In this document: piece by piece, positions 1-64,000 of the stretch | Numbering within the stretch: the stretch's first letter is position 1 | How the letters are laid out: the number at the start of each line of letters is the position of its first letter | NCBI GenBank assembly: GCA_030867685.1 | Contig: JAQOWU010000008.1 | Coordinates: 1,178,001-1,242,000, forward strand | Source: Wickerhamiella versatilis | Taxonomy: Eukaryota | Direction: 5' to 3' | DNA: 64,000 bases | Position numbers and translations under genes: made by a program | The notes under the pieces: model-generated | Databases searched by the model: none | Told to the model about the DNA's origin: nothing | Seen by the model: the letters and a program-made list of their open reading frames with translations, nothing else

Positions 1-472
1 ATAGTAGTGGCTACTAGCTTGAGCGAAAACACGATCACAACCCAATGGTACTGAATTGAGTAATTACTACATGCCAGTAGAACTCAAATCTTAGTTCCTT
101 TACATGCAAGTCGGCTTACAGTGCATCTTAAGGCACCGCACTAACTGCTTTTGTGCCATGCTGAAACCATGTAAAAATTACTAGAGACATGTCTCAGTTC
201 TATCAAGGTGTTAGATATGTTTGTCCATATATGCTAAAAAAAGTATTATTTTGGAGATTTGAATTGGATTATGACAAGTAATACCTTAGCAGGGTCCTGC
301 GAGCTATTTAAAGAAGGTTCTAGTAAAGTGAAAAAGGAAAACCAAAGGGTGAGGGCTGTAAAAAAAACATACTAAATAAAGATAATAATCATAAAAAAAA
401 TCTTTTGAATCTCGATTTTGTAGCGATAGTAAGCAGCAATTATTCATCACAAACACTCTGGGTTGGTATTTG

Positions 473-1615
473 ATGTCGTTACTGACTAGGGTCCGGGCTG
501 CATTTCTTGCTGATGCGCCTGCGGATCAACATCTACAGCAGCTCGATACAAACTTTAGTTTCTTCGAGGGGCTGAGGCGTCTGCGTAGGCATCAGTGGCG
601 ATGGCGAGATTTGCAGTTCTGCGTCATTATCCCTACGTTAATATTCTGCTTTGTTGTCTGTGAAAAACCCACACTGATTCCGCGAACACTTTTCACCCTC
701 CTACTGATTTATCTGGTGACAGCACCAGCAACCGGCCAGTTTTTCCGAAATTTTCTGCCAACGGCAACATGGCTGTTGCTATTCTATGCCTGCCGTTATA
801 TAAAACCGGAATGGCGACCTCCCATTTTCGTGCGTGTACTGCCAGGTTTAGAGACAATATTCTACGGTGGAGACCTTAGCGAAACACTCTCCGCCAGCAA
901 TAATAGTTTTTGCGATATTCTAGCATGGATCCCTTACGGACTTGTCCATTTTGGTGCTCCTTTTGTTGTTTCTTTTGTTATGTTTGTATTTGGACCACCA
1001 GGATTATTGCCCGTGTTCCATTTTGCCTTTGGATACATGAACCTTATTGGGGTGATAATCCAACTCTCCTTCCCAAATGCGCCACCTTGGTATCGGAGAT
1101 TGTATGGGTTAGCCAAGGCAAATTATAGCATGAAGGGCTCTGCAGGGGGACTAGAAAGAGTTGATACTTTAACAGGCCTTAATTGGTACACCATCCCATT
1201 CAAAGAATCACCGCTGGTTTTTGGAGCATTCCCCTCGTTACATAGTGGATCTGCGGTGATGGAAGCACTGTTTATGTCGTATTTATTTCCGCAAGCTGGA
1301 CCAATTTTGGTACTTTATGTCATGTGGATATGGTGGGCAACTATGTACTTGACGCATCATTATTTCATCGACCTTATTGGTGGTGCTTTACTCAGTCTGT
1401 TCGTGTTTTATATATGCAGCATTACAATTTTGCCCCAAAAGCAGGAAGGGAAGTTTGGAAGATGGTCCTATTCTTACGTCAAACATGGTATTTCACGTGT
1501 GCCCGAATATAGTAAAGCCGTGGAAGAAGAGACATACGAACCGGAGTTTGAACTAGGAACTATTCCTAGGGATTCAGCACTGCTGTCCCGCTCCAGCACT
1601 CCAAGACCACCTTAA
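473..1615 (+). CDS. AUR1: Inositol phosphorylceramide synthase (aureobasidin A target)
   Basis: Multi-TM protein with WRPPIFVRVLPGLE, AWIPYG, APPWY, FGAFPSLHSG and THHYFIDL lipid-phosphatase-like motifs. First ATG is at 473 (the track starts at TTG 470). Confidence 0.95.
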   Translation: MSLLTRVRAAFLADAPADQHLQQLDTNFSFFEGLRRLRRHQWRWRDLQFCVIIPTLIFCFVVCEKPTLIPRTLFTLLLIYLVTAPATGQFFRNFLPTATWLLLFYACRYIKPEWRPPIFVRVLPGLETIFYGGDLSETLSASNNSFCDILAWIPYGLVHFGAPFVVSFVMFVFGPPGLLPVFHFAFGYMNLIGVIIQLSFPNAPPWYRRLYGLAKANYSMKGSAGGLERVDTLTGLNWYTIPFKESPLVFGAFPSLHSGSAVMEALFMSYLFPQAGPILVLYVMWIWWATMYLTHHYFIDLIGGALLSLFVFYICSITILPQKQEGKFGRWSYSYVKHGISRVPEYSKAVEEETYEPEFELGTIPRDSALLSRSSTPRPP

Positions 1616-1804
1616 TTTATTTAAAACCTTACTTTAGCTCTTTAGGGGCCGCCTGGGAAGGAATGGAAAATCACCGTTACATAATAGATTAGCCGCACGG
1701 GAATAGGAAGAAGACCCAACTCAGCTCAGAGAAGTAAAATTTGACGTGCCACCACTCGTTCTCTCCAACCAAAATTACTCTAGAGTGGGTTGGTCCACCT
1801 GCAA

Positions 1805-3433
1805 ATGGGCTTGAAACATATTTTTGGCCGAAAAAATCCTCGCGGAAACGAGGACAACAACTCCGCGTACCACCAGAGAGGTGGTGGCCACGTGCCACCT
1901 TCTTCCTCGTTGTCGACTGGTACATCTATCAGTAAGAGTAGTTCAAATGCCTCAGTAGAGGAAAAACCGCATACCACCACTCCTCAGCACGATTCTTCCG
2001 CTGACATTCCATCCCCACCTCCTGCAGCTGCCGCTCAGCTACGCAACTTACCCAAACAAAATGACTCCAAAGCATCGGTAGCATCGTCAGTACTGCAGCG
2101 TGGAGGGACTCCGCCCATAAGCAGACAAAACTCTCGCACTGCTGGTGACCGTATTCAACGGTTAGAAAATGGATCCCATGTTCACCATCTTCGCAACCAG
2201 CGACGACAAGAAAAACTGGGAAAGATGTTGCGTGAAATCATGGGAACTGGTCAAAAAGTTGGTCATAACGCGGTATCTGCAGTCCCAGATTTTGTTTCGA
2301 GAAATAGAGAACAGGATGCTGATAGCAGCGAGGAAGCGAATGCGAACCCACTTTCACTAAGCTTGATGCAAGGTCTAGTGAAGAAAGAGACACAAATAGA
2401 ACGTGCCAACGGAAACAGCTCAAATGTAAAGAAAGACTCAACACCGCCTTATTTCAATGGCCTGCCGTTGAAGGGGGACAGTGCTCAATCTTTGTTACAA
2501 AAATATGGGCGATGCCAAGAAGTAATTGGCAGAGGATCATATGGGGTAGTTCGTGTTTCTCATAAGCAGACATCAAGTGGACAGGAGCAACTTTTCGCTG
2601 TGAAGGAATTCAGACGAAGACCTAAGGAAAATGAAAAGCGTTTTCAAGAAAGATTTACGTCTGAATTTTGCATATCCTCAGCCCTCCACCACACGAATAT
2701 CATTGCAACCTTTGATTTGATGAGAGATGTAAATGGTGGATGCTGTCAGATCATGGAGTATTGCTCTGGGGGTGACCTATATTCCCTAATACTGACCGCT
2801 GGAAACGGTCTTAGCAGTATAGAATCTGACTGCTTTTTTAAGCAAATTTTACGTGGTGTTGTCTATATGCACTCCATGGGTGTAGCTCATTGTGACCTTA
2901 AGCCCGAAAATATCCTTTTGACTCGAGATGGCGTGTGTAAGATTTCCGATTTTGGAAGCGGTGAGTGCTTTAGGATGGCATGGGAAGACAATATACATCT
3001 TTCAACAGGTGTATTCGGGTCTGGTCCTTACATTGCACCAGAAGAGTTCAAAGGGAAGCCGTTTGATCCTCGAGCTGTTGACATATGGGCACTTGGTATT
3101 ATATATATGGTCATGCGTAAAGGATCGTATCTTTGGCGTCTTGCGGATCCTGAGCAGGATGAATATTACAAACAATATATTATTGACCGAAAGACAGAGT
3201 CAGGTTATGGCCCAGTAGAAAAACTCGCGCCGTCCAAATCTATCTATGTCATTTACAGTATATTGGATCCGGTACCCAGTCGACGCATCACCGGAAAGCA
3301 GGTTCTTAATTCCGAGTGGAGTCGTCTAATAAAAGTTTGCGAGGCTGCTGATGTCAAGAAAGCGCCTTCGTCAAGTTCGAGTGCTCCTTTGCGCAAAGAC
3401 TTCAACCAGGTTGAAAAGTTCAAGCAAAACTAG
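1805..3433 (+). CDS. SAT4: HAL-family Ser/Thr kinase (Sat4/Hal4-like)
   Basis: Kinase motifs GRGSYG, AVKEFRR, HCDLKPEN, DFG and GSGPYIAPEE. TSEFCISSALHH and the N-terminal HHLR..RQEKLGKML segment are typical of Sat4. First ATG is at 1805. Confidence 0.8.
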   Translation: MGLKHIFGRKNPRGNEDNNSAYHQRGGGHVPPSSSLSTGTSISKSSSNASVEEKPHTTTPQHDSSADIPSPPPAAAAQLRNLPKQNDSKASVASSVLQRGGTPPISRQNSRTAGDRIQRLENGSHVHHLRNQRRQEKLGKMLREIMGTGQKVGHNAVSAVPDFVSRNREQDADSSEEANANPLSLSLMQGLVKKETQIERANGNSSNVKKDSTPPYFNGLPLKGDSAQSLLQKYGRCQEVIGRGSYGVVRVSHKQTSSGQEQLFAVKEFRRRPKENEKRFQERFTSEFCISSALHHTNIIATFDLMRDVNGGCCQIMEYCSGGDLYSLILTAGNGLSSIESDCFFKQILRGVVYMHSMGVAHCDLKPENILLTRDGVCKISDFGSGECFRMAWEDNIHLSTGVFGSGPYIAPEEFKGKPFDPRAVDIWALGIIYMVMRKGSYLWRLADPEQDEYYKQYIIDRKTESGYGPVEKLAPSKSIYVIYSILDPVPSRRITGKQVLNSEWSRLIKVCEAADVKKAPSSSSSAPLRKDFNQVEKFKQN

Positions 3434-3573
3434 TAAAACGCAATTGTGTTTGCTTTTCCATATTAGTTCATATTTTGTAATTTATTTAACAGGCATTATT
3501 GCAGCAATATAAGATAGCTATGTTGTCGCAGACCTCTAACGCTTTAACGTAGAGCCATCCGCTACTAATTCGG

Positions 3574-4728
3574 TTAAAAATTAACAAAATAAGGTCCATA
3601 AGGATCTGGACCTGTCTCTCCATAGTGATTAACCTCCTCAGGGTACATTTCGAATTGTGACGAATCACCAACACCGGAGCGAATGGGTGGTTCGTACGGT
3701 GTTTCAATTGTCCGGTTTAGAAGTTTCTCCCAGACAACCTCAGCGAACCAAGGATGTGCTTTAACGTCATTTGCTCCGCCATTAAGATTTCCGAGCCTCA
3801 AGCTTAAATCTTTGGTAATTAGACGTTGCAAAAGATCCACGGCAAGAGGTTGTAAAAACGATGGATATTGTACTTCACCGTGCAAAATCTTTTCGTATGT
3901 CTTCATGTGGGAATTAGAATAGAAAGGCGTGTAACCTGTCAACATTTCAAATATGAGGACACCTAATGACCACCAGTCAACACTCATATTGTATGGCTTG
4001 GAAGCCACAACTTCTGGCGCAATATAATCAGGGGTGCCACAAAGGGTCCAAGTGACATCAGGAACTTCCTTGGAAAATCCAAAATCGGTAATTTTTATGT
4101 GTCCATGCCTGTCTAAAAGGATGTTTTCCGGTTTGAGATCTCGGTAAATGATTCCCAAATTGTGCAGATACTCAAGGGCCAAAACAACCTCACTTGCATA
4201 AAATTTAGCCACTTGCGATGGGAAGCGCCGCGACTTGCGCAGTAACGTGAAGAGTTCTCCTCCCTCAATATACTCCATTACCATGAAGAGGCTAGTGCTA
4301 TCTTGAAAAGTACCCCATAGTTTGATAAAAAAAGGAAATTCAATTTTCTTGAGGATACGACGTTCATCATTTGTATGCTGTATCTGTTTCATTTTTACGA
4401 CTTGAGCCTTTCGTAGTGATTTCATTGCATAAAAACGACCGTTGTGCACGCTACGAACCAAGTGTACCCTTCCGAAAGAGCCTGTTCCCAGAGTTCGCAT
4501 GATTTGGAAGTCTTTGATTGTATATTTTCCACGAGTGACGTATTCAGTGTCAGGCTGAGGCATGGGCGTCCTAGGCAGCGGCACATACTGTTCGGCAGCA
4601 GGAGCGGTATGGGGAGTCGCAAATTCTTGCGTTGGCGGCGATGTGTGTGGAAAGTGAGGAGCTTGCGGTGCTACAGACATAGCATCACGAGCAGCAGCAG
4701 CAGTGGCTACTCCATCGGCCTGATCCAT
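3574..4728 (-). CDS. TPK2: cAMP-dependent protein kinase catalytic subunit (Tpk2-like)
   Basis: [38 protein letters not shown] and a C-terminal FxxF. The paralog number is uncertain. Confidence 0.9.
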
Positions 4729-5087
4729 TGGCGTGGGAGATCGACAAGCTCTTGGTAAGCAGGCAAACTCTCGCTTATCTTGACATCTGAACCAAAAAGC
4801 TGGGGTAAAATTCAGTGATAATAGACGAAGGATGTGGATGAAAAAATGGCAAAATTAGCCATTTCTAAATACCAAATGTCTGCATAGGAAGACAGGACAT
4901 GAAGCCTTCTTGGTGATGTAGAAAAACCAACAAAGTAGGTGATTTCTAAATACTAATAGCATTTCAGAATAAATAACACATAATTTGAGGTTTAGTCCAA
5001 ATGCAATGGTTGATAAAAAGACATATTTTTACTCCCTTTTATTCTGACCGAAATTACTCAGACAGTCTCGAGGAGAGGGGAGAGGAT

Positions 5088-6107
5088 ATGCGCCCTTATG
5101 AGCGCTGGGTTCTTGCAAATGCGTCTCAGATACGCAGTGCTGATTCCCTTCTAAACTATCTTGGCATGTTTATACCTGGCCAGACTCCTCAGGTGGAGCT
5201 TGCGAGTGAAGGGGCCATTGCGGTTTTACAGCTACTTGGGTTATATGAGTCTAGGCTAGTCGCTCATTATAGCCCAGGTCTCTCGCAATTTTCACAGTGG
5301 CTCTCCGCTGTGTACATGCAGAAAAAGGGTTATGAACGTCTTGCGTATTTTCTGGCCATTCTGCGATCTGGTGAAATGTTTCTTGAAACGCTTTCAAATC
5401 GGTTTACAGGTTCACGTGGCCGGTGGAGAGTAATTCTCGGTATAGAATCCACAAAAGTTGCCCTCAGACTTGGTCTACTTTTGATCAGTCGACGTCCAAC
5501 TCCTGTTGAGCCTGTCTATGGCCGTGATCTTCCTCCCGAGAAGGTTGAAGAACTTCTGATTCCCCAAAGACCGGTTGCAAATGAGTCGGATGATACATTA
5601 CTACCACGTACGGGAAAAAGAGTACCTCAGCTACCCAAGGCGGCGTCAGACTTGCTTTCGTCGAGAGTCTTGAAACCAGAAGACTTGCGCAAAGATATTG
5701 ACTTGATTCGGCCTTTATCATCCCAGAAAGCTACAATTGCTGAAATACTACAGATCTTAAGACCACTGATTTATGCATCGCTTGCGTATAAGTACCGGCG
5801 AACACCAAAGAACTGGACTCCATGGGTTACTGGGGTCTTGGTTGAATTCATCGCTCAAAACTTAGCGAAAGAATCTCTACCTGCCAGACATAGAACACAA
5901 ATTGAGTCGGATAATATCAGAGAGCGGTCATTGTCTTTGGTTTGGTGGGCATTCAGAGACCCAATGTGGAGTGGTATGCTGAAGCCATTTATACTGAGGA
6001 TAGTTGAGCGGTTCCAAAAAGTTCCATTAATCGGCATTGGTACAACGCTTCTAGAAGACTGGACGTATTTGTTCGATGAGTTCTATTTCGCGTCTGCCAC
6101 ACAATGA
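5088..6107 (+). CDS. PEX16: Peroxin 16 (peroxisomal membrane biogenesis)
   Basis: YERWVLANASQI N-terminus, RWRVILGIESTK, LPRTGK, AEILQILRPLIYA, WTPW and a C-terminal YLFDEFYF. Likely start is ATG 5088; an in-frame upstream ATG exists at 5001. Confidence 0.85.
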   Translation: MRPYERWVLANASQIRSADSLLNYLGMFIPGQTPQVELASEGAIAVLQLLGLYESRLVAHYSPGLSQFSQWLSAVYMQKKGYERLAYFLAILRSGEMFLETLSNRFTGSRGRWRVILGIESTKVALRLGLLLISRRPTPVEPVYGRDLPPEKVEELLIPQRPVANESDDTLLPRTGKRVPQLPKAASDLLSSRVLKPEDLRKDIDLIRPLSSQKATIAEILQILRPLIYASLAYKYRRTPKNWTPWVTGVLVEFIAQNLAKESLPARHRTQIESDNIRERSLSLVWWAFRDPMWSGMLKPFILRIVERFQKVPLIGIGTTLLEDWTYLFDEFYFASATQ

Positions 6108-6283
6108 AATGTAGACCACCCTTACACTTAATGGCAAAAAGATATAGATTTTTTTATTTGTTATTTACCAATTATAGATTGAAATCATCTCTTTGGTGTC
6201 AGTACCTTATCTTTATACATTGCAGGCGACAATCTGAATTTCTTATTCTAATTTAGTCATCACCCCACTGTGCCGCCGCGTAA

Positions 6284-8116
6284 ATGGCAGCTAGGCAGCG
6301 AAGTCGGAGAGGAGACTTAGACCCTCAAAAAGAAAGCCTAGCTCAGCTATCTAATGAGGTCAACGACGGGGTTCCGAGTGAGGCTGTTTTGGGTCAGTTA
6401 CAAACTGTTTTGGAGGGGCTTAGAGATCGATCGCAGTCTTACCTCAAACAGCTGGAGGGACAGCTTAGTGGCTTCAATGAAGCCGCTCTGACTGTCCGAA
6501 AGGAGCTTTCGAGAAGAAATGGTAATACAAATTATGACGAAACTAGCGATCAACTTGTTCCAAAGCAAGAGGTGTCTAATGACTCCTTGTCAGGCACATC
6601 GTCACGAGAGCAAGCCGGTGGCGAGCCTATGGATGATGTTCAACACGACGCTTCAAATGAAAATTCATTGAAGACTGGTTCTGAATTTGAAAAGAGTCGA
6701 GACGAAAAGGGACGTGGGAAGTCTAAGAGCCACTTGGAAGTTACTGACAATATATCAAGCAAAAACGCGCACGCATCATCGCAGAATGCTAATGTTGGAT
6801 CATCAAATCAAAAGTTTGTACCTAATCCCAAATCAGAGTTTGTAGATGCTCAAGCGTTGCCCATCGGTGCGCTTGGCCTCTTTGAAGAAAATAGTGACGA
6901 TGAGGAGGAGGCAGCACTGAAAAAGAGGTTGGGAGTTGTGAGCTTTCCTACAACAGACTTGTCTGAATTCCTACCTGGTCCACTGCCTGAGGGAGACTTC
7001 ACAAGAGGAAAACCTCCAAACCAGGTGCAACTCTCAACTTTTTCATCTTTTCTTGAGCCATATTTTCGTCCGTGGAGTGAGGAAGATTTGGGTTTTTTGC
7101 AACAAAGAAATTTCAGTGAAGTAGTAAGTTTTGGACGTGCCATAAGTCCCTACGTGATCCCGCCCCTTGGCCCGCCTTACCCACAAAATTGGGTGGAGGA
7201 AGACCAACAAATGGCTTTCACTGATAGTAGGGAACGTCCGCCGCGTGTGAACCCGCCGGTACCACCATCTGTTGATGTTAGACAATTTTTTGCGAATGGA
7301 GCTCCTCAGGACTTGACAGATGCTAATGTTGAACAAGGTACAGTGGGGCTTGGACCACTCACTGCTAGACTTGTTACCGCATTATTACCCGAAGACCATG
7401 AGGATGATGATGCTGCCGAGGGAAGTGCTCCTCCTCAGGCACCAGCGGTTTCAATGATTCCCAAGCAGCCACAAAAAGGACCAATGATATCCGACTTTTC
7501 TAGTTTGGAGGAGCGGCTTAAGCGAGAGTTTAGGTATGTTGGTATTGTTGACTTGGAAGTTTTACGAAAATTTGCAGCGACCAAGAGGCAGTTTAAACTT
7601 GCCCATGATACCGGTGATATTGACATTGACGATCCTGGGGATATTGAAATTGACTGGGTTAATGGATTGGAGGATGACGAAATTTGTCGGGAGCTCCGAT
7701 TTTTACAGGAGAAACTCGGCGAGGTTTCGGCCAAAAATATAAAATTCAAACGTCGGCTTCTTCCCGTTATTCAAGAACAGATGGCTTGGCAAGAGTATTC
7801 CAATATTTTAGCGGATCTTGATAAGCAGATCGATCAAGCCTACTCGAGACGTCTCAAGATGCCAAAGCAGAAGAAAAAAGTAACGAAAGATCAGCATCGA
7901 AATGGAAATCGGGATCAAAGTCCTGCTCCTGCGACGCCTGATAGTTCGTCAACTACAGTCGATCATAAGCCTATGGTCAACGCGCTACTTGAGAAACGCC
8001 GTAGGTGGATCAATAAGATTGGATCAGTTTTTCGCCCTCCTCGCCAAATGCTCTGTGGATTCGAGGATCCCAAATTTGAGGGAATTGATGATGATGCAGA
8101 CGAAGATGAAGAATGA
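6284..8116 (+). CDS. NGG1: SAGA/ADA complex subunit Ada3
   Basis: NPKSEFV, LPG..DFTRGKPPNQVQLSTF, EPYFRP, YVIPPLG, GPLTARL, EDDEICRELR and EQMAWQEY motifs. Confidence 0.9.
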   Translation: MAARQRSRRGDLDPQKESLAQLSNEVNDGVPSEAVLGQLQTVLEGLRDRSQSYLKQLEGQLSGFNEAALTVRKELSRRNGNTNYDETSDQLVPKQEVSNDSLSGTSSREQAGGEPMDDVQHDASNENSLKTGSEFEKSRDEKGRGKSKSHLEVTDNISSKNAHASSQNANVGSSNQKFVPNPKSEFVDAQALPIGALGLFEENSDDEEEAALKKRLGVVSFPTTDLSEFLPGPLPEGDFTRGKPPNQVQLSTFSSFLEPYFRPWSEEDLGFLQQRNFSEVVSFGRAISPYVIPPLGPPYPQNWVEEDQQMAFTDSRERPPRVNPPVPPSVDVRQFFANGAPQDLTDANVEQGTVGLGPLTARLVTALLPEDHEDDDAAEGSAPPQAPAVSMIPKQPQKGPMISDFSSLEERLKREFRYVGIVDLEVLRKFAATKRQFKLAHDTGDIDIDDPGDIEIDWVNGLEDDEICRELRFLQEKLGEVSAKNIKFKRRLLPVIQEQMAWQEYSNILADLDKQIDQAYSRRLKMPKQKKKVTKDQHRNGNRDQSPAPATPDSSSTTVDHKPMVNALLEKRRRWINKIGSVFRPPRQMLCGFEDPKFEGIDDDADEDEE

Positions 8117-8274
8117 AGAGAAAAAATTGCTGAACGTGCATTCATCTGTTACTTTTAATGATATTTTTTACGCCACTCATGTATGTAAAAGAACAAAGAA
8201 AAAATACCTTTCTGATTAAATTTACATATCAAAAAGACTTTTTAAGAACTAGTCTCTATCTCTTAAGATTTTGA

Positions 8275-9681
8275 TTACCACCGATTCATAGACATATCAT
8301 TGCGAATGCGGAGGTAATCACGGAGTTGTCCTATGCGGCCGAGGCCTGCGATAGCAATATCACGGTCCCAGAGATATTGCTGAGCAAACTTCTTAACGTC
8401 TGCCGTAGTAACAGCATTAACAGCACGCTCGACCTGCTCAGGGGTCTGGCGCAATCCCGTAGTAACGAGCTGGCGACCTATATCCTCAGCTGCGGCTGTT
8501 GACCCATCAAGAGAAAGCAAAAGAGTAGCCTTGAGCTGAGACTTGGCCCTCTCAACTTCCGCATCGGTCACAGATACACTGAGACGATTCCACTGCTTCA
8601 AGGTGAAATGAACAAGGTCATCCAGGGTATCCTCCTTATCACTTACCAGATAGATACCCCACAATCCAGTGTCTGCGTACGAAGTACTGAAGCTCATGAA
8701 ACTGGATGCCAGATGATTATCATTCACAATTTGTGCCAACTTAGACCCCTGAGTATTTGCTGTGCCGCTTACGCGATCCCATGATCCGATAACGGCTTGA
8801 GCCACAAGGGCAGGATAGTAGCTTGGGGAATCCCAGCTAACACCCTCGACTGCAATTGCGACATGTGCGGCTGGCAAAGTATCATCTCTAATACGGACCT
8901 CAGAACCCACAAAGTTAGAAACATCACCGTTCTGGATGGAACCACGACCAGGCTGAACAGGTACGGGACTTGCCTTCAAGTTACCAAAATGCTTCTCAGC
9001 AAGCTTTACTAGCTCGTCATGTTTGACGGCACCAGCACCGACAAGGACCATTCGGTCGGCCTTATAATTTGTAGCAATATAGTCAGTGAGTTCCTTCTTT
9101 GTGATCTCCTCGATGTTCCGTTTAGGGCCAAGGATTGTCCGCCCGAGAGGCTGACCCTGGAAAGCCACTGCGTGGAGGTGGTCAAAGAGAACCTCCTCGT
9201 AGATCTTGTCAACCTCTTCAGATTCACGGAGAATAACATCACGCTCCCGCTCAATTGCCTGCTCATCCAGCTTCGAGTTCTGCAAGATGTCCGAGAGTAT
9301 CTCGACAGTCTTAGGAACATCCTGCTCAAGCGACTTGGCATAGAAGACAGTATTTTCACGAGAGGTGTATGCGTTCAAGTGGCCACCCATGTTTTCTATC
9401 TCGAGCTCAAGCTGCTGTTGAGTTCGACTTTTGGTTCCCTTAAAAGAAAGGTGTTCAAGAAAATGGGCAGTACCGTTGTTGAACTCATGCTCAGCACGGG
9501 AGCCTGCATCGATGAATACACCGACAGTTGCCGTCTGCGCCGCCGGCTGAGGCTCACTTGCAACCGTAAGTCCGTTGGACAAAGTCGAAGTAAGTGTTTT
9601 CGGGGCCTCATAGCTGAAGGTATGAGCCCGACGGGCGAATGCACGCGTGAGTACTGAGCGACCAGCCTGGCGAAGCATCAT
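8275..9681 (-). CDS. MAS1: Mitochondrial processing peptidase beta subunit (possibly also bc1 core protein 1)
   Basis: Arg-rich presequence, intact HFLEH zinc motif, LNAYTSRENT, M16 peptidase features and a C-terminal RIRNDMS. Confidence 0.92.
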   Translation of the reverse strand: MMLRQAGRSVLTRAFARRAHTFSYEAPKTLTSTLSNGLTVASEPQPAAQTATVGVFIDAGSRAEHEFNNGTAHFLEHLSFKGTKSRTQQQLELEIENMGGHLNAYTSRENTVFYAKSLEQDVPKTVEILSDILQNSKLDEQAIERERDVILRESEEVDKIYEEVLFDHLHAVAFQGQPLGRTILGPKRNIEEITKKELTDYIATNYKADRMVLVGAGAVKHDELVKLAEKHFGNLKASPVPVQPGRGSIQNGDVSNFVGSEVRIRDDTLPAAHVAIAVEGVSWDSPSYYPALVAQAVIGSWDRVSGTANTQGSKLAQIVNDNHLASSFMSFSTSYADTGLWGIYLVSDKEDTLDDLVHFTLKQWNRLSVSVTDAEVERAKSQLKATLLLSLDGSTAAAEDIGRQLVTTGLRQTPEQVERAVNAVTTADVKKFAQQYLWDRDIAIAGLGRIGQLRDYLRIRNDMSMNRW

Positions 9682-9699
9682 TTAAAGAGCTATGTGATG

Positions 9700-10083
9700 A
9701 TTGGCTAAGCTGGGACGGAAGAGAATTAGGTGATCATGTGACTCACAAGTTAGAGGGAAATATCTTAAGCCTATGTGAAGTTTAGTAGCATTATGGAACT
9801 TATTACTGATTTAGCACGTGGAGTATGAATATAAAGGGCAGAGTAATTTTTGATAAAGCTCATGTAGTGAAGATATTGTCACCAGATACTTGACGGCCTA
9901 ATCCTCTTCTAGAATTTAAAAACAAGAAAACAGCAAGCAAACAACTCGCATATATCTATACACTTTTCTGCTATTCAAGAGGCTGCTGCTACTCGGTTAC
10001 TGTCTGTGTGGACCAAAAAGCCAATTAATAATCAGAAATAGTTTATTAGTTAATACAAGTCCAATTGGAATTTGTCTCATTGG
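9700..10083. promoter_or_regulatory. Bidirectional MAS1/SDH4 promoter with CCAAT (HAP) boxes, a TGACTCA site and a CACGTG site
   Basis: ATTGG/CCAAT at 9700, 10021, 10061/10064 and 10079; TGACTCA at 9739-9745; CACGTG at 9815-9820. The region lies between two mitochondrial genes. Confidence 0.5.
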
Positions 10084-10113
10084 CTCTCATTACCTCATCT
10101 GAACCAGACCCCG

Positions 10114-10617
10114 ATGCTTTCGATGTCGAGATTTCCGATGCGTTTAGCAACACGCTCACGACCCATGGTAGCTCGTGCTTTGCCAGCCTTCCCTAGTAGC
10201 CAGAAACGGTTTCTTTTTGAAGGTTGGGGGGTCCCGCAGCCTCCAGGAAACATCGTTGGTACCGTCAATGATCCTGTTAAGATTCCTCCACCCTCGCACA
10301 TTCATGGGTCTTATCACTGGACCTTCGAGAGAATTGCAACGGTAGGAATGCTGCCTTTGGTTGTTATTCCAATGGTGACTGGTGAGCTATCCCCCGTTCT
10401 TGATGCAGTATTAGGTAGCTTGCTAGTTGTTCACAGCACCACGGGCATGCAGTCTGTTATCACAGATTACTTTCCGAAACGCAAGTTCCCCAAAGGAAAC
10501 AAAGTACTTATGGGTTTACTTTACACCGGGTCAGCAGCGGCCCTTTACGGTGTATACCAGCTTGAAACAGAAGGTGAGGGAATTGTTGGGTCTGTGAAGA
10601 AGGTTTGGTCTGCATAA
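10114..10617 (+). CDS. SDH4: Succinate dehydrogenase cytochrome b small subunit (CybS; Sdh4/Tim18 family)
   Basis: Presequence, PQPPGNIVGTVND, HGSYHWTFER and ITDYFPKR motifs, three TM segments. First ATG is at 10114. Confidence 0.88.
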   Translation: MLSMSRFPMRLATRSRPMVARALPAFPSSQKRFLFEGWGVPQPPGNIVGTVNDPVKIPPPSHIHGSYHWTFERIATVGMLPLVVIPMVTGELSPVLDAVLGSLLVVHSTTGMQSVITDYFPKRKFPKGNKVLMGLLYTGSAAALYGVYQLETEGEGIVGSVKKVWSA

Positions 10618-10652
10618 AATGCGTAATATTCTGGTTATAAATTATAGAAGTG

Positions 10653-11969
10653 TCATATCAGTCTATAAAGATCTAGTGTTCGGTTCCAATTCCCGCAGGC
10701 TATTTGAAAGTCATGGGTTACGTCCAGAGCCATAATTTTCTCCTGACCGCGTAGTGTCCTTAGAAGCCGCCAGTCGAGTGAACTCCATAATCGAAGCTCA
10801 GCGGCATAAGAAGAAGATGCTAGATAGCCATTTTCCGAAAAACGTAAACCACTGATGATGTTAGTGTGTGCAGGTATTTCAAACGTAGGTCCAGCCTTTC
10901 GAAGATCCCATATAAATATTGACCCATCCGCACCACCAGTTGCAATATCGTAGCCATTAGGTGAACACGCACATGCATATATCTCGCGAATATGCCTGTC
11001 CAGAATCATTACGGTACGGCCAGACCGCAAATCCCAAACACGTCCGATGGCATCATGTCCGCCTGTGACAACGAGAGAACCATCGGGATGAAAGGCTAGT
11101 CCGTGAACCTCCCGCGAATGACCCTCTTGTTCCAACAGACTCAGTTCTTTCTCTGCGTCCCAAAGTCGCCAGGTGTTATCGTACGAACTAGATGCGAGGT
11201 AGCGGCCGAGAGGGTGCCACTCTACTTGTGCTACCCTTGAAGAGTGCCCTTTCAGCGTGGATTCACTCATTGATGTGAATTCATGAAGCTTTACATCCCC
11301 CTCGACCCCACCACTCGCTAGAATGCCATCTCTATTCCAAGCTAATCCACCCACCTTTCCCTCATGTGCATGCGGAAGTGTCTTTTGGACCTCAAGAGAC
11401 TGTGCATCAAGTAAAGTTATCTTTCCGGACCAGTCACCAGCTGCTAGATAATTTTTGTGAAATCTCACCGAAGACACAGGTCTGCCAAAACCCACTTGTG
11501 TGCCAAATAGCCTAAGCTTGGAAGCAGAACTCACAAGGTCTTCTCGGGACTTTAGTGCATTCTGAATCCACAGAGAAACATTGGAATCAAATTCAGCCTT
11601 TCTCTCTCGCTGTGCTAGAAGCCTGGATTCCGCAAGGCGGTGTGTTGTCTCAGCAATTTCACATCGCGCTTGCTGCAAGTTGGGTGAAGCGTCTGTCCAA
11701 AATTCGACCATTGGCTCGTCATATTCGGGTTCTGCAACAGTCTTCCATTCCAGAGATAATCCTTTTTGTTTTCTCAACGCCATTACCCGAGTCAGACGCC
11801 GACGCCGTTCATCGTTTCGTTCCTCTTCACTCAACCTAGGTATCTCTTGAAATACTTTTAATGCATTTTGAACTTCAATATCATTGGTAGGTACTATAAT
11901 ATTTTCACCTATCTGTTCAAGTTCCTGCTCTGCAAGGTAGGTTTGGACCCTCTCAGGGAGTCCTACCAT
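10653..11969 (-). CDS. PRP4: U4/U6 snRNP WD40 protein Prp4
   Basis: N-terminal VPT.D.EV...ERRRRL (SFM-like) region, then WD40 repeats including EQEGHSREV, GRVWDLRSGRTVM and IPAHTNIIS. Confidence 0.88.
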   Translation of the reverse strand: MVGLPERVQTYLAEQELEQIGENIIVPTNDIEVQNALKVFQEIPRLSEEERNDERRRRLTRVMALRKQKGLSLEWKTVAEPEYDEPMVEFWTDASPNLQQARCEIAETTHRLAESRLLAQRERKAEFDSNVSLWIQNALKSREDLVSSASKLRLFGTQVGFGRPVSSVRFHKNYLAAGDWSGKITLLDAQSLEVQKTLPHAHEGKVGGLAWNRDGILASGGVEGDVKLHEFTSMSESTLKGHSSRVAQVEWHPLGRYLASSSYDNTWRLWDAEKELSLLEQEGHSREVHGLAFHPDGSLVVTGGHDAIGRVWDLRSGRTVMILDRHIREIYACACSPNGYDIATGGADGSIFIWDLRKAGPTFEIPAHTNIISGLRFSENGYLASSSYAAELRLWSSLDWRLLRTLRGQEKIMALDVTHDFQIACGNWNRTLDLYRLI

Positions 11970-12056
11970 GCACCTAACCGTTTATTAATAATAGAAGCAT
12001 GCGACTTTTGCACTACATATATTTTATACACTTCCCACAACAGATTGACCCATCAT

Positions 12057-14339
12057 TTAACTAGTGCCCTTAGATGCAAGATTCTGAAGATGAGCCATGA
12101 AAGTTTGCAGGCTGACGTCATCGGTAAGAATCTCCTGAGAATTAAGCTGTCCATAAGTGCCACCTGATTGATATGTCGATGACGGGTTAAGCTTTGATAG
12201 CAAGAAACGTGCCTGAGATGCACCTGCCTCAGTATCAATGAAGCGAGGAAGTGGGAATCTATCAATCAACAACATTGCTGCCTCCTGCCTAGGTGCTTCA
12301 AGCAGCGCTTTGAAATTTTCGTACTCCGGCAAGTCTTGATAACCAGCCTTGCGCCACTCTGCGATAGTTTTACCATGCCAAATGAGAATATGGAAAAATG
12401 TATCGAGTAGCAAGATAACATCATCTTGAATTGACATGCTGTCCAGCAGCACAGGTTCTGGCTCCTCATCGAGCCGGAACTGCATCAGTGTAGGCTGGAT
12501 CATTATCATTGTATTCGTCAAATCTTCCCGGTTCAAACAGTGTCGATAATAAGCAGTTTCGTCTGGCGAGTTATTGAAGACTTGCAAAAACTGCGACCGC
12601 CGAAGATGGAACATAAATTGAGGATAAAGGGTGAAATTTTGGGCAAGACGGAAAGTGTCTGCTCTGTCCTTCTTATAATCGGCAAATTTTTGACAGAGAC
12701 GGATAAGCATGCGATCAGTCCAGCGTAATATATCAGCCCCTTCACCTGTTTGAGCCTTGAAAATTGCTATTCTTGCCATGAGTGCCGCTGCGGCCTCTTG
12801 GTCGAAGCTACGACTCAGATTGACATCTCCTGGCTTTACCATGTTACGAACCAACGTGGTTACCCGTAATCTGTATGTACCACTTGAATGTTGGTAGTGC
12901 GTTAGGAACTGGATATGAGCCGGTGACGGCTGGCTCAAAGTTGAACCCGCAGAATTTTGAGCTACCTCAAAATATACACCGTACGTATGCGCAGGTGTGA
13001 TGTTACAGATACGCCACTGCGACGTACCTCCAATGCCAACGTCCGTATCGCTAACATTTGCGTTTTTATGGTTAGTTGAAACACAGTGACCAATCACGCC
13101 TGAAACCTTGAGATCCCTTGTCGTAAGAACGTCAAATGTGGCGTTGAAACCCATAACAAGATTGCCCTGATCATCCTTGCTGAAGACACGCTGCAAACTC
13201 TGCTTGAATATAGATGTTGTGAACGCGTCATTCAGAACCATTACACCACCAGTAGAATTGCTGAGACTTTGCATCTCATGCAGTCCCACTTGGTCGTAAC
13301 AACCAACAAAAATGTCGACAGCATGACCATGTTGCGATGCACGCTTAGCCAACCCTTCATAATATTTTCGGGCCTTAGACTCATGCTTTGCAGAATCACG
13401 GTCAATATCATGATGGGACCTAATAGGCTCGCGCAACTCTGTGCCAACCACAAGACCAGGTCCTTCCGTCGGGGCACCAGCAGCAAAAAGCATACATCGT
13501 GCGCCACTGCTAGGCAGGACTGTTTCGAGCAACGACAGTGCAATTGAAACAGCAACACCCGTGCAACGAGTTGCACGATGCTCATTGCGAACTTCCCAGG
13601 GATCCACGCGAAGTTGTTCAATTGCTTTGGTGAGTTCAAATTCGCACTGCTGAACCGGCAAAAGGAAACGCGATAGTGCTGGATTAGGGGGCATCATTCC
13701 TGCTCTCGCACCAGGTTGCACAGCAGGCCTCGAGGATAAACCCAGCATGTCCTGGACTTGTTTTGTCGTGTATCCTGTGTTACCGCGGAACACATATGAC
13801 TTAGAACACGCGGAATAACCTAACTCATAGACCTGAGTCATGGCACCAAACGTGACCAGACCGACAAGCGCATTTGGAGGCAACAAGGACATGACCACAA
13901 GAAGAGAGTCGCGTAAGGCTTGAAGGTTTTCCTCATCTTGGCAAAGATCCACAACGAAAAGGAATGCAGGCGGCGTACTAACAGGCCTGCTCAGGACATA
14001 CTCAATAGTGCTTGATTGTGCTTGAAGTTCGTGAGGCAACGACTCCGGACTGATATCCCTGTAGTGTTGAGGCAAAGGGTTTCGTGACAAGCAAAAAGGA
14101 CAAACCCATATCTGCCCGCGCATATCAAGCTGGCAAAATGGATTAAGAACAGCTCGACAAGGGGCGCGACAACACGTAACAGGCTCATATTGCAGTACCG
14201 AGAGATCCGTTTTCTCCCTAAGTGGCGTGTAAAGAGCACTTACAGGAACAACTACCCGCGTGGCTTCAACCTTGGTAGCAGGGAAACAGTTCCATGCCAG
14301 GCGAACGCCATCTAGATCCTCATACTCCTCGAAGTTCAT
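12057..14339 (-). CDS. SEC23: COPII coat GAP Sec23
   Basis: DGVRLAWN, Zn finger (C..C / WVCPFC), [31 protein letters not shown] and [13 protein letters not shown]. Confidence 0.97.
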
Positions 14340-14711
14340 CTGCCACCGTGTCGATGGGGTAGAGCGAGTGTGCTTACTAACAACAATGGTAGTGTTAGCT
14401 GTACCATGTTCCCTACCCTACCCTCACCACAGGTATATCGAGATAAATTGAGGTTGACCATTTAATTATAGGCCATATCTATTATTGCAGGATAGCTGTA
14501 CTATGTGTAGACTTAAATTCCAGTAGAGAGGGGTGTCAAGAAATAGTTTCCGGATTTTCCGAACGCAGATATTCTTTTGTCGCATTTCCAGAAAGGTTTA
14601 AATTTTTGGCTTGTCTCGGAAGTACGCGAAAATAATTTGGGTATGGCGTCTAACTTGCCATTTACTGTTAGCAGTTGAGACGTTCCGCTTGCTGTCCGGT
14701 CGAGGTTTGTC

Positions 14712-15884
14712 ATGCTGGTCATCCTTGGGGGAGTACTTGTCCGCATTGCCCTGAATGTTTTTTTCCCTGGGTTCCTACGTGTTCTCGGGGATCGAGTCGA
14801 GCTGTCGACTGCAGTGACCAGCTTTAAGCGTCTGAAAGAGGGCCTGTTTCTTCTACAAAACTCCATGGACCCATATGCTGGAGGACCTTTCCACGCGTCA
14901 CCGCTTCTACTCTACCTAATCTCAATATTTCCTCCATCTAATCTTGTCTATTCAGTCGTATTTGCATTATTGGATGGCTATGCAGCCTGGAATCTAGCTG
15001 AGATAGCGAAGCGAAGACCGAAACAGAGCTTCAGCCCGAGTTTTACAGCAGCTGTTTATCTTTTTAACCCCTTTACAATGCTGGGTACCCTTGCTCGCTC
15101 GACCTTGTCTTTTACCAATGCTGCAATTATTATTTCGGTATCTGCTGCTGTCCGTCAAAGGCCTGTACAAGCTGCCGCATTCCTGGCTCTAGCAACATGC
15201 CTATCTTGGTATCCAATATATTTGTTCTTCCCTTTGTGTGTCATTTGTTTGCAATATGATCATAGAGCCAAGAGTATTGTAAGGTACATGTGCTTAGCAT
15301 TTTGCGCGTTCATTGGTGTATTTCTCGTTCTGGAATACCTGCCACTCGGTTCATGGGGATTTTTACAGCATCAAATTGATACGCAACTTTTCTTAAGCGA
15401 CCTCACGGCTCCTAACTTGGGCCTATGGTGGTACTTTTTTATTGAAATGTTTGATGGCTTCAGACCATTTTTTTTGGGCGCCTTTCAACTGTTTATTGCC
15501 ATTTTCCCAGCACCTTTGACTATAAGATTTCCTCATCACCCGTTATTTGTTGTTGCAGCCCTTGTAGGGCTAATGGCAATTTTCAAACCGTACCCCGAAG
15601 TTTCGGATGTGGGACTGTACTTTAGTCTTTTAGTGCTCAATCGTCGTATCTGTGAGCTTCTCGAGTTTTGGCTGGTAACGGGACTGGGGTTGCTTTATTG
15701 TAGTGCTTTAGCACCAACATTCTTCAACCTGTGGATAGAAATCGGCTCAGGAAATGCAAACTTCTTTTATGCTATTACACTAGTATATGCACTTGTAATG
15801 GTTGTATCTATTGCTGATGCTACGTGGTCTGCTCTTCGGGACGATTATGATGGCGGTCGCGCGACAAATCTCACGCAAATCTAA
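14712..15884 (+). CDS. GAB1: GPI transamidase subunit PIG-U/Cdc91
   Basis: RVELSTAVTSFKRLKEG, YLFNPF, PNLGLWWYFFIEMF and GSGNANFFYAITLV motifs. Confidence 0.92.
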   Translation: MLVILGGVLVRIALNVFFPGFLRVLGDRVELSTAVTSFKRLKEGLFLLQNSMDPYAGGPFHASPLLLYLISIFPPSNLVYSVVFALLDGYAAWNLAEIAKRRPKQSFSPSFTAAVYLFNPFTMLGTLARSTLSFTNAAIIISVSAAVRQRPVQAAAFLALATCLSWYPIYLFFPLCVICLQYDHRAKSIVRYMCLAFCAFIGVFLVLEYLPLGSWGFLQHQIDTQLFLSDLTAPNLGLWWYFFIEMFDGFRPFFLGAFQLFIAIFPAPLTIRFPHHPLFVVAALVGLMAIFKPYPEVSDVGLYFSLLVLNRRICELLEFWLVTGLGLLYCSALAPTFFNLWIEIGSGNANFFYAITLVYALVMVVSIADATWSALRDDYDGGRATNLTQI

Positions 15885-16045
15885 ACTTTTTTTCTAGGAA
15901 AATTAGAACAAAATTCTTAACCCTTATTCCATATCATGATATTTCCTTTTCAGGAATATTCAAATAATAAATAGGTGACATTTAAGTCGTTTTTTACCGG
16001 AAATGTCAAAAAGTAAATTGGTGTACCTACCTCTTTTGACTCAGC

Positions 16046-16282
16046 ATGCCTAAGGGTCTCAACCCGCAGCCCTTCCTACATGGTCTACGTGGAGAGCAAG
16101 TTATAGTGAGACTTAAATGGGGACATACGGAATACAAAGGAAAGCTGGTATCTACAGATGTTTATATGAATCTCCAACTTGAAGATGCGGAAGAGATTAT
16201 TGACGGTGAAAACAAAGGCAACTTAGATGAGATTATGATTCGATGCAACAACGTCATGTGGGTAGGCCGTGTAGAACAGTAA
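16046..16282 (+). CDS. SMX3: Sm core protein F
   Basis: NPQPFL, VRLKWG.TEYKG.LVS.D.YMNLQL and IRCNNV Sm motifs. Confidence 0.92.
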   Translation: MPKGLNPQPFLHGLRGEQVIVRLKWGHTEYKGKLVSTDVYMNLQLEDAEEIIDGENKGNLDEIMIRCNNVMWVGRVEQ

Positions 16283-16382
16283 TCGTTTGATACTTTCCGA
16301 TGTAGGTAACTATCCAGTATACTACTTGCAGAACCCAACCTAATTAATCTTCAGCTGTTCCAGTTAGATTTAGCAGGGTTTC

Positions 16383-17981
16383 ATGTGCCTGCCCCAAGAA
16401 CACGCTGCAATGCCTCTAGAGAGCGGTATAATGCCATTGGCTGTCAATGATAATAACAGGATGTATGCGTATGCACATGGAGTGGGAACGAAGCGCCCAG
16501 CTGCACCTCCGCTTAGTGCCGAGAAAAAAGCTAAACAAACCGCTAAGCCCTCAAGGATAGTCCTTGCCCCATTTGCCAACGTTTATCGCCCCACGGATGT
16601 TTGCCATCCTCCTGTATTGATGAGAAATTCGTCTAATTCGCCTGTTGTCCCGATATATCGCGAGCGTAAAGTGGCACAATATGATAGTGCTGAGAAAAAA
16701 GACATCGATGAGCCTAACTCACAGGCTGTCTCGCCTTCTGAAGAGAAAGTATGCTCTCCCGATATCGCAGAATTTATTGGCAATGATTCAGAGACCGAGT
16801 CTCTTGGAGATCAGCAGTCAGATAAGGACCCGTCACCAGATACGCCCTCCCCTGAACCTGCATCTGAGCCGACTCCCGCACAAAGCGAAAAAGATTCATC
16901 CCCATTATGGACAGCACCTACTGCATCGCCATCTCCAAGCTCTTTAGATATCGCATCAGCCTTACTGAGAGCAGTAGATGGAGGTGATGCTAAATTTCAC
17001 TCCGTATTCACAGTATTATCTTCACAATTGATATCTGCACTAAAGATGCTTCATGTCCCAGTAGATTTTAGATTCGCGTTTCGGGAGTTTGCGGGAAACT
17101 TGAATTTAGCACTCAAGCGGTTCGGACCAGGATCTGCAGAGGTCGATAGTGCACCTCCTGCTGAGAATTGGATTTTACCTTTCGTGATTCCTTGGCTCCA
17201 CATCGATACACCCAGTGATGAGCATGCAATTGCATTCAATGACGCCTGTGAGTGGATATGCCTTCTAGCTGGATGGACTCAAGCTATTTTAAATGAACCC
17301 TGGAACCTGATTGTTGAAGCCATGGCACTTCCTCGTGAAGATATAGCTGAATGGGCGACCAGCACTGCATTGACGATTCTTGCTCGATGTGAATGTAGAC
17401 ATGACATGATCTGTCGAACAATCCTTTTGAGGCACGCCACAATGGGGTTTGATGAACCGCAAATGGCTGGTTTCAGAATGCGACGCCTTAGGCTGTTAGA
17501 TTTTGTGACTCAAAAAGCAGCCCAAGAAGAAGCAGCGGACTCACGTAGTGCGATATATGAACTCATACATGAATTCGAGGCTGCTTGTTGTAACGAGCCA
17601 AATGATGAAGTCAGAGATGCAGCAGTGGCCAGCCTTGAGAAAGCACGATATCTTCAGTCCAACTCTCTTGTATTAAGCTCACCCTCGCCTAGTGCTTCTC
17701 AGAGCTTTCGCGAATGCTTGTCAGCCACTAGCTGTCCCCTGGAATTGCGGTCAACAGACTCCAAATCACTCAGAAGGCATTACAGATGGCAGAAACTGAA
17801 AAGCATTTTTCGTGTCCGGCGTAGGGAGGTTCCAAATTATGAAGTACCCGATAACGAGAGCGCTGTAAGCTCTGACATTGAGTTTCCTACTGCTAGGTCT
17901 ATCGCGAGTGGTTCATTATTTCGAAGATTTAGAGATCACATGCGACTGGCTCGCAATGAGGTGCCAAACACCACTGATTAG
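16383..17981 (+). CDS. Hypothetical protein (orphan; disordered Ser/Pro-rich N-terminus, helical core)
   Basis: 532-codon ORF filling the space between genes. No family recognised; start uncertain (several Mets). Confidence 0.7.
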   Translation: MCLPQEHAAMPLESGIMPLAVNDNNRMYAYAHGVGTKRPAAPPLSAEKKAKQTAKPSRIVLAPFANVYRPTDVCHPPVLMRNSSNSPVVPIYRERKVAQYDSAEKKDIDEPNSQAVSPSEEKVCSPDIAEFIGNDSETESLGDQQSDKDPSPDTPSPEPASEPTPAQSEKDSSPLWTAPTASPSPSSLDIASALLRAVDGGDAKFHSVFTVLSSQLISALKMLHVPVDFRFAFREFAGNLNLALKRFGPGSAEVDSAPPAENWILPFVIPWLHIDTPSDEHAIAFNDACEWICLLAGWTQAILNEPWNLIVEAMALPREDIAEWATSTALTILARCECRHDMICRTILLRHATMGFDEPQMAGFRMRRLRLLDFVTQKAAQEEAADSRSAIYELIHEFEAACCNEPNDEVRDAAVASLEKARYLQSNSLVLSSPSPSASQSFRECLSATSCPLELRSTDSKSLRRHYRWQKLKSIFRVRRREVPNYEVPDNESAVSSDIEFPTARSIASGSLFRRFRDHMRLARNEVPNTTD

Positions 17982-18273
17982 CACACATGAGATATGATAT
18001 TGTTACCAGTGCAGATCCTCTAACCTACACCCTAACCTTTGAGTCACCTGCCCTGCAAAACGCTCCTCAAATATTCAACAACAAATAGGGCCTTTAAAGC
18101 TTTCCCAGCGATTTATTTTCATGTAGAAACCAAGCTATACAATTTATTCATATATTTCTATCCTCTAACAGCTTTGGATCGAGTCATTAAAGCGTACGTA
18201 AAAGTAGTAGCTTGCTTATGCATATAGATGTATACTTAGTCGTTATAGTTGCTACCACGTCTGACATCCTAAC

Positions 18274-19443
18274 ATGCCGTTGAATGATCCTAACGTTGAA
18301 GGTTTTCAAATAGTCTCGAGCCTGGTCCAAACGTTTTGGAACAAGAAAGACCACAAATTTGTGAATGGTAACAATTGTTCAGACTCCATTAACGGCACCT
18401 TTTGCGTTTGGCCGGTGGCTGTGGTAGTGCAAGGGATAGTTGATGCTGCACGTATCAACAAGAACTATGTGCCTTTAATGTATGACGCTCTGCAGGCATT
18501 TAACCATTATTATGACCCCAATAACCACGCATACACCGCTACGGAGTATTTTGATGGAAACGACGACATTTACTATGACGACAATGCCCAAGTTGCATCT
18601 TGCTTCTTGACAGCGTATGAAATTACCCAGGACAAAGCCATTTTAGACCGGGGACTTGAACTGGTCAACTTTCTGATGACCGGGAGAACGGAAGAAGGCG
18701 CTGTGTCTTGGCACGTGAGCAAGCGGGGCCCCAACGCTTGCACGACTGCGGAGGTGGGTATTGCCTGTGCGCGACTCGCTAGATTTGTCGAAAATAGTGA
18801 GCCATATATCAAATTCGCGCAAGACTGCCATTATTACATTTTCTCAAAATTGATTGACGGGGATGGACTGGTTAGGGATTCTGATCATGAGGCCATGAAA
18901 TGGACTTATAACCAAGGAACTCCACTGACTCTTAGTGCTCTTCTGTATAACCATACCAAGAACGAGGCGTATTTTAAGAATGCGCAAGCACTCGTGAATG
19001 CCGTGACTGATACGAACCAGGAAATATTCGACCGGGATACAGGTGATCACAGCAAGAGGTTTTATCGCGATAGCTTGAAATTTTACCAGTTACTCTGTGA
19101 AGGATTTGCGGATTTCACGCTTTTCTTCGGTGAGAAAGACCAGGAAGCTACGCAAAAAATCGCAGACATCGTTAATCGCCACTTATTCCTGATCTTCACC
19201 TACATGCGGTTTCCAGGACAGGCAAGCTTATACAGCGGTGAACTCTCTATAAACAAGATAGATGAGGTCCGCTGTGATATTTTCAATAAACTCACAGGTG
19301 AGAATAAAGGGTTTGAATGTGAAGGCAGTGAGAGAGAAGGCGGTGATGGATCAAAAAATCTTGTTCCTAACTTCATGAATGCAGGTGCAGCATCTCGTGT
19401 ATTTTTCCAGAGTGCTCGTATATTGCCGCATGTAAACTTTTAA
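18274..19443 (+). CDS. Glycoside hydrolase family 76 (alpha-1,6-mannanase-like), no signal peptide
   Basis: YYDDNAQ catalytic Asp pair, NACTT, KWTYNQG and DGLVRD motifs. Confidence 0.8.
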   Translation: MPLNDPNVEGFQIVSSLVQTFWNKKDHKFVNGNNCSDSINGTFCVWPVAVVVQGIVDAARINKNYVPLMYDALQAFNHYYDPNNHAYTATEYFDGNDDIYYDDNAQVASCFLTAYEITQDKAILDRGLELVNFLMTGRTEEGAVSWHVSKRGPNACTTAEVGIACARLARFVENSEPYIKFAQDCHYYIFSKLIDGDGLVRDSDHEAMKWTYNQGTPLTLSALLYNHTKNEAYFKNAQALVNAVTDTNQEIFDRDTGDHSKRFYRDSLKFYQLLCEGFADFTLFFGEKDQEATQKIADIVNRHLFLIFTYMRFPGQASLYSGELSINKIDEVRCDIFNKLTGENKGFECEGSEREGGDGSKNLVPNFMNAGAASRVFFQSARILPHVNF

Positions 19444-19524
19444 GCTAGTATAAATTGAACCTGTAAATAAGAAATAAATAAAATTGAATGGCTGTCTAGC
19501 CTCTCTGTGGATTACATAAACCGA

Positions 19525-20298
19525 ATGGAGCCGGCGCAGGGTGAAGCGCAGGTGGAAGAAGCACCTTCTAAGTCTGTTACACCTCCAGCTGATGTTAATA
19601 TGGATACGGCACAGGTTCGAGACAACGCCATATTTCTATCAGGGGTGAATGATCTTAACACTAAAGATGTCGAGAAGTTTGTTCTTCATAATTACAAGCG
19701 ACCTTTTTATATGGAATGGATCAGTGACCAACATGTGAACATTATATACGACGATCCTGAGGATGCATTCCAGGCTCTTGTTGCCATGACAGACGAGAAA
19801 GAATTTGAAGCACCGGATCCGATAGCACCTACTCAACTTCGTCATCTCAAGCCGCATCCCTCAATTCCAAATGTAGAAATAACTGCCAGATTTGCCACTG
19901 AAGATGATCGCAAACCGTCTGATTCGAGAAAACGTAGTGAATATTATGCAAGACATGGTGAGCCAACGCGAAATGACTACCTTAAGAGATTTGGTACCAG
20001 GCGTTCTGCACCGATGCAATTCGGCCAGAAAAACATTCTTAAAAAGTCGCGCCATGAGGAGCGTGATATGAGTGGAGATCTTTTCCCTGATAAGACAGAA
20101 GGTAGCTCTAGTGCCAAGAATGATGACCTCTTCCCAAGTAAACTAAGATCCGGAGCAGGTGTCGGGAAGAAGAGAGGTGGACGCAGAAATAGAAAGCGAC
20201 TTCGTAATAAGCTTGGCGAGGCTATGGAAACCGATGAGATTGCACCAGAAAAACCTGCTGCTAACGGCGAGAGCATCTACAGCAATATGCAGTACTGA
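19525..20298 (+). CDS. NCBP3/DUF2414-like nuclear cap-binding RRM protein
   Basis: IFLSGVNDLNTKDV, MEWISD..VNII, RFATEDDRK...SEYY and DLFP repeats. First ATG is at 19525. Confidence 0.75.
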   Translation: MEPAQGEAQVEEAPSKSVTPPADVNMDTAQVRDNAIFLSGVNDLNTKDVEKFVLHNYKRPFYMEWISDQHVNIIYDDPEDAFQALVAMTDEKEFEAPDPIAPTQLRHLKPHPSIPNVEITARFATEDDRKPSDSRKRSEYYARHGEPTRNDYLKRFGTRRSAPMQFGQKNILKKSRHEERDMSGDLFPDKTEGSSSAKNDDLFPSKLRSGAGVGKKRGGRRNRKRLRNKLGEAMETDEIAPEKPAANGESIYSNMQY

Positions 20299-20325
20299 AT
20301 TTAGAACTAAATCTATACAATTACA

Positions 20326-22107
20326 TTAATAACCTCTTCGATGGTGTGCCCGATCACGAGCCGTTGCCGGAATAGATTGCTGCTGATCCATCACAATTTT
20401 AGTTGAAGTCTTGTAATTCTCGATTTCTGCCTCAAGCCTTTTTATCTGATCAGTAAGAGCGGCCGCTTTACTATTGTTGGCCAACTCAATAACTTTGACA
20501 GCATTTCCGTCTGCCTTTTCTTTAAGTTCCTCAAGCTGCGCAGCCATAGCATCTCTTTCCATCTTCATTTCCTGAGCAGCCGTCGACGCGTTTCGATACT
20601 GCTCGATAGCTACTTGTTCTTTCGCAGTATGAGCAGTATTATGGCGTTCTGCACTTTCCAGCTTTTCTTCAAGTTCTTGCATTTTCCTAGTTGCTTCTGC
20701 CAATTTGAGCTCCGTAGATGAAGAATCCCCCTTTTCCTGTAGTTGTGCTATAAGCGTATCATAACGCTCTTCAAAGTGCCTTAAGCGATCATTGAATCGA
20801 TCTTTTTCAGAACGTAAACGATCTACCCTGTCCTCTAATTTTTTGCACTTTTGCTCAAAGTCGTTCTTTGACCTTACTTGATTGGCCATTTCTGCCCTGA
20901 GCGTGTCGACCTCCAGCTGGCGCCGTGAAGCTAATTCACGATGGCTTGAAAGTTCCTCAGACTGCCTTCGATTAATCTCGCTTAATGATGCAAGCTTCGA
21001 AGTAAGCTCATCTACTTTAGCTTCAATATTTTGGTCGTGTGAGATGCTTGGTTTGACGTCTGAGCTGACACCATTCTCCTCCTCCTTGACGTTCGAGTTA
21101 GGTATAGTCTTGGCTCGCTTGCTATCGGGCTCGGTGAGTTCAGGAGCATGAAGTGATCGATCTACATCACGTGTACCGTACACCACCAGGGCGTCCGGAC
21201 GACCTAGGGGCCAGGGTCCATCCATGTCATTAAACCAGGGTCGCAAAGGCAGCAAGTCACATTCGAAAACTTTTTGTTGTTTAGGAGGAATCTCCCCTGC
21301 TTGCATACGATTAACGACAGCACTTGCTATGCGGTCTTTGAATCCAAAGCTGGGGTCTAACATCGCATGTTGGGCGGATTTCAGGGGAACCAGACGTACC
21401 AGAGGTGCAAGCGGTTTTCTACGCGTGGGATCACGAAGCTGAGCTCTGAGACCATTTGCATAAGGACTGCTCACATCAAAAGCATTGTCAATAACTATCA
21501 TCATATCGAAAGGCGCATTGACAGAGGCGGTCAAGTCCCTAAGGTCAGCAGGAACTAAATGGAAAAAAGTGCGATTTTTCTCAATATGCGTATTTTCACG
21601 AACCCGTTTACCTGAATAACGTTGAACATTCACAGGCTTATCCAAAAGATATGCTTCAACCAGATCAGTAGTCCTACCTGCATCCGCAATAACTCCTACA
21701 TGCTTTCCATAGAGCTCCAACGCACGCGCGAGCATCCCCAATACTTTAAACTTCCCAGAAAACTCCTCTAATTTTCGTGGGGCCTCCTTGTTAATCAATG
21801 AGTGGGGCACATACTGCACAATAAGTAGACCGGGATGAGTACCACAAAGATCAAGCTGCTCAAGCATGGATTTAAGCTTGTCCACCAAGCTTTGAAATTG
21901 ATTGTCCGACGGTGCGCAGAAAAATTTAAGGATTTCAGAGTATGTACTGCTGATAACTCGGTCGTATAGATCGGCCTGGATAGGTACCATCGGGACAGGT
22001 AGAATGTAGTCGCCAGTTACATCTGGCGTGATACTTTCAGGAAGCATATCATGTAGCTGCGCTGTGTTTCCACTCTCGCCTACCGCTAATATACGGTCAA
22101 GCTCCAT
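20326..22107 (-). CDS. HDA3: HDA1 histone deacetylase complex subunit 3
   Basis: MELDRIL, GDYILP, YSEILKFF, THP.LL..Y.P.SLI, SGKF and GRTTDLVEA match the Hda3 N-domain, followed by a C-terminal coiled coil. Likely start 22107; an upstream ATG exists at 22176. Confidence 0.82.
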   Translation of the reverse strand: MELDRILAVGESGNTAQLHDMLPESITPDVTGDYILPVPMVPIQADLYDRVISSTYSEILKFFCAPSDNQFQSLVDKLKSMLEQLDLCGTHPGLLIVQYVPHSLINKEAPRKLEEFSGKFKVLGMLARALELYGKHVGVIADAGRTTDLVEAYLLDKPVNVQRYSGKRVRENTHIEKNRTFFHLVPADLRDLTASVNAPFDMMIVIDNAFDVSSPYANGLRAQLRDPTRRKPLAPLVRLVPLKSAQHAMLDPSFGFKDRIASAVVNRMQAGEIPPKQQKVFECDLLPLRPWFNDMDGPWPLGRPDALVVYGTRDVDRSLHAPELTEPDSKRAKTIPNSNVKEEENGVSSDVKPSISHDQNIEAKVDELTSKLASLSEINRRQSEELSSHRELASRRQLEVDTLRAEMANQVRSKNDFEQKCKKLEDRVDRLRSEKDRFNDRLRHFEERYDTLIAQLQEKGDSSSTELKLAEATRKMQELEEKLESAERHNTAHTAKEQVAIEQYRNASTAAQEMKMERDAMAAQLEELKEKADGNAVKVIELANNSKAAALTDQIKRLEAEIENYKTSTKIVMDQQQSIPATARDRAHHRRGY

Positions 22108-22791
22108 AGCACTGAGTGCCGGGGAAGGTGAGGGATAGTGTAAGCGAGACCGTACGTACGCCTTAGAAGACAACATTTGCCCAAAATATTATAGTTTCTA
22201 TACCAAGAATTGTCTTAAACCGAATGTGATGAGTCGCTTACTTTCAATCGGTATGGTCCTCTCAATTTGCTTGCGCCTATCGTCAAATCTTTTTCGTGTA
22301 GTTTCACCATGAGGTTGGTGAGTGGTTGGATATATAGGTGGTCGTTACCAACTTGATCAACCAAATATTAAGGTAAAGGAGGCGAACAATGTAGTCTTCT
22401 TTTAAATAACATTATATTTATTGCCAAGGTATAACACAGTATCACGTGCGGGTCGACGTTTTTGGAGATTATGAGGGGGTTACGAAAACTTATTATTAGG
22501 TTGCTTTGCAAAAGATCTCTAACAGTAAGAACATTTTTTTTATGTCTAGAGTCACTAGAGGAACCCTCTGGGTGCTATGCAGCTGCTAGTAAAAGCAAAA
22601 CTTGCTTATCACCTAGTGAGGGTATTATTAGGCGTCAGCTAATTGGATATAAGCTAATATGTTGCCGAATCCACGTATTGTCGAATTAGAAATTATCACT
22701 GGGAATTATCACATGGAATGATCTACTCGATTGGTCTATACATTAGATGCTACATGCTACATAATTATTGCCAGTGCCAACCTTGTTTGTC

Positions 22792-23790
22792 ATGTCCACC
22801 ATCTCTAAGGATGAGATCAGTCTCTACGACCGCCAGATTCGTCTTTGGGGCGTTGATGGCCAAAAGAGGCTCCGAAATGCTCGGATACTGGTTGTTGGAT
22901 TTGGAGCGGTAGCCGTAGAAACGGTCAAGAACCTAGTTCTTGCTGGTGCTGGTACACTTACATTGCAGTCCACAGAAACAGTTAAAGAGGACACATTAGG
23001 AACAAATTTTTTCTTGAGGGAGGAGGATATTGGAAAAAATGTGATCGAGGCCTCTCTTTCAGGAGTCCAAAAATTGAATTCTCGCGTTATCGTCAGTTCG
23101 GAGACCAGAAAGATTGAGGAGATTCCGGACGAGTGGATTATAGGTTTCGATGGGCTGATAGCTATACAGCAACCTTTAGAGGAACTCCTCCGCCTCAACC
23201 GACTGATGAGAATACATTCAAAACCATTCTATGCTGCTGGTCTCATGGGATGGGCTGGCTACATTTTTTGCGATCTTGTTCAACATCAGTTCACAGTGGA
23301 GAAAGAAAAGTCGAACATTGACACAACTCCTGGAGAGGTGTCTGCAACGGAGCATGTTTTAGATGTCGAGGACTTAGGTGACAAGGAACGCTTGACAGTG
23401 CGCAAAACGTATTCAAGCTTGGATGACGTGCTCAAATCCTGCATCAAGCCGCCCGTATTTGCATCCACTATGCGACCACGTCAGCGAAACAGAGTTTCGC
23501 CCTACCTGATCGCGCTCTTAACTGCCTGGGAAGACCCCGGGTTTGGCCTGCCTGAACTCCAGTCGAAAGCTGAAGCATTAGGACTTCCGCGCACGCTAAT
23601 AACGCCAGAATTTGTAAAAGAGGTTCGCAATGGTCTTAATCTGGAGATATCAGCGATTGCAGCCGTTGTTGGTGGATTTTTGGCACAGGAAGTAATTAAT
23701 GTTTTGACCTTAAAGGAATATCCTATTTCTAACACCCTTATTTACGACGGTAAACGTGGAGTAGGTCCAGTATATCAATTAGGCTGTTAG
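22792..23790 (+). CDS. AOS1: SUMO-activating enzyme E1 subunit Aos1/Rad31
   Basis: DEISLYDRQIRLWG, ThiF GxGAV, KNLVLAG and AVVGGFLAQEVIN. First ATG is at 22792. Confidence 0.9.
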   Translation: MSTISKDEISLYDRQIRLWGVDGQKRLRNARILVVGFGAVAVETVKNLVLAGAGTLTLQSTETVKEDTLGTNFFLREEDIGKNVIEASLSGVQKLNSRVIVSSETRKIEEIPDEWIIGFDGLIAIQQPLEELLRLNRLMRIHSKPFYAAGLMGWAGYIFCDLVQHQFTVEKEKSNIDTTPGEVSATEHVLDVEDLGDKERLTVRKTYSSLDDVLKSCIKPPVFASTMRPRQRNRVSPYLIALLTAWEDPGFGLPELQSKAEALGLPRTLITPEFVKEVRNGLNLEISAIAAVVGGFLAQEVINVLTLKEYPISNTLIYDGKRGVGPVYQLGC

Positions 23791-23880
23791 ATATAAGACA
23801 AGCTAGCTAGAAAAAAAAATCTATGTCGGAATGAAATCCAGGAATTACAAGCTGACTTATCAGTTCACGACGGCCGGAAC

Positions 23881-25587
23881 ATGGATCTGGCGAGAGCGTA
23901 TCAAGAACAATGGGCTTACATTGAAGCTCAATTATTCCCTTGGTTATCTCATCTATCTAAGAGACTCTCAGAAATATTAACAGATGTGAACTCACACTTC
24001 GCGTCCGCGTCGTGGTTTGACTTAGTTCGCGATGTTTCGTTTCTCTATGTCGTCTGCCGTATTTTGGCTATAATTGAGTACTTTATTTTGGATGTTGGTA
24101 TTATAACACTTTGGAAGGAATTTACGCGTAAAATTTTCGGGATACTCGTTAGTCTGCCAGTTGTTCGCCGCAGTGTCGACAAGCAGGTTGACAAAGCGCT
24201 TGTTGGTATTGAGAACCAGGTTATTGAACGGCCACCTCAATTAGATGTTTTTTCATCCCTACCAAAAGTAGGAATGAGTCCTAAAGAGATTCAACTTACG
24301 GTACGTAAATTGGAATCTCTAAAACGCTCATCGTGGGAGAAAGGTAGACTTAGTGGAGCTGTATATCATGGTGGAGCTCAGTTACTCAAATTGCAAACTG
24401 ACATGTACGGTCTCTATACTGTTGCTAACCAACTTCATCCAGACTGCTTTCCTGCAATTAGGCGCATGGAAGCGGAAGTGGTCTCCATGGTTTTAAAACT
24501 TTACAATGCTCCTGAAGAAGCGTGCGGTACATCTACGAGTGGAGGTACCGAGAGTTTGTTGTTAGCCTGTCTTTCAGCTCGTGAAAAGGCTCGTGTTGAA
24601 AAAGGTATTACGCAACCTGAAATAATAGCGCCAGTAACTATTCATGCTGGTTTTAACAAGGCTGCTCATTATTTCGGTATGAAACTTCGACATGCCCCAA
24701 TCGATCCCCAAACTGCCCAGGTTGATCTTAGAGCTGTTCAGAGCATGATTAGACCCGATACAGTTCTTTTGGCTGGGTCAGCACCTAACTTTCCTCATGG
24801 AGCCATTGACAATATTGAAGGACTAGGAGAACTTGCAGAGAAGTATGGTATACCTCTTCATGTCGATGCTTGTCTTGGCTCATTCTATGTTCCATTCCTC
24901 AGTAAACTTGGACACGATGTTCCCAAATTTGATTTCCGTGTTCCTGGCGTTACCTCTATTTCTTGTGATACTCATAAGTATGGTTTCGCTCCTAAGGGCT
25001 CCTCTATTATAATGTATCGAAACCCAGCTCTCCGTCATTACCAATATTTTGTTTGTACAGATTGGACTGGTGGCCTTTACGCCTCGCCCACACTTGCTGG
25101 TTCTCGACCCGGAGCTCTAATGGCTGGCTGCTGGGCAACACTTCTATATATGGGATATGATGGTTACCTTAAGAGTGCGAAGACTATAAGGACTGCTGTG
25201 GATACTCTGAAAGCCGAATTGACCTCTTCAAGCATTCTTTCGGAAAATTTGAGTTTAATTGGCGACCCCCAAGGACCAGTGGTAGCATTCTCTTCAAATG
25301 TTCTTAATATTTATGATTTGAGCGACACACTGTCTGAACAAGGCTGGCATCTTAGTGCTCTGCAAAATCCTCCAGCTATACACATTGCTGTCACCCGATT
25401 GACGCTGCCTGTGGTCGACGAACTAATATCAGCTTTAAAGATCGCGGTCACAAAATTGCTTAAGGAGGGGTCCTCTAAGGCATCGGATGATACAAAAGCA
25501 CTTTACGGTATTGCTGGCAGCGTGAAAACTGCAGGAATAGCTGAGAGACTAGCATTGGGATTTGTGGATTCTCTTTATAAAATTTAG
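23881..25587 (+). CDS. DPL1: Sphinganine-1-phosphate lyase
   Basis: SGAVYHGG, NQLHPD, TSGGTES, HVDACLG, SCDTHKYGFAPKG (PLP Lys) and GSRPG. Confidence 0.95.
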   Translation: MDLARAYQEQWAYIEAQLFPWLSHLSKRLSEILTDVNSHFASASWFDLVRDVSFLYVVCRILAIIEYFILDVGIITLWKEFTRKIFGILVSLPVVRRSVDKQVDKALVGIENQVIERPPQLDVFSSLPKVGMSPKEIQLTVRKLESLKRSSWEKGRLSGAVYHGGAQLLKLQTDMYGLYTVANQLHPDCFPAIRRMEAEVVSMVLKLYNAPEEACGTSTSGGTESLLLACLSAREKARVEKGITQPEIIAPVTIHAGFNKAAHYFGMKLRHAPIDPQTAQVDLRAVQSMIRPDTVLLAGSAPNFPHGAIDNIEGLGELAEKYGIPLHVDACLGSFYVPFLSKLGHDVPKFDFRVPGVTSISCDTHKYGFAPKGSSIIMYRNPALRHYQYFVCTDWTGGLYASPTLAGSRPGALMAGCWATLLYMGYDGYLKSAKTIRTAVDTLKAELTSSSILSENLSLIGDPQGPVVAFSSNVLNIYDLSDTLSEQGWHLSALQNPPAIHIAVTRLTLPVVDELISALKIAVTKLLKEGSSKASDDTKALYGIAGSVKTAGIAERLALGFVDSLYKI

Positions 25588-25928
25588 ATAAATATAGATT
25601 GTACTGTGACATAATTGTCTTCTGCTTGCTTGATGATGGAAGTGTATTCATTTCTTATTTTGTCGAAAAATTTCTTACAGAATTTCCATGGAATAAAAAA
25701 TAATAAGTATTTCGTAAAAGAGAATAAGGGTGTTGTTGTTAGCACTAACTCCCCTCAGAACTCTGATGAACGTTGGTGATGCAAATCGCACCATATTAAT
25801 AGATGCCAAGAGGTATATTTATTTATTTCTCAAAATTAACAGGGATTTTTTCTATAATATACATACAGTAGGTCACTAGTGGGACTGGGCAATTCTTCCA
25901 TGAGGGTCCGCATAATCGCTCGGTCAGC

Positions 25929-26921
25929 ATGGTCGCGGAGTCTGTGACTTCTGAATTTTACCATGATAAACACATCCAGTATGTTCAAACATTAGATACT
26001 CGAAGAGATGAGTTACAGTATTGGATGACAGCTCACTTGCGTCTAGCTGGACTGTATTGGGGCCGTACAGCTGTTGACCTTCTGGGAGCTCATGACGCCC
26101 TTGACCACGAAGGCGTGGTCAAGTTTGTGCTTGATTGTTATAATGAAGACAGTGGGGGATTTGGTGCCCATCCAGGACACGATCCACATGTTATGTATAC
26201 TCTTTATGCTCTTCAGCTCTTATTTATGGAAGATGCACTTAATAGGCTGCCCGACCGAAATAAGACCATCTCCTATATCCTGCAACTCCAACAATCGGAT
26301 GGTTCTGTTGCTGGTGACCAGTATGGTGAGATTGATACAAGGTTTGTCTATACAGCGGTACAGGCCTTATGCATTCTTGGCGAACTAGCATCGTTCAATT
26401 GTGATAAGGCTGCAGAATGGCTTGGACGCTGCCAGAATTTCGATGGTGGATTTGGCCTGAAGCCTGATGCAGAGAGCCATGGTGCACAAGCATTCACTGT
26501 TATAGCTGCTCTTGATATTCTTAATCGCCTTGACGTTATAGACACAGAAAAGGCTGCCTGGTGGCTCAGTGACCGTCAAGTAGCCTCTGGTGGCCTGAAT
26601 GGACGGCCTGAAAAACTACCAGATGTTTGTTATAGTTGGTGGGCTCTTAGTCCTCTTGCAATTCTAGGGCATGTTGACTGGATCGATAAAGACAAATTGG
26701 CTCAATTCATCTTGAGGGCACAGGATCCCGAAAAAGGAGGTATAGCTGATAGAGAAGGAGATGAGGTTGATGTTTTTCATACTGTATTTGGCTTGGCTGG
26801 TCTAAGCTTGTTAGGGTTCCCTCAAGTTGAACCCGTAGATCCCACTTTTTGCCTTCCTGCGCGGCTGACTTCCAAGCTGCCCCCTTGGCCTGGTCTCCAA
26901 CGACGATTAGTTGCAAAATAA
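25929..26921 (+). CDS. BET2: Rab geranylgeranyltransferase beta subunit
   Basis: HLRL.GLYW, GEIDTRF, CQNFDGGFG, LNGRPEKLPDVCYSWW and DVFHT. Confidence 0.95.
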   Translation: MVAESVTSEFYHDKHIQYVQTLDTRRDELQYWMTAHLRLAGLYWGRTAVDLLGAHDALDHEGVVKFVLDCYNEDSGGFGAHPGHDPHVMYTLYALQLLFMEDALNRLPDRNKTISYILQLQQSDGSVAGDQYGEIDTRFVYTAVQALCILGELASFNCDKAAEWLGRCQNFDGGFGLKPDAESHGAQAFTVIAALDILNRLDVIDTEKAAWWLSDRQVASGGLNGRPEKLPDVCYSWWALSPLAILGHVDWIDKDKLAQFILRAQDPEKGGIADREGDEVDVFHTVFGLAGLSLLGFPQVEPVDPTFCLPARLTSKLPPWPGLQRRLVAK

Positions 26922-27019
26922 CTGCTTGTGGACCAATATGGGGCAGAAAGCAGATGCTTAGAATCTCTTTGGACATTGGTTTAAATTAGTCTATAGAGTG
27001 CAAATGTATATATAAACGA

Positions 27020-28909
27020 TTAGAGTATGGGTAGTTCCTGAAATTCACAATTACCATTTTCAGGCCAGAATTCCAGCCACCTGACCGTAGCGTCCCCCGT
27101 GAAGCTTCCAGAGTTCATGACATCGCATCCTTCATAGACCTGCTTGAGCTGAGGCACTGATGTATCAATAAGACATAAAGCGGATGGCCATTGGGGCATG
27201 GATAGGGAATGATCGCACTCCCATACTAATGGTCGGATGTCAAGTGTAAATGGAGACAGATGACACTGATCGAGAAGAGTTGCCATCACCTTACGTGCAG
27301 CTTCACCAGTTGACGGCTGGGATGGAATAGCATCAATCTGCAGAGGGACTATATCGTCACTTACATCTTCGTTTTCGTCGGCATCAGAGTTTGAGTCTAA
27401 ATCAGGTTCAGCATCTGAATCCCTCTCCCTGGTCGATGTAGTGTATGTGAGATCAACGTCGAGAGACGAAGCGCTGGGAACAACTATACTAGTCTTGCGC
27501 ATTCTCCTTCCACATTCGTCTCTCGCGAGGACTATTTCCTTACTGAGATAACAAATACGAGTGGGATTGCTCGCGAAAACGATATCAGGTTTTCCCAGAT
27601 TTATGCGACCTGTGAAAAGAGAGGGCAATGGCCTTAAAGGCCAAACGGGTGGACGCCCAGCAGAAACCACAGAATGCCAAGGATCATTGTCTCCAGGAAC
27701 AATTATAATTTTAGTCTGTTGAATCAATGCTGGAACCTCATCTAAAAGATCTGCCAAAGCATTCATGGCATCCCGAAAAGTATCCGTGCTCCGCATGCCA
27801 GGCTGAAATGGCTGGGACACAAAACTTCCACTGAGTACCAGCGCCAATGGAGGGCTCTCATTTATTCTAGCGAGTGCTTGTCTCAAGCCTCGTCGGTTTC
27901 GTAGGTTGTCAATATGCAGATCTCCCCCCATTATGACAATACGGTGGTTGTGCTTTTTCTCTTCCTCAACCATTTGCTTCTCCAAAGCAGGGTCTATCCT
28001 GTCTATGGATGTTGTATTTCCCGTGACTAGTCCGAAAAAGTCCATGTTGCCGAATGCTTCTTTTGTGGTTCCTCTCCGTTCTACAGGAGGAGGACCCAAG
28101 GTACCCACTTGAAAGTAGTCACCCATATTTATCCCGTAGCAAAGAACAAAGTTTCCTGGACAATAATAATGCTGCGGTGCATACTCTGTATTTTCGGTAA
28201 GTTCAAGAGCTATGCTACCACTCAAGTCGGAAATTTTCCAAGGTCCATCATTTTCGCGTGTCAGCATACCGAACAGAAAGAATTCCTCCAGTCGACGTCC
28301 TCTCATATTCTTGATGGACGTGACCGAGTACTTTCCACTTGACAATTGTGTTGTGGAAAGTTCAGGAGCAATAAACATCTCATCCCTAAGCATTCTGTCG
28401 TAAAGAATATTATATCGTGAGGCAAACATTTGCGTCAAAGCACTGGCACCTCCGATTTCTCGAGGTTGTGATGGCTGGCTCACATCGAACTTCTTTGTTG
28501 CAACATTGTATGAAAACCTTCTTTGTGAATGCGAATTTACGACTCGAAAGTAATTTCGCCAGTCGAAGTTCTTTTTTTGTTTTGATGAATCGAATGATCC
28601 GCCTTCTTGTAGATTTTCCCAATCACGAATTAAGCGAGCCAGGGTATCACCGCCTACCAACAAACCACGGTCTTCCTCCTTCCACATATGTGCCAAGTCT
28701 TCTAGGCATTTTTCTGCTGGCTTTTCTCTCCACTCCAGTCCAAACTTGCGGCCCAAGAACTTGGTCAGAACCTCCACAGCATCAACCTTCAGGGTTAATC
28801 CACAACGTCGCGACATAATACGATATGCAAACGGACGGACTTGCTTTACGTTAAGCTCAGCACCCGGAGTCATTATAGGGTGAGGCACGGCACGAAAGAC
28901 CTCTGTCAT
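27020..28909 (-). CDS. DPB2: DNA polymerase epsilon subunit B
   Basis: RPFAYRIMSRR.GL, FGLEWR, YCPG..VL, VPGDNDPW, SNPTRI, DQCHLSPF and VWECDHSL. Confidence 0.88.
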   Translation of the reverse strand: MTEVFRAVPHPIMTPGAELNVKQVRPFAYRIMSRRCGLTLKVDAVEVLTKFLGRKFGLEWREKPAEKCLEDLAHMWKEEDRGLLVGGDTLARLIRDWENLQEGGSFDSSKQKKNFDWRNYFRVVNSHSQRRFSYNVATKKFDVSQPSQPREIGGASALTQMFASRYNILYDRMLRDEMFIAPELSTTQLSSGKYSVTSIKNMRGRRLEEFFLFGMLTRENDGPWKISDLSGSIALELTENTEYAPQHYYCPGNFVLCYGINMGDYFQVGTLGPPPVERRGTTKEAFGNMDFFGLVTGNTTSIDRIDPALEKQMVEEEKKHNHRIVIMGGDLHIDNLRNRRGLRQALARINESPPLALVLSGSFVSQPFQPGMRSTDTFRDAMNALADLLDEVPALIQQTKIIIVPGDNDPWHSVVSAGRPPVWPLRPLPSLFTGRINLGKPDIVFASNPTRICYLSKEIVLARDECGRRMRKTSIVVPSASSLDVDLTYTTSTRERDSDAEPDLDSNSDADENEDVSDDIVPLQIDAIPSQPSTGEAARKVMATLLDQCHLSPFTLDIRPLVWECDHSLSMPQWPSALCLIDTSVPQLKQVYEGCDVMNSGSFTGDATVRWLEFWPENGNCEFQELPIL

Positions 28910-28918
28910 GGTGGGCCA

Positions 28919-28924
28919 ACGCGT
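28919..28924. promoter_or_regulatory. MCB element (ACGCGT) upstream of DPB2
   Basis: Perfect ACGCGT about 10 bp upstream of the ATG, plus CGCG at 28929. Replication genes are classical MBF targets. Confidence 0.5.
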
Positions 28925-29160
28925 CGCTCGCGCTTACGGTGTAATATGTATATTGATTTTTCAGCGACCGGCTCAGACCGGATATGAAGTTTCTGGTCAA
29001 AAGTCTGTGTAAATTTGGCAGGAGAATACATTTATAAGAGCAAAAAATTAGAACAATTGCAGAGAATGGATCTTCTATTCTACGATAGCGGCTGCAATAT
29101 CCTTTCAATTTCGACGAAGAAGACGACAAACGTGTATCTGGCAGCATTATGCTTTTTTAT

Positions 29161-29194
29161 ATTAATTAATTAATTAATTAGTTAGTTAGCTAGC
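29161..29194. repeat. (TAAT)n / (TAGT)n simple repeat
   Basis: attaattaattaattaattagttagttagctagc in intergenic DNA. Confidence 0.7.
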
Positions 29195-29414
29195 CGTTCA
29201 TTATTGCCTTTTTTATGTTTGCATCGATAAAAAAATTAGCTTCGCACTATTTTGTATTCATAACACAAGCAGTACCATAAACCAATTTTTGAATATCAAT
29301 GTATCAGTCATTGGAGAACAAATAACCAGATTGATTCATGGTTAGTCCATGATTTGGTATCGGACTATGGTAGGGTAGTAATGGTAGTGGTGTCCTCAAC
29401 GTCTTTGTAATCAT

Positions 29415-30158
29415 ATGAGCACAACTGTTGATGATGGTCCGACATGCGAGCTGATGGGACCTATATCCCTCGTCTTGCAATCATTTTTAGGGGTAATTGC
29501 CATAATGTCACTTTTTCTGAAACGCTTGTTTGAAAATCCTCGACGGCCATGGTGTGTATGGTGTTTTGATGTCCTCAAACAGGTTATCGGAGCGTTACTT
29601 CTACATTTCCTGAACGTTTTGGCATCCATTATGTATGGCGATGATGTGCCAGGGCTTGATGATAATCCATGTACTTGGTATTTCCTGAATGTTTTGTTTG
29701 ATACTACAATTGGTGTGCCCATACTATGGTTCATGCTATGGTACGTCTACCTCATTGCATATCACTTTAGGATGAACGACATCATGAGCGGTGAGTATGG
29801 AGATCCACCTCGCAGCAAAGCCTTTTTCAAACAGTTATTTCTATATCTCTTGGCTGTTGTGTTGTCTAAGATTCTTCTTGCGATAGTACTTTATACTGTG
29901 CCGTTTCTAGATGACTGGGGAGCCTGGCTAATATCCTGGAGCGATTATGATATTCGTGTCCAAATTTGCTTTGTTATGCTCATATTCCCCACGTGCATGA
30001 ATTCTGTGCAATACTACGTGGTCGATAGCATTATTCAGTCGCCGAATTTCGGTGTGGCGTCTACCGCGATGTCGACAGAAATGCAGGATCGTGCCCGTAA
30101 ATATACTCTGATAAATAAATTGCGACGCTCAAGTGGAAGGCTGGTTCCTTCTAACTGA
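29415..30158 (+). CDS. STIMATE/DUF3661 family vacuolar membrane protein (YPL162C-like)
   Basis: CELMGP, KR..E.PRRPW.VW.FDV.KQ, NPCTWYFLNVLFDTTIG, SGEYGDPP and QYYVVDSII. Confidence 0.85.
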   Translation: MSTTVDDGPTCELMGPISLVLQSFLGVIAIMSLFLKRLFENPRRPWCVWCFDVLKQVIGALLLHFLNVLASIMYGDDVPGLDDNPCTWYFLNVLFDTTIGVPILWFMLWYVYLIAYHFRMNDIMSGEYGDPPRSKAFFKQLFLYLLAVVLSKILLAIVLYTVPFLDDWGAWLISWSDYDIRVQICFVMLIFPTCMNSVQYYVVDSIIQSPNFGVASTAMSTEMQDRARKYTLINKLRRSSGRLVPSN

Positions 30159-30232
30159 GCTTATCGCTGGAAACTCATATATTGTTTAAAATACATTGTT
30201 ATTACGTAATTATTTTTTTTATTGGTACCTCG

Positions 30233-31579
30233 ATGAAAATTAAAACCATCTCGCGGTCGGCAGACGACTACGTCCCAGTCACAAATCGCGAGTCATCGAG
30301 ACAACCGCGTAATTTGAACCCTGATATACATCCCTTCGAAAGAGCAAGGATGTACACCCGTGCTTTGAACGCGGCCAAGATGGACCGTATGTTTGCGAAG
30401 CCTTTCATAGGCCAAATGGGCAATGGCCATGTAGATGGTGTTTACAGTATGGCCAAGGATGCTCGTGCATTAACCTCTCTATCTAGCGGCAGTGGTGATG
30501 GTGTAGTGAAACTGTGGGATGCGGGATCCCGCGAAGAGGCATGGTCTGTTCAAGGACACTCAGGTATAGTTCAGGGCTTATGTTTCACACCAGACCATCA
30601 ACTCTTAAGCTGCTCCAGTGATGCCACTGTCAAGTTGTGGTCACCGTATTCGCAATCGACAGTGCCTAGTCAGACCTATACAAGCAGTGCTGGCCTTATG
30701 AGCGTTGATCACCACAGACAGGAGCCAAAGTTTGTCACAGCGGGAACGAAGCTGGAGGTTTGGGATGTGAACCGCTCGAAGCCTACTAGCCAGATGTCTT
30801 GGGGTGCCGATAATCTTAATAGTGTGCGATTCAACCAGACCGAAGTGTCAATGGTTGCATCAACGGGAACCGATAGATCTATCGTTATTTATGACCTCAG
30901 GACATCTTCTCCTGTTCAGAAGCTTGTTACGACGCTGTCTTCAAATGCAATTGCTTGGAACCCTATGGAGGCCTTTAATTTTGCTGCTGCTAGTGAAGAT
31001 CATAATGTTTACTTATACGACATGCGGCATTTGAAACGTTCCCTCAATGTCTACAAGGACCATGTGGCTGCTGTGATGGATGTTGACTGGAGTCCCACAG
31101 GTCAGGAGTTAGTTACAGGAAGTTATGATCGCACCTTGCGTGTTTTCAAATTACGCGAGGGCCACTCGCGGGATGTGTATCATACTAAGAGAATGCAACG
31201 GATATTCAGTGTCAAGTGGTCTATGGATGCAAAGTATTTGTTTTCAGGCAGCGATGATGGGAATGTTAGGCTTTGGCGCGCTAAGGCTAACGAGAGCTCT
31301 GCAGTAGTGAGTGCAAAGCAGAGACAGAAACTCGAGTATGATTCTGCGCTACAGGAGAAGTTTAAGCATATGCCAGATATTCAGCGCATCCAGAAAATGC
31401 GCCGTGTCCCGAAGGCTATTAAGAAGGCCCGTAACATCAAGCGTGATGAACTTGATGCCATTAAACGACGAAAAGAGAATCGTATCAAACATCAGAAACA
31501 TGGTGGAAATGAGAAATGGGACCCCGAACGGACAAAGCATATAGTTGGTGTTGGAGTACGTCATGAAGAGTCACGCTAG
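30233..31579 (+). CDS. SOF1: U3 snoRNP WD40 protein Sof1/DCAF13
   Basis: MKIKTISRS, HPFERAR.YTRALNA.K.DRMFAKPF, WNPMEAFNF and YHTKRMQR. ATG at 30233. Confidence 0.96.
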   Translation: MKIKTISRSADDYVPVTNRESSRQPRNLNPDIHPFERARMYTRALNAAKMDRMFAKPFIGQMGNGHVDGVYSMAKDARALTSLSSGSGDGVVKLWDAGSREEAWSVQGHSGIVQGLCFTPDHQLLSCSSDATVKLWSPYSQSTVPSQTYTSSAGLMSVDHHRQEPKFVTAGTKLEVWDVNRSKPTSQMSWGADNLNSVRFNQTEVSMVASTGTDRSIVIYDLRTSSPVQKLVTTLSSNAIAWNPMEAFNFAAASEDHNVYLYDMRHLKRSLNVYKDHVAAVMDVDWSPTGQELVTGSYDRTLRVFKLREGHSRDVYHTKRMQRIFSVKWSMDAKYLFSGSDDGNVRLWRAKANESSAVVSAKQRQKLEYDSALQEKFKHMPDIQRIQKMRRVPKAIKKARNIKRDELDAIKRRKENRIKHQKHGGNEKWDPERTKHIVGVGVRHEESR

Positions 31580-31809
31580 TAGCTTCTATTTATTTCTTTA
31601 AGTTGATATATCAAAAAAAATTACATAGGAATTCAATCCAGCGTCGCAGTCACATTGCTAACGGCTTCTGGATTTCGGGGAAGTCGCATGAATATTACGT
31701 TTCATTGTGACCAGAAACTCAAACTTTCGGCTAGAACCTAAACAGCATAAGCCCTTAATATAATTAGTTTCATCAAGAACGTGCTAAGAATCCATGTATC
31801 AACGATAAA

Positions 31810-33270
31810 ATGATGGCCTTTAAAACGCATGCAGCATCATTACCCTATGTGTGGGACCTGCATGGGAAGCGCATAATCAAGTCTTCGACTCATCGATCCT
31901 CTGCGTGTGAACAGATGGAAGCTGACCTCTGGGAGCTAAGTTACAATGTAGTCGCATCGCTCTACGATAGCGAGGACGACGAAGTTGGCGCTCCAAATTT
32001 TCCAATTCAGCGACCCGCCCATCTAGCCTCTACTGCACAAGGTGGGCGCTTAATGCAATGGGCAGGAAGTGCGCCGCGCTTTCAAGTTTCTTTCACTCAT
32101 AGAAAGGAGATAGTCTTTGATCCTCCGGACTTAACTCTTTCCATCGCACCGGCATCAAGTTCCCAGGCATCATCCGACTTGGTGGATGTAGATAGGAAAC
32201 TTGATATTAATCAAGCTCCAAAAAGTAGGGGATCATCAGATGAGTTTACAAATGCTAGAGTATCACCATTCAAAACTCAGCAGCAACGCTCACAGGCCGA
32301 ATCGGCCACAACGTCGAGCTCATCCACGGTTGGGAAAAGGCCAGTACCTGCAGGCCCTGCAGCAATGGTTGATGCTTCTAAGCAAAGTTTCAAAGAGATT
32401 GTGCATAGAATATATCGACTTAATGATCAGCGTGCTTCTCTCTACTTGCAAGACAGACTCAAAGCTGCTGTTCCTGGAGAATACGAGGAATTAGTCCAGG
32501 TAATTCGGCAGCATGCAGGCCAACTGATGACCCATCGTTTTGGAAACTTCCTAGTACAATGTATGTTAGGGCTAGCTACCCAAGATGAGGTTCTCGGGTT
32601 CGGAGAATGTCTACAAAGCAAGATTGCTTTGTTGAGCACTGATCAATTCTGTTGCCATGTCATTCAGAAATTGCTTGACGTTGCTCCCTTGGTAGTACAG
32701 GCACGCGTGGCCGCAGAGTTGCTAGACCAGATTGTTTATACTATGACGAATGTCAGTGGAAGCCATGTTTGGCAAAAGCTGCTTCATCTGCCTTGGCCCA
32801 GTGAGCTCCCTAGTATGACAGAATTAGTGAGGAATGCCATCGAGTTGAGTAGGAAGTCGGGAATCTCTGAAGGATGGATATCTGTTGCCGCCAACGAAGC
32901 TGGATGCGCCACTATTAAGAGCTTTCTGGGGGTTTCATCGGCTGGAAGTGAGCGCCAAGAGTGTGTAGACGAGCTTTTGGCTTCTTTGGACAGACTTATC
33001 ATGTGGCCTCATGCAACTCCCCTTGTCATGCGTCTCGCCTCAATTAGCACTAGCAGGAGCCGGACCACTTCACATATATTATCTCACGCTCGCAAATACT
33101 CACTTGATCCAACTTCATCTCAGGTACTTATTTCACTTTTACAGAATAAAATTCCTGGATTTGGTGCGAGGCTTGCAAATGTTTTGGCTCCATACCAAGA
33201 TGACCTTGCAGAAAATCAAAATGGAAAAAGAGTGTTGCAGACCCTCGATTTAATTCAACATAGAAAGTGA
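31810..33270 (+). CDS. Pumilio/PUF-repeat RNA-binding protein (Mpf1/Mcp2-like)
   Basis: NDQRASLYLQDRLK, HRFGNFLVQ, DQFCCHVIQK and GSHVWQK PUF repeats. Start uncertain. Confidence 0.75.
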   Translation: MMAFKTHAASLPYVWDLHGKRIIKSSTHRSSACEQMEADLWELSYNVVASLYDSEDDEVGAPNFPIQRPAHLASTAQGGRLMQWAGSAPRFQVSFTHRKEIVFDPPDLTLSIAPASSSQASSDLVDVDRKLDINQAPKSRGSSDEFTNARVSPFKTQQQRSQAESATTSSSSTVGKRPVPAGPAAMVDASKQSFKEIVHRIYRLNDQRASLYLQDRLKAAVPGEYEELVQVIRQHAGQLMTHRFGNFLVQCMLGLATQDEVLGFGECLQSKIALLSTDQFCCHVIQKLLDVAPLVVQARVAAELLDQIVYTMTNVSGSHVWQKLLHLPWPSELPSMTELVRNAIELSRKSGISEGWISVAANEAGCATIKSFLGVSSAGSERQECVDELLASLDRLIMWPHATPLVMRLASISTSRSRTTSHILSHARKYSLDPTSSQVLISLLQNKIPGFGARLANVLAPYQDDLAENQNGKRVLQTLDLIQHRK

Positions 33271-33371
33271 TGCATTTTATTTCATTTGCATTTGTTTTCC
33301 AGCCCATTTATTCACTTATCTATGTTCTGTATCATATCTCATATAGCATTTACTTAAATATTTAGTAAGAA

Positions 33372-33390
33372 ACGCGATAGTGCAACGCGT
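33372..33390. promoter_or_regulatory. Tandem MCB-like elements (ACGCGA, ACGCGT) upstream of the RPO41-like gene
   Basis: ACGCGA at 33372-33377 and ACGCGT at 33385-33390, in an otherwise AT-rich 132-bp spacer. Confidence 0.45.
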
Positions 33391-33402
33391 TTAGGATGTC
33401 GT

Positions 33403-36309
33403 ATGAACCGACCCACTGTATTGCGCTGGTGTCCACGATCCTACTCCTATGTGCTTCAGGATCTTAGCAATATGCCACCAGTTCATCCTCCCCTGGTAGG
33501 GCGATTACCCAGCATTTCATCTTTGGAGAATTCTCAGCCGGATCCACGGCCTTTGGAGTTCCATCATTTACTTTTTCAGAATGACATTGCAAAAGCCCAG
33601 CTATTTCTCGATAAAAGGGAAACTCAACTTAGCCTGAATGCTTTAGAGGAGTATTCTCAGGCCTTGATATCTCGCGGTGGAGAAATTCCGCAGCGTCTGC
33701 GCGCCAGCGATCGACTACCATATATATTGCGAGGGCTAAGACCAGCTAAAACTACTGTCCAGAGTGTTGAAGATGTTCTTGATTGTAAGCTGTCACAATG
33801 GAAGAGGCCTTGGTGTACGGTATGGGATGAGCTGGACGCTGATTCGAGAACTTCATTTGAGAAGAATTATACTGAGGAAAATATCCAGCGACATGAATGC
33901 CTTCGAGGATGGTTACCTGAACCAGCACTGCACTTGCGAAATCGTTGGGCAACCATAATTAGATATCGTCCCTTGGGAAAACCCTTCACTGTGCTTGATC
34001 ATATCAAGGACCGTATTCCCTTGGTAATTGCCCATTATTTGGCAGAGTTAGTGGTGGATATGTCCACAGTAACCTTTCCGAAAAGTATTGCAAGCATTTG
34101 CCGTGAGGTTGCTTTCCGTCTTGAGGATGAACTCCTTTCCAAGCTTGCACACTTAGAGGGAATAGGATATTGGTATACTGGCTCTGAATACCTATGGGGT
34201 ATCCTTAGCACGATAAAATGGTCAGACAAAGATCGTCTTGTCATTGGTGCACACTATTTAAAAAGTGCGTTGAAAGCTTGTAAATTTAATCGATCACATC
34301 CCAGCACTGGCCAGGTGGTGGAACGTCCTGCATTTTGGCATACTTGGTATATGGATGGTGTTTCGAAGAGAGGAATTTGCAGAATTAATCGTGAGCTAGT
34401 TAATCAGATCAGATTATATCAACATGGGAAAATATCTTCGACCCAAGTACCTTTGTTGGTAAGACCTGGACCTTATGCTTCGAGACAGGATTTGGTCGGT
34501 GGACTAAGGTGTTCACCTGGGCTTCTTTCTTCAGGTGCTAGAAGCCAGGAGCAGCAGATTGCTATCGAGAAAGCAATGGAAGTGGGCAGCATGCGGTCTG
34601 TTATAAAGTCCGTTGAAGCTTTAGGTGACACAGCTTGGCGCATTAATTCAAATGTTCTGAAAGTCATTAAGTCGTTCCTTGAGAAATCCCAAACGATTGG
34701 AGATGTGCCTTCTATGCCTTCAGATGCGAAGACTCGCGAAAACATTGAAAAAGCAGCGATATTTCGAAGGTATAAAGATGCTATCAAGGTAGCAGAAATC
34801 TTGTCAAAGAATGGACACAGATTTTATGAGAGACACTATCTTGACTTTCGTGGTCGCTGTTACCCTCACACGGGGAGCTCACTCACTCATATGAGTAGCG
34901 ATAGCCTCCGTGCTTTGTTCGATTTCTGGGAAGGTAGACCTCTTGGGAAATCAGGAATGTTTTGGCTGAAAGTGCATTTAGCCAATGTATACGGCGTATC
35001 AAGAACTTTATCTTTTCACAAAAGGGTTAACTGGGTCGATGTTCAGCTTGAAAATATCATAGGAAGTGCGCAAGACCCTCTTGGGAACAAATGGTGGCAG
35101 GAAGCTGAAAAACCATTCCAATCCCTGAGAGCATGCTTTGAACTTAAAGCCGCTTTAGAGGCCGGAGACAGTGAATCATTCATTTCGCATATTTCTGTCG
35201 CACAGGATGGGTCCTGCAATGGACTACAGCATCTGGTAGCGTTGTCCAAAGATGAATCTTTGGCACCATACGTGAATTTAATGCCAAGATCTTCTTCTGA
35301 AGGGCCAGGCGATATTTATTCAATGGTGGCTAATTCTGTTGGCGTATCGAGAAGTTTAATTAAAAAACCCATAATGACTACATTTTACGGCGCATCGCGG
35401 CATACTATAAGTGAAATCTTACGCGACGAACTTGGACCACGTACCGAAAGAGTGGCAAAAAGTATTCGAGATAAATTGGATGAACTTGGTGAGGGTGCTT
35501 GGGCAATTTACGAGTGGCTTTCAGAGATGGCCTATCGCATTTCCCATTCTGCAAGAGGGGATATGTATACAAGGGATCCTGAGTTGATTGGAAAAGCGTG
35601 GTATACATCAGTTAGTTGGACAACCCCGTTAGGGTTGCCAATTGCTCAACCCTATGTAGATCCTGGGCTAATAGCAGTGCGTACCCACTTGCAAGCATTT
35701 TATTGCAAATCACCCTACCATCAGGCCAAAGTGGATACTCAGAAACAGAGAATATCATTTCCACCTAACTATATACATAGTCTTGATGCCGCGCATATGC
35801 AATTGACAGCTTTACGGGCCCAAAAAGCCAATATAAGCTTTGCTGCAGTCCATGACAGCTTTTGGACACATGCTGGTGACATGGATACTTTGCGACGGCT
35901 TCTCCGTCAAGCTTTTGTACAACTTCATGAAAAATCCCAGATAAAGCTTTTGCTGGAGGAATGGAAGCAGAGGTATGCGGGCTTTTGGCAGTTGGCATTC
36001 TTACATCAATCAAGTCCTATCTATGAGAAAGTTCGATGGCTGAGGAATGGAAAGATGGGCAATCCTTTAATTTTGCGAAATGAGCTGGACCTTGAATATA
36101 CGAACCAATTCGGGGGAACTACCCGGGAGACCCCGTGGACAATCATTAAAAATAGTGGTGAACGCATCAGGTACGAGAATGGAGTCCCTCACCTAGGACT
36201 GACTGGACAAGTGACAAGAGCGTGGATACCGCTATTGTTTGACCCAGTCCCACCTGCTAGGGCGCTCGATATAGAAAAAGTGCTACAAAGTGAGTATTTC
36301 TTCCATTAA
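33403..36309 (+). CDS. Single-subunit T7-like mitochondrial RNA polymerase (Rpo41 family, divergent)
   Basis: DFRGRCYP, motif A QDGSCNGLQH, motif B R..IKKPIMTTFYG, WTTPLGLP..QPY, PPNYIHSLDAAHM, motif C VHDSFWTH and C-terminal EYFF. Presequence-like N-terminus with RSY/S. Orthology to canonical RPO41 is uncertain. Confidence 0.9.
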   Translation: MNRPTVLRWCPRSYSYVLQDLSNMPPVHPPLVGRLPSISSLENSQPDPRPLEFHHLLFQNDIAKAQLFLDKRETQLSLNALEEYSQALISRGGEIPQRLRASDRLPYILRGLRPAKTTVQSVEDVLDCKLSQWKRPWCTVWDELDADSRTSFEKNYTEENIQRHECLRGWLPEPALHLRNRWATIIRYRPLGKPFTVLDHIKDRIPLVIAHYLAELVVDMSTVTFPKSIASICREVAFRLEDELLSKLAHLEGIGYWYTGSEYLWGILSTIKWSDKDRLVIGAHYLKSALKACKFNRSHPSTGQVVERPAFWHTWYMDGVSKRGICRINRELVNQIRLYQHGKISSTQVPLLVRPGPYASRQDLVGGLRCSPGLLSSGARSQEQQIAIEKAMEVGSMRSVIKSVEALGDTAWRINSNVLKVIKSFLEKSQTIGDVPSMPSDAKTRENIEKAAIFRRYKDAIKVAEILSKNGHRFYERHYLDFRGRCYPHTGSSLTHMSSDSLRALFDFWEGRPLGKSGMFWLKVHLANVYGVSRTLSFHKRVNWVDVQLENIIGSAQDPLGNKWWQEAEKPFQSLRACFELKAALEAGDSESFISHISVAQDGSCNGLQHLVALSKDESLAPYVNLMPRSSSEGPGDIYSMVANSVGVSRSLIKKPIMTTFYGASRHTISEILRDELGPRTERVAKSIRDKLDELGEGAWAIYEWLSEMAYRISHSARGDMYTRDPELIGKAWYTSVSWTTPLGLPIAQPYVDPGLIAVRTHLQAFYCKSPYHQAKVDTQKQRISFPPNYIHSLDAAHMQLTALRAQKANISFAAVHDSFWTHAGDMDTLRRLLRQAFVQLHEKSQIKLLLEEWKQRYAGFWQLAFLHQSSPIYEKVRWLRNGKMGNPLILRNELDLEYTNQFGGTTRETPWTIIKNSGERIRYENGVPHLGLTGQVTRAWIPLLFDPVPPARALDIEKVLQSEYFFH

Positions 36310-36321
36310 TGTAGCTTAATA

Positions 36322-36912
36322 TCATGTAACATATGTGTGTAAAAATGCTAATAGAGAAAGCATCAAACCGGGGTCTTTATCAATTCCCTGGTTCTCGCGA
36401 TATCTCCGTTTCTCAAGCTGGGTCGGTTCTCGCTGGGTTACTAGAAAATTGTGGAGACCATGCGCAGCATGCTGTCCATAACCTAGTAGCCAATCAGCTA
36501 TTTTGAGAATTCCCTCAATGCCAACGTTTTCATCGATTGATAGGACATCGGTTTCTGTCATATCCGATTCGCTTGAATCTGCTCGGTCACGAACTATAAG
36601 ATGAGAACCTGTTCGAACAAGAAAATTTGCCCTTTCAACAGAGTTGGGGCGACGGCTATTTCGAGAATTGGCCCTTGAAGACGTTACGGACGTTGATCCT
36701 CTCAAATTCCTCGAGCTTGACCTGAGTGGTTCATCGGATTCCCAGAACCTGGTAACATCGTTACTTGCCAGAAGACGATTTGCACGGCGCTCACTTGCGA
36801 GATCTGCGAGGCTCTGTGACCTAAAAAGTGGAGTTCTTTCACTTTTGGAATCAATTCCCCCTTGTGAACTCGTCACCCTCCAGTCATTCTCATGCATACT
36901 CATAGATAACAT
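36322..36912 (-). CDS. Hypothetical Ser/Arg-rich protein
   Basis: 196-codon ATG ORF with low-complexity S/R content and a hydrophobic C-terminus. No confident family. Confidence 0.6.
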   Translation of the reverse strand: MLSMSMHENDWRVTSSQGGIDSKSERTPLFRSQSLADLASERRANRLLASNDVTRFWESDEPLRSSSRNLRGSTSVTSSRANSRNSRRPNSVERANFLVRTGSHLIVRDRADSSESDMTETDVLSIDENVGIEGILKIADWLLGYGQHAAHGLHNFLVTQREPTQLEKRRYRENQGIDKDPGLMLSLLAFLHTYVT

Positions 36913-37016
36913 AATCGCCCCTCATATCCTTATGAGGCATATTTAGTTTAATATGGCAGGGGTTCAAGGAATGTCAGACTACTTAAGAGGTTGCTTTGAA
37001 TTCTTAAATTAGAATG

Positions 37017-37229
37017 CTAATTTCCCTTGTTAGTGGGATTATAAACCGGATTCTTGCCTTCCGGTAATGGTAGGGAGTCAACCTGTTCGGCGAAAGGGTT
37101 GGGGTGAGGTCTTAGCGTGGGACCATTGGCTGTATAAGGTGCTCTTTTGACCTTCACTTCCACTACTCCAGGAGGAATATTTGGTTGATCAGTGTTACCA
37201 ATGCCACGATTGCTTGAATCTTGAACCAT
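37017..37229 (-). CDS. Putative 70-aa Pro/Asn-rich microprotein
   Basis: ATG-initiated ORF that overlaps no other gene and has a protein-like composition. Confidence 0.45.
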   Translation of the reverse strand: MVQDSSNRGIGNTDQPNIPPGVVEVKVKRAPYTANGPTLRPHPNPFAEQVDSLPLPEGKNPVYNPTNKGN

Positions 37230-37449
37230 AGCGTAAAGTGTTTAGTCAAAAGTATCTATCCTCCCTCGTGAATTGGGTTGACTTGGGAGAAACAAACTTT
37301 ATGCAGCAATAGGGTTTCCAAGAAGTTCATCAAGCGATCCAAAAGAATCCAAATTTTTTTTACATCTGATCCATTGCTCTTTGAATCTTTTTGAAATTAG
37401 GATACACGTTGTCTTGGCTGTCAACGAATAAATTATATAAGCATTTACT

Positions 37450-45142
<7,693 letters not shown>

Positions 45143-45259
45143 TACTATCAATTAAAAAGAAAACGCTAGATGAATAAATATAAAGTTTCCCTTAGTTATA
45201 TTCATGTATATCTTTCACTTGATGAGAAAGAGTCAGCTTGCCTGACCACCTCTTACGTC

Positions 45260-46804
45260 ATGAAATCGGCGGAGGAAATACGTGTTGAGCTTTTGGCCAA
45301 ACGTCAACAGGCTGCAGAATTTGCGCGCATACGTAAAGAAAAGCATGAGAAAGCCCTATCCGCTGTCAGTCAACTTCATGATCTTGGTTTCCCGTTTTGG
45401 CGCATCTTGGAGATGGCCAAGCTTGATCCAGAATATCTCAGGGGTGCCTATAGAGAACTCCATCTGTTGCGAGAAATACCTCCTAATCAAGTTCCATCAT
45501 CTCAGCCAATACATCACCATGGTACGACAGTTCCGGAGTCGCAATCTGTAGGCTCGAAGAACAAATTTGGCACCCAAAGATGGACAGCTGATGAGGTTCG
45601 TGTCGATCTTAGCGATTCTGATGCATATTCCGAGCCTCTCGACTCCCCTGAGTTTGTAATTGTCCCTGCGGATACTTCTGAGAAGTCCGATAATGAGGAA
45701 CGACAAGAACCTTTAGAGCAACAAAAGTCAATGGATCCAGCGAGCTCTGAGTACAGACACGAATTGGAACGTAATGAGCACGGAATTGATGAGTCGCATG
45801 ATGAGAACTCATCGACATCTGAGAGTGACGAGATGCCCGGTGATGGCGAGACGTCAAAAGAACAACAAGTTGTGGTGCAACCTGAGACCCAACATCCAGA
45901 CTTAGACAGAGAGGGTTCCCACCAAGAGGACTCTAAAAAAATTTACGATCACGAGGCGTTAACTCGTGAGAGAGCACGGGTGGAAGAGAGGCTTCGAGAA
46001 ATTCGGGCCCACAAGGAGAAGCAAAAAATGCTTGACCGTCTTCGGGACACGGTTGCAAAACGTGAACGGGTGGTACTACAGGCACGAAATTTGCACAATT
46101 CTATAGAAAAAGTTACAGATTCTATTGAAAAGCAACGAAAAGAACTTGAGGGATATCGTTCCCAACAACAGATTGCAGACAAGGAAGTTGCTGAGCTCTG
46201 CCATAATGAAGAAGTTATAAGAAAAGAGCTTTTTGCAGCAGATAATTCTAATGTTGAAGAAGAAAAAGAAGAAGAGCCAACTAAAAGTCGGAATTTGAAG
46301 CGCTCTGCTTCAGAGCTCGAAGAATCTAATAATCCTAATGAATCCCTTTCTGATGAGGGAGGTGATGTTCTGCTGGCGGAGTCACCTCTTATGTGCTTTT
46401 CATCTTATCGACTGGCACCAGGAATGCTACAAGACCTTTCTAAGTGTTTCTCCAGAACATTTAATTCTATGTTTGTGAATGATTTGCAAAATCGATATTT
46501 ATGTTCTTCCGAGACGGCAGAAGTGTCCTGTACTAAAAAAAATTGCCCCGACATACATGCCAGCGAGTTTGACCCAGACCCTATCGCAGTGTTCAGGTAT
46601 ATGGGATCGTGCGTGGTTGGTGACCCGCAGGAGTTTCGCGACAATATCCGAGATCGACTTTCCCAAGTGGAGCAGGTAAATCCTGAAGGGCCCACGAGGG
46701 AGGATATTGCACGTCAATTTATTGAGTATAGAAAAAGTGTTGATCCCACGAAATTTCTTGACTGGCATGGTTGGAACGTAAATCGTCATTTAGGGCAAAA
46801 TTAA
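45260..46804 (+). CDS. Red1/ZFC3H1-like protein with coiled coil and C-terminal zf-C3H1
   Basis: ESPL..FSSYR followed by LC..E....C....C..IH resembles the zf-C3H1 domain, preceded by a long coiled coil. Start at 45260, or 45170. Confidence 0.6.
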   Translation: MKSAEEIRVELLAKRQQAAEFARIRKEKHEKALSAVSQLHDLGFPFWRILEMAKLDPEYLRGAYRELHLLREIPPNQVPSSQPIHHHGTTVPESQSVGSKNKFGTQRWTADEVRVDLSDSDAYSEPLDSPEFVIVPADTSEKSDNEERQEPLEQQKSMDPASSEYRHELERNEHGIDESHDENSSTSESDEMPGDGETSKEQQVVVQPETQHPDLDREGSHQEDSKKIYDHEALTRERARVEERLREIRAHKEKQKMLDRLRDTVAKRERVVLQARNLHNSIEKVTDSIEKQRKELEGYRSQQQIADKEVAELCHNEEVIRKELFAADNSNVEEEKEEEPTKSRNLKRSASELEESNNPNESLSDEGGDVLLAESPLMCFSSYRLAPGMLQDLSKCFSRTFNSMFVNDLQNRYLCSSETAEVSCTKKNCPDIHASEFDPDPIAVFRYMGSCVVGDPQEFRDNIRDRLSQVEQVNPEGPTREDIARQFIEYRKSVDPTKFLDWHGWNVNRHLGQN

Positions 46805-46814
46805 AATGTATTTA

Positions 46815-48125
46815 TCAAATTAGTGTGGGTGTCTCTAGCGCATGATAATCGCTTATCGTAGTTTTCACGGTATTCCGCGCATGCTCAAATTCAGTTAGGT
46901 CATTGGAAAAAGTGTCTGTTTTTCGATATTCATTTAGAAATGCGCCCCGCTGGAAAAGTCTATCAAATTGATCTAGGTGACGCTGTAGCAGAGCAGCTAC
47001 TGAGGTATGATTGGCTAGCATCAAACCACTAAGACGTGGGGACTCCTCCAAAGGTGATCGTCTTGTTAGAGCAAAGGGATAACCCTCTACAGAAGCCCGA
47101 CTAAAGGAAGTTGAGCCACGCTCCCGTAGGCGTAGAAGTGCATCTTTTATCTCAACAGGATCAACATCTCCCCGAATAATATTCAGGAGGGAGATGAAGG
47201 ACGAAGAGTGCGGTGCCGTCACGCTATTGAGGAAGTTTCGAGGCTTAAACAACTTTCGCAGCATGTCAATAACGGATGATCTGCGTGAATGAGTTTGAGG
47301 TACATTGACAGTGATAAAAGGTGTATAGGAGGGAAGGAGCATATTGCATTGTTGATAGGGAACCAGCCCAGCAATTAAAGATGATAAACTTGTGTACATG
47401 CAGGAGGGAAAGCGTAATGTTGAAGTAGCAGCGCTAAGAATCATGGATACCATCGCATTAGTCTGAGCCAAAGTAGGCCTTGGAACACTGAGAGCATCCG
47501 CAGCAGCCCTGAAAAGGGCAGAATTATCCAAAACTAGAATCGTATCAGCGTATACTATCAGTCTTTGCAAAGTGAGTATAGAGTTGTATGGCTGCACGAC
47601 CACATCACTGCTATTTGGAAATACCGAGTATGCCTGTCTGAGTTGCTTTTGATATCTGTCTGCCAAACTTTCCAGTATCAGACTCCCAAGTCCAGATCCT
47701 GTACCTCCTGCTATGCTGTGGAAGAGCTGAAACCCCTCAAGTCGATCGCTGCCCTCAGCCTCGCGGTCAATAATGTCATTCAAATGCTCTACACTTTCAG
47801 CACTTTGCTCATACCCAATAGCCCAATTATTTGATGCACCACCACCGTTTGTATCGAGAAGGATATTCTCGGGGTTGTATATTGAGCCATAGGGGCCATT
47901 CAGAATACCATTGACTACCCTAGGCTCCAGATCAACCATAATTGCGCGAGGAACATAGCGTAGATCATCACTCTGATAAAAGTAGGCGGATTTATTGTCG
48001 TTTTTTCGCGGGGTCTCGAGCGTACCATCAGCAGAAATGCCGTGCTCTAAACATAACTGTTTCCACAATTCTTCCCCTATTTGATTTCCACATTGGCCGG
48101 CCTGCAATGTAATTATCTCGCCCAT
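46815..48125 (-). CDS. TUB4: Gamma-tubulin
   Basis: [55 protein letters not shown] and [13 protein letters not shown] at 48125. Confidence 0.93.
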
Positions 48126-48303
48126 ACTGGCATCTAGAATGCTCTCAAGCAGGGAAAGGAACAAGAAAAAATCAGTAAAGAGTGCAGTGCGACAACCCCC
48201 TGATTACAAAAGATTACAAGCTGCCATGGGGAATGATGTTGGTCGTTCTGACAATTATAAATATTTGCTAATTAAAAGAAGTTTCTATATAATTTAAGTA
48301 AGT

Positions 48304-49839
48304 TTAAGGACCTTGTGGAAGGGACTCGTAACCACGTTTGGTCTGCCTCGAACGCTGACTGGATCCTGCGCGTGCCTCGGCGGCTGATGAAAGGCGAGTT
48401 CCTGCCTGTGGAGCCATATTTTCCACATCTGAGTGTACAGACACAGAGGATCTGAGAGTGTGATCGCCAAAAATGGAATCCATCTCTTCGAGAGTTACCC
48501 CCTTTGTCTCGGGATACACGTAGTAAACAAGAATTACTGACGCGAGACTAAAGAATGCGGGTAGCAAATACATAGACCAGCCCATTGAATGCTGTAACAC
48601 GGGAACAACTTCACCCACCATGAAATTGAAAAGCCAATTCGAAGCAGTTGACATCGATGCACCTTTTGCACGAATGCTAAGCGGGAGGATCTCTGGCGGG
48701 TATAGCCAAGGGATAGGCCCCCAAGAGTAGCCAAAGAAAAAGTTGTAGACCATTACAAGGGTAACGACAGAGACAGGGGTGACAGAAATATCGAGGTACA
48801 AAAAGTAAGAGATAAGGACTAGCGCAACCGACATAATCAAGCCTCCGCTCATTAAAATCGGCCGCCGGCCCCATTTGTCAACAATGTACCAAGGAGGAAT
48901 TGTTGAGGCCACATAAACTAGGCCATTTATGCCCGTCATGAGAATCGCAGATCGTCCTGTCCATCCAGCTTGCTCAAACACAAGCGGTGCATAGTAGGAG
49001 ATTACATTAATTCCATCCAGCTGAGCAAAGGCCTGTGAGGACATGGCGATCAAAACACGCTTTCTATAGCGCCTCCACATATAAGCATAGGAGTGTTTTC
49101 CATCCAGCCTACTAAGTAAGACCATTTCCTTAATTTCGTCAAACTCCATACGTACCTCGGGAGCTGCTATGTCTCCATTAGCATGAAGCCGGCCTAGCAC
49201 CTCCATTCCCTCGCTGTCCCTGTCGTGATTAAGAAGCCACCGCGGGGTTTCTACAATAACAAAGGTACCAATAATGAGCAGCGTACCCATTATGCATTGT
49301 ATTGCTAAAGGAAGTCGCCAACTAGAATTGTTTTCTAGGAAGCTGCATGCGTAGTCAACCCACACAGAGGAGGCATAGCCAATAATGTTACCGGTGAACT
49401 CGATGCATGCAAACTTGCCACGATTGTGAGGTGGACTTACTTCACTCTGGTATACGGGTACAATCGTGGTCAATGCACCAATACCCAAACCAGAAATGAT
49501 GCGGCCGACAATCAGATGTGCCATACGGGTTGCCGCGGCCTGGATCGCGCCTCCAACCACAAATATCGCAGCGCCGTAAAGTATTGTTTTGCGACGCCCA
49601 AATATATCACCCAGTCGACCCACCATTATACTAGAAATAAGAGCCCCTATTTCGAGTATTGCGACCATTGTACCGATCTCAAGACGAGACGGCTGGTGGA
49701 AGTACTCCCTAAAATAAACACCAGTGATGATGCCAGACATGACACCCTGGTCATAGCCAAATAGAAAAACACCAAGTGAGACGAAGAGGGACACAAAGTA
49801 CAATAAGGGCTTGCCAGTAAGTTTATGCAGTGCCAACAT
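48304..49839 (-). CDS. MFS sugar porter family transporter
   Basis: FGYDQGVMSG, D.FGRR, PVYQSE, ETPRWL, YYAP, WGPIPWLYPPEI and PETKG. First ATG is at 49839. Confidence 0.92.
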   Translation of the reverse strand: MLALHKLTGKPLLYFVSLFVSLGVFLFGYDQGVMSGIITGVYFREYFHQPSRLEIGTMVAILEIGALISSIMVGRLGDIFGRRKTILYGAAIFVVGGAIQAAATRMAHLIVGRIISGLGIGALTTIVPVYQSEVSPPHNRGKFACIEFTGNIIGYASSVWVDYACSFLENNSSWRLPLAIQCIMGTLLIIGTFVIVETPRWLLNHDRDSEGMEVLGRLHANGDIAAPEVRMEFDEIKEMVLLSRLDGKHSYAYMWRRYRKRVLIAMSSQAFAQLDGINVISYYAPLVFEQAGWTGRSAILMTGINGLVYVASTIPPWYIVDKWGRRPILMSGGLIMSVALVLISYFLYLDISVTPVSVVTLVMVYNFFFGYSWGPIPWLYPPEILPLSIRAKGASMSTASNWLFNFMVGEVVPVLQHSMGWSMYLLPAFFSLASVILVYYVYPETKGVTLEEMDSIFGDHTLRSSVSVHSDVENMAPQAGTRLSSAAEARAGSSQRSRQTKRGYESLPQGP

Positions 49840-50071
49840 TGCTGCCCACACGGTTTCCGCGTCTCACGCTTACTAATGACAACACCATAGAGATTATTAT
49901 TATCTGTGTACATAGATACGGCTTGCTAATTAATATAAACGCTAGTTCATCTATTCACTAAATGACTTCTTTATACCATCTTGGCACAATATAGCATAGC
50001 GTGGCATAGCAAACACCTGATATTACGTTACAATGCGGGGGAGAAAAGAAATACAATACACTGATAATAAT

Positions 50072-50908
50072 TTAGCAGACGATATCAGTGGTGCGAATGC
50101 CTCCTAGAGGCTCACACACAGACGTGAAGGCATCCAATGCCTCACCCAGGCGCCCATCAGCACGTCTATTGTGAGCTGTTAGGCGAGTCTCCCATGCAGC
50201 TGCTTCACCCAACACGAACGACATGGAACCCTGGCGACCACGAAGTACAATGGCCCATGCCTGAGCTATCTCGTGGTACGCACGATTTCTCAGCACGTTG
50301 TTCACCGGGGATGTCCATTCCGGCAAGCTATGAATAAGTTCAGTAGCTCCATCTAGAAAAATCAACGCCTGGCCTGAGACAGTATTTTCAGCTGAGTGTG
50401 CTGGCAGGAATGCTGCGGTGTAATCAGCCAGCGCCTCAAAAAACGACCGTAAATGGGGCTCGACCCGTAAGTAGGCATAATCCCCCCTGGGATCATCCTT
50501 GTACGGCAGTCCATCCAGAATGCGCTGGTGGTACTCTTTCAACATACGCAGAGCCCGCTCTACGGTTATTTCAGGTACCAGCCGCCGCAGTGATTGGTGC
50601 GTTTCTGGATGGTTCTGAACGAGGCTCTCAACAAGGTCCAGTAACTGGTTATGGCCGAGAGACTCCAGTCTACGCCTTAGGGGTACAGCTGTAGCCCTTG
50701 GTGAATGCAACTTTGCGCGTTTATTCGAGCTCGATGGAGACGCCAGTGATCGTCGATTTGACACAGGCTCGCTAGCGCCGCCACCACCAAAGAAGTCATT
50801 TATCCGCCGTTTTCGCTTGTTCTCATTTGCTGGCGGACTGGTATGTGCGCCTACGGGACGTATAGAGTCGTCCCAGCCAAGAGAGAGCCCTACCATGGAG
50901 CGCTCCAT
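50072..50908 (-). CDS. STS1: Nuclear proteasome tethering factor Sts1/Cut8
   Basis: Bipartite NLS (KRKR...KRAK), LPLxRLLE-like PLRRRLESL, and PYK....DYAYLRV, ATELIH.LPEW. Confidence 0.82.
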   Translation of the reverse strand: MERSMVGLSLGWDDSIRPVGAHTSPPANENKRKRRINDFFGGGGASEPVSNRRSLASPSSSNKRAKLHSPRATAVPLRRRLESLGHNQLLDLVESLVQNHPETHQSLRRLVPEITVERALRMLKEYHQRILDGLPYKDDPRGDYAYLRVEPHLRSFFEALADYTAAFLPAHSAENTVSGQALIFLDGATELIHSLPEWTSPVNNVLRNRAYHEIAQAWAIVLRGRQGSMSFVLGEAAAWETRLTAHNRRADGRLGEALDAFTSVCEPLGGIRTTDIVC

Positions 50909-51266
50909 ATGCTCAGAAAGTTATAGAAAGTCGAGCTACTAAGCAGGCTTCCCAGCTGACGGACCCAGCCCGGCTGACGTAGACAGCATGATCCAAAATA
51001 GGAAGGGAATCGCTAACTCGCACATTGCCTGAGATAAACACACTTCTTCATTAATTACAGGTTTTTGAAGGACTGTAGAAGCCCTGGACTATTGAATCAG
51101 CCTCATCGGCCTGCAATCTCCCTCTCAACAAACAACTTGGCATTGTAGACTGACGATGCAGGAAGCGATGGTCCCACATAATTTCTATTCTATTTTACCT
51201 TCAACATTCGTCCACCACACTCCAATCGCACCTCAGGGTTTATATACTTGAGCAATTATTCTTTTT

Positions 51267-51905
51267 ATCACGTGCTTACGTAACACATAATGCCTATAAG
51301 GTTGCCGAATCGGTGTAGTCACGCAGCCCTGCTGCAGATGCCAGAAATATCATGATGGTGTGCGTACTCATATCCAATATCTAGTCAACGTACATATCTT
51401 AGTAGTCCAGGGTAACTTTTAGTAGCATTCTCCAAATTTTTATCGTCGAGCTTACGCTCCCCCCTGTCCGGTTATCAGTGCCCCCCTGCTTGGTTTGAGA
51501 CGGCTTAGATCTTTTTTTGTCAAGAAGAATAAGAATAGTGGGACCCTAGATATTTTGCATAATATCCCGGTCATACCCGCTTTGCTCTGAGCCTTCTCAC
51601 TGAGGGCAGGGGTAGTCCCACAGCTGAAATGTGTATTAGTAAATGGTTTCTTGCGACATCATTACAGCGGTGGCTAGTGAGAACCGGCGCATGCATGACT
51701 TTTGTCATCCCTCCACACCGATGTTGGACAATATTCTGCATTTTTAAACATAATTAGTTACTAGTTTGGCTTTATCGGAAATTGGGAAAATCTTTTTCTT
51801 CTCCTCAACGTTGTCTATGCTCCAACTGTCACCCCGCTGACGAGACCACAGCAAGCAAGCAAATGCATGACGTAATCAATGTGATATACTAGGCAACGTA
51901 TAAAG
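51267..51905 (+). promoter_or_regulatory. Stress-type promoter of the SCS2-like gene
   Basis: ATCACGTG 51267, TTACGTAA 51276, STRE CCCCT 51461 and 51483, AGGGG 51608, CRE-like TGACGTAA 51868, TATAAAG 51899. This is the longest intergenic region in the window. Confidence 0.45.
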
Positions 51906-51953
51906 CTTACAGGGCCCCGCAGTAGGAAGTTTGTAACAATATCTTTTTAGATC

Positions 51954-54899
51954 ATGGAGATCAGCCCACACGAGCTGAAATTCAATCAGCCTCTCGATGT
52001 GGTTACTCACAGCTCACTTCGATTGACGAACCCCTCGAAGGAGTTGCTAGTGTACAAGGTGAAGACCACCGCACCGAAGCTTTACTGTGTGCGTCCCAAC
52101 GCCGCAGCAGTTGCACCAGGTAAGTCACTCGATGTTGTGATCACTCGCCAGGCACACCCAGTGTCTTCCGGCGAGTCGAGCAAGGACAAATTCCTAATCC
52201 TTTCGTCCCCTATCGAGGAGGCTGAGCTGCAGAAGTACGATAATATTGCAGACGTCTGGCAGTCGCTGGAGCTCTCCAAGGCCAACACGAACCCACAAAA
52301 GGTCCGCGTGGTCTACGGTACTGAAGGTGGCTCAAGCCACTCAGCTCAAGGCGCAACTGCTGGTGCCGGTGCTGCGGGTGCCGGTGCTGGTGCCGCCGGT
52401 GCTGCACATGGGTCTTCTGAGCACGCTAATACTTCGACTACCGGGTACAATGCCCCCTCATCTGTTAATGGCGGTTATGGTACTGCCAACAAGTCACTAA
52501 ACTCGAACTACAGCGAAGCTGAACATGAGCAATATGGGTCCCAACCACAGTCTGCAGGAACCGGTGCCGGTGCCGGTGCTGGTGCTGGTGCTGGTGCTGG
52601 TGCTGCTGGTTACGAGCAATCTCCTTCGAGTGCAAAGGGTTCGTTTGGTGCCTCAGCCTCTTCCTCTGGTCCCCAGGCGTCTCCCAGTAAGGCCAAAACG
52701 GGCCCCGAACTCACTGTGGATGATATTCAGGGAACACCAGGTGTGCCACCCAAGAGCCAACTTGTAGACGAAGGTAATGCAAAGACAGGACCAAGTCTGA
52801 AAAAGGTTGGAGATTACTCGGATAAGCCCGCACCTCCCCCTGCTATGGAGAAACCTTCCGAAGGCGCAGCTGGAGGACTTGATGATTCAAAGGGTCCAGA
52901 GGTTCCAGAGGGCAAGTTTGATAGACGTGCTGATCTTGGCGACGAAAGCAAAGAGGGTGCGAAGACCCGCGAAACCTCGGATTCTAAACCCGATACTAAA
53001 GATTTGAAGTATGATAGTACTGGTGCACCTATTCATGAGGATGAGGAGAGCGGATCTAGCACCACTCAGCAGGTTAAGGATACTGCCAGCAGCTACACTG
53101 GAGCGGCAGCAGGTGCAGTAGGCGCTGCAGCGGGCGCAGTCGGTGCAGCCGTTGGCGGTCTTTTCGGCAGCAGGAAATCTGAAGATGAGTCTAGGGAAGT
53201 TCCAGAGGGTGAACAGAAGTCATCGGAAAAACTTCCTGACTTCTCTGGCCAGAAGGGACAATTCTCTCCTGAAGGTGTCGATTCTAGTGACTTGAGTAAG
53301 ACTGTCAAGGACAAGGAGAGTTCGATTGGTGGTCTTGGCGGAAAAGGTCCTAGTTCTGGGTTCGATGCTGGCGACATTGGTAAGACTGTGAAGGACAAGG
53401 AAAGCTCGCTTGGTGGCAGTGGAAAGGCACCTGGTTCTGGATTTGATGCTGGCGACGTTGGTAAGACTGTGAAGGACAAGGAAAGCTCGCTTGGTGGCAG
53501 TGGAAAGGCACCTAGTTCCGGATTCGATGCTGGCGATGTTGGTAAGACCGTCAAGGACAAGGAAAGCTCGCTTGGTGGCAGTGGAAAGGCACCTGGTTCC
53601 GGATTCGATGCTGGCGACGTTGGTAAGACTGTCAAGGACAAAGAAAGCTCGTTGGGCGGTCCAAGTGGTAAACCCTCTGGTTCTGGGCTTGACACTGGTG
53701 CTTCGTTTGGCGGTCCTCAAGGAGGAAGCAAGGGCCTCGATTCACAGGCGGGTGCTGGAGCCGGACTTGGTGCTGCCGGCGGAGTTGCTGCTGGCGGAGC
53801 TGCTGGCGGAGCTGCCTCGGGAGGCAGTGGCGGCGGCTTCAATGCTGGTGCCCTTGGAGATCAATTCAAGAACTTAGACATCTCAAAGGCCAAGGACTAT
53901 GTGCCAGAGGAGCACAAGGGCAAGGTTGATATGGCTCAGGGCTATATCGACAAGGCAAAGACTGGTGATCTCAAGGGTGCATTGCCAGAGGATCTCCAGA
54001 ATAAGTATTCCCAGGTTGAGGGCAAGATTCCCGATGGGGCAAAGCAGAAGGCAGGCGAAGTCTTGGGTGGAGCTGGTCTAGGAGGAGCTCTTGGCGGAGC
54101 TGCCGGTGGAGCTGCCGGTGGAGCTTCTGGTGGAGCTTCTGGTGGAGCCGCTGGTGATAAGGGCATTTCCGGTGGCCCTGGCTACGGTGGCTCTGGTGCT
54201 GGCTCTGGCGCTGGCTCTGGCGGCTATGGTGGCTACGGTGGCTCTGATTCTACTGCACCCAATTTTAATGAGAAAGATCTCAAGTCAGAGTCTGGCGTTC
54301 CTGACTTCAAGGGTGGTGCCCCGAGTGGAACTCCAGGTGCAAGTGGAGATCTGAGTAGCGGCGGTGGCCCTAAATCTTCTGGAATTGGATCTGAAAAGCT
54401 TCCATCTGATAACTTGGGTGGTGCAGGCTCTAAGGGTAAATTCGTAGAGAAGAACTTGGACTCTGGTGACTTGAAGAATACAGCTTCTAGCGTGCAGAAG
54501 GATGCGAAGTCAGGTGACTACAAGGGTGCTGCTAATGATGTTGCAGGTGCTCTAGGCGGAGTAGGCGCCGCAGGTGCCGCAGGAGGCCTTGGCTCATCGG
54601 CAGGTAAGAGTTCCTTAGGTGTTTCTGACAGCCAAGACAGCAGCAGTGTCAAGAGCGGACTTTCCGGCTTTGAAAAGACAATTTCAGGGCCTGCCGCATC
54701 GGCAGGTGGTGCCTACGGATCCAGAGATCCTAGTAATTATGCAGCCGCACAAGCGGAAAAGGAGTCGGGCGGCTTGGTTACCGGAGAGCAACCCTCATCC
54801 TCTGGTTCTCAACTGCAAGTAACAGAGCAGCAGGTTCCTCTGCCTACTGTATTCTTGATTGCTTTGATTGCTTTCCTTGTGGGCTGGAAGTTTTTCTAA
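51954..54899 (+). CDS. SCS2: Giant VAP/Scs2-family ER tether (MSP domain, long G/A/S-rich spacer, C-terminal TM)
   Basis: YKVKTTAPKLYCVRPN and KDKFLI MSP signature; tail anchor VFLIALIAFLVGWKFF. Confidence 0.8.
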   Translation: MEISPHELKFNQPLDVVTHSSLRLTNPSKELLVYKVKTTAPKLYCVRPNAAAVAPGKSLDVVITRQAHPVSSGESSKDKFLILSSPIEEAELQKYDNIADVWQSLELSKANTNPQKVRVVYGTEGGSSHSAQGATAGAGAAGAGAGAAGAAHGSSEHANTSTTGYNAPSSVNGGYGTANKSLNSNYSEAEHEQYGSQPQSAGTGAGAGAGAGAGAGAAGYEQSPSSAKGSFGASASSSGPQASPSKAKTGPELTVDDIQGTPGVPPKSQLVDEGNAKTGPSLKKVGDYSDKPAPPPAMEKPSEGAAGGLDDSKGPEVPEGKFDRRADLGDESKEGAKTRETSDSKPDTKDLKYDSTGAPIHEDEESGSSTTQQVKDTASSYTGAAAGAVGAAAGAVGAAVGGLFGSRKSEDESREVPEGEQKSSEKLPDFSGQKGQFSPEGVDSSDLSKTVKDKESSIGGLGGKGPSSGFDAGDIGKTVKDKESSLGGSGKAPGSGFDAGDVGKTVKDKESSLGGSGKAPSSGFDAGDVGKTVKDKESSLGGSGKAPGSGFDAGDVGKTVKDKESSLGGPSGKPSGSGLDTGASFGGPQGGSKGLDSQAGAGAGLGAAGGVAAGGAAGGAASGGSGGGFNAGALGDQFKNLDISKAKDYVPEEHKGKVDMAQGYIDKAKTGDLKGALPEDLQNKYSQVEGKIPDGAKQKAGEVLGGAGLGGALGGAAGGAAGGASGGASGGAAGDKGISGGPGYGGSGAGSGAGSGGYGGYGGSDSTAPNFNEKDLKSESGVPDFKGGAPSGTPGASGDLSSGGGPKSSGIGSEKLPSDNLGGAGSKGKFVEKNLDSGDLKNTASSVQKDAKSGDYKGAANDVAGALGGVGAAGAAGGLGSSAGKSSLGVSDSQDSSSVKSGLSGFEKTISGPAASAGGAYGSRDPSNYAAAQAEKESGGLVTGEQPSSSGSQLQVTEQQVPLPTVFLIALIAFLVGWKFF
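52562..52610 (+). repeat. (GGTGCY)n coding repeat encoding a Gly-Ala run
   Basis: ggtgccggtgccggtgctggtgctggtgctggtgct... Confidence 0.8.
53298..53700 (+). repeat. Coding minisatellite of about five 81-bp units (27 aa, KTVKDKESSLGGSGKAPGSGFDAGDVG)
   Basis: Units start at 53298, 53382, 53463, 53544 and 53625 (spacing 84, 81, 81, 81). The central units are near-identical. Confidence 0.95.
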
Positions 54900-55066
54900 G
54901 TGCTGTTGCCAATTTTCTCAAAAATCTAGGTAATTTACGTTGCATTTACGAGCTGATTTGAGTCTTGAGGTGAATGCTACATATACATAAATCTGAAGAA
55001 TTAAGTAAATCTGTGATTATATAACATTGTGACACTAGGTAGGAGCTCAGGCCAGTCTTACTGGTG

Positions 55067-55624
55067 ATGGCCGCGAGCGAAATTAGCGGCCTAGAGAGCG
55101 ATGATGGAAGTGACAGTGATCAATTTGAATTCCTGGCAGATGCCACAAGCGAATCTCGAAGCTCTTCAGAAGTCGAAGATTTGCGGAAGATCGAAAATTG
55201 GGAAGACATTGAGGATTCAAGACAGTATTTGGCTGAACAACATGAGGCTAATTTCACCTCTATGGTACAAAACATGGAAAGGAGAGCGGCAGATGATCCA
55301 GACGAAGGTGAGACCATCGACCTGATAACATTACGACCTGTCAAGGCTCCCCGGAGAGACTACCCAGATCCATGGAAATCCTCAGAGGACAAGAATAGGA
55401 TCGAAGGGCCACCAAATCTGTTGGAATTGGAAGATTCTATTGATTCAGAGTCCGATGAAAGTGATTCACTATCCGTTGCCGCCGAAGATGAAGAAGTAGG
55501 TATTGTGGAGGCCAATGCTACTCAATCAATCCAACCCACCCCTTTTCATACTGCATGCATTTCAGGATCCAATCTTCTTGACCGAGTGGTAACAGAACTT
55601 ATAGCAATAGCCAATAGTTCCTAA
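55067..55624 (+). CDS. Acidic protein, possibly a divergent Scm3 (CENP-A chaperone)
   Basis: An amphipathic helix followed by DEGETIDLIT resembles the Scm3 G-D/E-x-I/V-D-L-x-T motif. The rest is acidic and disordered. ATG at 55067. Confidence 0.45.
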   Translation: MAASEISGLESDDGSDSDQFEFLADATSESRSSSEVEDLRKIENWEDIEDSRQYLAEQHEANFTSMVQNMERRAADDPDEGETIDLITLRPVKAPRRDYPDPWKSSEDKNRIEGPPNLLELEDSIDSESDESDSLSVAAEDEEVGIVEANATQSIQPTPFHTACISGSNLLDRVVTELIAIANSS

Positions 55625-55633
55625 TTCTTAGTT

Positions 55634-55640
55634 GGTGGCG
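55634..55640 (+). promoter_or_regulatory. PACE/Rpn4-like core GGTGGC upstream of RPN9
   Basis: GGTGGCG in the 35-bp spacer, about 20 bp before the ATG of a proteasome subunit gene. Confidence 0.45.
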
Positions 55641-55659
55641 CTTCACCTTTTTTGTCAGC

Positions 55660-56805
55660 ATGGCTGTCGACACGCTCACAGTGTTGTCGAGTCTTCGACA
55701 AAGTTGCGACGAGAAGCTTGCACCTCTTTTTTTCCAAATAGAAGACTTATGGGAGCGTAAGCTTTGGCATCAGTTGACTGATACTCTAGTGGAGCTGTAC
55801 AGGGATGAGTCCAGCGCACCAATCAGGAAGCCACTCTTTGAACGGTTTGTTGCGCCGCTTTCAGAGAATATGAACCAACTTGCTTATGTTGGGCTTGGCA
55901 TTAAAGCTAGTGAGGAGTGTAGCAGCCCTCAAGAGGCACTGGACTTCCTTAACTCTATTGGGAAGAAAGTGGATAAGGATGAAATTCGTGATGTACATGT
56001 TTATCTTGAGCTACGTATCGCCTCTATATATGTTCAGCTAAATGATGCTGGAGCGGCTAAGAAGATACTTGATCGTGCAAAGCGATTAGTTGACGATATG
56101 GAGATTGCGGATCCTGTTATTGCTGCTGCATATTACGGTACTGCTTGCGAATATTTCAAGAGCAGGGCAGCCTACAGCAATTACTATAGACATGCGCTTC
56201 TTTATCTAGCCTGCATCGATCACAACAGTCTCACACCAGTGCACTTACAGCAAAGGGCGTACGACCTTGCCGTCGCTGCTCTTCTTGGTGATTCAATTTA
56301 TAACTTTGGTGAGCTAATCTTACATCCCATTTTGGCCGCTTTGGATGGAAAATACTCCTGGTTACGTGAACTCATACTGGCAGTTAACTATGGCAATATC
56401 ACTCGTTTCCAGGAGTTGAAGCCAGAGCTTTCCAAAGCACCGCTACTTGCAGGCGCTGTGCCATTCTTGGAACAAAAGATATGCTTGATGGCTTTGTGTG
56501 AATGCGTCTTTAAGCGTGCCACGGCGGATCGGACCCTGAGCTTCGATACCATTGCGAAAGAAACACATCTACAAGTAGGTGCTAAAGTTGAGGTGCTGGT
56601 CATGAAAGCATTTTCGATTGGGCTGCTGCGCGGATCGATCGATCAGGTGTCACGATTAGTGAGTATAACCTGGCTGCAACCTCGGATTCTCGATAAGGAG
56701 CAAGTCCGAACAATGCGCGCAAAAGTCAGTCAGTGGGACAGAGATGTTGAGAATTTGGGTCACTGGATGCAGACTGAAGGCCGCGACGTATGGTCGGCGG
56801 CATAA
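55660..56805 (+). CDS. RPN9: 26S proteasome lid subunit Rpn9
   Basis: EDLWERKLWHQLT, ALLYLAC, ALLGDSIYNFGEL.LHPIL, EQKICLMAL and a PCI domain with GSIDQV..TWLQPR. Confidence 0.95.
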   Translation: MAVDTLTVLSSLRQSCDEKLAPLFFQIEDLWERKLWHQLTDTLVELYRDESSAPIRKPLFERFVAPLSENMNQLAYVGLGIKASEECSSPQEALDFLNSIGKKVDKDEIRDVHVYLELRIASIYVQLNDAGAAKKILDRAKRLVDDMEIADPVIAAAYYGTACEYFKSRAAYSNYYRHALLYLACIDHNSLTPVHLQQRAYDLAVAALLGDSIYNFGELILHPILAALDGKYSWLRELILAVNYGNITRFQELKPELSKAPLLAGAVPFLEQKICLMALCECVFKRATADRTLSFDTIAKETHLQVGAKVEVLVMKAFSIGLLRGSIDQVSRLVSITWLQPRILDKEQVRTMRAKVSQWDRDVENLGHWMQTEGRDVWSAA

Positions 56806-56821
56806 ATGTAGTGTAGTACTT

Positions 56822-57454
56822 CTAGGGCTTTATGATAAGTGAACAAGGGCCTTCGTACTTTAATGTTTTCTTTTGTGTGGCCTCTACCCCTTTGTTCTTT
56901 AAATAGGTCCAATACCTTTTTCCCCAAATTTCCTTTCCAGACCAGGGAAGTGTCCAGGGAAGTGTCCAGGGAAGCGGTTGGCGTTTCGTCACCAGCTGGT
57001 ACACATGTGAAGTAGCCCTTGAGATTTTACTGATGACGTGGACTAGCTTATTTGCAAGCCATCGAGTCCACGCTACCATCACATCAAGTCTGGTATCAAA
57101 GTGAACCTCTTTGGGCGGTCCAGTACCTAGTGAACATGCAACGACTTTCGATGGTTTGACAAAAAATTGTGACCCCTCCGGGACATCCACACAATACATG
57201 CCACCAGGGGCACTGACGGCAAAATCATCACTGGTCCGAAGCATTAATGAGTTAGATGGTACCCATTGGCGGCGATTCAGGATACTAGGAAAACCAGAAC
57301 CACCCACAAGAAATTCTGGGGAATTATCAGCAATTTTATTTCCCTTAACCGAGATCCTGGATTCACACGCGATAATCCTGCCACTTAACAGTTCCACACT
57401 AGCTGCTTTAGCGACACGGACTGCACAACCAGGCGCTCCAAGAACCGTGATCAT
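56822..57454 (-). CDS. Aim24-like protein (short, possibly only the N-terminal half)
   Basis: N-terminal VLGAP.C..V and C-terminal YEGPCSLII resemble Aim24 segments. The similarity is weak. Confidence 0.45.
   Translation of the reverse strand: MITVLGAPGCAVRVAKAASVELLSGRIIACESRISVKGNKIADNSPEFLVGGSGFPSILNRRQWVPSNSLMLRTSDDFAVSAPGGMYCVDVPEGSQFFVKPSKVVACSLGTGPPKEVHFDTRLDVMVAWTRWLANKLVHVISKISRATSHVYQLVTKRQPLPWTLPWTLPWSGKEIWGKRYWTYLKNKGVEATQKKTLKYEGPCSLIIKP
56942..56974. repeat. 12-bp tandem repeat (ccagggaagtgt x2.75), in frame as LPWT
   Basis: Read directly; it encodes LPWTLPWTLPW on the minus strand. Confidence 0.85.
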
Positions 57455-57684
57455 ATTACCTAAACTTATTGTGTACTCTGAATATCTATCTAAGTTTAAA
57501 AAAGAATGAATAAATCTAAAGATTATCTTCTGTTATCAATATAATAAAATAACAATTGAGCATACTTGGAGTCTACTAGAGTCTGCTAGATGCAATCAAA
57601 AGATAGGACACTATTCATTAAACATATAACCTTGAACTTCCAGGAGCCCTTGCAAATATACACTTAACAGCTCAAGTCAGTCCA

Positions 57685-58518
57685 CTAAAAACGGTTTCCG
57701 CCGCCAGGATTGCTCTTCTTCGAAAATTCAACGTGCATGATAAGATGATCGAGAGGCTTACCATCACATATGTCACGAGCCCGCTCAGCCTGAGCCGCAG
57801 TCTCAAATGTGACGAAGGCAAAGCCACGTCCTTGTCCGGTCATACGATCGCGAACAACATGGCAACGCTTGACACGTCCAAACTTCGAAAAAAGCATGCG
57901 CAATGCCATATCTTGGGCATTCTCGGGAATATTCGACACACGTAGAGTATTTTCATCGCGATCATCCATAGGTCCACGCCCAGGTGGTGGTATGACACCT
58001 CCACGGAGACTTGGGGGCTGATACCGGCCTGGTGCACCACCTGGAACTCCACCAAGAGGCGGAGTCATGACACCTGGACTGCCTTCCAGGCCAGGGCTTG
58101 GCTCTTCGATACCTCCAAGCTTATCCTTGAAGGGACACTTATGAGTGAAATGCTCACCTCCGCATGTTCGGCAGTGCACACCGGTCATAACCGCTGCCTT
58201 CTTCACCGGAGCGTCCTCCTCAGCCTGCTTGTCAGGTTTAGCGCTCTTGGGTGACAGACGAAGTATAACCTCCTCACCATAATCCGGCTTATACTCAGCT
58301 CCTTTCCGAGCACGAGCATCTTCAACAGCCAGTCCATAGCGAGCCCAACCATGGCGTGACGCTACTGCGGCCGAGACTGCTGAGGCCTCAACAGCATGCT
58401 CCCTTATTTTACGAGTAACTTTAATTTTCTTGCCATCATCAATGCGGAAGCTCACAATAGTTTTTGTACCATCCGCATTATTGGTTACCTGCGGAGCAGG
58501 TAAAGCAGCGGTTGCCAT
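57685..58518 (-). CDS. TIF35: Translation initiation factor eIF3 subunit g
   Basis: NADGTKTIVS, CRTCGGEHFTHKCPF zinc knuckle, YQPPSLR and a C-terminal RRM (TLRVSN, RGFAFV). Confidence 0.95.
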   Translation of the reverse strand: MATAALPAPQVTNNADGTKTIVSFRIDDGKKIKVTRKIREHAVEASAVSAAVASRHGWARYGLAVEDARARKGAEYKPDYGEEVILRLSPKSAKPDKQAEEDAPVKKAAVMTGVHCRTCGGEHFTHKCPFKDKLGGIEEPSPGLEGSPGVMTPPLGGVPGGAPGRYQPPSLRGGVIPPPGRGPMDDRDENTLRVSNIPENAQDMALRMLFSKFGRVKRCHVVRDRMTGQGRGFAFVTFETAAQAERARDICDGKPLDHLIMHVEFSKKSNPGGGNRF

Positions 58519-58663
58519 TCTCTAACTGAAAAAAGAATTAGTCAGCCTACGTACAATACTTATATTAGAGTGACTATGCCGTTTAGTGTGCAATTTAGAG
58601 CAAAAGAAGAGTACAATTCAACTTTTTTTCCTTGCCTCTGTACTTTTTAGAGTATGCCTTTCT

Positions 58664-59269
58664 TTACTTATGAGTCTTGAAAGTTACTTTTCGATTTTTC
58701 TGATGAAGACTTTTACCTTTGTACTGATTTTTTGAGTGTTTATCCGGTTTGTAGCAAAGCCCACCGAGGATGGTACCTATAGCACAGCCAGCATACCCAC
58801 CAATAAGTATGGTGATAGGCCATGTCTGCCAAGGCCGATCCCAATCGAGCGCTATTGGTAACGCGCCCAGCCAGGCACCGAACACCGTGCCTAGTGAACC
58901 GGTATAAACATCAGTTAAGGGAAACTGTAATGCAAGAGCTTGGAACCAAGAATCGCTATCTAGCCCTAGGTCGCTGACCAGTGGCTGTACAGCCAAGATT
59001 GTTAGATGTAAAGAAGCAAGAATAGTCTCCTGCTGCAACATACTAACCGGTGCGCCAAAAAGTATCAGTACAATGACAATGAAAGGCATGAGGAATATAC
59101 TCAGAATCGAGCTCAATAGCGACGAGAAGAAATCACCGCTGCGGATCCAACTTCGTATTATTTGCAATAATCCAACAACTAGTGCACCGTAGATGAGTGT
59201 TTTTTTGAGCTGTTCTTCTAAAAGTGGTTCCGCGAGCAAACAGGCTCCTAAAACCGCAGCAAACAACAT
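58664..59269 (-). CDS. GPI11: GPI biosynthesis protein PIG-F
   Basis: LILFGAP, ET...SLH and GAWLGALPIALDWDRPWQTWPI. Confidence 0.92.
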   Translation of the reverse strand: MLFAAVLGACLLAEPLLEEQLKKTLIYGALVVGLLQIIRSWIRSGDFFSSLLSSILSIFLMPFIVIVLILFGAPVSMLQQETILASLHLTILAVQPLVSDLGLDSDSWFQALALQFPLTDVYTGSLGTVFGAWLGALPIALDWDRPWQTWPITILIGGYAGCAIGTILGGLCYKPDKHSKNQYKGKSLHQKNRKVTFKTHK

Positions 59270-59454
59270 TCAACTAACAAGCTCGAACGTGTCTAGGGGT
59301 GTGTGTAATCAAGGAATGCATGCAGACTCTGGAAGATGCACCATCGGATTGCACGAGAAAGATTTATATTATTACCAGTTCTAGTATACCATAGGCCTAT
59401 GAATTCACACATTCATCAGCTGGTGGTAATTAATGCGAATAACGTGAAATAGAT

Positions 59455-62400
59455 TTAATCCTCTAGTATGCCATATTGAGCACTCATCAAGGCAAATCGG
59501 ACATGATTTAGGCCATATCTTCCCAGCTTTCTTGAGTATTGCAATTGGCGTCGCACATCCAAAGCCCAGAATTTTTTTGCGTAGTCGAGATCAATTAAGG
59601 GCTGTGCTGTACCATGTTCTGCGTGTAGCGAACGATGCATTCTTGAATTTAGGCATGCTACCGGCTGTTCTTTGTCCATCATTTGCTGGGTGACTACGAA
59701 AAGTGTGCGGAATGCATCCTCCTCAACAGGCTCAACTGCAATTATCGATCCATCTTCAGTTCCACCGACGGCAATAAGATCAGAGTCTTCGCGCTCAAGC
59801 ATTGTCATGGTACTGGCAACCTGGCCAGTAAATGCTACAGCTCGGAGAATGAGATTTGTACCGCCCTCAGATTGTGGTGATTCGGGATCAAATTGTAAAA
59901 GATGAAAGCGCCCGATAAGATCGGAAACCACAATATATAAATCTTCGCGTACAGAACTAGAAACAATTTCTGCGCTTGCAATTGGTATCTTCAAGCTTGA
60001 TTTTGACAATGTTTCCAACCGTTGCTGGTCCGTACCGTAAAAAACTAGTTTTGATCCTTGAATACGATCTCCAGCAAATAAGATATTCCGGATTGATTTG
60101 AGAGACTGCGTAGATCCATCTGTATCGAGAAATGCAATTGGCTCTAGTTCAAAGTGGTCTTTAAGTTTGTAGGTCAACAGGTGACGGCCATGGCTTGCAA
60201 CTAGTCGGCCCATAACTGAACAAAGGCCACTAACAGCACCATGAACGGAGAAAGCAGAACGAAGTCGAAGTACATTAGGAGACGCCTGTTTCGACATACT
60301 AGCGACATGGATATTTCCATTGAGAGGTGCAGCATCGCCTTTATCAAGAAATATTGCCGTGCCTATAACCAACACCTCGCGGTATTGTACACCGTAGCCA
60401 GCAACATCTAGATTCGTGCAAATTAGAGATAAAATAGATTCTGACAGCTGAACCATCTGTATCTCTCTCCATGAATCGTCATAGACATATATTTGTCCTT
60501 CTTCTGTTCCCACAACGAGGTACCCAGTTTTATTGTGAAACGCTAAGGCCGTGATTTTACCTGAAACATCTACTATCCGGCATGGAATATCGGCGCGAGT
60601 AATATCGACAGATGGCAGCTTACTGACGTATATGCGGCCTTGAGAATCAAGATACGCTAACTCATCCCCTTCTGCTGTAATATCCAGTACTCTGTGAACA
60701 GCAGCATCAACAAGTATACATCTCCATGCAGAATAAGGTCCTCGTATGATCAAATATGGCTTCTTCCCTGGTATAAAAAATGCATTCATCCCGCACCACT
60801 CGACAGGTACCGGTGCTCGTCTTACTACGAATGGCACAGTGAACTCCTTGACCAACGTCACTGGCGATATTCGAGCATATATGACAAAAGACGAATCCAT
60901 TAATATTCCAACATAATTCACAGTTCCGACTTTGAGGGTATAAATCGCATCAATTGGAATATCATCTTCAATCTGCATTGCCTCGGATGGATGGCTAGGG
61001 AGCCCAGACATACTGAAATTATGGCTTTCACCATTTTCCGCTATTGCTATCTGTGATCCTTTTGCACCTACCATCCACCCTTGCTCGCTAAGTGCACAGA
61101 CACTCGTGTCCTGTATAGGAACATCGAGCCAGTTTAGTCGTTGTTGACGTACCTCTAAATACTTCAGTGTTTCACCTTCATAAACAAGGAGCAGTCGATT
61201 CTTTTTGATCTCAGCGAATATACAACACTCATTCAAGTCTGCTTTCTCAATAAGATTCCAGTCATATGAAACCAAAGCTATAGAATACCTTTGCACAACT
61301 AAAATTCCACCCTCTACCTCAGATACAGCTAATGTAGGCTGTTCATGTAAAAAGTCCTGAGTATGTATAGGTTTCACGAATTGGGGCGATTTGTAGACCG
61401 TAGTGGATGACTCGTCAGTGACTATAAGATTGCCGGCAACAAGCCAGAGCTTATTGGGCCGCCTTCGTCTAGCTTCAAGACGATGACTGCCCTCAGCAAT
61501 ATCTATAGCATGCGTCCAGACATATAATAGATCCCTACTTGCTGCGATCAGGACATGTGGCTCAGGGCTAATTACTGCACTGATTGGACCCACCCCTTTC
61601 AATACTGGGCCCTCGTCAAAAGTGAAATTCAGTTCCTCCTGACTGCTATCAGCATATGCCTCATCTTCCCCTAACTCACTTGGAATTGCCTTGCTGACTT
61701 TTTCTAAAGAATATCTGAGAATGGGGGAATCACCCTTACATCCAATAAATATGTGACCAGAAACTACAGAAAGTGTAGTAGGGAGCTTGAATACTTTCCG
61801 CATATCTAGAGTGCTGATAAGAAGTCCTTCATTTGATATAGTAAGTAACCTTAGACCGTTTTCCTTCAGTGCCAGTATAACATATTGAGAATCAGGAACA
61901 TGTGCGGCAACAGCGCCTTCGAAACCATCTTCTATAGTAACTTGCGAAAACTGTCCAGTTGAAGATACATAAATAAGCTCTGATGGACCCATTAGTAGGC
62001 ATCCACCTAGAGGTTTGCCAAGAGGGACAATAGTGGAAAGATTCCATGGCAATCCAACAGATTGCACGACTGGCATTGATATTCGCCGGTCTAGATCAAT
62101 GCTAAGCGCCATGAATCCGGTATTATCACATATTTTTGGGAGTAAGCCTGTCCAGCTTCTCGGCTGCCTATAAAGAACTGCTAAGGTGGGATCACGGTAG
62201 CCATAAAGATAGGCCATATCAACGATATTCACACACTTCATATCAAGTTCAGATGAACCAAGAATGATGCTAGATTCAAATTGTCGAGTGGTCTTATCTT
62301 TATCTGTGACCTCCTCGTCAATATCTTTAATTAAGGGTAACATTGCAAGACAGTCTCTTTGAAACAAATAAGAGATACAGTTGCGATTGGGATCAACGGT

Positions 62401-62760
62401 AAGTCGGGTAGTGAACTTTGTATCACTGAAATGGTCGAGACTCACTTCGCGTTCATAGAAGTGAATGCTTTGGGTAGCCAATATTCTTTCTTCTGGCTTC
62501 CACTTCAGGATCGCCAGCTTTGCTATCTCGAACGCTATAACAATGCTATCATCCTCATACTCTGAATCACGGGGCAACGTCTTTATATGCGTGACTTTGC
62601 CATCTAGCTTGAACTCACTGATCCAGTCAAGTGTATCCATTAAATATATAGACAAGTAAGATGACCCTCGAATAACAATCAGATATTCATGGCCGCCAAA
62701 TGTAGCCACAGTGCTATGAGTGACTGCACCAGGAGGTGTAGCCTCCCGAAAGAGGTGCAT
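59455..62760 (-). CDS. CFT1: Cleavage/polyadenylation factor Cft1 (CPSF160), divergent and shortened
   Basis: PP.AVTHS, AKLAIL.W, TQSIHFYE, LYGYRDPTLAVLY, W.G.LP, GD..QG and FDPESPQSEGG..L, LN.RMHR. Confidence 0.85.
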   Translation of the reverse strand: MHLFREATPPGAVTHSTVATFGGHEYLIVIRGSSYLSIYLMDTLDWISEFKLDGKVTHIKTLPRDSEYEDDSIVIAFEIAKLAILKWKPEERILATQSIHFYEREVSLDHFSDTKFTTRLTVDPNRNCISYLFQRDCLAMLPLIKDIDEEVTDKDKTTRQFESSIILGSSELDMKCVNIVDMAYLYGYRDPTLAVLYRQPRSWTGLLPKICDNTGFMALSIDLDRRISMPVVQSVGLPWNLSTIVPLGKPLGGCLLMGPSELIYVSSTGQFSQVTIEDGFEGAVAAHVPDSQYVILALKENGLRLLTISNEGLLISTLDMRKVFKLPTTLSVVSGHIFIGCKGDSPILRYSLEKVSKAIPSELGEDEAYADSSQEELNFTFDEGPVLKGVGPISAVISPEPHVLIAASRDLLYVWTHAIDIAEGSHRLEARRRRPNKLWLVAGNLIVTDESSTTVYKSPQFVKPIHTQDFLHEQPTLAVSEVEGGILVVQRYSIALVSYDWNLIEKADLNECCIFAEIKKNRLLLVYEGETLKYLEVRQQRLNWLDVPIQDTSVCALSEQGWMVGAKGSQIAIAENGESHNFSMSGLPSHPSEAMQIEDDIPIDAIYTLKVGTVNYVGILMDSSFVIYARISPVTLVKEFTVPFVVRRAPVPVEWCGMNAFFIPGKKPYLIIRGPYSAWRCILVDAAVHRVLDITAEGDELAYLDSQGRIYVSKLPSVDITRADIPCRIVDVSGKITALAFHNKTGYLVVGTEEGQIYVYDDSWREIQMVQLSESILSLICTNLDVAGYGVQYREVLVIGTAIFLDKGDAAPLNGNIHVASMSKQASPNVLRLRSAFSVHGAVSGLCSVMGRLVASHGRHLLTYKLKDHFELEPIAFLDTDGSTQSLKSIRNILFAGDRIQGSKLVFYGTDQQRLETLSKSSLKIPIASAEIVSSSVREDLYIVVSDLIGRFHLLQFDPESPQSEGGTNLILRAVAFTGQVASTMTMLEREDSDLIAVGGTEDGSIIAVEPVEEDAFRTLFVVTQQMMDKEQPVACLNSRMHRSLHAEHGTAQPLIDLDYAKKFWALDVRRQLQYSRKLGRYGLNHVRFALMSAQYGILED

Positions 62761-63088
62761 GTGAGGACCTCGGCTGAATCATCGATAGACCTAACTCCAT
62801 AGAATTATTATGCCTCTCCTATTTACTCGTCCCGAAGTATATTCCCGAATTAAATGGTTACCTTTTTATTCAAAAAAAGCTTTGGGGAACTCATAACTGA
62901 ATTTAAATGTTATCGGCTACATTATAGATATGTTTTGTTTCACTGATATGGGTCATGCCTGGTGGTAACCCTCACTGTCAATACTTATATTTCCAATAAA
63001 AATAGCCAAAATAACACTTATCAAACAGTATATCATTTGTTCCGTGATTCCATCAGATGACTGATCTGCACCCGAGTAATCAAATTTG

Positions 63089-64000
63089 ATGTCGGAAGGT
63101 CCGGTTACTTTAAGTACAGGGACCAGTTTTGCGGCAGGTGCTGTTGCTGCCTGTATGGCAGTAACAGTCACAAATCCGATAGAAGTGGCAAAGACGAGAT
63201 TGCAGCTTCAGGGTGAACTTTCTGCTTCAACAAGTGCACCTCGAATCTATAAAAATCCGCTGCAAAGCATGCGGATAATAGCCACAAAAGAGGGATTCAA
63301 AGGTATACAGTCGGGTTTGTTTCCAGCGTACTTCTATCAAGTAATGCTTAATGGGGTCCGTTTAGGTTGTTATGAACCGGCACGCCGACTAACGAACCAA
63401 GCTTTTGGAATTGACCCACACGAACGTAACCATTTGATTGGAATAGGTGTAGGTGCATTTACCGGAGCAGTAGGTGCATTTCTTGGATCACCTTTCTATC
63501 TTGTCAAAGTTCGAATGCAGTCGTATTCACCTACGATGCCTGTCGGAGAACAGACTTACTACCGATCAGTCTATAATGGGCTTTCATCGCTCTGGAAACA
63601 AGGTGGTTTCACGTCGTTGTATAGAGGCGTTTCTGCTGCCTGCACACGGACAGCCATTGGGTCCAGTGTTCAGCTTCCAATATACCATGTGACGTCTGCT
63701 CTCATTGATGATACAGGTTTGATTGGACCAGGGCTCTCACGTACATTGTGTTCAAGTATTGCAGCAGGCGTTGGTGTAGCATTCGTTATGAGCCCCCCGG
63801 ACGTTATTATGACGAGAATGTATAATCAACAAGGGGATCTGTATACTGGATTAGTAGATTGTTTTGCGAAGACTGTACGTTCTGAGGGTTTGTTTGCACT
63901 TTATAAAGGTTTTGGTGCCAATGCTCTCCGTATAGGTCCTCATACAATCCTCTCTCTAACCTTCCTTGAGTATACAATGAAATTTGCCAGGTGGATTGAG
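63089..64000 (+). CDS. OAC1: Mitochondrial oxaloacetate carrier (partial; runs off the window end and is absent from the ORF track)
   Basis: Manual translation from ATG 63089 gives MSEGPVTLSTGTSFAAGAVAACMAVTVTNPIEVAKTRLQLQGEL...LNGVRLG.YEP...SPFYLVKVRMQSYS...GSSVQLP...RMYNQ.GDLY...GPHTILSLTFLE. No stop before 64000. Confidence 0.93.
   Translation, partial: MSEGPVTLSTGTSFAAGAVAACMAVTVTNPIEVAKTRLQLQGELSASTSAPRIYKNPLQSMRIIATKEGFKGIQSGLFPAYFYQVMLNGVRLGCYEPARRLTNQAFGIDPHERNHLIGIGVGAFTGAVGAFLGSPFYLVKVRMQSYSPTMPVGEQTYYRSVYNGLSSLWKQGGFTSLYRGVSAACTRTAIGSSVQLPIYHVTSALIDDTGLIGPGLSRTLCSSIAAGVGVAFVMSPPDVIMTRMYNQQGDLYTGLVDCFAKTVRSEGLFALYKGFGANALRIGPHTILSLTFLEYTMKFARWIE

Follow-up and report, generated by a model that had tools for sequence, protein, structure and literature searches.

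Fungi are usually regarded as having a single mitochondrial RNA polymerase. The window, a 64,000-nucleotide stretch of Wickerhamiella versatilis DNA, contains an intronless ORF of 968 aa (33403-36309, + strand), here called RPO41b, which is a second nuclear-encoded gene for a T7-type mitochondrial RNA polymerase. Our literature search found no paper on this second yeast enzyme, and the split is not visible in public databases, where either copy is annotated simply as Rpo41 or mitochondrial RNA polymerase. How yeast mtDNA is primed is still unsettled, as the one candidate primase doubles as the essential transcriptase; two separately deletable enzymes in one lineage, whose yeasts are cultured and industrially used, make it directly testable.

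Identity and origin of the second gene

The initial annotation described a 968-aa ORF with intact catalytic motifs and suggested that it may be a fast-evolving paralog distinct from the housekeeping Rpo41, and both points held when the motifs were re-located and the gene copies counted. The protein covers the whole Pfam RNA_pol profile above the cut-off (E 4e-117, 392 bits) and also matches RPOL_N in part. Motif A, QDGSCNG with the catalytic Asp602, lies at 35203-35223 (+), and motif C, HDS with the catalytic Asp818, at 35851-35859 (+), HDSFW starting at 35851; in the motif B region DIYSMVANSV begins at 35311 and RSLIKKPIMTTFYG at 35350. The alignment shows that D602 and D818 are kept together with the O-helix residues R650, K654, Y662 and G663. 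All 27 paralogues agree at eleven catalytic and template-contact positions, and 26/27 have the O-helix Tyr. In the orthologue P0005, Tyr is replaced by Phe at the residue selecting rNTP over dNTP, a change that a primer-maker could bear more readily than a transcriptase. Yeast mitochondrial RNA polymerases are the top Foldseek matches of the structure model (pLDDT 79.9).

The genome of W. versatilis holds two T7-type polymerases, RPO41b and a canonical 1271-aa Rpo41 on C7, so RPO41b is not the sole RPO41. The C7 copy branches with the Rpo41 of other species and keeps the ancestral place adjoining MOB2, and RPO41b does neither. The MOB2-RPO41 order recurs at 4 of 80 metagenome loci, all four with canonical yeast Rpo41. 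The upstream neighbour of RPO41b is a PUF-family gene (31810-33270, +) with almost no RNA reads, which serves as a synteny marker; the PUF-RPO41b order is common to W. versatilis and one Geotrichum-like locus. A canonical copy together with an RPO41b is also found in W. sorbophila, T. vanleenenianus, S. lignohabitans and G. candidum, four named species of Dipodascales, and the RPO41b clade is present in both Dipodascaceae- and Trichomonascaceae-type yeasts.

Phylogenetically, all 17 paralogue rows form a single clade (SH-aLRT 100), which under a mixture model with the phage rows left out nests inside Saccharomycotina Rpo41 (support 97) as a clade of its own and not as an ordinary ortholog. An AU test does not reject its grouping with canonical Dipodascales Rpo41 in one clade (p-AU 0.36). 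The branches are long, and deletions are repeated in the W/S lineage. RPO41b is very probably a catalytically competent second mitochondrial RNA polymerase that arose by RPO41 duplication at or somewhat before the origin of Dipodascales and has been retained since.

Fingers, thumb and specificity loop

A 20-residue deletion in the fingers before motif B had been proposed and is present: 13 residues separate D(V/I)Y from the O-helix arginine vs 33 in S. cerevisiae Rpo41, followed by an intact O helix with R650, K654, M658, Y662 and G663 (35311-35391, +), and the segment after the O helix is also 10 residues short (27 vs 37). As a defining trait the deletion does not stand, since it is local to the Wickerhamiella/Starmerella branch; the distance is 13 only in RPO41b and its closest orthologue P0002, 18-21 in other W/S-type members and 32-43 in the other members measured. 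Nor is the suggestion of a phage- or plasmid-like motif B supported. Its R-x3-K-x3-M-x3-YG spacing is canonical, the clade falls within yeast Rpo41, and KxPxMT occurs in canonical yeast Rpo41 as well (P0182, P0200), so the proline form does not point to a phage or plasmid source.

Clade-wide changes of the thumb tip and the specificity loop were missed in the initial annotation. By alignment, the thumb of RPO41b (34636-34845, +) has 69 residues vs 91-95 in 27/27 canonical Dipodascales-type Rpo41, its Mtf1-contacting tip is largely gone, and the structure model contains one 25-residue helix there (445-469). Thumb-tip identity is 0.08 among paralogues vs 0.55 among canonical copies; D775, P776 and R/K787, in the tip that touches Mtf1 and the non-template strand, are kept in 27/27 canonical rows, and the tip of RPO41b is cut to 6 of 26 residues. 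Thumb length ranges from 40 to 94 across the RPO41b clade (80-88 in Geotrichum- and Sugiyamaella-type members, 94 in P0309), and with such graded shortening low processivity may not hold clade-wide. For work on polymerase mechanism the clade is useful as a set of natural thumb and finger deletions built round an active site that does not change.

The available text of PMC10600007 describes the thumb tip (772-779) as one of two Mtf1 contacts in Rpo41. With landmarks from the same source, the Mtf1-hairpin of RPO41b measures 17 vs 21 residues and the intercalating hairpin has its full length of 17 (together 34273-34383, +), with D/G at the H641/N642 positions. Mtf1-hairpin identity is 0.20 in paralogues vs 0.60 in canonical copies. 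The specificity loop (35647-35721, +) aligns at full length with a clade-typical LIAVRTHLQ vs KRQVxTxLQ, and its conserved residues in paralogues are R1131 (20/27), T1132 (23/27), L1134 (25/27) and Q1135 (26/27). Q1129 occurs in 23/27 canonical rows and is mostly L/A/I in paralogues. At K1127, Q1129, Q1135 and T1136, which we take to be the nonamer-promoter residues of the loop, RPO41b has L, A, Q and A. The fungal y-ins insertion and the YFFx C-terminal end are kept.

Expression and promoter boxes

RPO41b is expressed in 4/4 RNA runs, which as far as listed are not a cell-cycle series, and the reads span the whole ORF with no joints among those listed. Read starts pile up at 33386 in run X7 (10 molecules, depth beside of 16; one of the four runs among the rows shown), which is likely the transcription start. 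Strain differences comprise 11 synonymous and 7 amino-acid changes (pN/pS 0.18), and the gene is under purifying selection.

Two CGCG boxes near the ATG, and one at a DPB2-like gene, had been pointed out at the outset, and all three are found. An MCB-like ACGCGA lies at -31 (33372-33377, +) and a perfect ACGCGT at -18 (33385-33390), overlapping the read-start pile, and the PF04042 gene at 27020-28909, presumably DPB2 from its N-terminus, has ACGCGT at about -15. Among 62 ORFs that were not motif-picked, five have at least one box and a single one, RPO41b itself, has two boxes within 60 bp of the ATG. ATG-proximal MCB boxes also occur at TOF1, POL3, an MCM gene/RAD51 and PRI1, where they stand in tandem, and at one of the two genes for RNR large subunits and one of the two PIF1-family members; none was found near the ATG of canonical RPO41, MTF1 or MIP1 of W. 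versatilis. APSES factors are present in the genome. The tandem-box pattern is only mildly more frequent genome-wide than in the control (34 vs 24 matches), and 7 of 17 examined tandem-box sites lie within ORFs.

The proposed G1/S control stands in so far as the boxes are arranged as in the promoters of DNA-replication genes in this genome; the single distant, Geotrichum-like orthologue with upstream DNA (L008) has no CGCG box in 706 bp. Judged by its promoter sequence, RPO41b is a candidate member of the MCB (G1/S) regulon in this yeast. For S. cerevisiae, the accessible portion of PMC10584693 reports that mtDNA replication is not cell-cycle coupled.

Possible roles and known systems

The accessible parts of two sources state that Rpo41 alone starts RNA on single-stranded or bubble DNA and that mitochondria lack a designated primase (PMC4558008; PMC7939475). 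The archaeo-eukaryotic primase genes found in the W. versatilis genome amount to one, the nuclear PRI1. In the mtDNA, 10 of the 12 occurrences of WTATAAGTA directly precede a gene on the same strand, which leaves little obvious transcription for a second enzyme; in L110 the nonamer count is at chance (3 vs 3.65). A tandem cloverleaf array was also seen in this yeast's mtDNA.

We hypothesize that canonical Rpo41 with the sole Mtf1 transcribes mitochondrial genes from WTATAAGTA promoters, a role suggested by its conserved thumb tip and loop and by the promoter positions, and that RPO41b would make short RNAs that prime the replication or repair of mtDNA. With its short thumb and trimmed fingers the enzyme would be less processive and separate strands less well, its altered specificity loop would direct it to another sequence or to some single-stranded structure, and in this yeast the gene would have joined the DNA-replication genes in the MCB (G1/S) regulon. 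To a low-processivity primer-maker for mtDNA we give slightly less than an even chance. The loop keeps its length and its own conserved residues, which suits the reading of a promoter no less than that of an origin, and MIP1, the would-be primer user, has no MCB box; both argue against priming. A broader division of labour in Dipodascales is more tentative, in which Rpo41a-Mtf1 would transcribe and RPO41b would be a dedicated primase, short-thumbed, cell-cycle controlled here and, in some members, less strict in its choice of sugar; it would prime at a structured origin, e.g., the tandem cloverleaf array.

RPO41b could instead, like plant RpoTmp, be a transcriptase that with the shared Mtf1 reads a second promoter via its rewritten loop to express some of the mitochondrial genes or non-coding RNAs, G1/S-boosted here; we regard this main rival as possible but doubtful. 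The full-length loop with clade-specific residues and the retained intercalating hairpin and y-ins region fit such a role, and plants keep duplicated organellar polymerases, as the available text of PMC3895441 describes. A predicted complex of residues 170-800 with the own-genome Mtf1 scored 0.52 (best of three controls 0.00), with runs agreeing in at least 41% of contacts and a partner pLDDT of at least 81; it hints weakly at Mtf1 binding. Of 78 solved complexes, 5 reached the mark with a score no higher than 0.60, as did each of the four passing mismatches, and the pass may stem from the solved Rpo41-Mtf1 structure. However, the thumb tip is degenerate and the Mtf1-hairpin poorly conserved, the genome has only one MTF1 gene, canonical nonamers already precede most transcription units, and a k-mer scan of the mtDNA brought out no other promoter-like word in conspicuous excess.

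It is unlikely that RPO41b is a nuclear or dual-located S-phase enzyme, or a DNA-binding or repair factor with secondary catalysis. In favour of this reading, nuclear replication genes carry MCB boxes as RPO41b does, MIP1, MTF1 and RPO41a carry none, and a start at Met24, the equivalent of the called start of P0002, would drop the presequence. An out-of-frame ATG 7 nt before the main ATG opens a 23-codon uORF overlapping the first start (33396-33467, +), which may damp translation. The predicted presequence-like N-terminus (33403-33459, +; 3 basic and 0 acidic among 19 residues) speaks against this role, as do the N-termini of many orthologues (among them the first exon of the Geotrichum-like one), which are basic and lack acidic residues, an xWCxxxY/F word recurring in the W/S-type members P0121, P0005 and P0006, and the mitochondrial polymerases that head the structural matches. 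From these we infer a mitochondrial location.

A redundant or decaying duplicate is very improbable; long branches, repeated deletions and 18 of the 33 listed read differences of a 12-kb stretch within the 2.9-kb gene would suit it, but RPO41b is expressed, has a low pN/pS, and is kept with an invariant active site in both yeast groups, even in this 9.9-Mb streamlined genome. Capture of a phage or mitochondrial-plasmid polymerase is the least credible reading, for although FastTree with phage-like outgroups puts the clade outside all eukaryotic rows, the mixture-model and AU results (in trees that took in no labelled mitochondrial-plasmid polymerase), the fungal y-ins and YFFx end, and scores of 324 bits against yeast Rpo41 and only 150 against T7 oppose it.

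With S. cerevisiae Rpo41 (PDB 6YMV/6YMW, 8C5U, 8ATW) and the C7 copy, RPO41b shares the fold (Foldseek E 2e-45, TM about 0.7), motifs A, B and C, DxRGR, the intercalating hairpin, loop length, y-ins and YFFx. It differs in being about 300 aa shorter, with a thumb of 69 vs 91 residues, hydrophobic residues at the K1127/K1128/Q1129 positions and a new conserved Arg at 1131, in its promoter MCB boxes and PUF instead of MOB2 neighbour, and in coexisting with a canonical copy. T7 RNA polymerase and other phage single-subunit enzymes have the superfamily, the catalytic motifs and a size near 900 aa in common with it; they match much more weakly (25-33% identity among the matches listed), RPO41b has fungal-specific insertions, and no evidence of transfer was seen. 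Twinkle-type and PrimPol primases have a TOPRIM or AEP fold, whereas RPO41b has the T7 RNAP fold and would at most work like a primase without being one. Plant RpoT paralogues are presumably far less remodelled than RPO41b. In plant RpoTm/RpoTmp/RpoTp a phage-type organellar polymerase was likewise duplicated in the nucleus with both copies kept, according to the available text of PMC3895441; the yeast duplication is independent and has no plastid to serve. POLRMT at OL and Rpo41(-Mtf1) on single-stranded DNA, as far as the accessible parts of the sources describe (PMC5390496, PMC4558008, PMC7939475), lay short mtDNA primers with a T7-type polymerase as proposed here, but there one enzyme does both jobs, whereas RPO41b would be a separate, dedicated gene product.

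Two mitochondrial-type polymerases in one genome

The compact, intron-poor genome of W. versatilis (9.88 Mb, 8 contigs) contains exactly two T7-type polymerases by genome search, thus RPO41b (33403-36309 on the forward strand, 968 aa) is not its sole Rpo41 copy, as the initial annotation had suspected. The canonical copy on contig C7 has 1271 aa, reads RKVVKQTVMTHVYG, keeps a normal thumb and lies tail to tail with MOB2. Among 80 metagenome loci, 4 have a MOB2 homologue beside the polymerase gene, and each of these polymerases is a canonical yeast Rpo41; the C7 copy is therefore the positional orthologue. RPO41b does not qualify as a canonical Rpo41 orthologue. It belongs to the T7-type family and itself descends from fungal Rpo41; the Pfam search gives it a complete PF00940 domain and a partial RPOL_N. 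Among solved proteins it scores highest with S. cerevisiae Rpo41 (334 bits, against 260 for the human enzyme and 150 for T7), and its AlphaFold model (pLDDT 79.9, pTM 0.78) matches yeast mtRNAP structures best. The catalytic motifs lie where they had been placed originally. The genome further encodes one MTF1 (341 aa), one MIP1 and one AEP primase, PRI1. Duplicated organellar polymerases are described from plants (PMC3895441); for these yeasts, the literature searched yielded no account of a second RPO41, though subscription papers or supplements may contain one.

RPO41b is a live gene. RNA reads cover its ORF in all four runs from two studies (about 15-70x, both directions summed, no joints), at a depth comparable to that of the DPB2-like gene and greater than at the start of PRP8. 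The 18 fixed differences between reads and window comprise 11 synonymous and 7 amino-acid changes (pN/pS 0.18), the latter including no catalytic position. A uORF of 23 codons (33396-33467) begins at an out-of-frame ATG 7 nt ahead of the main one and overlaps the start; it may modulate translation or favour Met24. Among the neighbours, the PUF-family gene at 31810-33270 is nearly silent in all four runs, possibly as a meiotic gene, and a well expressed 196-aa ORF on the reverse strand (36322-36912) overlaps the 3' end of RPO41b with its own; neither this ORF nor a 544-aa one at 45170-46804 (forward) has a Pfam match. The single-copy PRP8 (37450-44280, 2276 aa) appears to be unusually divergent and to have a short N-terminus, with matches to solved Prp8 proteins covering residues 58-2272.

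Age and placement of the paralogue clade

The top matches of RPO41b are short, divergent proteins, and its closest named homologues belong to Wickerhamiella and relatives. Paralogue and canonical copy measure 985 and 1301 aa in W. sorbophila, 1060 and 1432 aa in T. vanleenenianus, and 970 and 1144 aa in S. lignohabitans; G. candidum has a paralogue in the cluster of the RPO41b-type protein P0021 beside a canonical copy of 1380 aa, and B. adeninivorans has a paralogue of 1153 aa, its canonical copy not being among the matches listed. All trees were quick searches without bootstrap over 655 core columns. With LG+C20 in IQ-TREE (38 of 52 rows, phage-like and fish rows omitted), 17 of 17 paralogues form one clade of their own (SH-aLRT 100, stem 0.81), as the proposal of a paralog had implied, loosely beside S. 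pombe (80). After removal of S. pombe and eight further long or redundant rows, the 29-row tree places the clade within Saccharomycotina (97), where the non-Lipomycetales rows are its sister group (87/94), and the phage- or plasmid-like character originally read from motif B was not borne out; FastTree, with the phage-like rows among its 52, joined 20 paralogue rows (0.94) outside all eukaryotic ones. A joint clade of paralogues and canonical Dipodascales Rpo41 was not rejected (p-AU 0.36), and the duplication would fall at the base of Dipodascales or somewhat before it. Synteny supports orthology across the order: in the window and in a Geotrichum-like locus (L008), whose polymerase is 91% identical to P0021, a PUF gene lies directly upstream of the polymerase gene (26% identical between the two, E 3e-32), L008 being alone in this among 80 loci.

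A remodelled enzyme around an intact active site

We compared 27 paralogue-type proteins (20 also in a tree, 7 assigned by motif) with 27 canonical Dipodascales-type proteins, all hand-picked, in S. cerevisiae Rpo41 numbering. R827, R829, Y831, D945, G946, R1010, K1014, G1023, N1160, H1188 and D1189 are invariant in both sets, while paralogues keep Y1022 in 26 of 27 and M1018 and S1190 in 24, the exceptions being Wickerhamiella-type proteins. The active site of RPO41b is intact; its orthologues P0005, P0003 and P0121 carry nucleotide-selection-site substitutions (O-helix Met to Phe/Ile, HDS to HDG), with Tyr to Phe in P0005 at the position that selects rNTPs according to PMC7939475. The thumb (735-825) spans 91-95 residues in canonical proteins vs 40-94 (mean 78) in paralogues, 69 in RPO41b, and is almost wholly lost in P0006 (40 residues). 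Identity is 0.55 vs 0.08 at the thumb tip, where PMC10600007 and bioRxiv 2020.04.13.038620 assign one of two Mtf1 contacts to residues 772-779 and holding of the scrunched non-template strand to 780-787, and 0.60 vs 0.20 in the Mtf1 hairpin. The fingers deletion noticed initially is real in RPO41b; its extreme form (13 residues left in the segment) is limited to RPO41b and P0002, with 18-21 residues left in other Wickerhamiella/Starmerella-type members and no deletion elsewhere.

The specificity loop keeps its length, with K1127, K1128 and Q1129 replaced mostly by L, M and L/A/I, R at 1131 in 20 of 27, and T1132, L1134, Q1135 and P1142 retained; in canonical Rpo41, K1127, Q1129, Q1135 and T1136 are the loop residues for the nonamer promoter. 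The Rpo41 loop reportedly recognises the promoter in the manner of T7 (PMC4558008). The loop's conservation in the clade's own way speaks for RPO41b as an alternative-promoter polymerase, a reading that stays strong, though we consider it less likely than not. The predicted RPO41b-Mtf1 complex also lends it weak support: the score was 0.52 with 0.00 for the best control, contacts agreed to at least 41% and the partner's pLDDT was at least 81 (alignment not used). The solved Rpo41-Mtf1 complex may drive this score; 0.60 or less was reached by just 5 of the 78 solved complexes and by all 4 passing mismatches. Mtf1 binding would also be compatible with priming by RPO41b, because yeast primers are reported to be shorter with Mtf1.

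Replication-type boxes and candidate substrates

The two CGCG boxes of RPO41b stand at -31 and -18 as first described, and 10 molecules in one run begin at 33386, within the second. Of 62 ORFs chosen independently of the motif, 5 have a box within 60 bp of the ATG, and only RPO41b has two. Genome-wide, the tandem pattern gave 34 matches at 20 sites (24 matches for the control); 7 of the 17 sites fetched fall within ORFs and 10 are intergenic. Of the nine intergenic ones besides RPO41b, two have no ORF nearby; the others lie upstream of Timeless/TOF1, POL3, an MCM gene and RAD51, a homeobox gene (presumably YOX1-like), a TEA factor, a GH76 gene and a Say1-like gene. Selected genes were also checked: PRI1 carries paired boxes, as do one RNR large-subunit gene of the two (in a weaker form) and one of the two PIF1-family genes, whereas canonical RPO41, MTF1, DIM1 and MIP1 have none out to 250 bp. 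APSES factors are present. At TOF1, POL3, an APSES factor and the DPB2-like gene (L094, L095, L119 and window 28919-28924), boxes lie about 5-30 nt from the ATG, therefore at or inside the 5' UTR. Of the two RNR large-subunit genes (L121, at G000:C8:3666067, and L122), one lacks the usual N-terminus and an MCB box. As to the suggested G1/S control, the boxes, shared with replication genes, are probably functional in this genome, but the 706 bp upstream of the L008 orthologue contain no box, and such control may be a local gain.

The mtDNA in the assembly (G000:C2, 33.9 kb) contains 12 WTATAAGTA words, chance level by count, of which 10 precede a same-strand gene by no more than about 210 nt and one is antisense in nad3; the word at 6828 (minus) faces a gene-free stretch and has no same-strand gene ahead of it. 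In this stretch, at the meeting point of the two directions of transcription (L110:6270-6790), stand three copies and a partial fourth of a tandem cloverleaf of about 110 nt, a four-way structure of closing stem and three hairpins (z -6.3 to -9.4; 2 of 32 pairs compensated; no Rfam match). It is possibly an origin, a terminator or some other RNA; it looks like an origin region and could conceivably serve RPO41b as a substrate. The word (TAG)TTTATTTTACA at 7051, 14256, 18781, 20970, 23389 and 28250 (minus), just after minus-strand protein genes and in three cases about 35-45 nt ahead of a nonamer promoter, is a candidate mRNA 3'-end processing signal.

We infer that RPO41b would be mitochondrial and active with low processivity, having come to hold Mtf1 and the hybrid less tightly, changed its reading loop and joined the replication regulon. 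Together these would fit a primer-maker best, to which we tentatively give slightly less than an even chance. Against a G1/S timing of this priming speak the lack of a box at MIP1 and the uncoupling of mtDNA replication from the cell cycle in S. cerevisiae (PMC10584693). Without a partner, Rpo41 can initiate RNA on bubble or single-stranded DNA, and it has been put forward as the primase; POLRMT lays its primers at a stem-loop (PMC4558008, PMC7939475, PMC5390496).

Follow-up and report, generated by a model that had tools for sequence, protein, structure and literature searches.

The open reading frame at positions 51954..54899 encodes an unspliced 981-residue protein that is, judging from sequence, almost certainly the single VAP/Scs2 orthologue of the Wickerhamiella versatilis genome (assembly GCA_030867685.1), and in which a disordered spacer of about 835 residues separates an intact MSP domain from a C-terminal membrane anchor. 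VAPs are the main ER adaptors of eukaryotes, and the usual view of their linker is that of a short, tuned element. The reading that we prefer, with modest confidence, is that of a conventional FFAT receptor whose leash is long, flexible and disordered. All coordinates refer to the window, i.e. the whole 64,000-nucleotide stretch of contig JAQOWU010000008.1 that was analysed. The gene is laid out as follows.

51954..54899, + strand: VAP/Scs2 open reading frame, 981 aa, single exon (open reading frame analysis)
51954..52319, + strand: MSP domain, aa 1-122 (Pfam, PDB match, AlphaFold2)
52320..54836, + strand: disordered G/S/A/K/D-rich spacer, ~835 aa (composition, AlphaFold2)
54840..54893, + strand: C-terminal transmembrane anchor, aa 963-980 (hydropathy, AlphaFold2)

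The original prediction, made from the DNA letters, of an intact MSP domain and a tail anchor was borne out by Pfam, the Scs2 structures, hydropathy and AlphaFold2. PF00635, the sole domain above the Pfam cut-off, matched residues 2-104 (E 8.7e-23), and the best solved relatives in a PDB search were the MSP structures of S. cerevisiae Scs2, which matched residues 1-121 (E 3.6e-18). In the AlphaFold2 model, built on an alignment of only 6 rows, residues 1-121 were folded and residues 963-980 formed a helix, and pLDDT was below 50 in 817 of the 981 residues. The VAP tail, residues 963-981, had a hydropathy of 2.1. The residues of the FFAT pocket are present: K35, K37, T38, T39, K42, K79, L81 and K116 align with Scs2 K38, K40, T41, T42, K45, K84, L86 and K120, respectively, of which we take K84 and L86 to correspond to VAPB K87 and M89. 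Among 65 VAPs ten columns were invariant, K35, K37, T38, T39 and K79 included. The FFAT- and lipid-binding roles of the MSP residues are those given in PMC8306308 and bioRxiv 2023.01.12.523872.

When the genome (9.88 Mb, 8 contigs) was searched with PF00635 and with the MSP sequence, each search found this locus alone, and a second, normal-length SCS2 did not appear at E values up to 10 in these searches, which score only the best candidates and proceed exon by exon. The giant VAP is very likely the only VAP of the cell. By every testable defining feature, the protein is a member of the VAP family.

The unusual length might have arisen as an assembly artefact, or the spacer might be removed by splicing. 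Four of the 16 listed sequencing runs, X1, X7, X11 and X14, were mapped on positions 50001-56900; no run listed as containing the stretch is recorded as RNA, and the two RNA runs, X11 and X14, which stem from separate studies, were picked by species label. All bins of the open reading frame were evenly covered in both RNA runs, with a mean depth of ~1400 in X11 and 315 in X14 against ~290 and 270 for RPN9, which places the VAP mRNA at about 5 times and 1.2 times the RPN9 depth. The 8 joints listed for X11 and X14 ran backward or switched strand, with no forward skip among them. A script scan of the open reading frame yielded a single donor-like hexamer, and nothing in it matched a branch point. 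Positions 52552-52615 were skipped as a repeat in read mapping, and reads seem to be cut there; loose ends at 52373 and 52393 were rejected as splice joints, being reads from the skipped second Gly-Ala repeat that had been placed on the first one. The X11 reads place the main transcript 3' end as follows.

54950, + strand: main transcript 3' end (X11 reads)

These data show that the open reading frame is transcribed throughout and unspliced in both RNA runs, and that the extra-long VAP originally proposed is real. The DNA run X7 does lack 288 bp, no reads are placed at the skipped repeat, and the exact protein is absent from the protein collection searched, but depth is continuous in two RNA runs with no forward-skipping joints, the open reading frame holds no branch-point match, and P0134, an independent relative of 916 residues, has the same layout. 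Since the RNA coverage is continuous and free of forward-skipping joints, we regard an artefact or a spliced-out spacer as exceedingly improbable, and this explanation as already largely refuted.

The spacer itself agreed with the ~830-residue, G/A/S/K/D-rich sequence that had been described. Residues 125-958 contain 22% G, 14% S, 13% A, 9% K and 7% D, which sum to 65%, together with 4% aromatic residues and 0.7% Arg, and carry a net charge of about -22. Over the whole open reading frame Gly amounts to 19%, compared with 3-11% in the other window open reading frames of at least 150 aa. No coiled coil was predicted in the spacer, nor was a helix present at residues 122-962 of the AlphaFold2 model with its shallow alignment, and a pattern scan detected no canonical FFAT within the spacer. 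The following features lie in it.

52722..52835, + strand: conserved linker box, aa ~257-294 (alignment, profile search)
53109..53165, + strand: Ala/Val/Gly-rich, mildly hydrophobic stretch, aa 386-404 (hydropathy, alignment)
53296..53655, + strand: tandem array of an 81-bp (27-aa) unit, 4.4 copies, 90% matches
53804..54091, + strand: 288 bp (96 aa, aa ~617-713) deleted in frame in X7 (DNA contig)
54663..54731, + strand: segment common only to this protein and the 916-aa P0134, aa ~904-926 (by eye, unscored)

The 81-bp array is a recent internal expansion; several short Gly-Ala repeats occur in the spacer besides it, and a genome search for a donor copy of the spacer returned self matches only. 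Stretches resembling residues 386-404 occur after the box in relatives as well. The spacer also varies within the mapped runs. The deletion in X7 lies at a 13-nt microhomology, and the segment is present in X1, X11 and X14. The six indels and deletions that are listed within the open reading frame all preserve the frame (-12 in X11; +9, +6, -24 and -12 in X1, where the +6 combines a +1 with a +5 that lies five bases away; -288 in X7), compared with one multiple of three among four events outside it, so that in-frame length variants of up to 288 bp are found in three of the four runs. The keeping of frame is partly mechanical, since most of the in-frame indels lie in repeats with a period of 3n. 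Among the 40 of 155 rows listed, 12 of 17 spacer substitutions were synonymous against an expected fraction of 0.29 (P 4e-4), and with the array rows excluded the count among the same 40 of 155 rows was 9 of 13 (P 3e-3). The in-frame variants and the synonymous excess together indicate that the spacer is translated and constrained, yet tolerant of changes in length.

To place this length among relatives, we kept 188 of 245 stored homologues, requiring one N-terminal MSP domain and a hydrophobic tail; these fungal-type VAPs had a median length of 268 aa (quartiles 242-325), and 10 of them exceeded 400 aa. In a tree of 37 rows, built on MSP plus tail, the protein grouped with 7 others in a clade (support 94/89, which does not reach the starred mark), presumably of Starmerella/Wickerhamiella type, in which all 8 members are 417-981 aa long: the present protein (981), P0134 (916), P0170 (534), P0150 and P0258 (471 and 473), P0137 (454), the Starmerella bacillaris VAP GMM51621.1 (433) and P0181 (417). 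P0134 was the best single-domain match in an unindexed search. The tree neighbours of the clade, Trichomonascus, Blastobotrys and Sugiyamaella, have VAPs of 243-353 aa, and the spacers measured were 263-827 aa in 7 clade members and 97-199 aa in 4 outgroups. An elongated spacer is a trait of the clade, and giant size, above 540 aa, is found in 2 of its 8 rows; since the proteins of 433 and 454 aa branch within the group that holds the two giants, length seems to rise and fall. A word search for long VAPs of 539-1717 aa gave one match among 168 candidates, a 566-aa Clathrus protein that has no terminal anchor; the search is insensitive, since it missed P0134. The protein is indeed giant, at nearly four times the usual VAP length, but long spacers are usual in its own clade, a circumstance that the original prediction had named as counting against it and that partly applies.

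Between species, the spacer aligns poorly outside the box, a segment of ~30 aa with the core G-[VI]-P-x-K-S-x4-x-G-[DN]-A-x2-G-P-x-L. The box is found in the present protein and in 5 of its 7 clade relatives, P0170 and P0181 having none. In a leave-one-out procedure, the held-out copies scored 30-59 bits compared with at most 10.5 bits in 300-600 shuffles. A search of a 5.8-billion protein set with the box profile gave 5 matches among 7467 candidates, all of them MSP proteins, with 4 of the 5 being training rows; Pfam, the PDB, the ESM Atlas and the JGI metagenomes gave no match, and neither did the rest of the genome beyond the box itself. Among the sets searched, the box is confined to VAPs of this clade. 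In Ist2, a conserved island of the disordered tail turned out to be where Osh6/7 binds (PMC8282664 and PMC12618243). By analogy, a partner protein probably docks at the box, which would make the box a candidate VAP interaction site outside the MSP domain. We found no description of the giant VAP, the box or an FFAT-bearing Osh6 in the literature searched, which excluded most subscription papers; the protein is a VAP with an undescribed, extreme and clade-specific linker.

Repeats and length variants of this kind could also be the product of nearly neutral bloating, in which repeat slippage lengthens a tolerant linker, the length has no function, and importance is confined to the MSP domain, the anchor and perhaps the box. 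The many short tandem repeats and the 81-bp array, the in-frame variants in three of four runs, the near absence of alignable spacer outside the box and the nesting of 433- and 454-aa proteins among two giants all point in this direction; moreover, most of the 835 residues may do nothing, given that X7 dispenses with 96 of them and S. bacillaris manages with ~280. Nevertheless, the genome is compact, with most gaps under 500 bp, no other protein of the window is so low in complexity, every clade member is long, spacer substitutions are synonymous in excess, and the abundance of the mRNA makes extra length costly. We treat purposeless growth as a possible but minority explanation.

The leash that we prefer is supported by simple polymer estimates. 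With a coil scaling law, an 835-residue random coil was calculated to have a radius of gyration of 8.5 nm, a root-mean-square span of ~21 nm and a contour length of ~317 nm; for 100 residues the calculated span is 7 nm. According to PMC6863393 and PMC7387695, the yeast ER-plasma membrane gap is 20-22 nm whichever tether is present, and the S. cerevisiae Scs2, Ist2 and Tcb3 sites measure 20-22 nm each, linker length notwithstanding (PMC6863393). The original suggestion that the protein could bridge much wider gaps is, on these figures, doubtful: the span equals the usual ER-plasma membrane distance, and the constancy of the yeast gaps favours a leash over a gap-widening spacer. A tether that holds or bridges ER contacts far beyond 20-30 nm does gain something from the contour length, from the report that VAP-A length and density set membrane separation in reconstituted contacts in vitro, over 10-30 nm (PMC8187361), from an Ist2 that has no tail for tethering in this genome, and from the idea that long chains packed into a dense brush could force the membranes apart. 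The short root-mean-square span, the sites of constant width despite differing linkers and the two tricalbins present, which would hold the usual gap, speak against it, and we consider such a tether quite unlikely.

In the mechanism that we propose for the leash, the MSP head, its residues being intact, would resemble that of other yeasts in binding anionic lipids and FFAT motifs, and the protein would be tail-anchored in the ER with the spacer as a disordered leash. The spacer presumably grew through internal repeat expansion in a Starmerella-type lineage, and the variation shows that its exact length is loosely held, while frame, much of the sequence and one box are kept by selection. Such a leash would not widen the gap; the MSP head and its riders would move freely across the ordinary ~20 nm, and partners could be reached at little entropic cost. 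Likely riders would be an Osh1/2-like protein and perhaps Osh6 as well, the latter by way of an FFAT-like motif at its C terminus. The Osh1/2-like protein of the genome carries the FFAT EFYDVEE behind an acidic tract, and with this good FFAT client and intact FFAT and lipid residues the head can be expected to function normally. A genome whose one VAP is abundantly transcribed and has 835 residues of linker offers a natural test of whether tether length governs contact width or only reach, and the relatives of this VAP provide a natural series of linkers from ~100 to 830 residues, in addition to the in-frame variants within the species.

The case for Osh6 starts from Ist2. The only TMEM16 protein above the Pfam cut-off in the genome has 603 aa and ends ~35 residues past the last helix, and a gap of about 60 bp separates it from the next gene; S. 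cerevisiae Ist2 has a tail of 330-360 aa (PMC13286939 and PMC12618243). Without a long tail, this Ist2 cannot tether or hold Osh6 in the S. cerevisiae manner. For Osh6 shuttling, the Ist2 linker needs 170-250 residues (PMC12618243); the 7 measured clade spacers, all above 260 aa, lie beyond this minimum, with the 4 outgroups at 97-199 aa. As stated in bioRxiv 2020.01.31.928440, S. cerevisiae Osh6 has no FFAT and requires Ist2, not Scs2. The Osh6/7 orthologue of the present genome (E 1e-125) extends ~39 aa beyond the aligned region, and its C terminus bears the FFAT-like motif K-F-V-D-A-N-Q. This motif is kept in all 4 members of a near-identical cluster, and in 3 of these an additional Asp immediately precedes it. 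The motif is imperfect, with K at position 1, V at position 3 and a weak acidic tract; such a core occurs by chance in ~6% of 40-aa stretches and was found in 1 of 37 window ORF tails. The orthologue keeps D141 and L142 of Osh6, while Y391, Q417 and T420, three Osh6 side chains that contact Ist2, are replaced in it by D, A and P, as far as the poor alignment of this region shows. Yarrowia Osh6 is described in PMC9925530 as mainly an ORD.

ESMFold2, which did not use the supplied alignment, docked the Osh6 tail in the MSP pocket with an ipSAE of 0.82, the best of 3 controls reaching 0.04; Phe435 lay against K37, T38, T39, K79 and L81, the runs agreed in at least 60% of contacts, and the partner pLDDT was 45-58. 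Among microbial pairs, 51 of 78 solved ones attained the ipSAE mark used, as did 2 of 108 mismatched ones; among eukaryotic pairs, the counts were 39 of 65 for solved pairs that have no like complex and 2 of 126 for unrelated pairs. Since MSP-FFAT complexes have been solved and the calibration of the mark excludes peptides, the docking shows likeness, not binding. Given the tailless Ist2 and the docked FFAT-like tail, the VAP linker may, in this model, do the leash job of the baker's yeast Ist2 tail. A rewired lipid shuttle between ER and plasma membrane, with a tailless Ist2, an Osh6 that gained an FFAT-like tail, the VAP as its entropic leash and the box as an MSP-independent docking site, is a tentative proposal that we consider less likely than not. 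The notion that Ist2 lost its tail here as a derived loss was set aside as unsupported: other yeasts have short tails too, and the Osh6 motif arose near Saccharomycetaceae. It counts against the leash reading that many fungi whose VAPs are short also seem to have a tailless TMEM16. A metagenome search for Osh6 relatives bearing the tail motif confirmed none of 139 pattern matches. The Osh6 lead is relevant to the recruitment of Osh6 to contacts in yeasts that lack the Ist2 motif.

A hydrophilin-like fusion, condensate formation and stress induction had also been suggested, the last on account of a 1-kb promoter called rich in STRE, CRE and TATA elements. The upstream region contains the following.

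50909..51953, no strand assigned: divergent promoter, common to the Cut8/Sts1 gene, 1045 bp
51276, 51636 and 51868: bZIP-type sites, the last a CRE (promoter scan)
51461, 51483 and 51608: STREs (promoter scan)
51899: TATAAA (promoter scan)
51935, + strand: transcript 5' end (template-switch adapter in 71 X14 reads)

The 1045-bp gap is the largest of 36 between window open reading frames of at least 150 aa, and the transcript starts 36 nt past the first base of the TATA box. Three of the window's 10 bZIP-type sites fall in the promoter, and the CRE has a P of about 0.03 against shuffles, uncorrected. The three STREs compare with 1.7 expected (P 0.23) and are not above chance; TATAAA, CRE and promoter length held up, the STRE richness did not.

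The hydrophilicity index is the negative of the mean Kyte-Doolittle value, which is -0.63 for the spacer, i.e. an index of 0.63. PMC11277543 gives Gly above 6% and hydrophilicity above 1.0 as hydrophilin criteria, of which the 22% Gly of the spacer exceeds the former and the index falls short of the latter. A hydrophilin-like stress shield or condensate former on the ER, induced by stress, is favoured by this Gly content, by the long TATA promoter with its bZIP-type sites, and by a VAP level relative to RPN9 that differs about fourfold between the two RNA studies, the conditions of which are unrecorded and the libraries of which differ. The index, a Pfam search with no LEA or hydrophilin match in the VAP, the lack of a paralogous donor for the spacer in the genome, the scarcity of aromatic and Arg stickers and the chance level of STREs count against it. 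The fusion fails on hydrophilicity and donor grounds, condensates would be disfavoured by the sticker content, and we hold the whole proposal to be very unlikely.

Compared with known systems, the protein shares Gly-richness and disorder with hydrophilins of the Hsp12 and Sip18 class, but differs from them in its hydrophilicity, its membrane anchor and the lack of a sequence match. The S. cerevisiae Ist2 tail resembles the spacer as a linker that is long, disordered and anchored in the ER and that contains a short conserved island, and both it and the VAP spacer exceed the minimum length for tethered lipid shuttling. The two have no homology: Ist2 ends in a polybasic plasma membrane anchor and binds Osh6 mid-linker, whereas the VAP carries its MSP domain at the free end, and the box has neither the Thr/aromatic pattern described for Ist2 nor a PDB or Pfam match. 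The closest characterised relatives are Scs2 and Scs22 of S. cerevisiae and S. pombe (PF00635; PDB 8hs7, 6lp4), which likewise have an N-terminal MSP domain with intact FFAT and lipid residues, a disordered linker and a C-terminal ER anchor. Scs2 also resembles the present protein in having no predicted coiled coil, a metazoan VAP feature that yeast members do not require (PMC11944328). The differences are the length of 981 aa in a single copy, compared with 383 and 319 aa for S. pombe Scs2 and Scs22, and a linker with a conserved box and a 27-aa repeat array. The S. bacillaris VAP and the Logan relatives form one clade with it, all long and 5 of 7 with the box, and seemingly none with a published description, their spacers having otherwise diverged from it in sequence and composition.

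The 603-aa Ist2/TMEM16 orthologue was found to have neither a disordered tail nor a polybasic tip, and the C-terminal extension on the Osh6/7 orthologue ends in an FFAT-like motif, which is predicted by modelling to sit in the VAP pocket. These two genes and the further loci considered in the genome are as follows:

L004:1012-2823 (contig C8, about 1043500-1045300), Ist2/TMEM16 orthologue, 603 aa
L008:1114-2442, (-) strand, Osh6/7 orthologue
L019:1347-4019, Osh3-like protein, about 889 aa
L020:817-3990, Osh1/2-like protein, 1058 aa
L017:1294-2055, (-) strand, Opi1-like frame, only 253 aa

The pattern search returned no FFAT-like match in either the Osh3-like protein or the Opi1-like frame. Between its PH and ORD domains, the Osh3-like protein carries a stretch of strong hydrophobicity, with a hydropathy of 2.3 around aa 404, and a second apolar run lies N-terminal to it; the stretch is possibly a membrane anchor of its own, replacing VAP binding. 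In the Osh1/2-like protein an FFAT lies at aa 532, and after it comes a low-complexity insert rich in Gly and Ala that resembles those in the VAP spacer.

Within the spacer itself, four units around the 27-aa array (window 53296-53655) contain F-D-A-G-D or a close variant. This corresponds to FFAT positions 3-7, but position 2 is Gly, and the units are probably non-functional. Further downstream lies one segment of a different kind:

window 53859-54060, higher-complexity island, aa about 636-702

The island consists of two loosely repeated halves and is missing from DNA run X7.

The VAP gene is flanked by two proteasome-related genes, the divergent Cut8/Sts1 and RPN9 (window 50072-56805). An additional frame was located before the latter:

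window 55067-55624, acidic ORF of 185 aa, lying between VAP and RPN9

It is transcribed, with a 5' end near 55019, and had no Pfam match over the cut-off. The VAP transcript itself starts at window 51935, 36 nt downstream of 51899, where the TATA box begins; this distance is short and of the fixed type, unlike the long scanning distance to the transcript start in S. cerevisiae.
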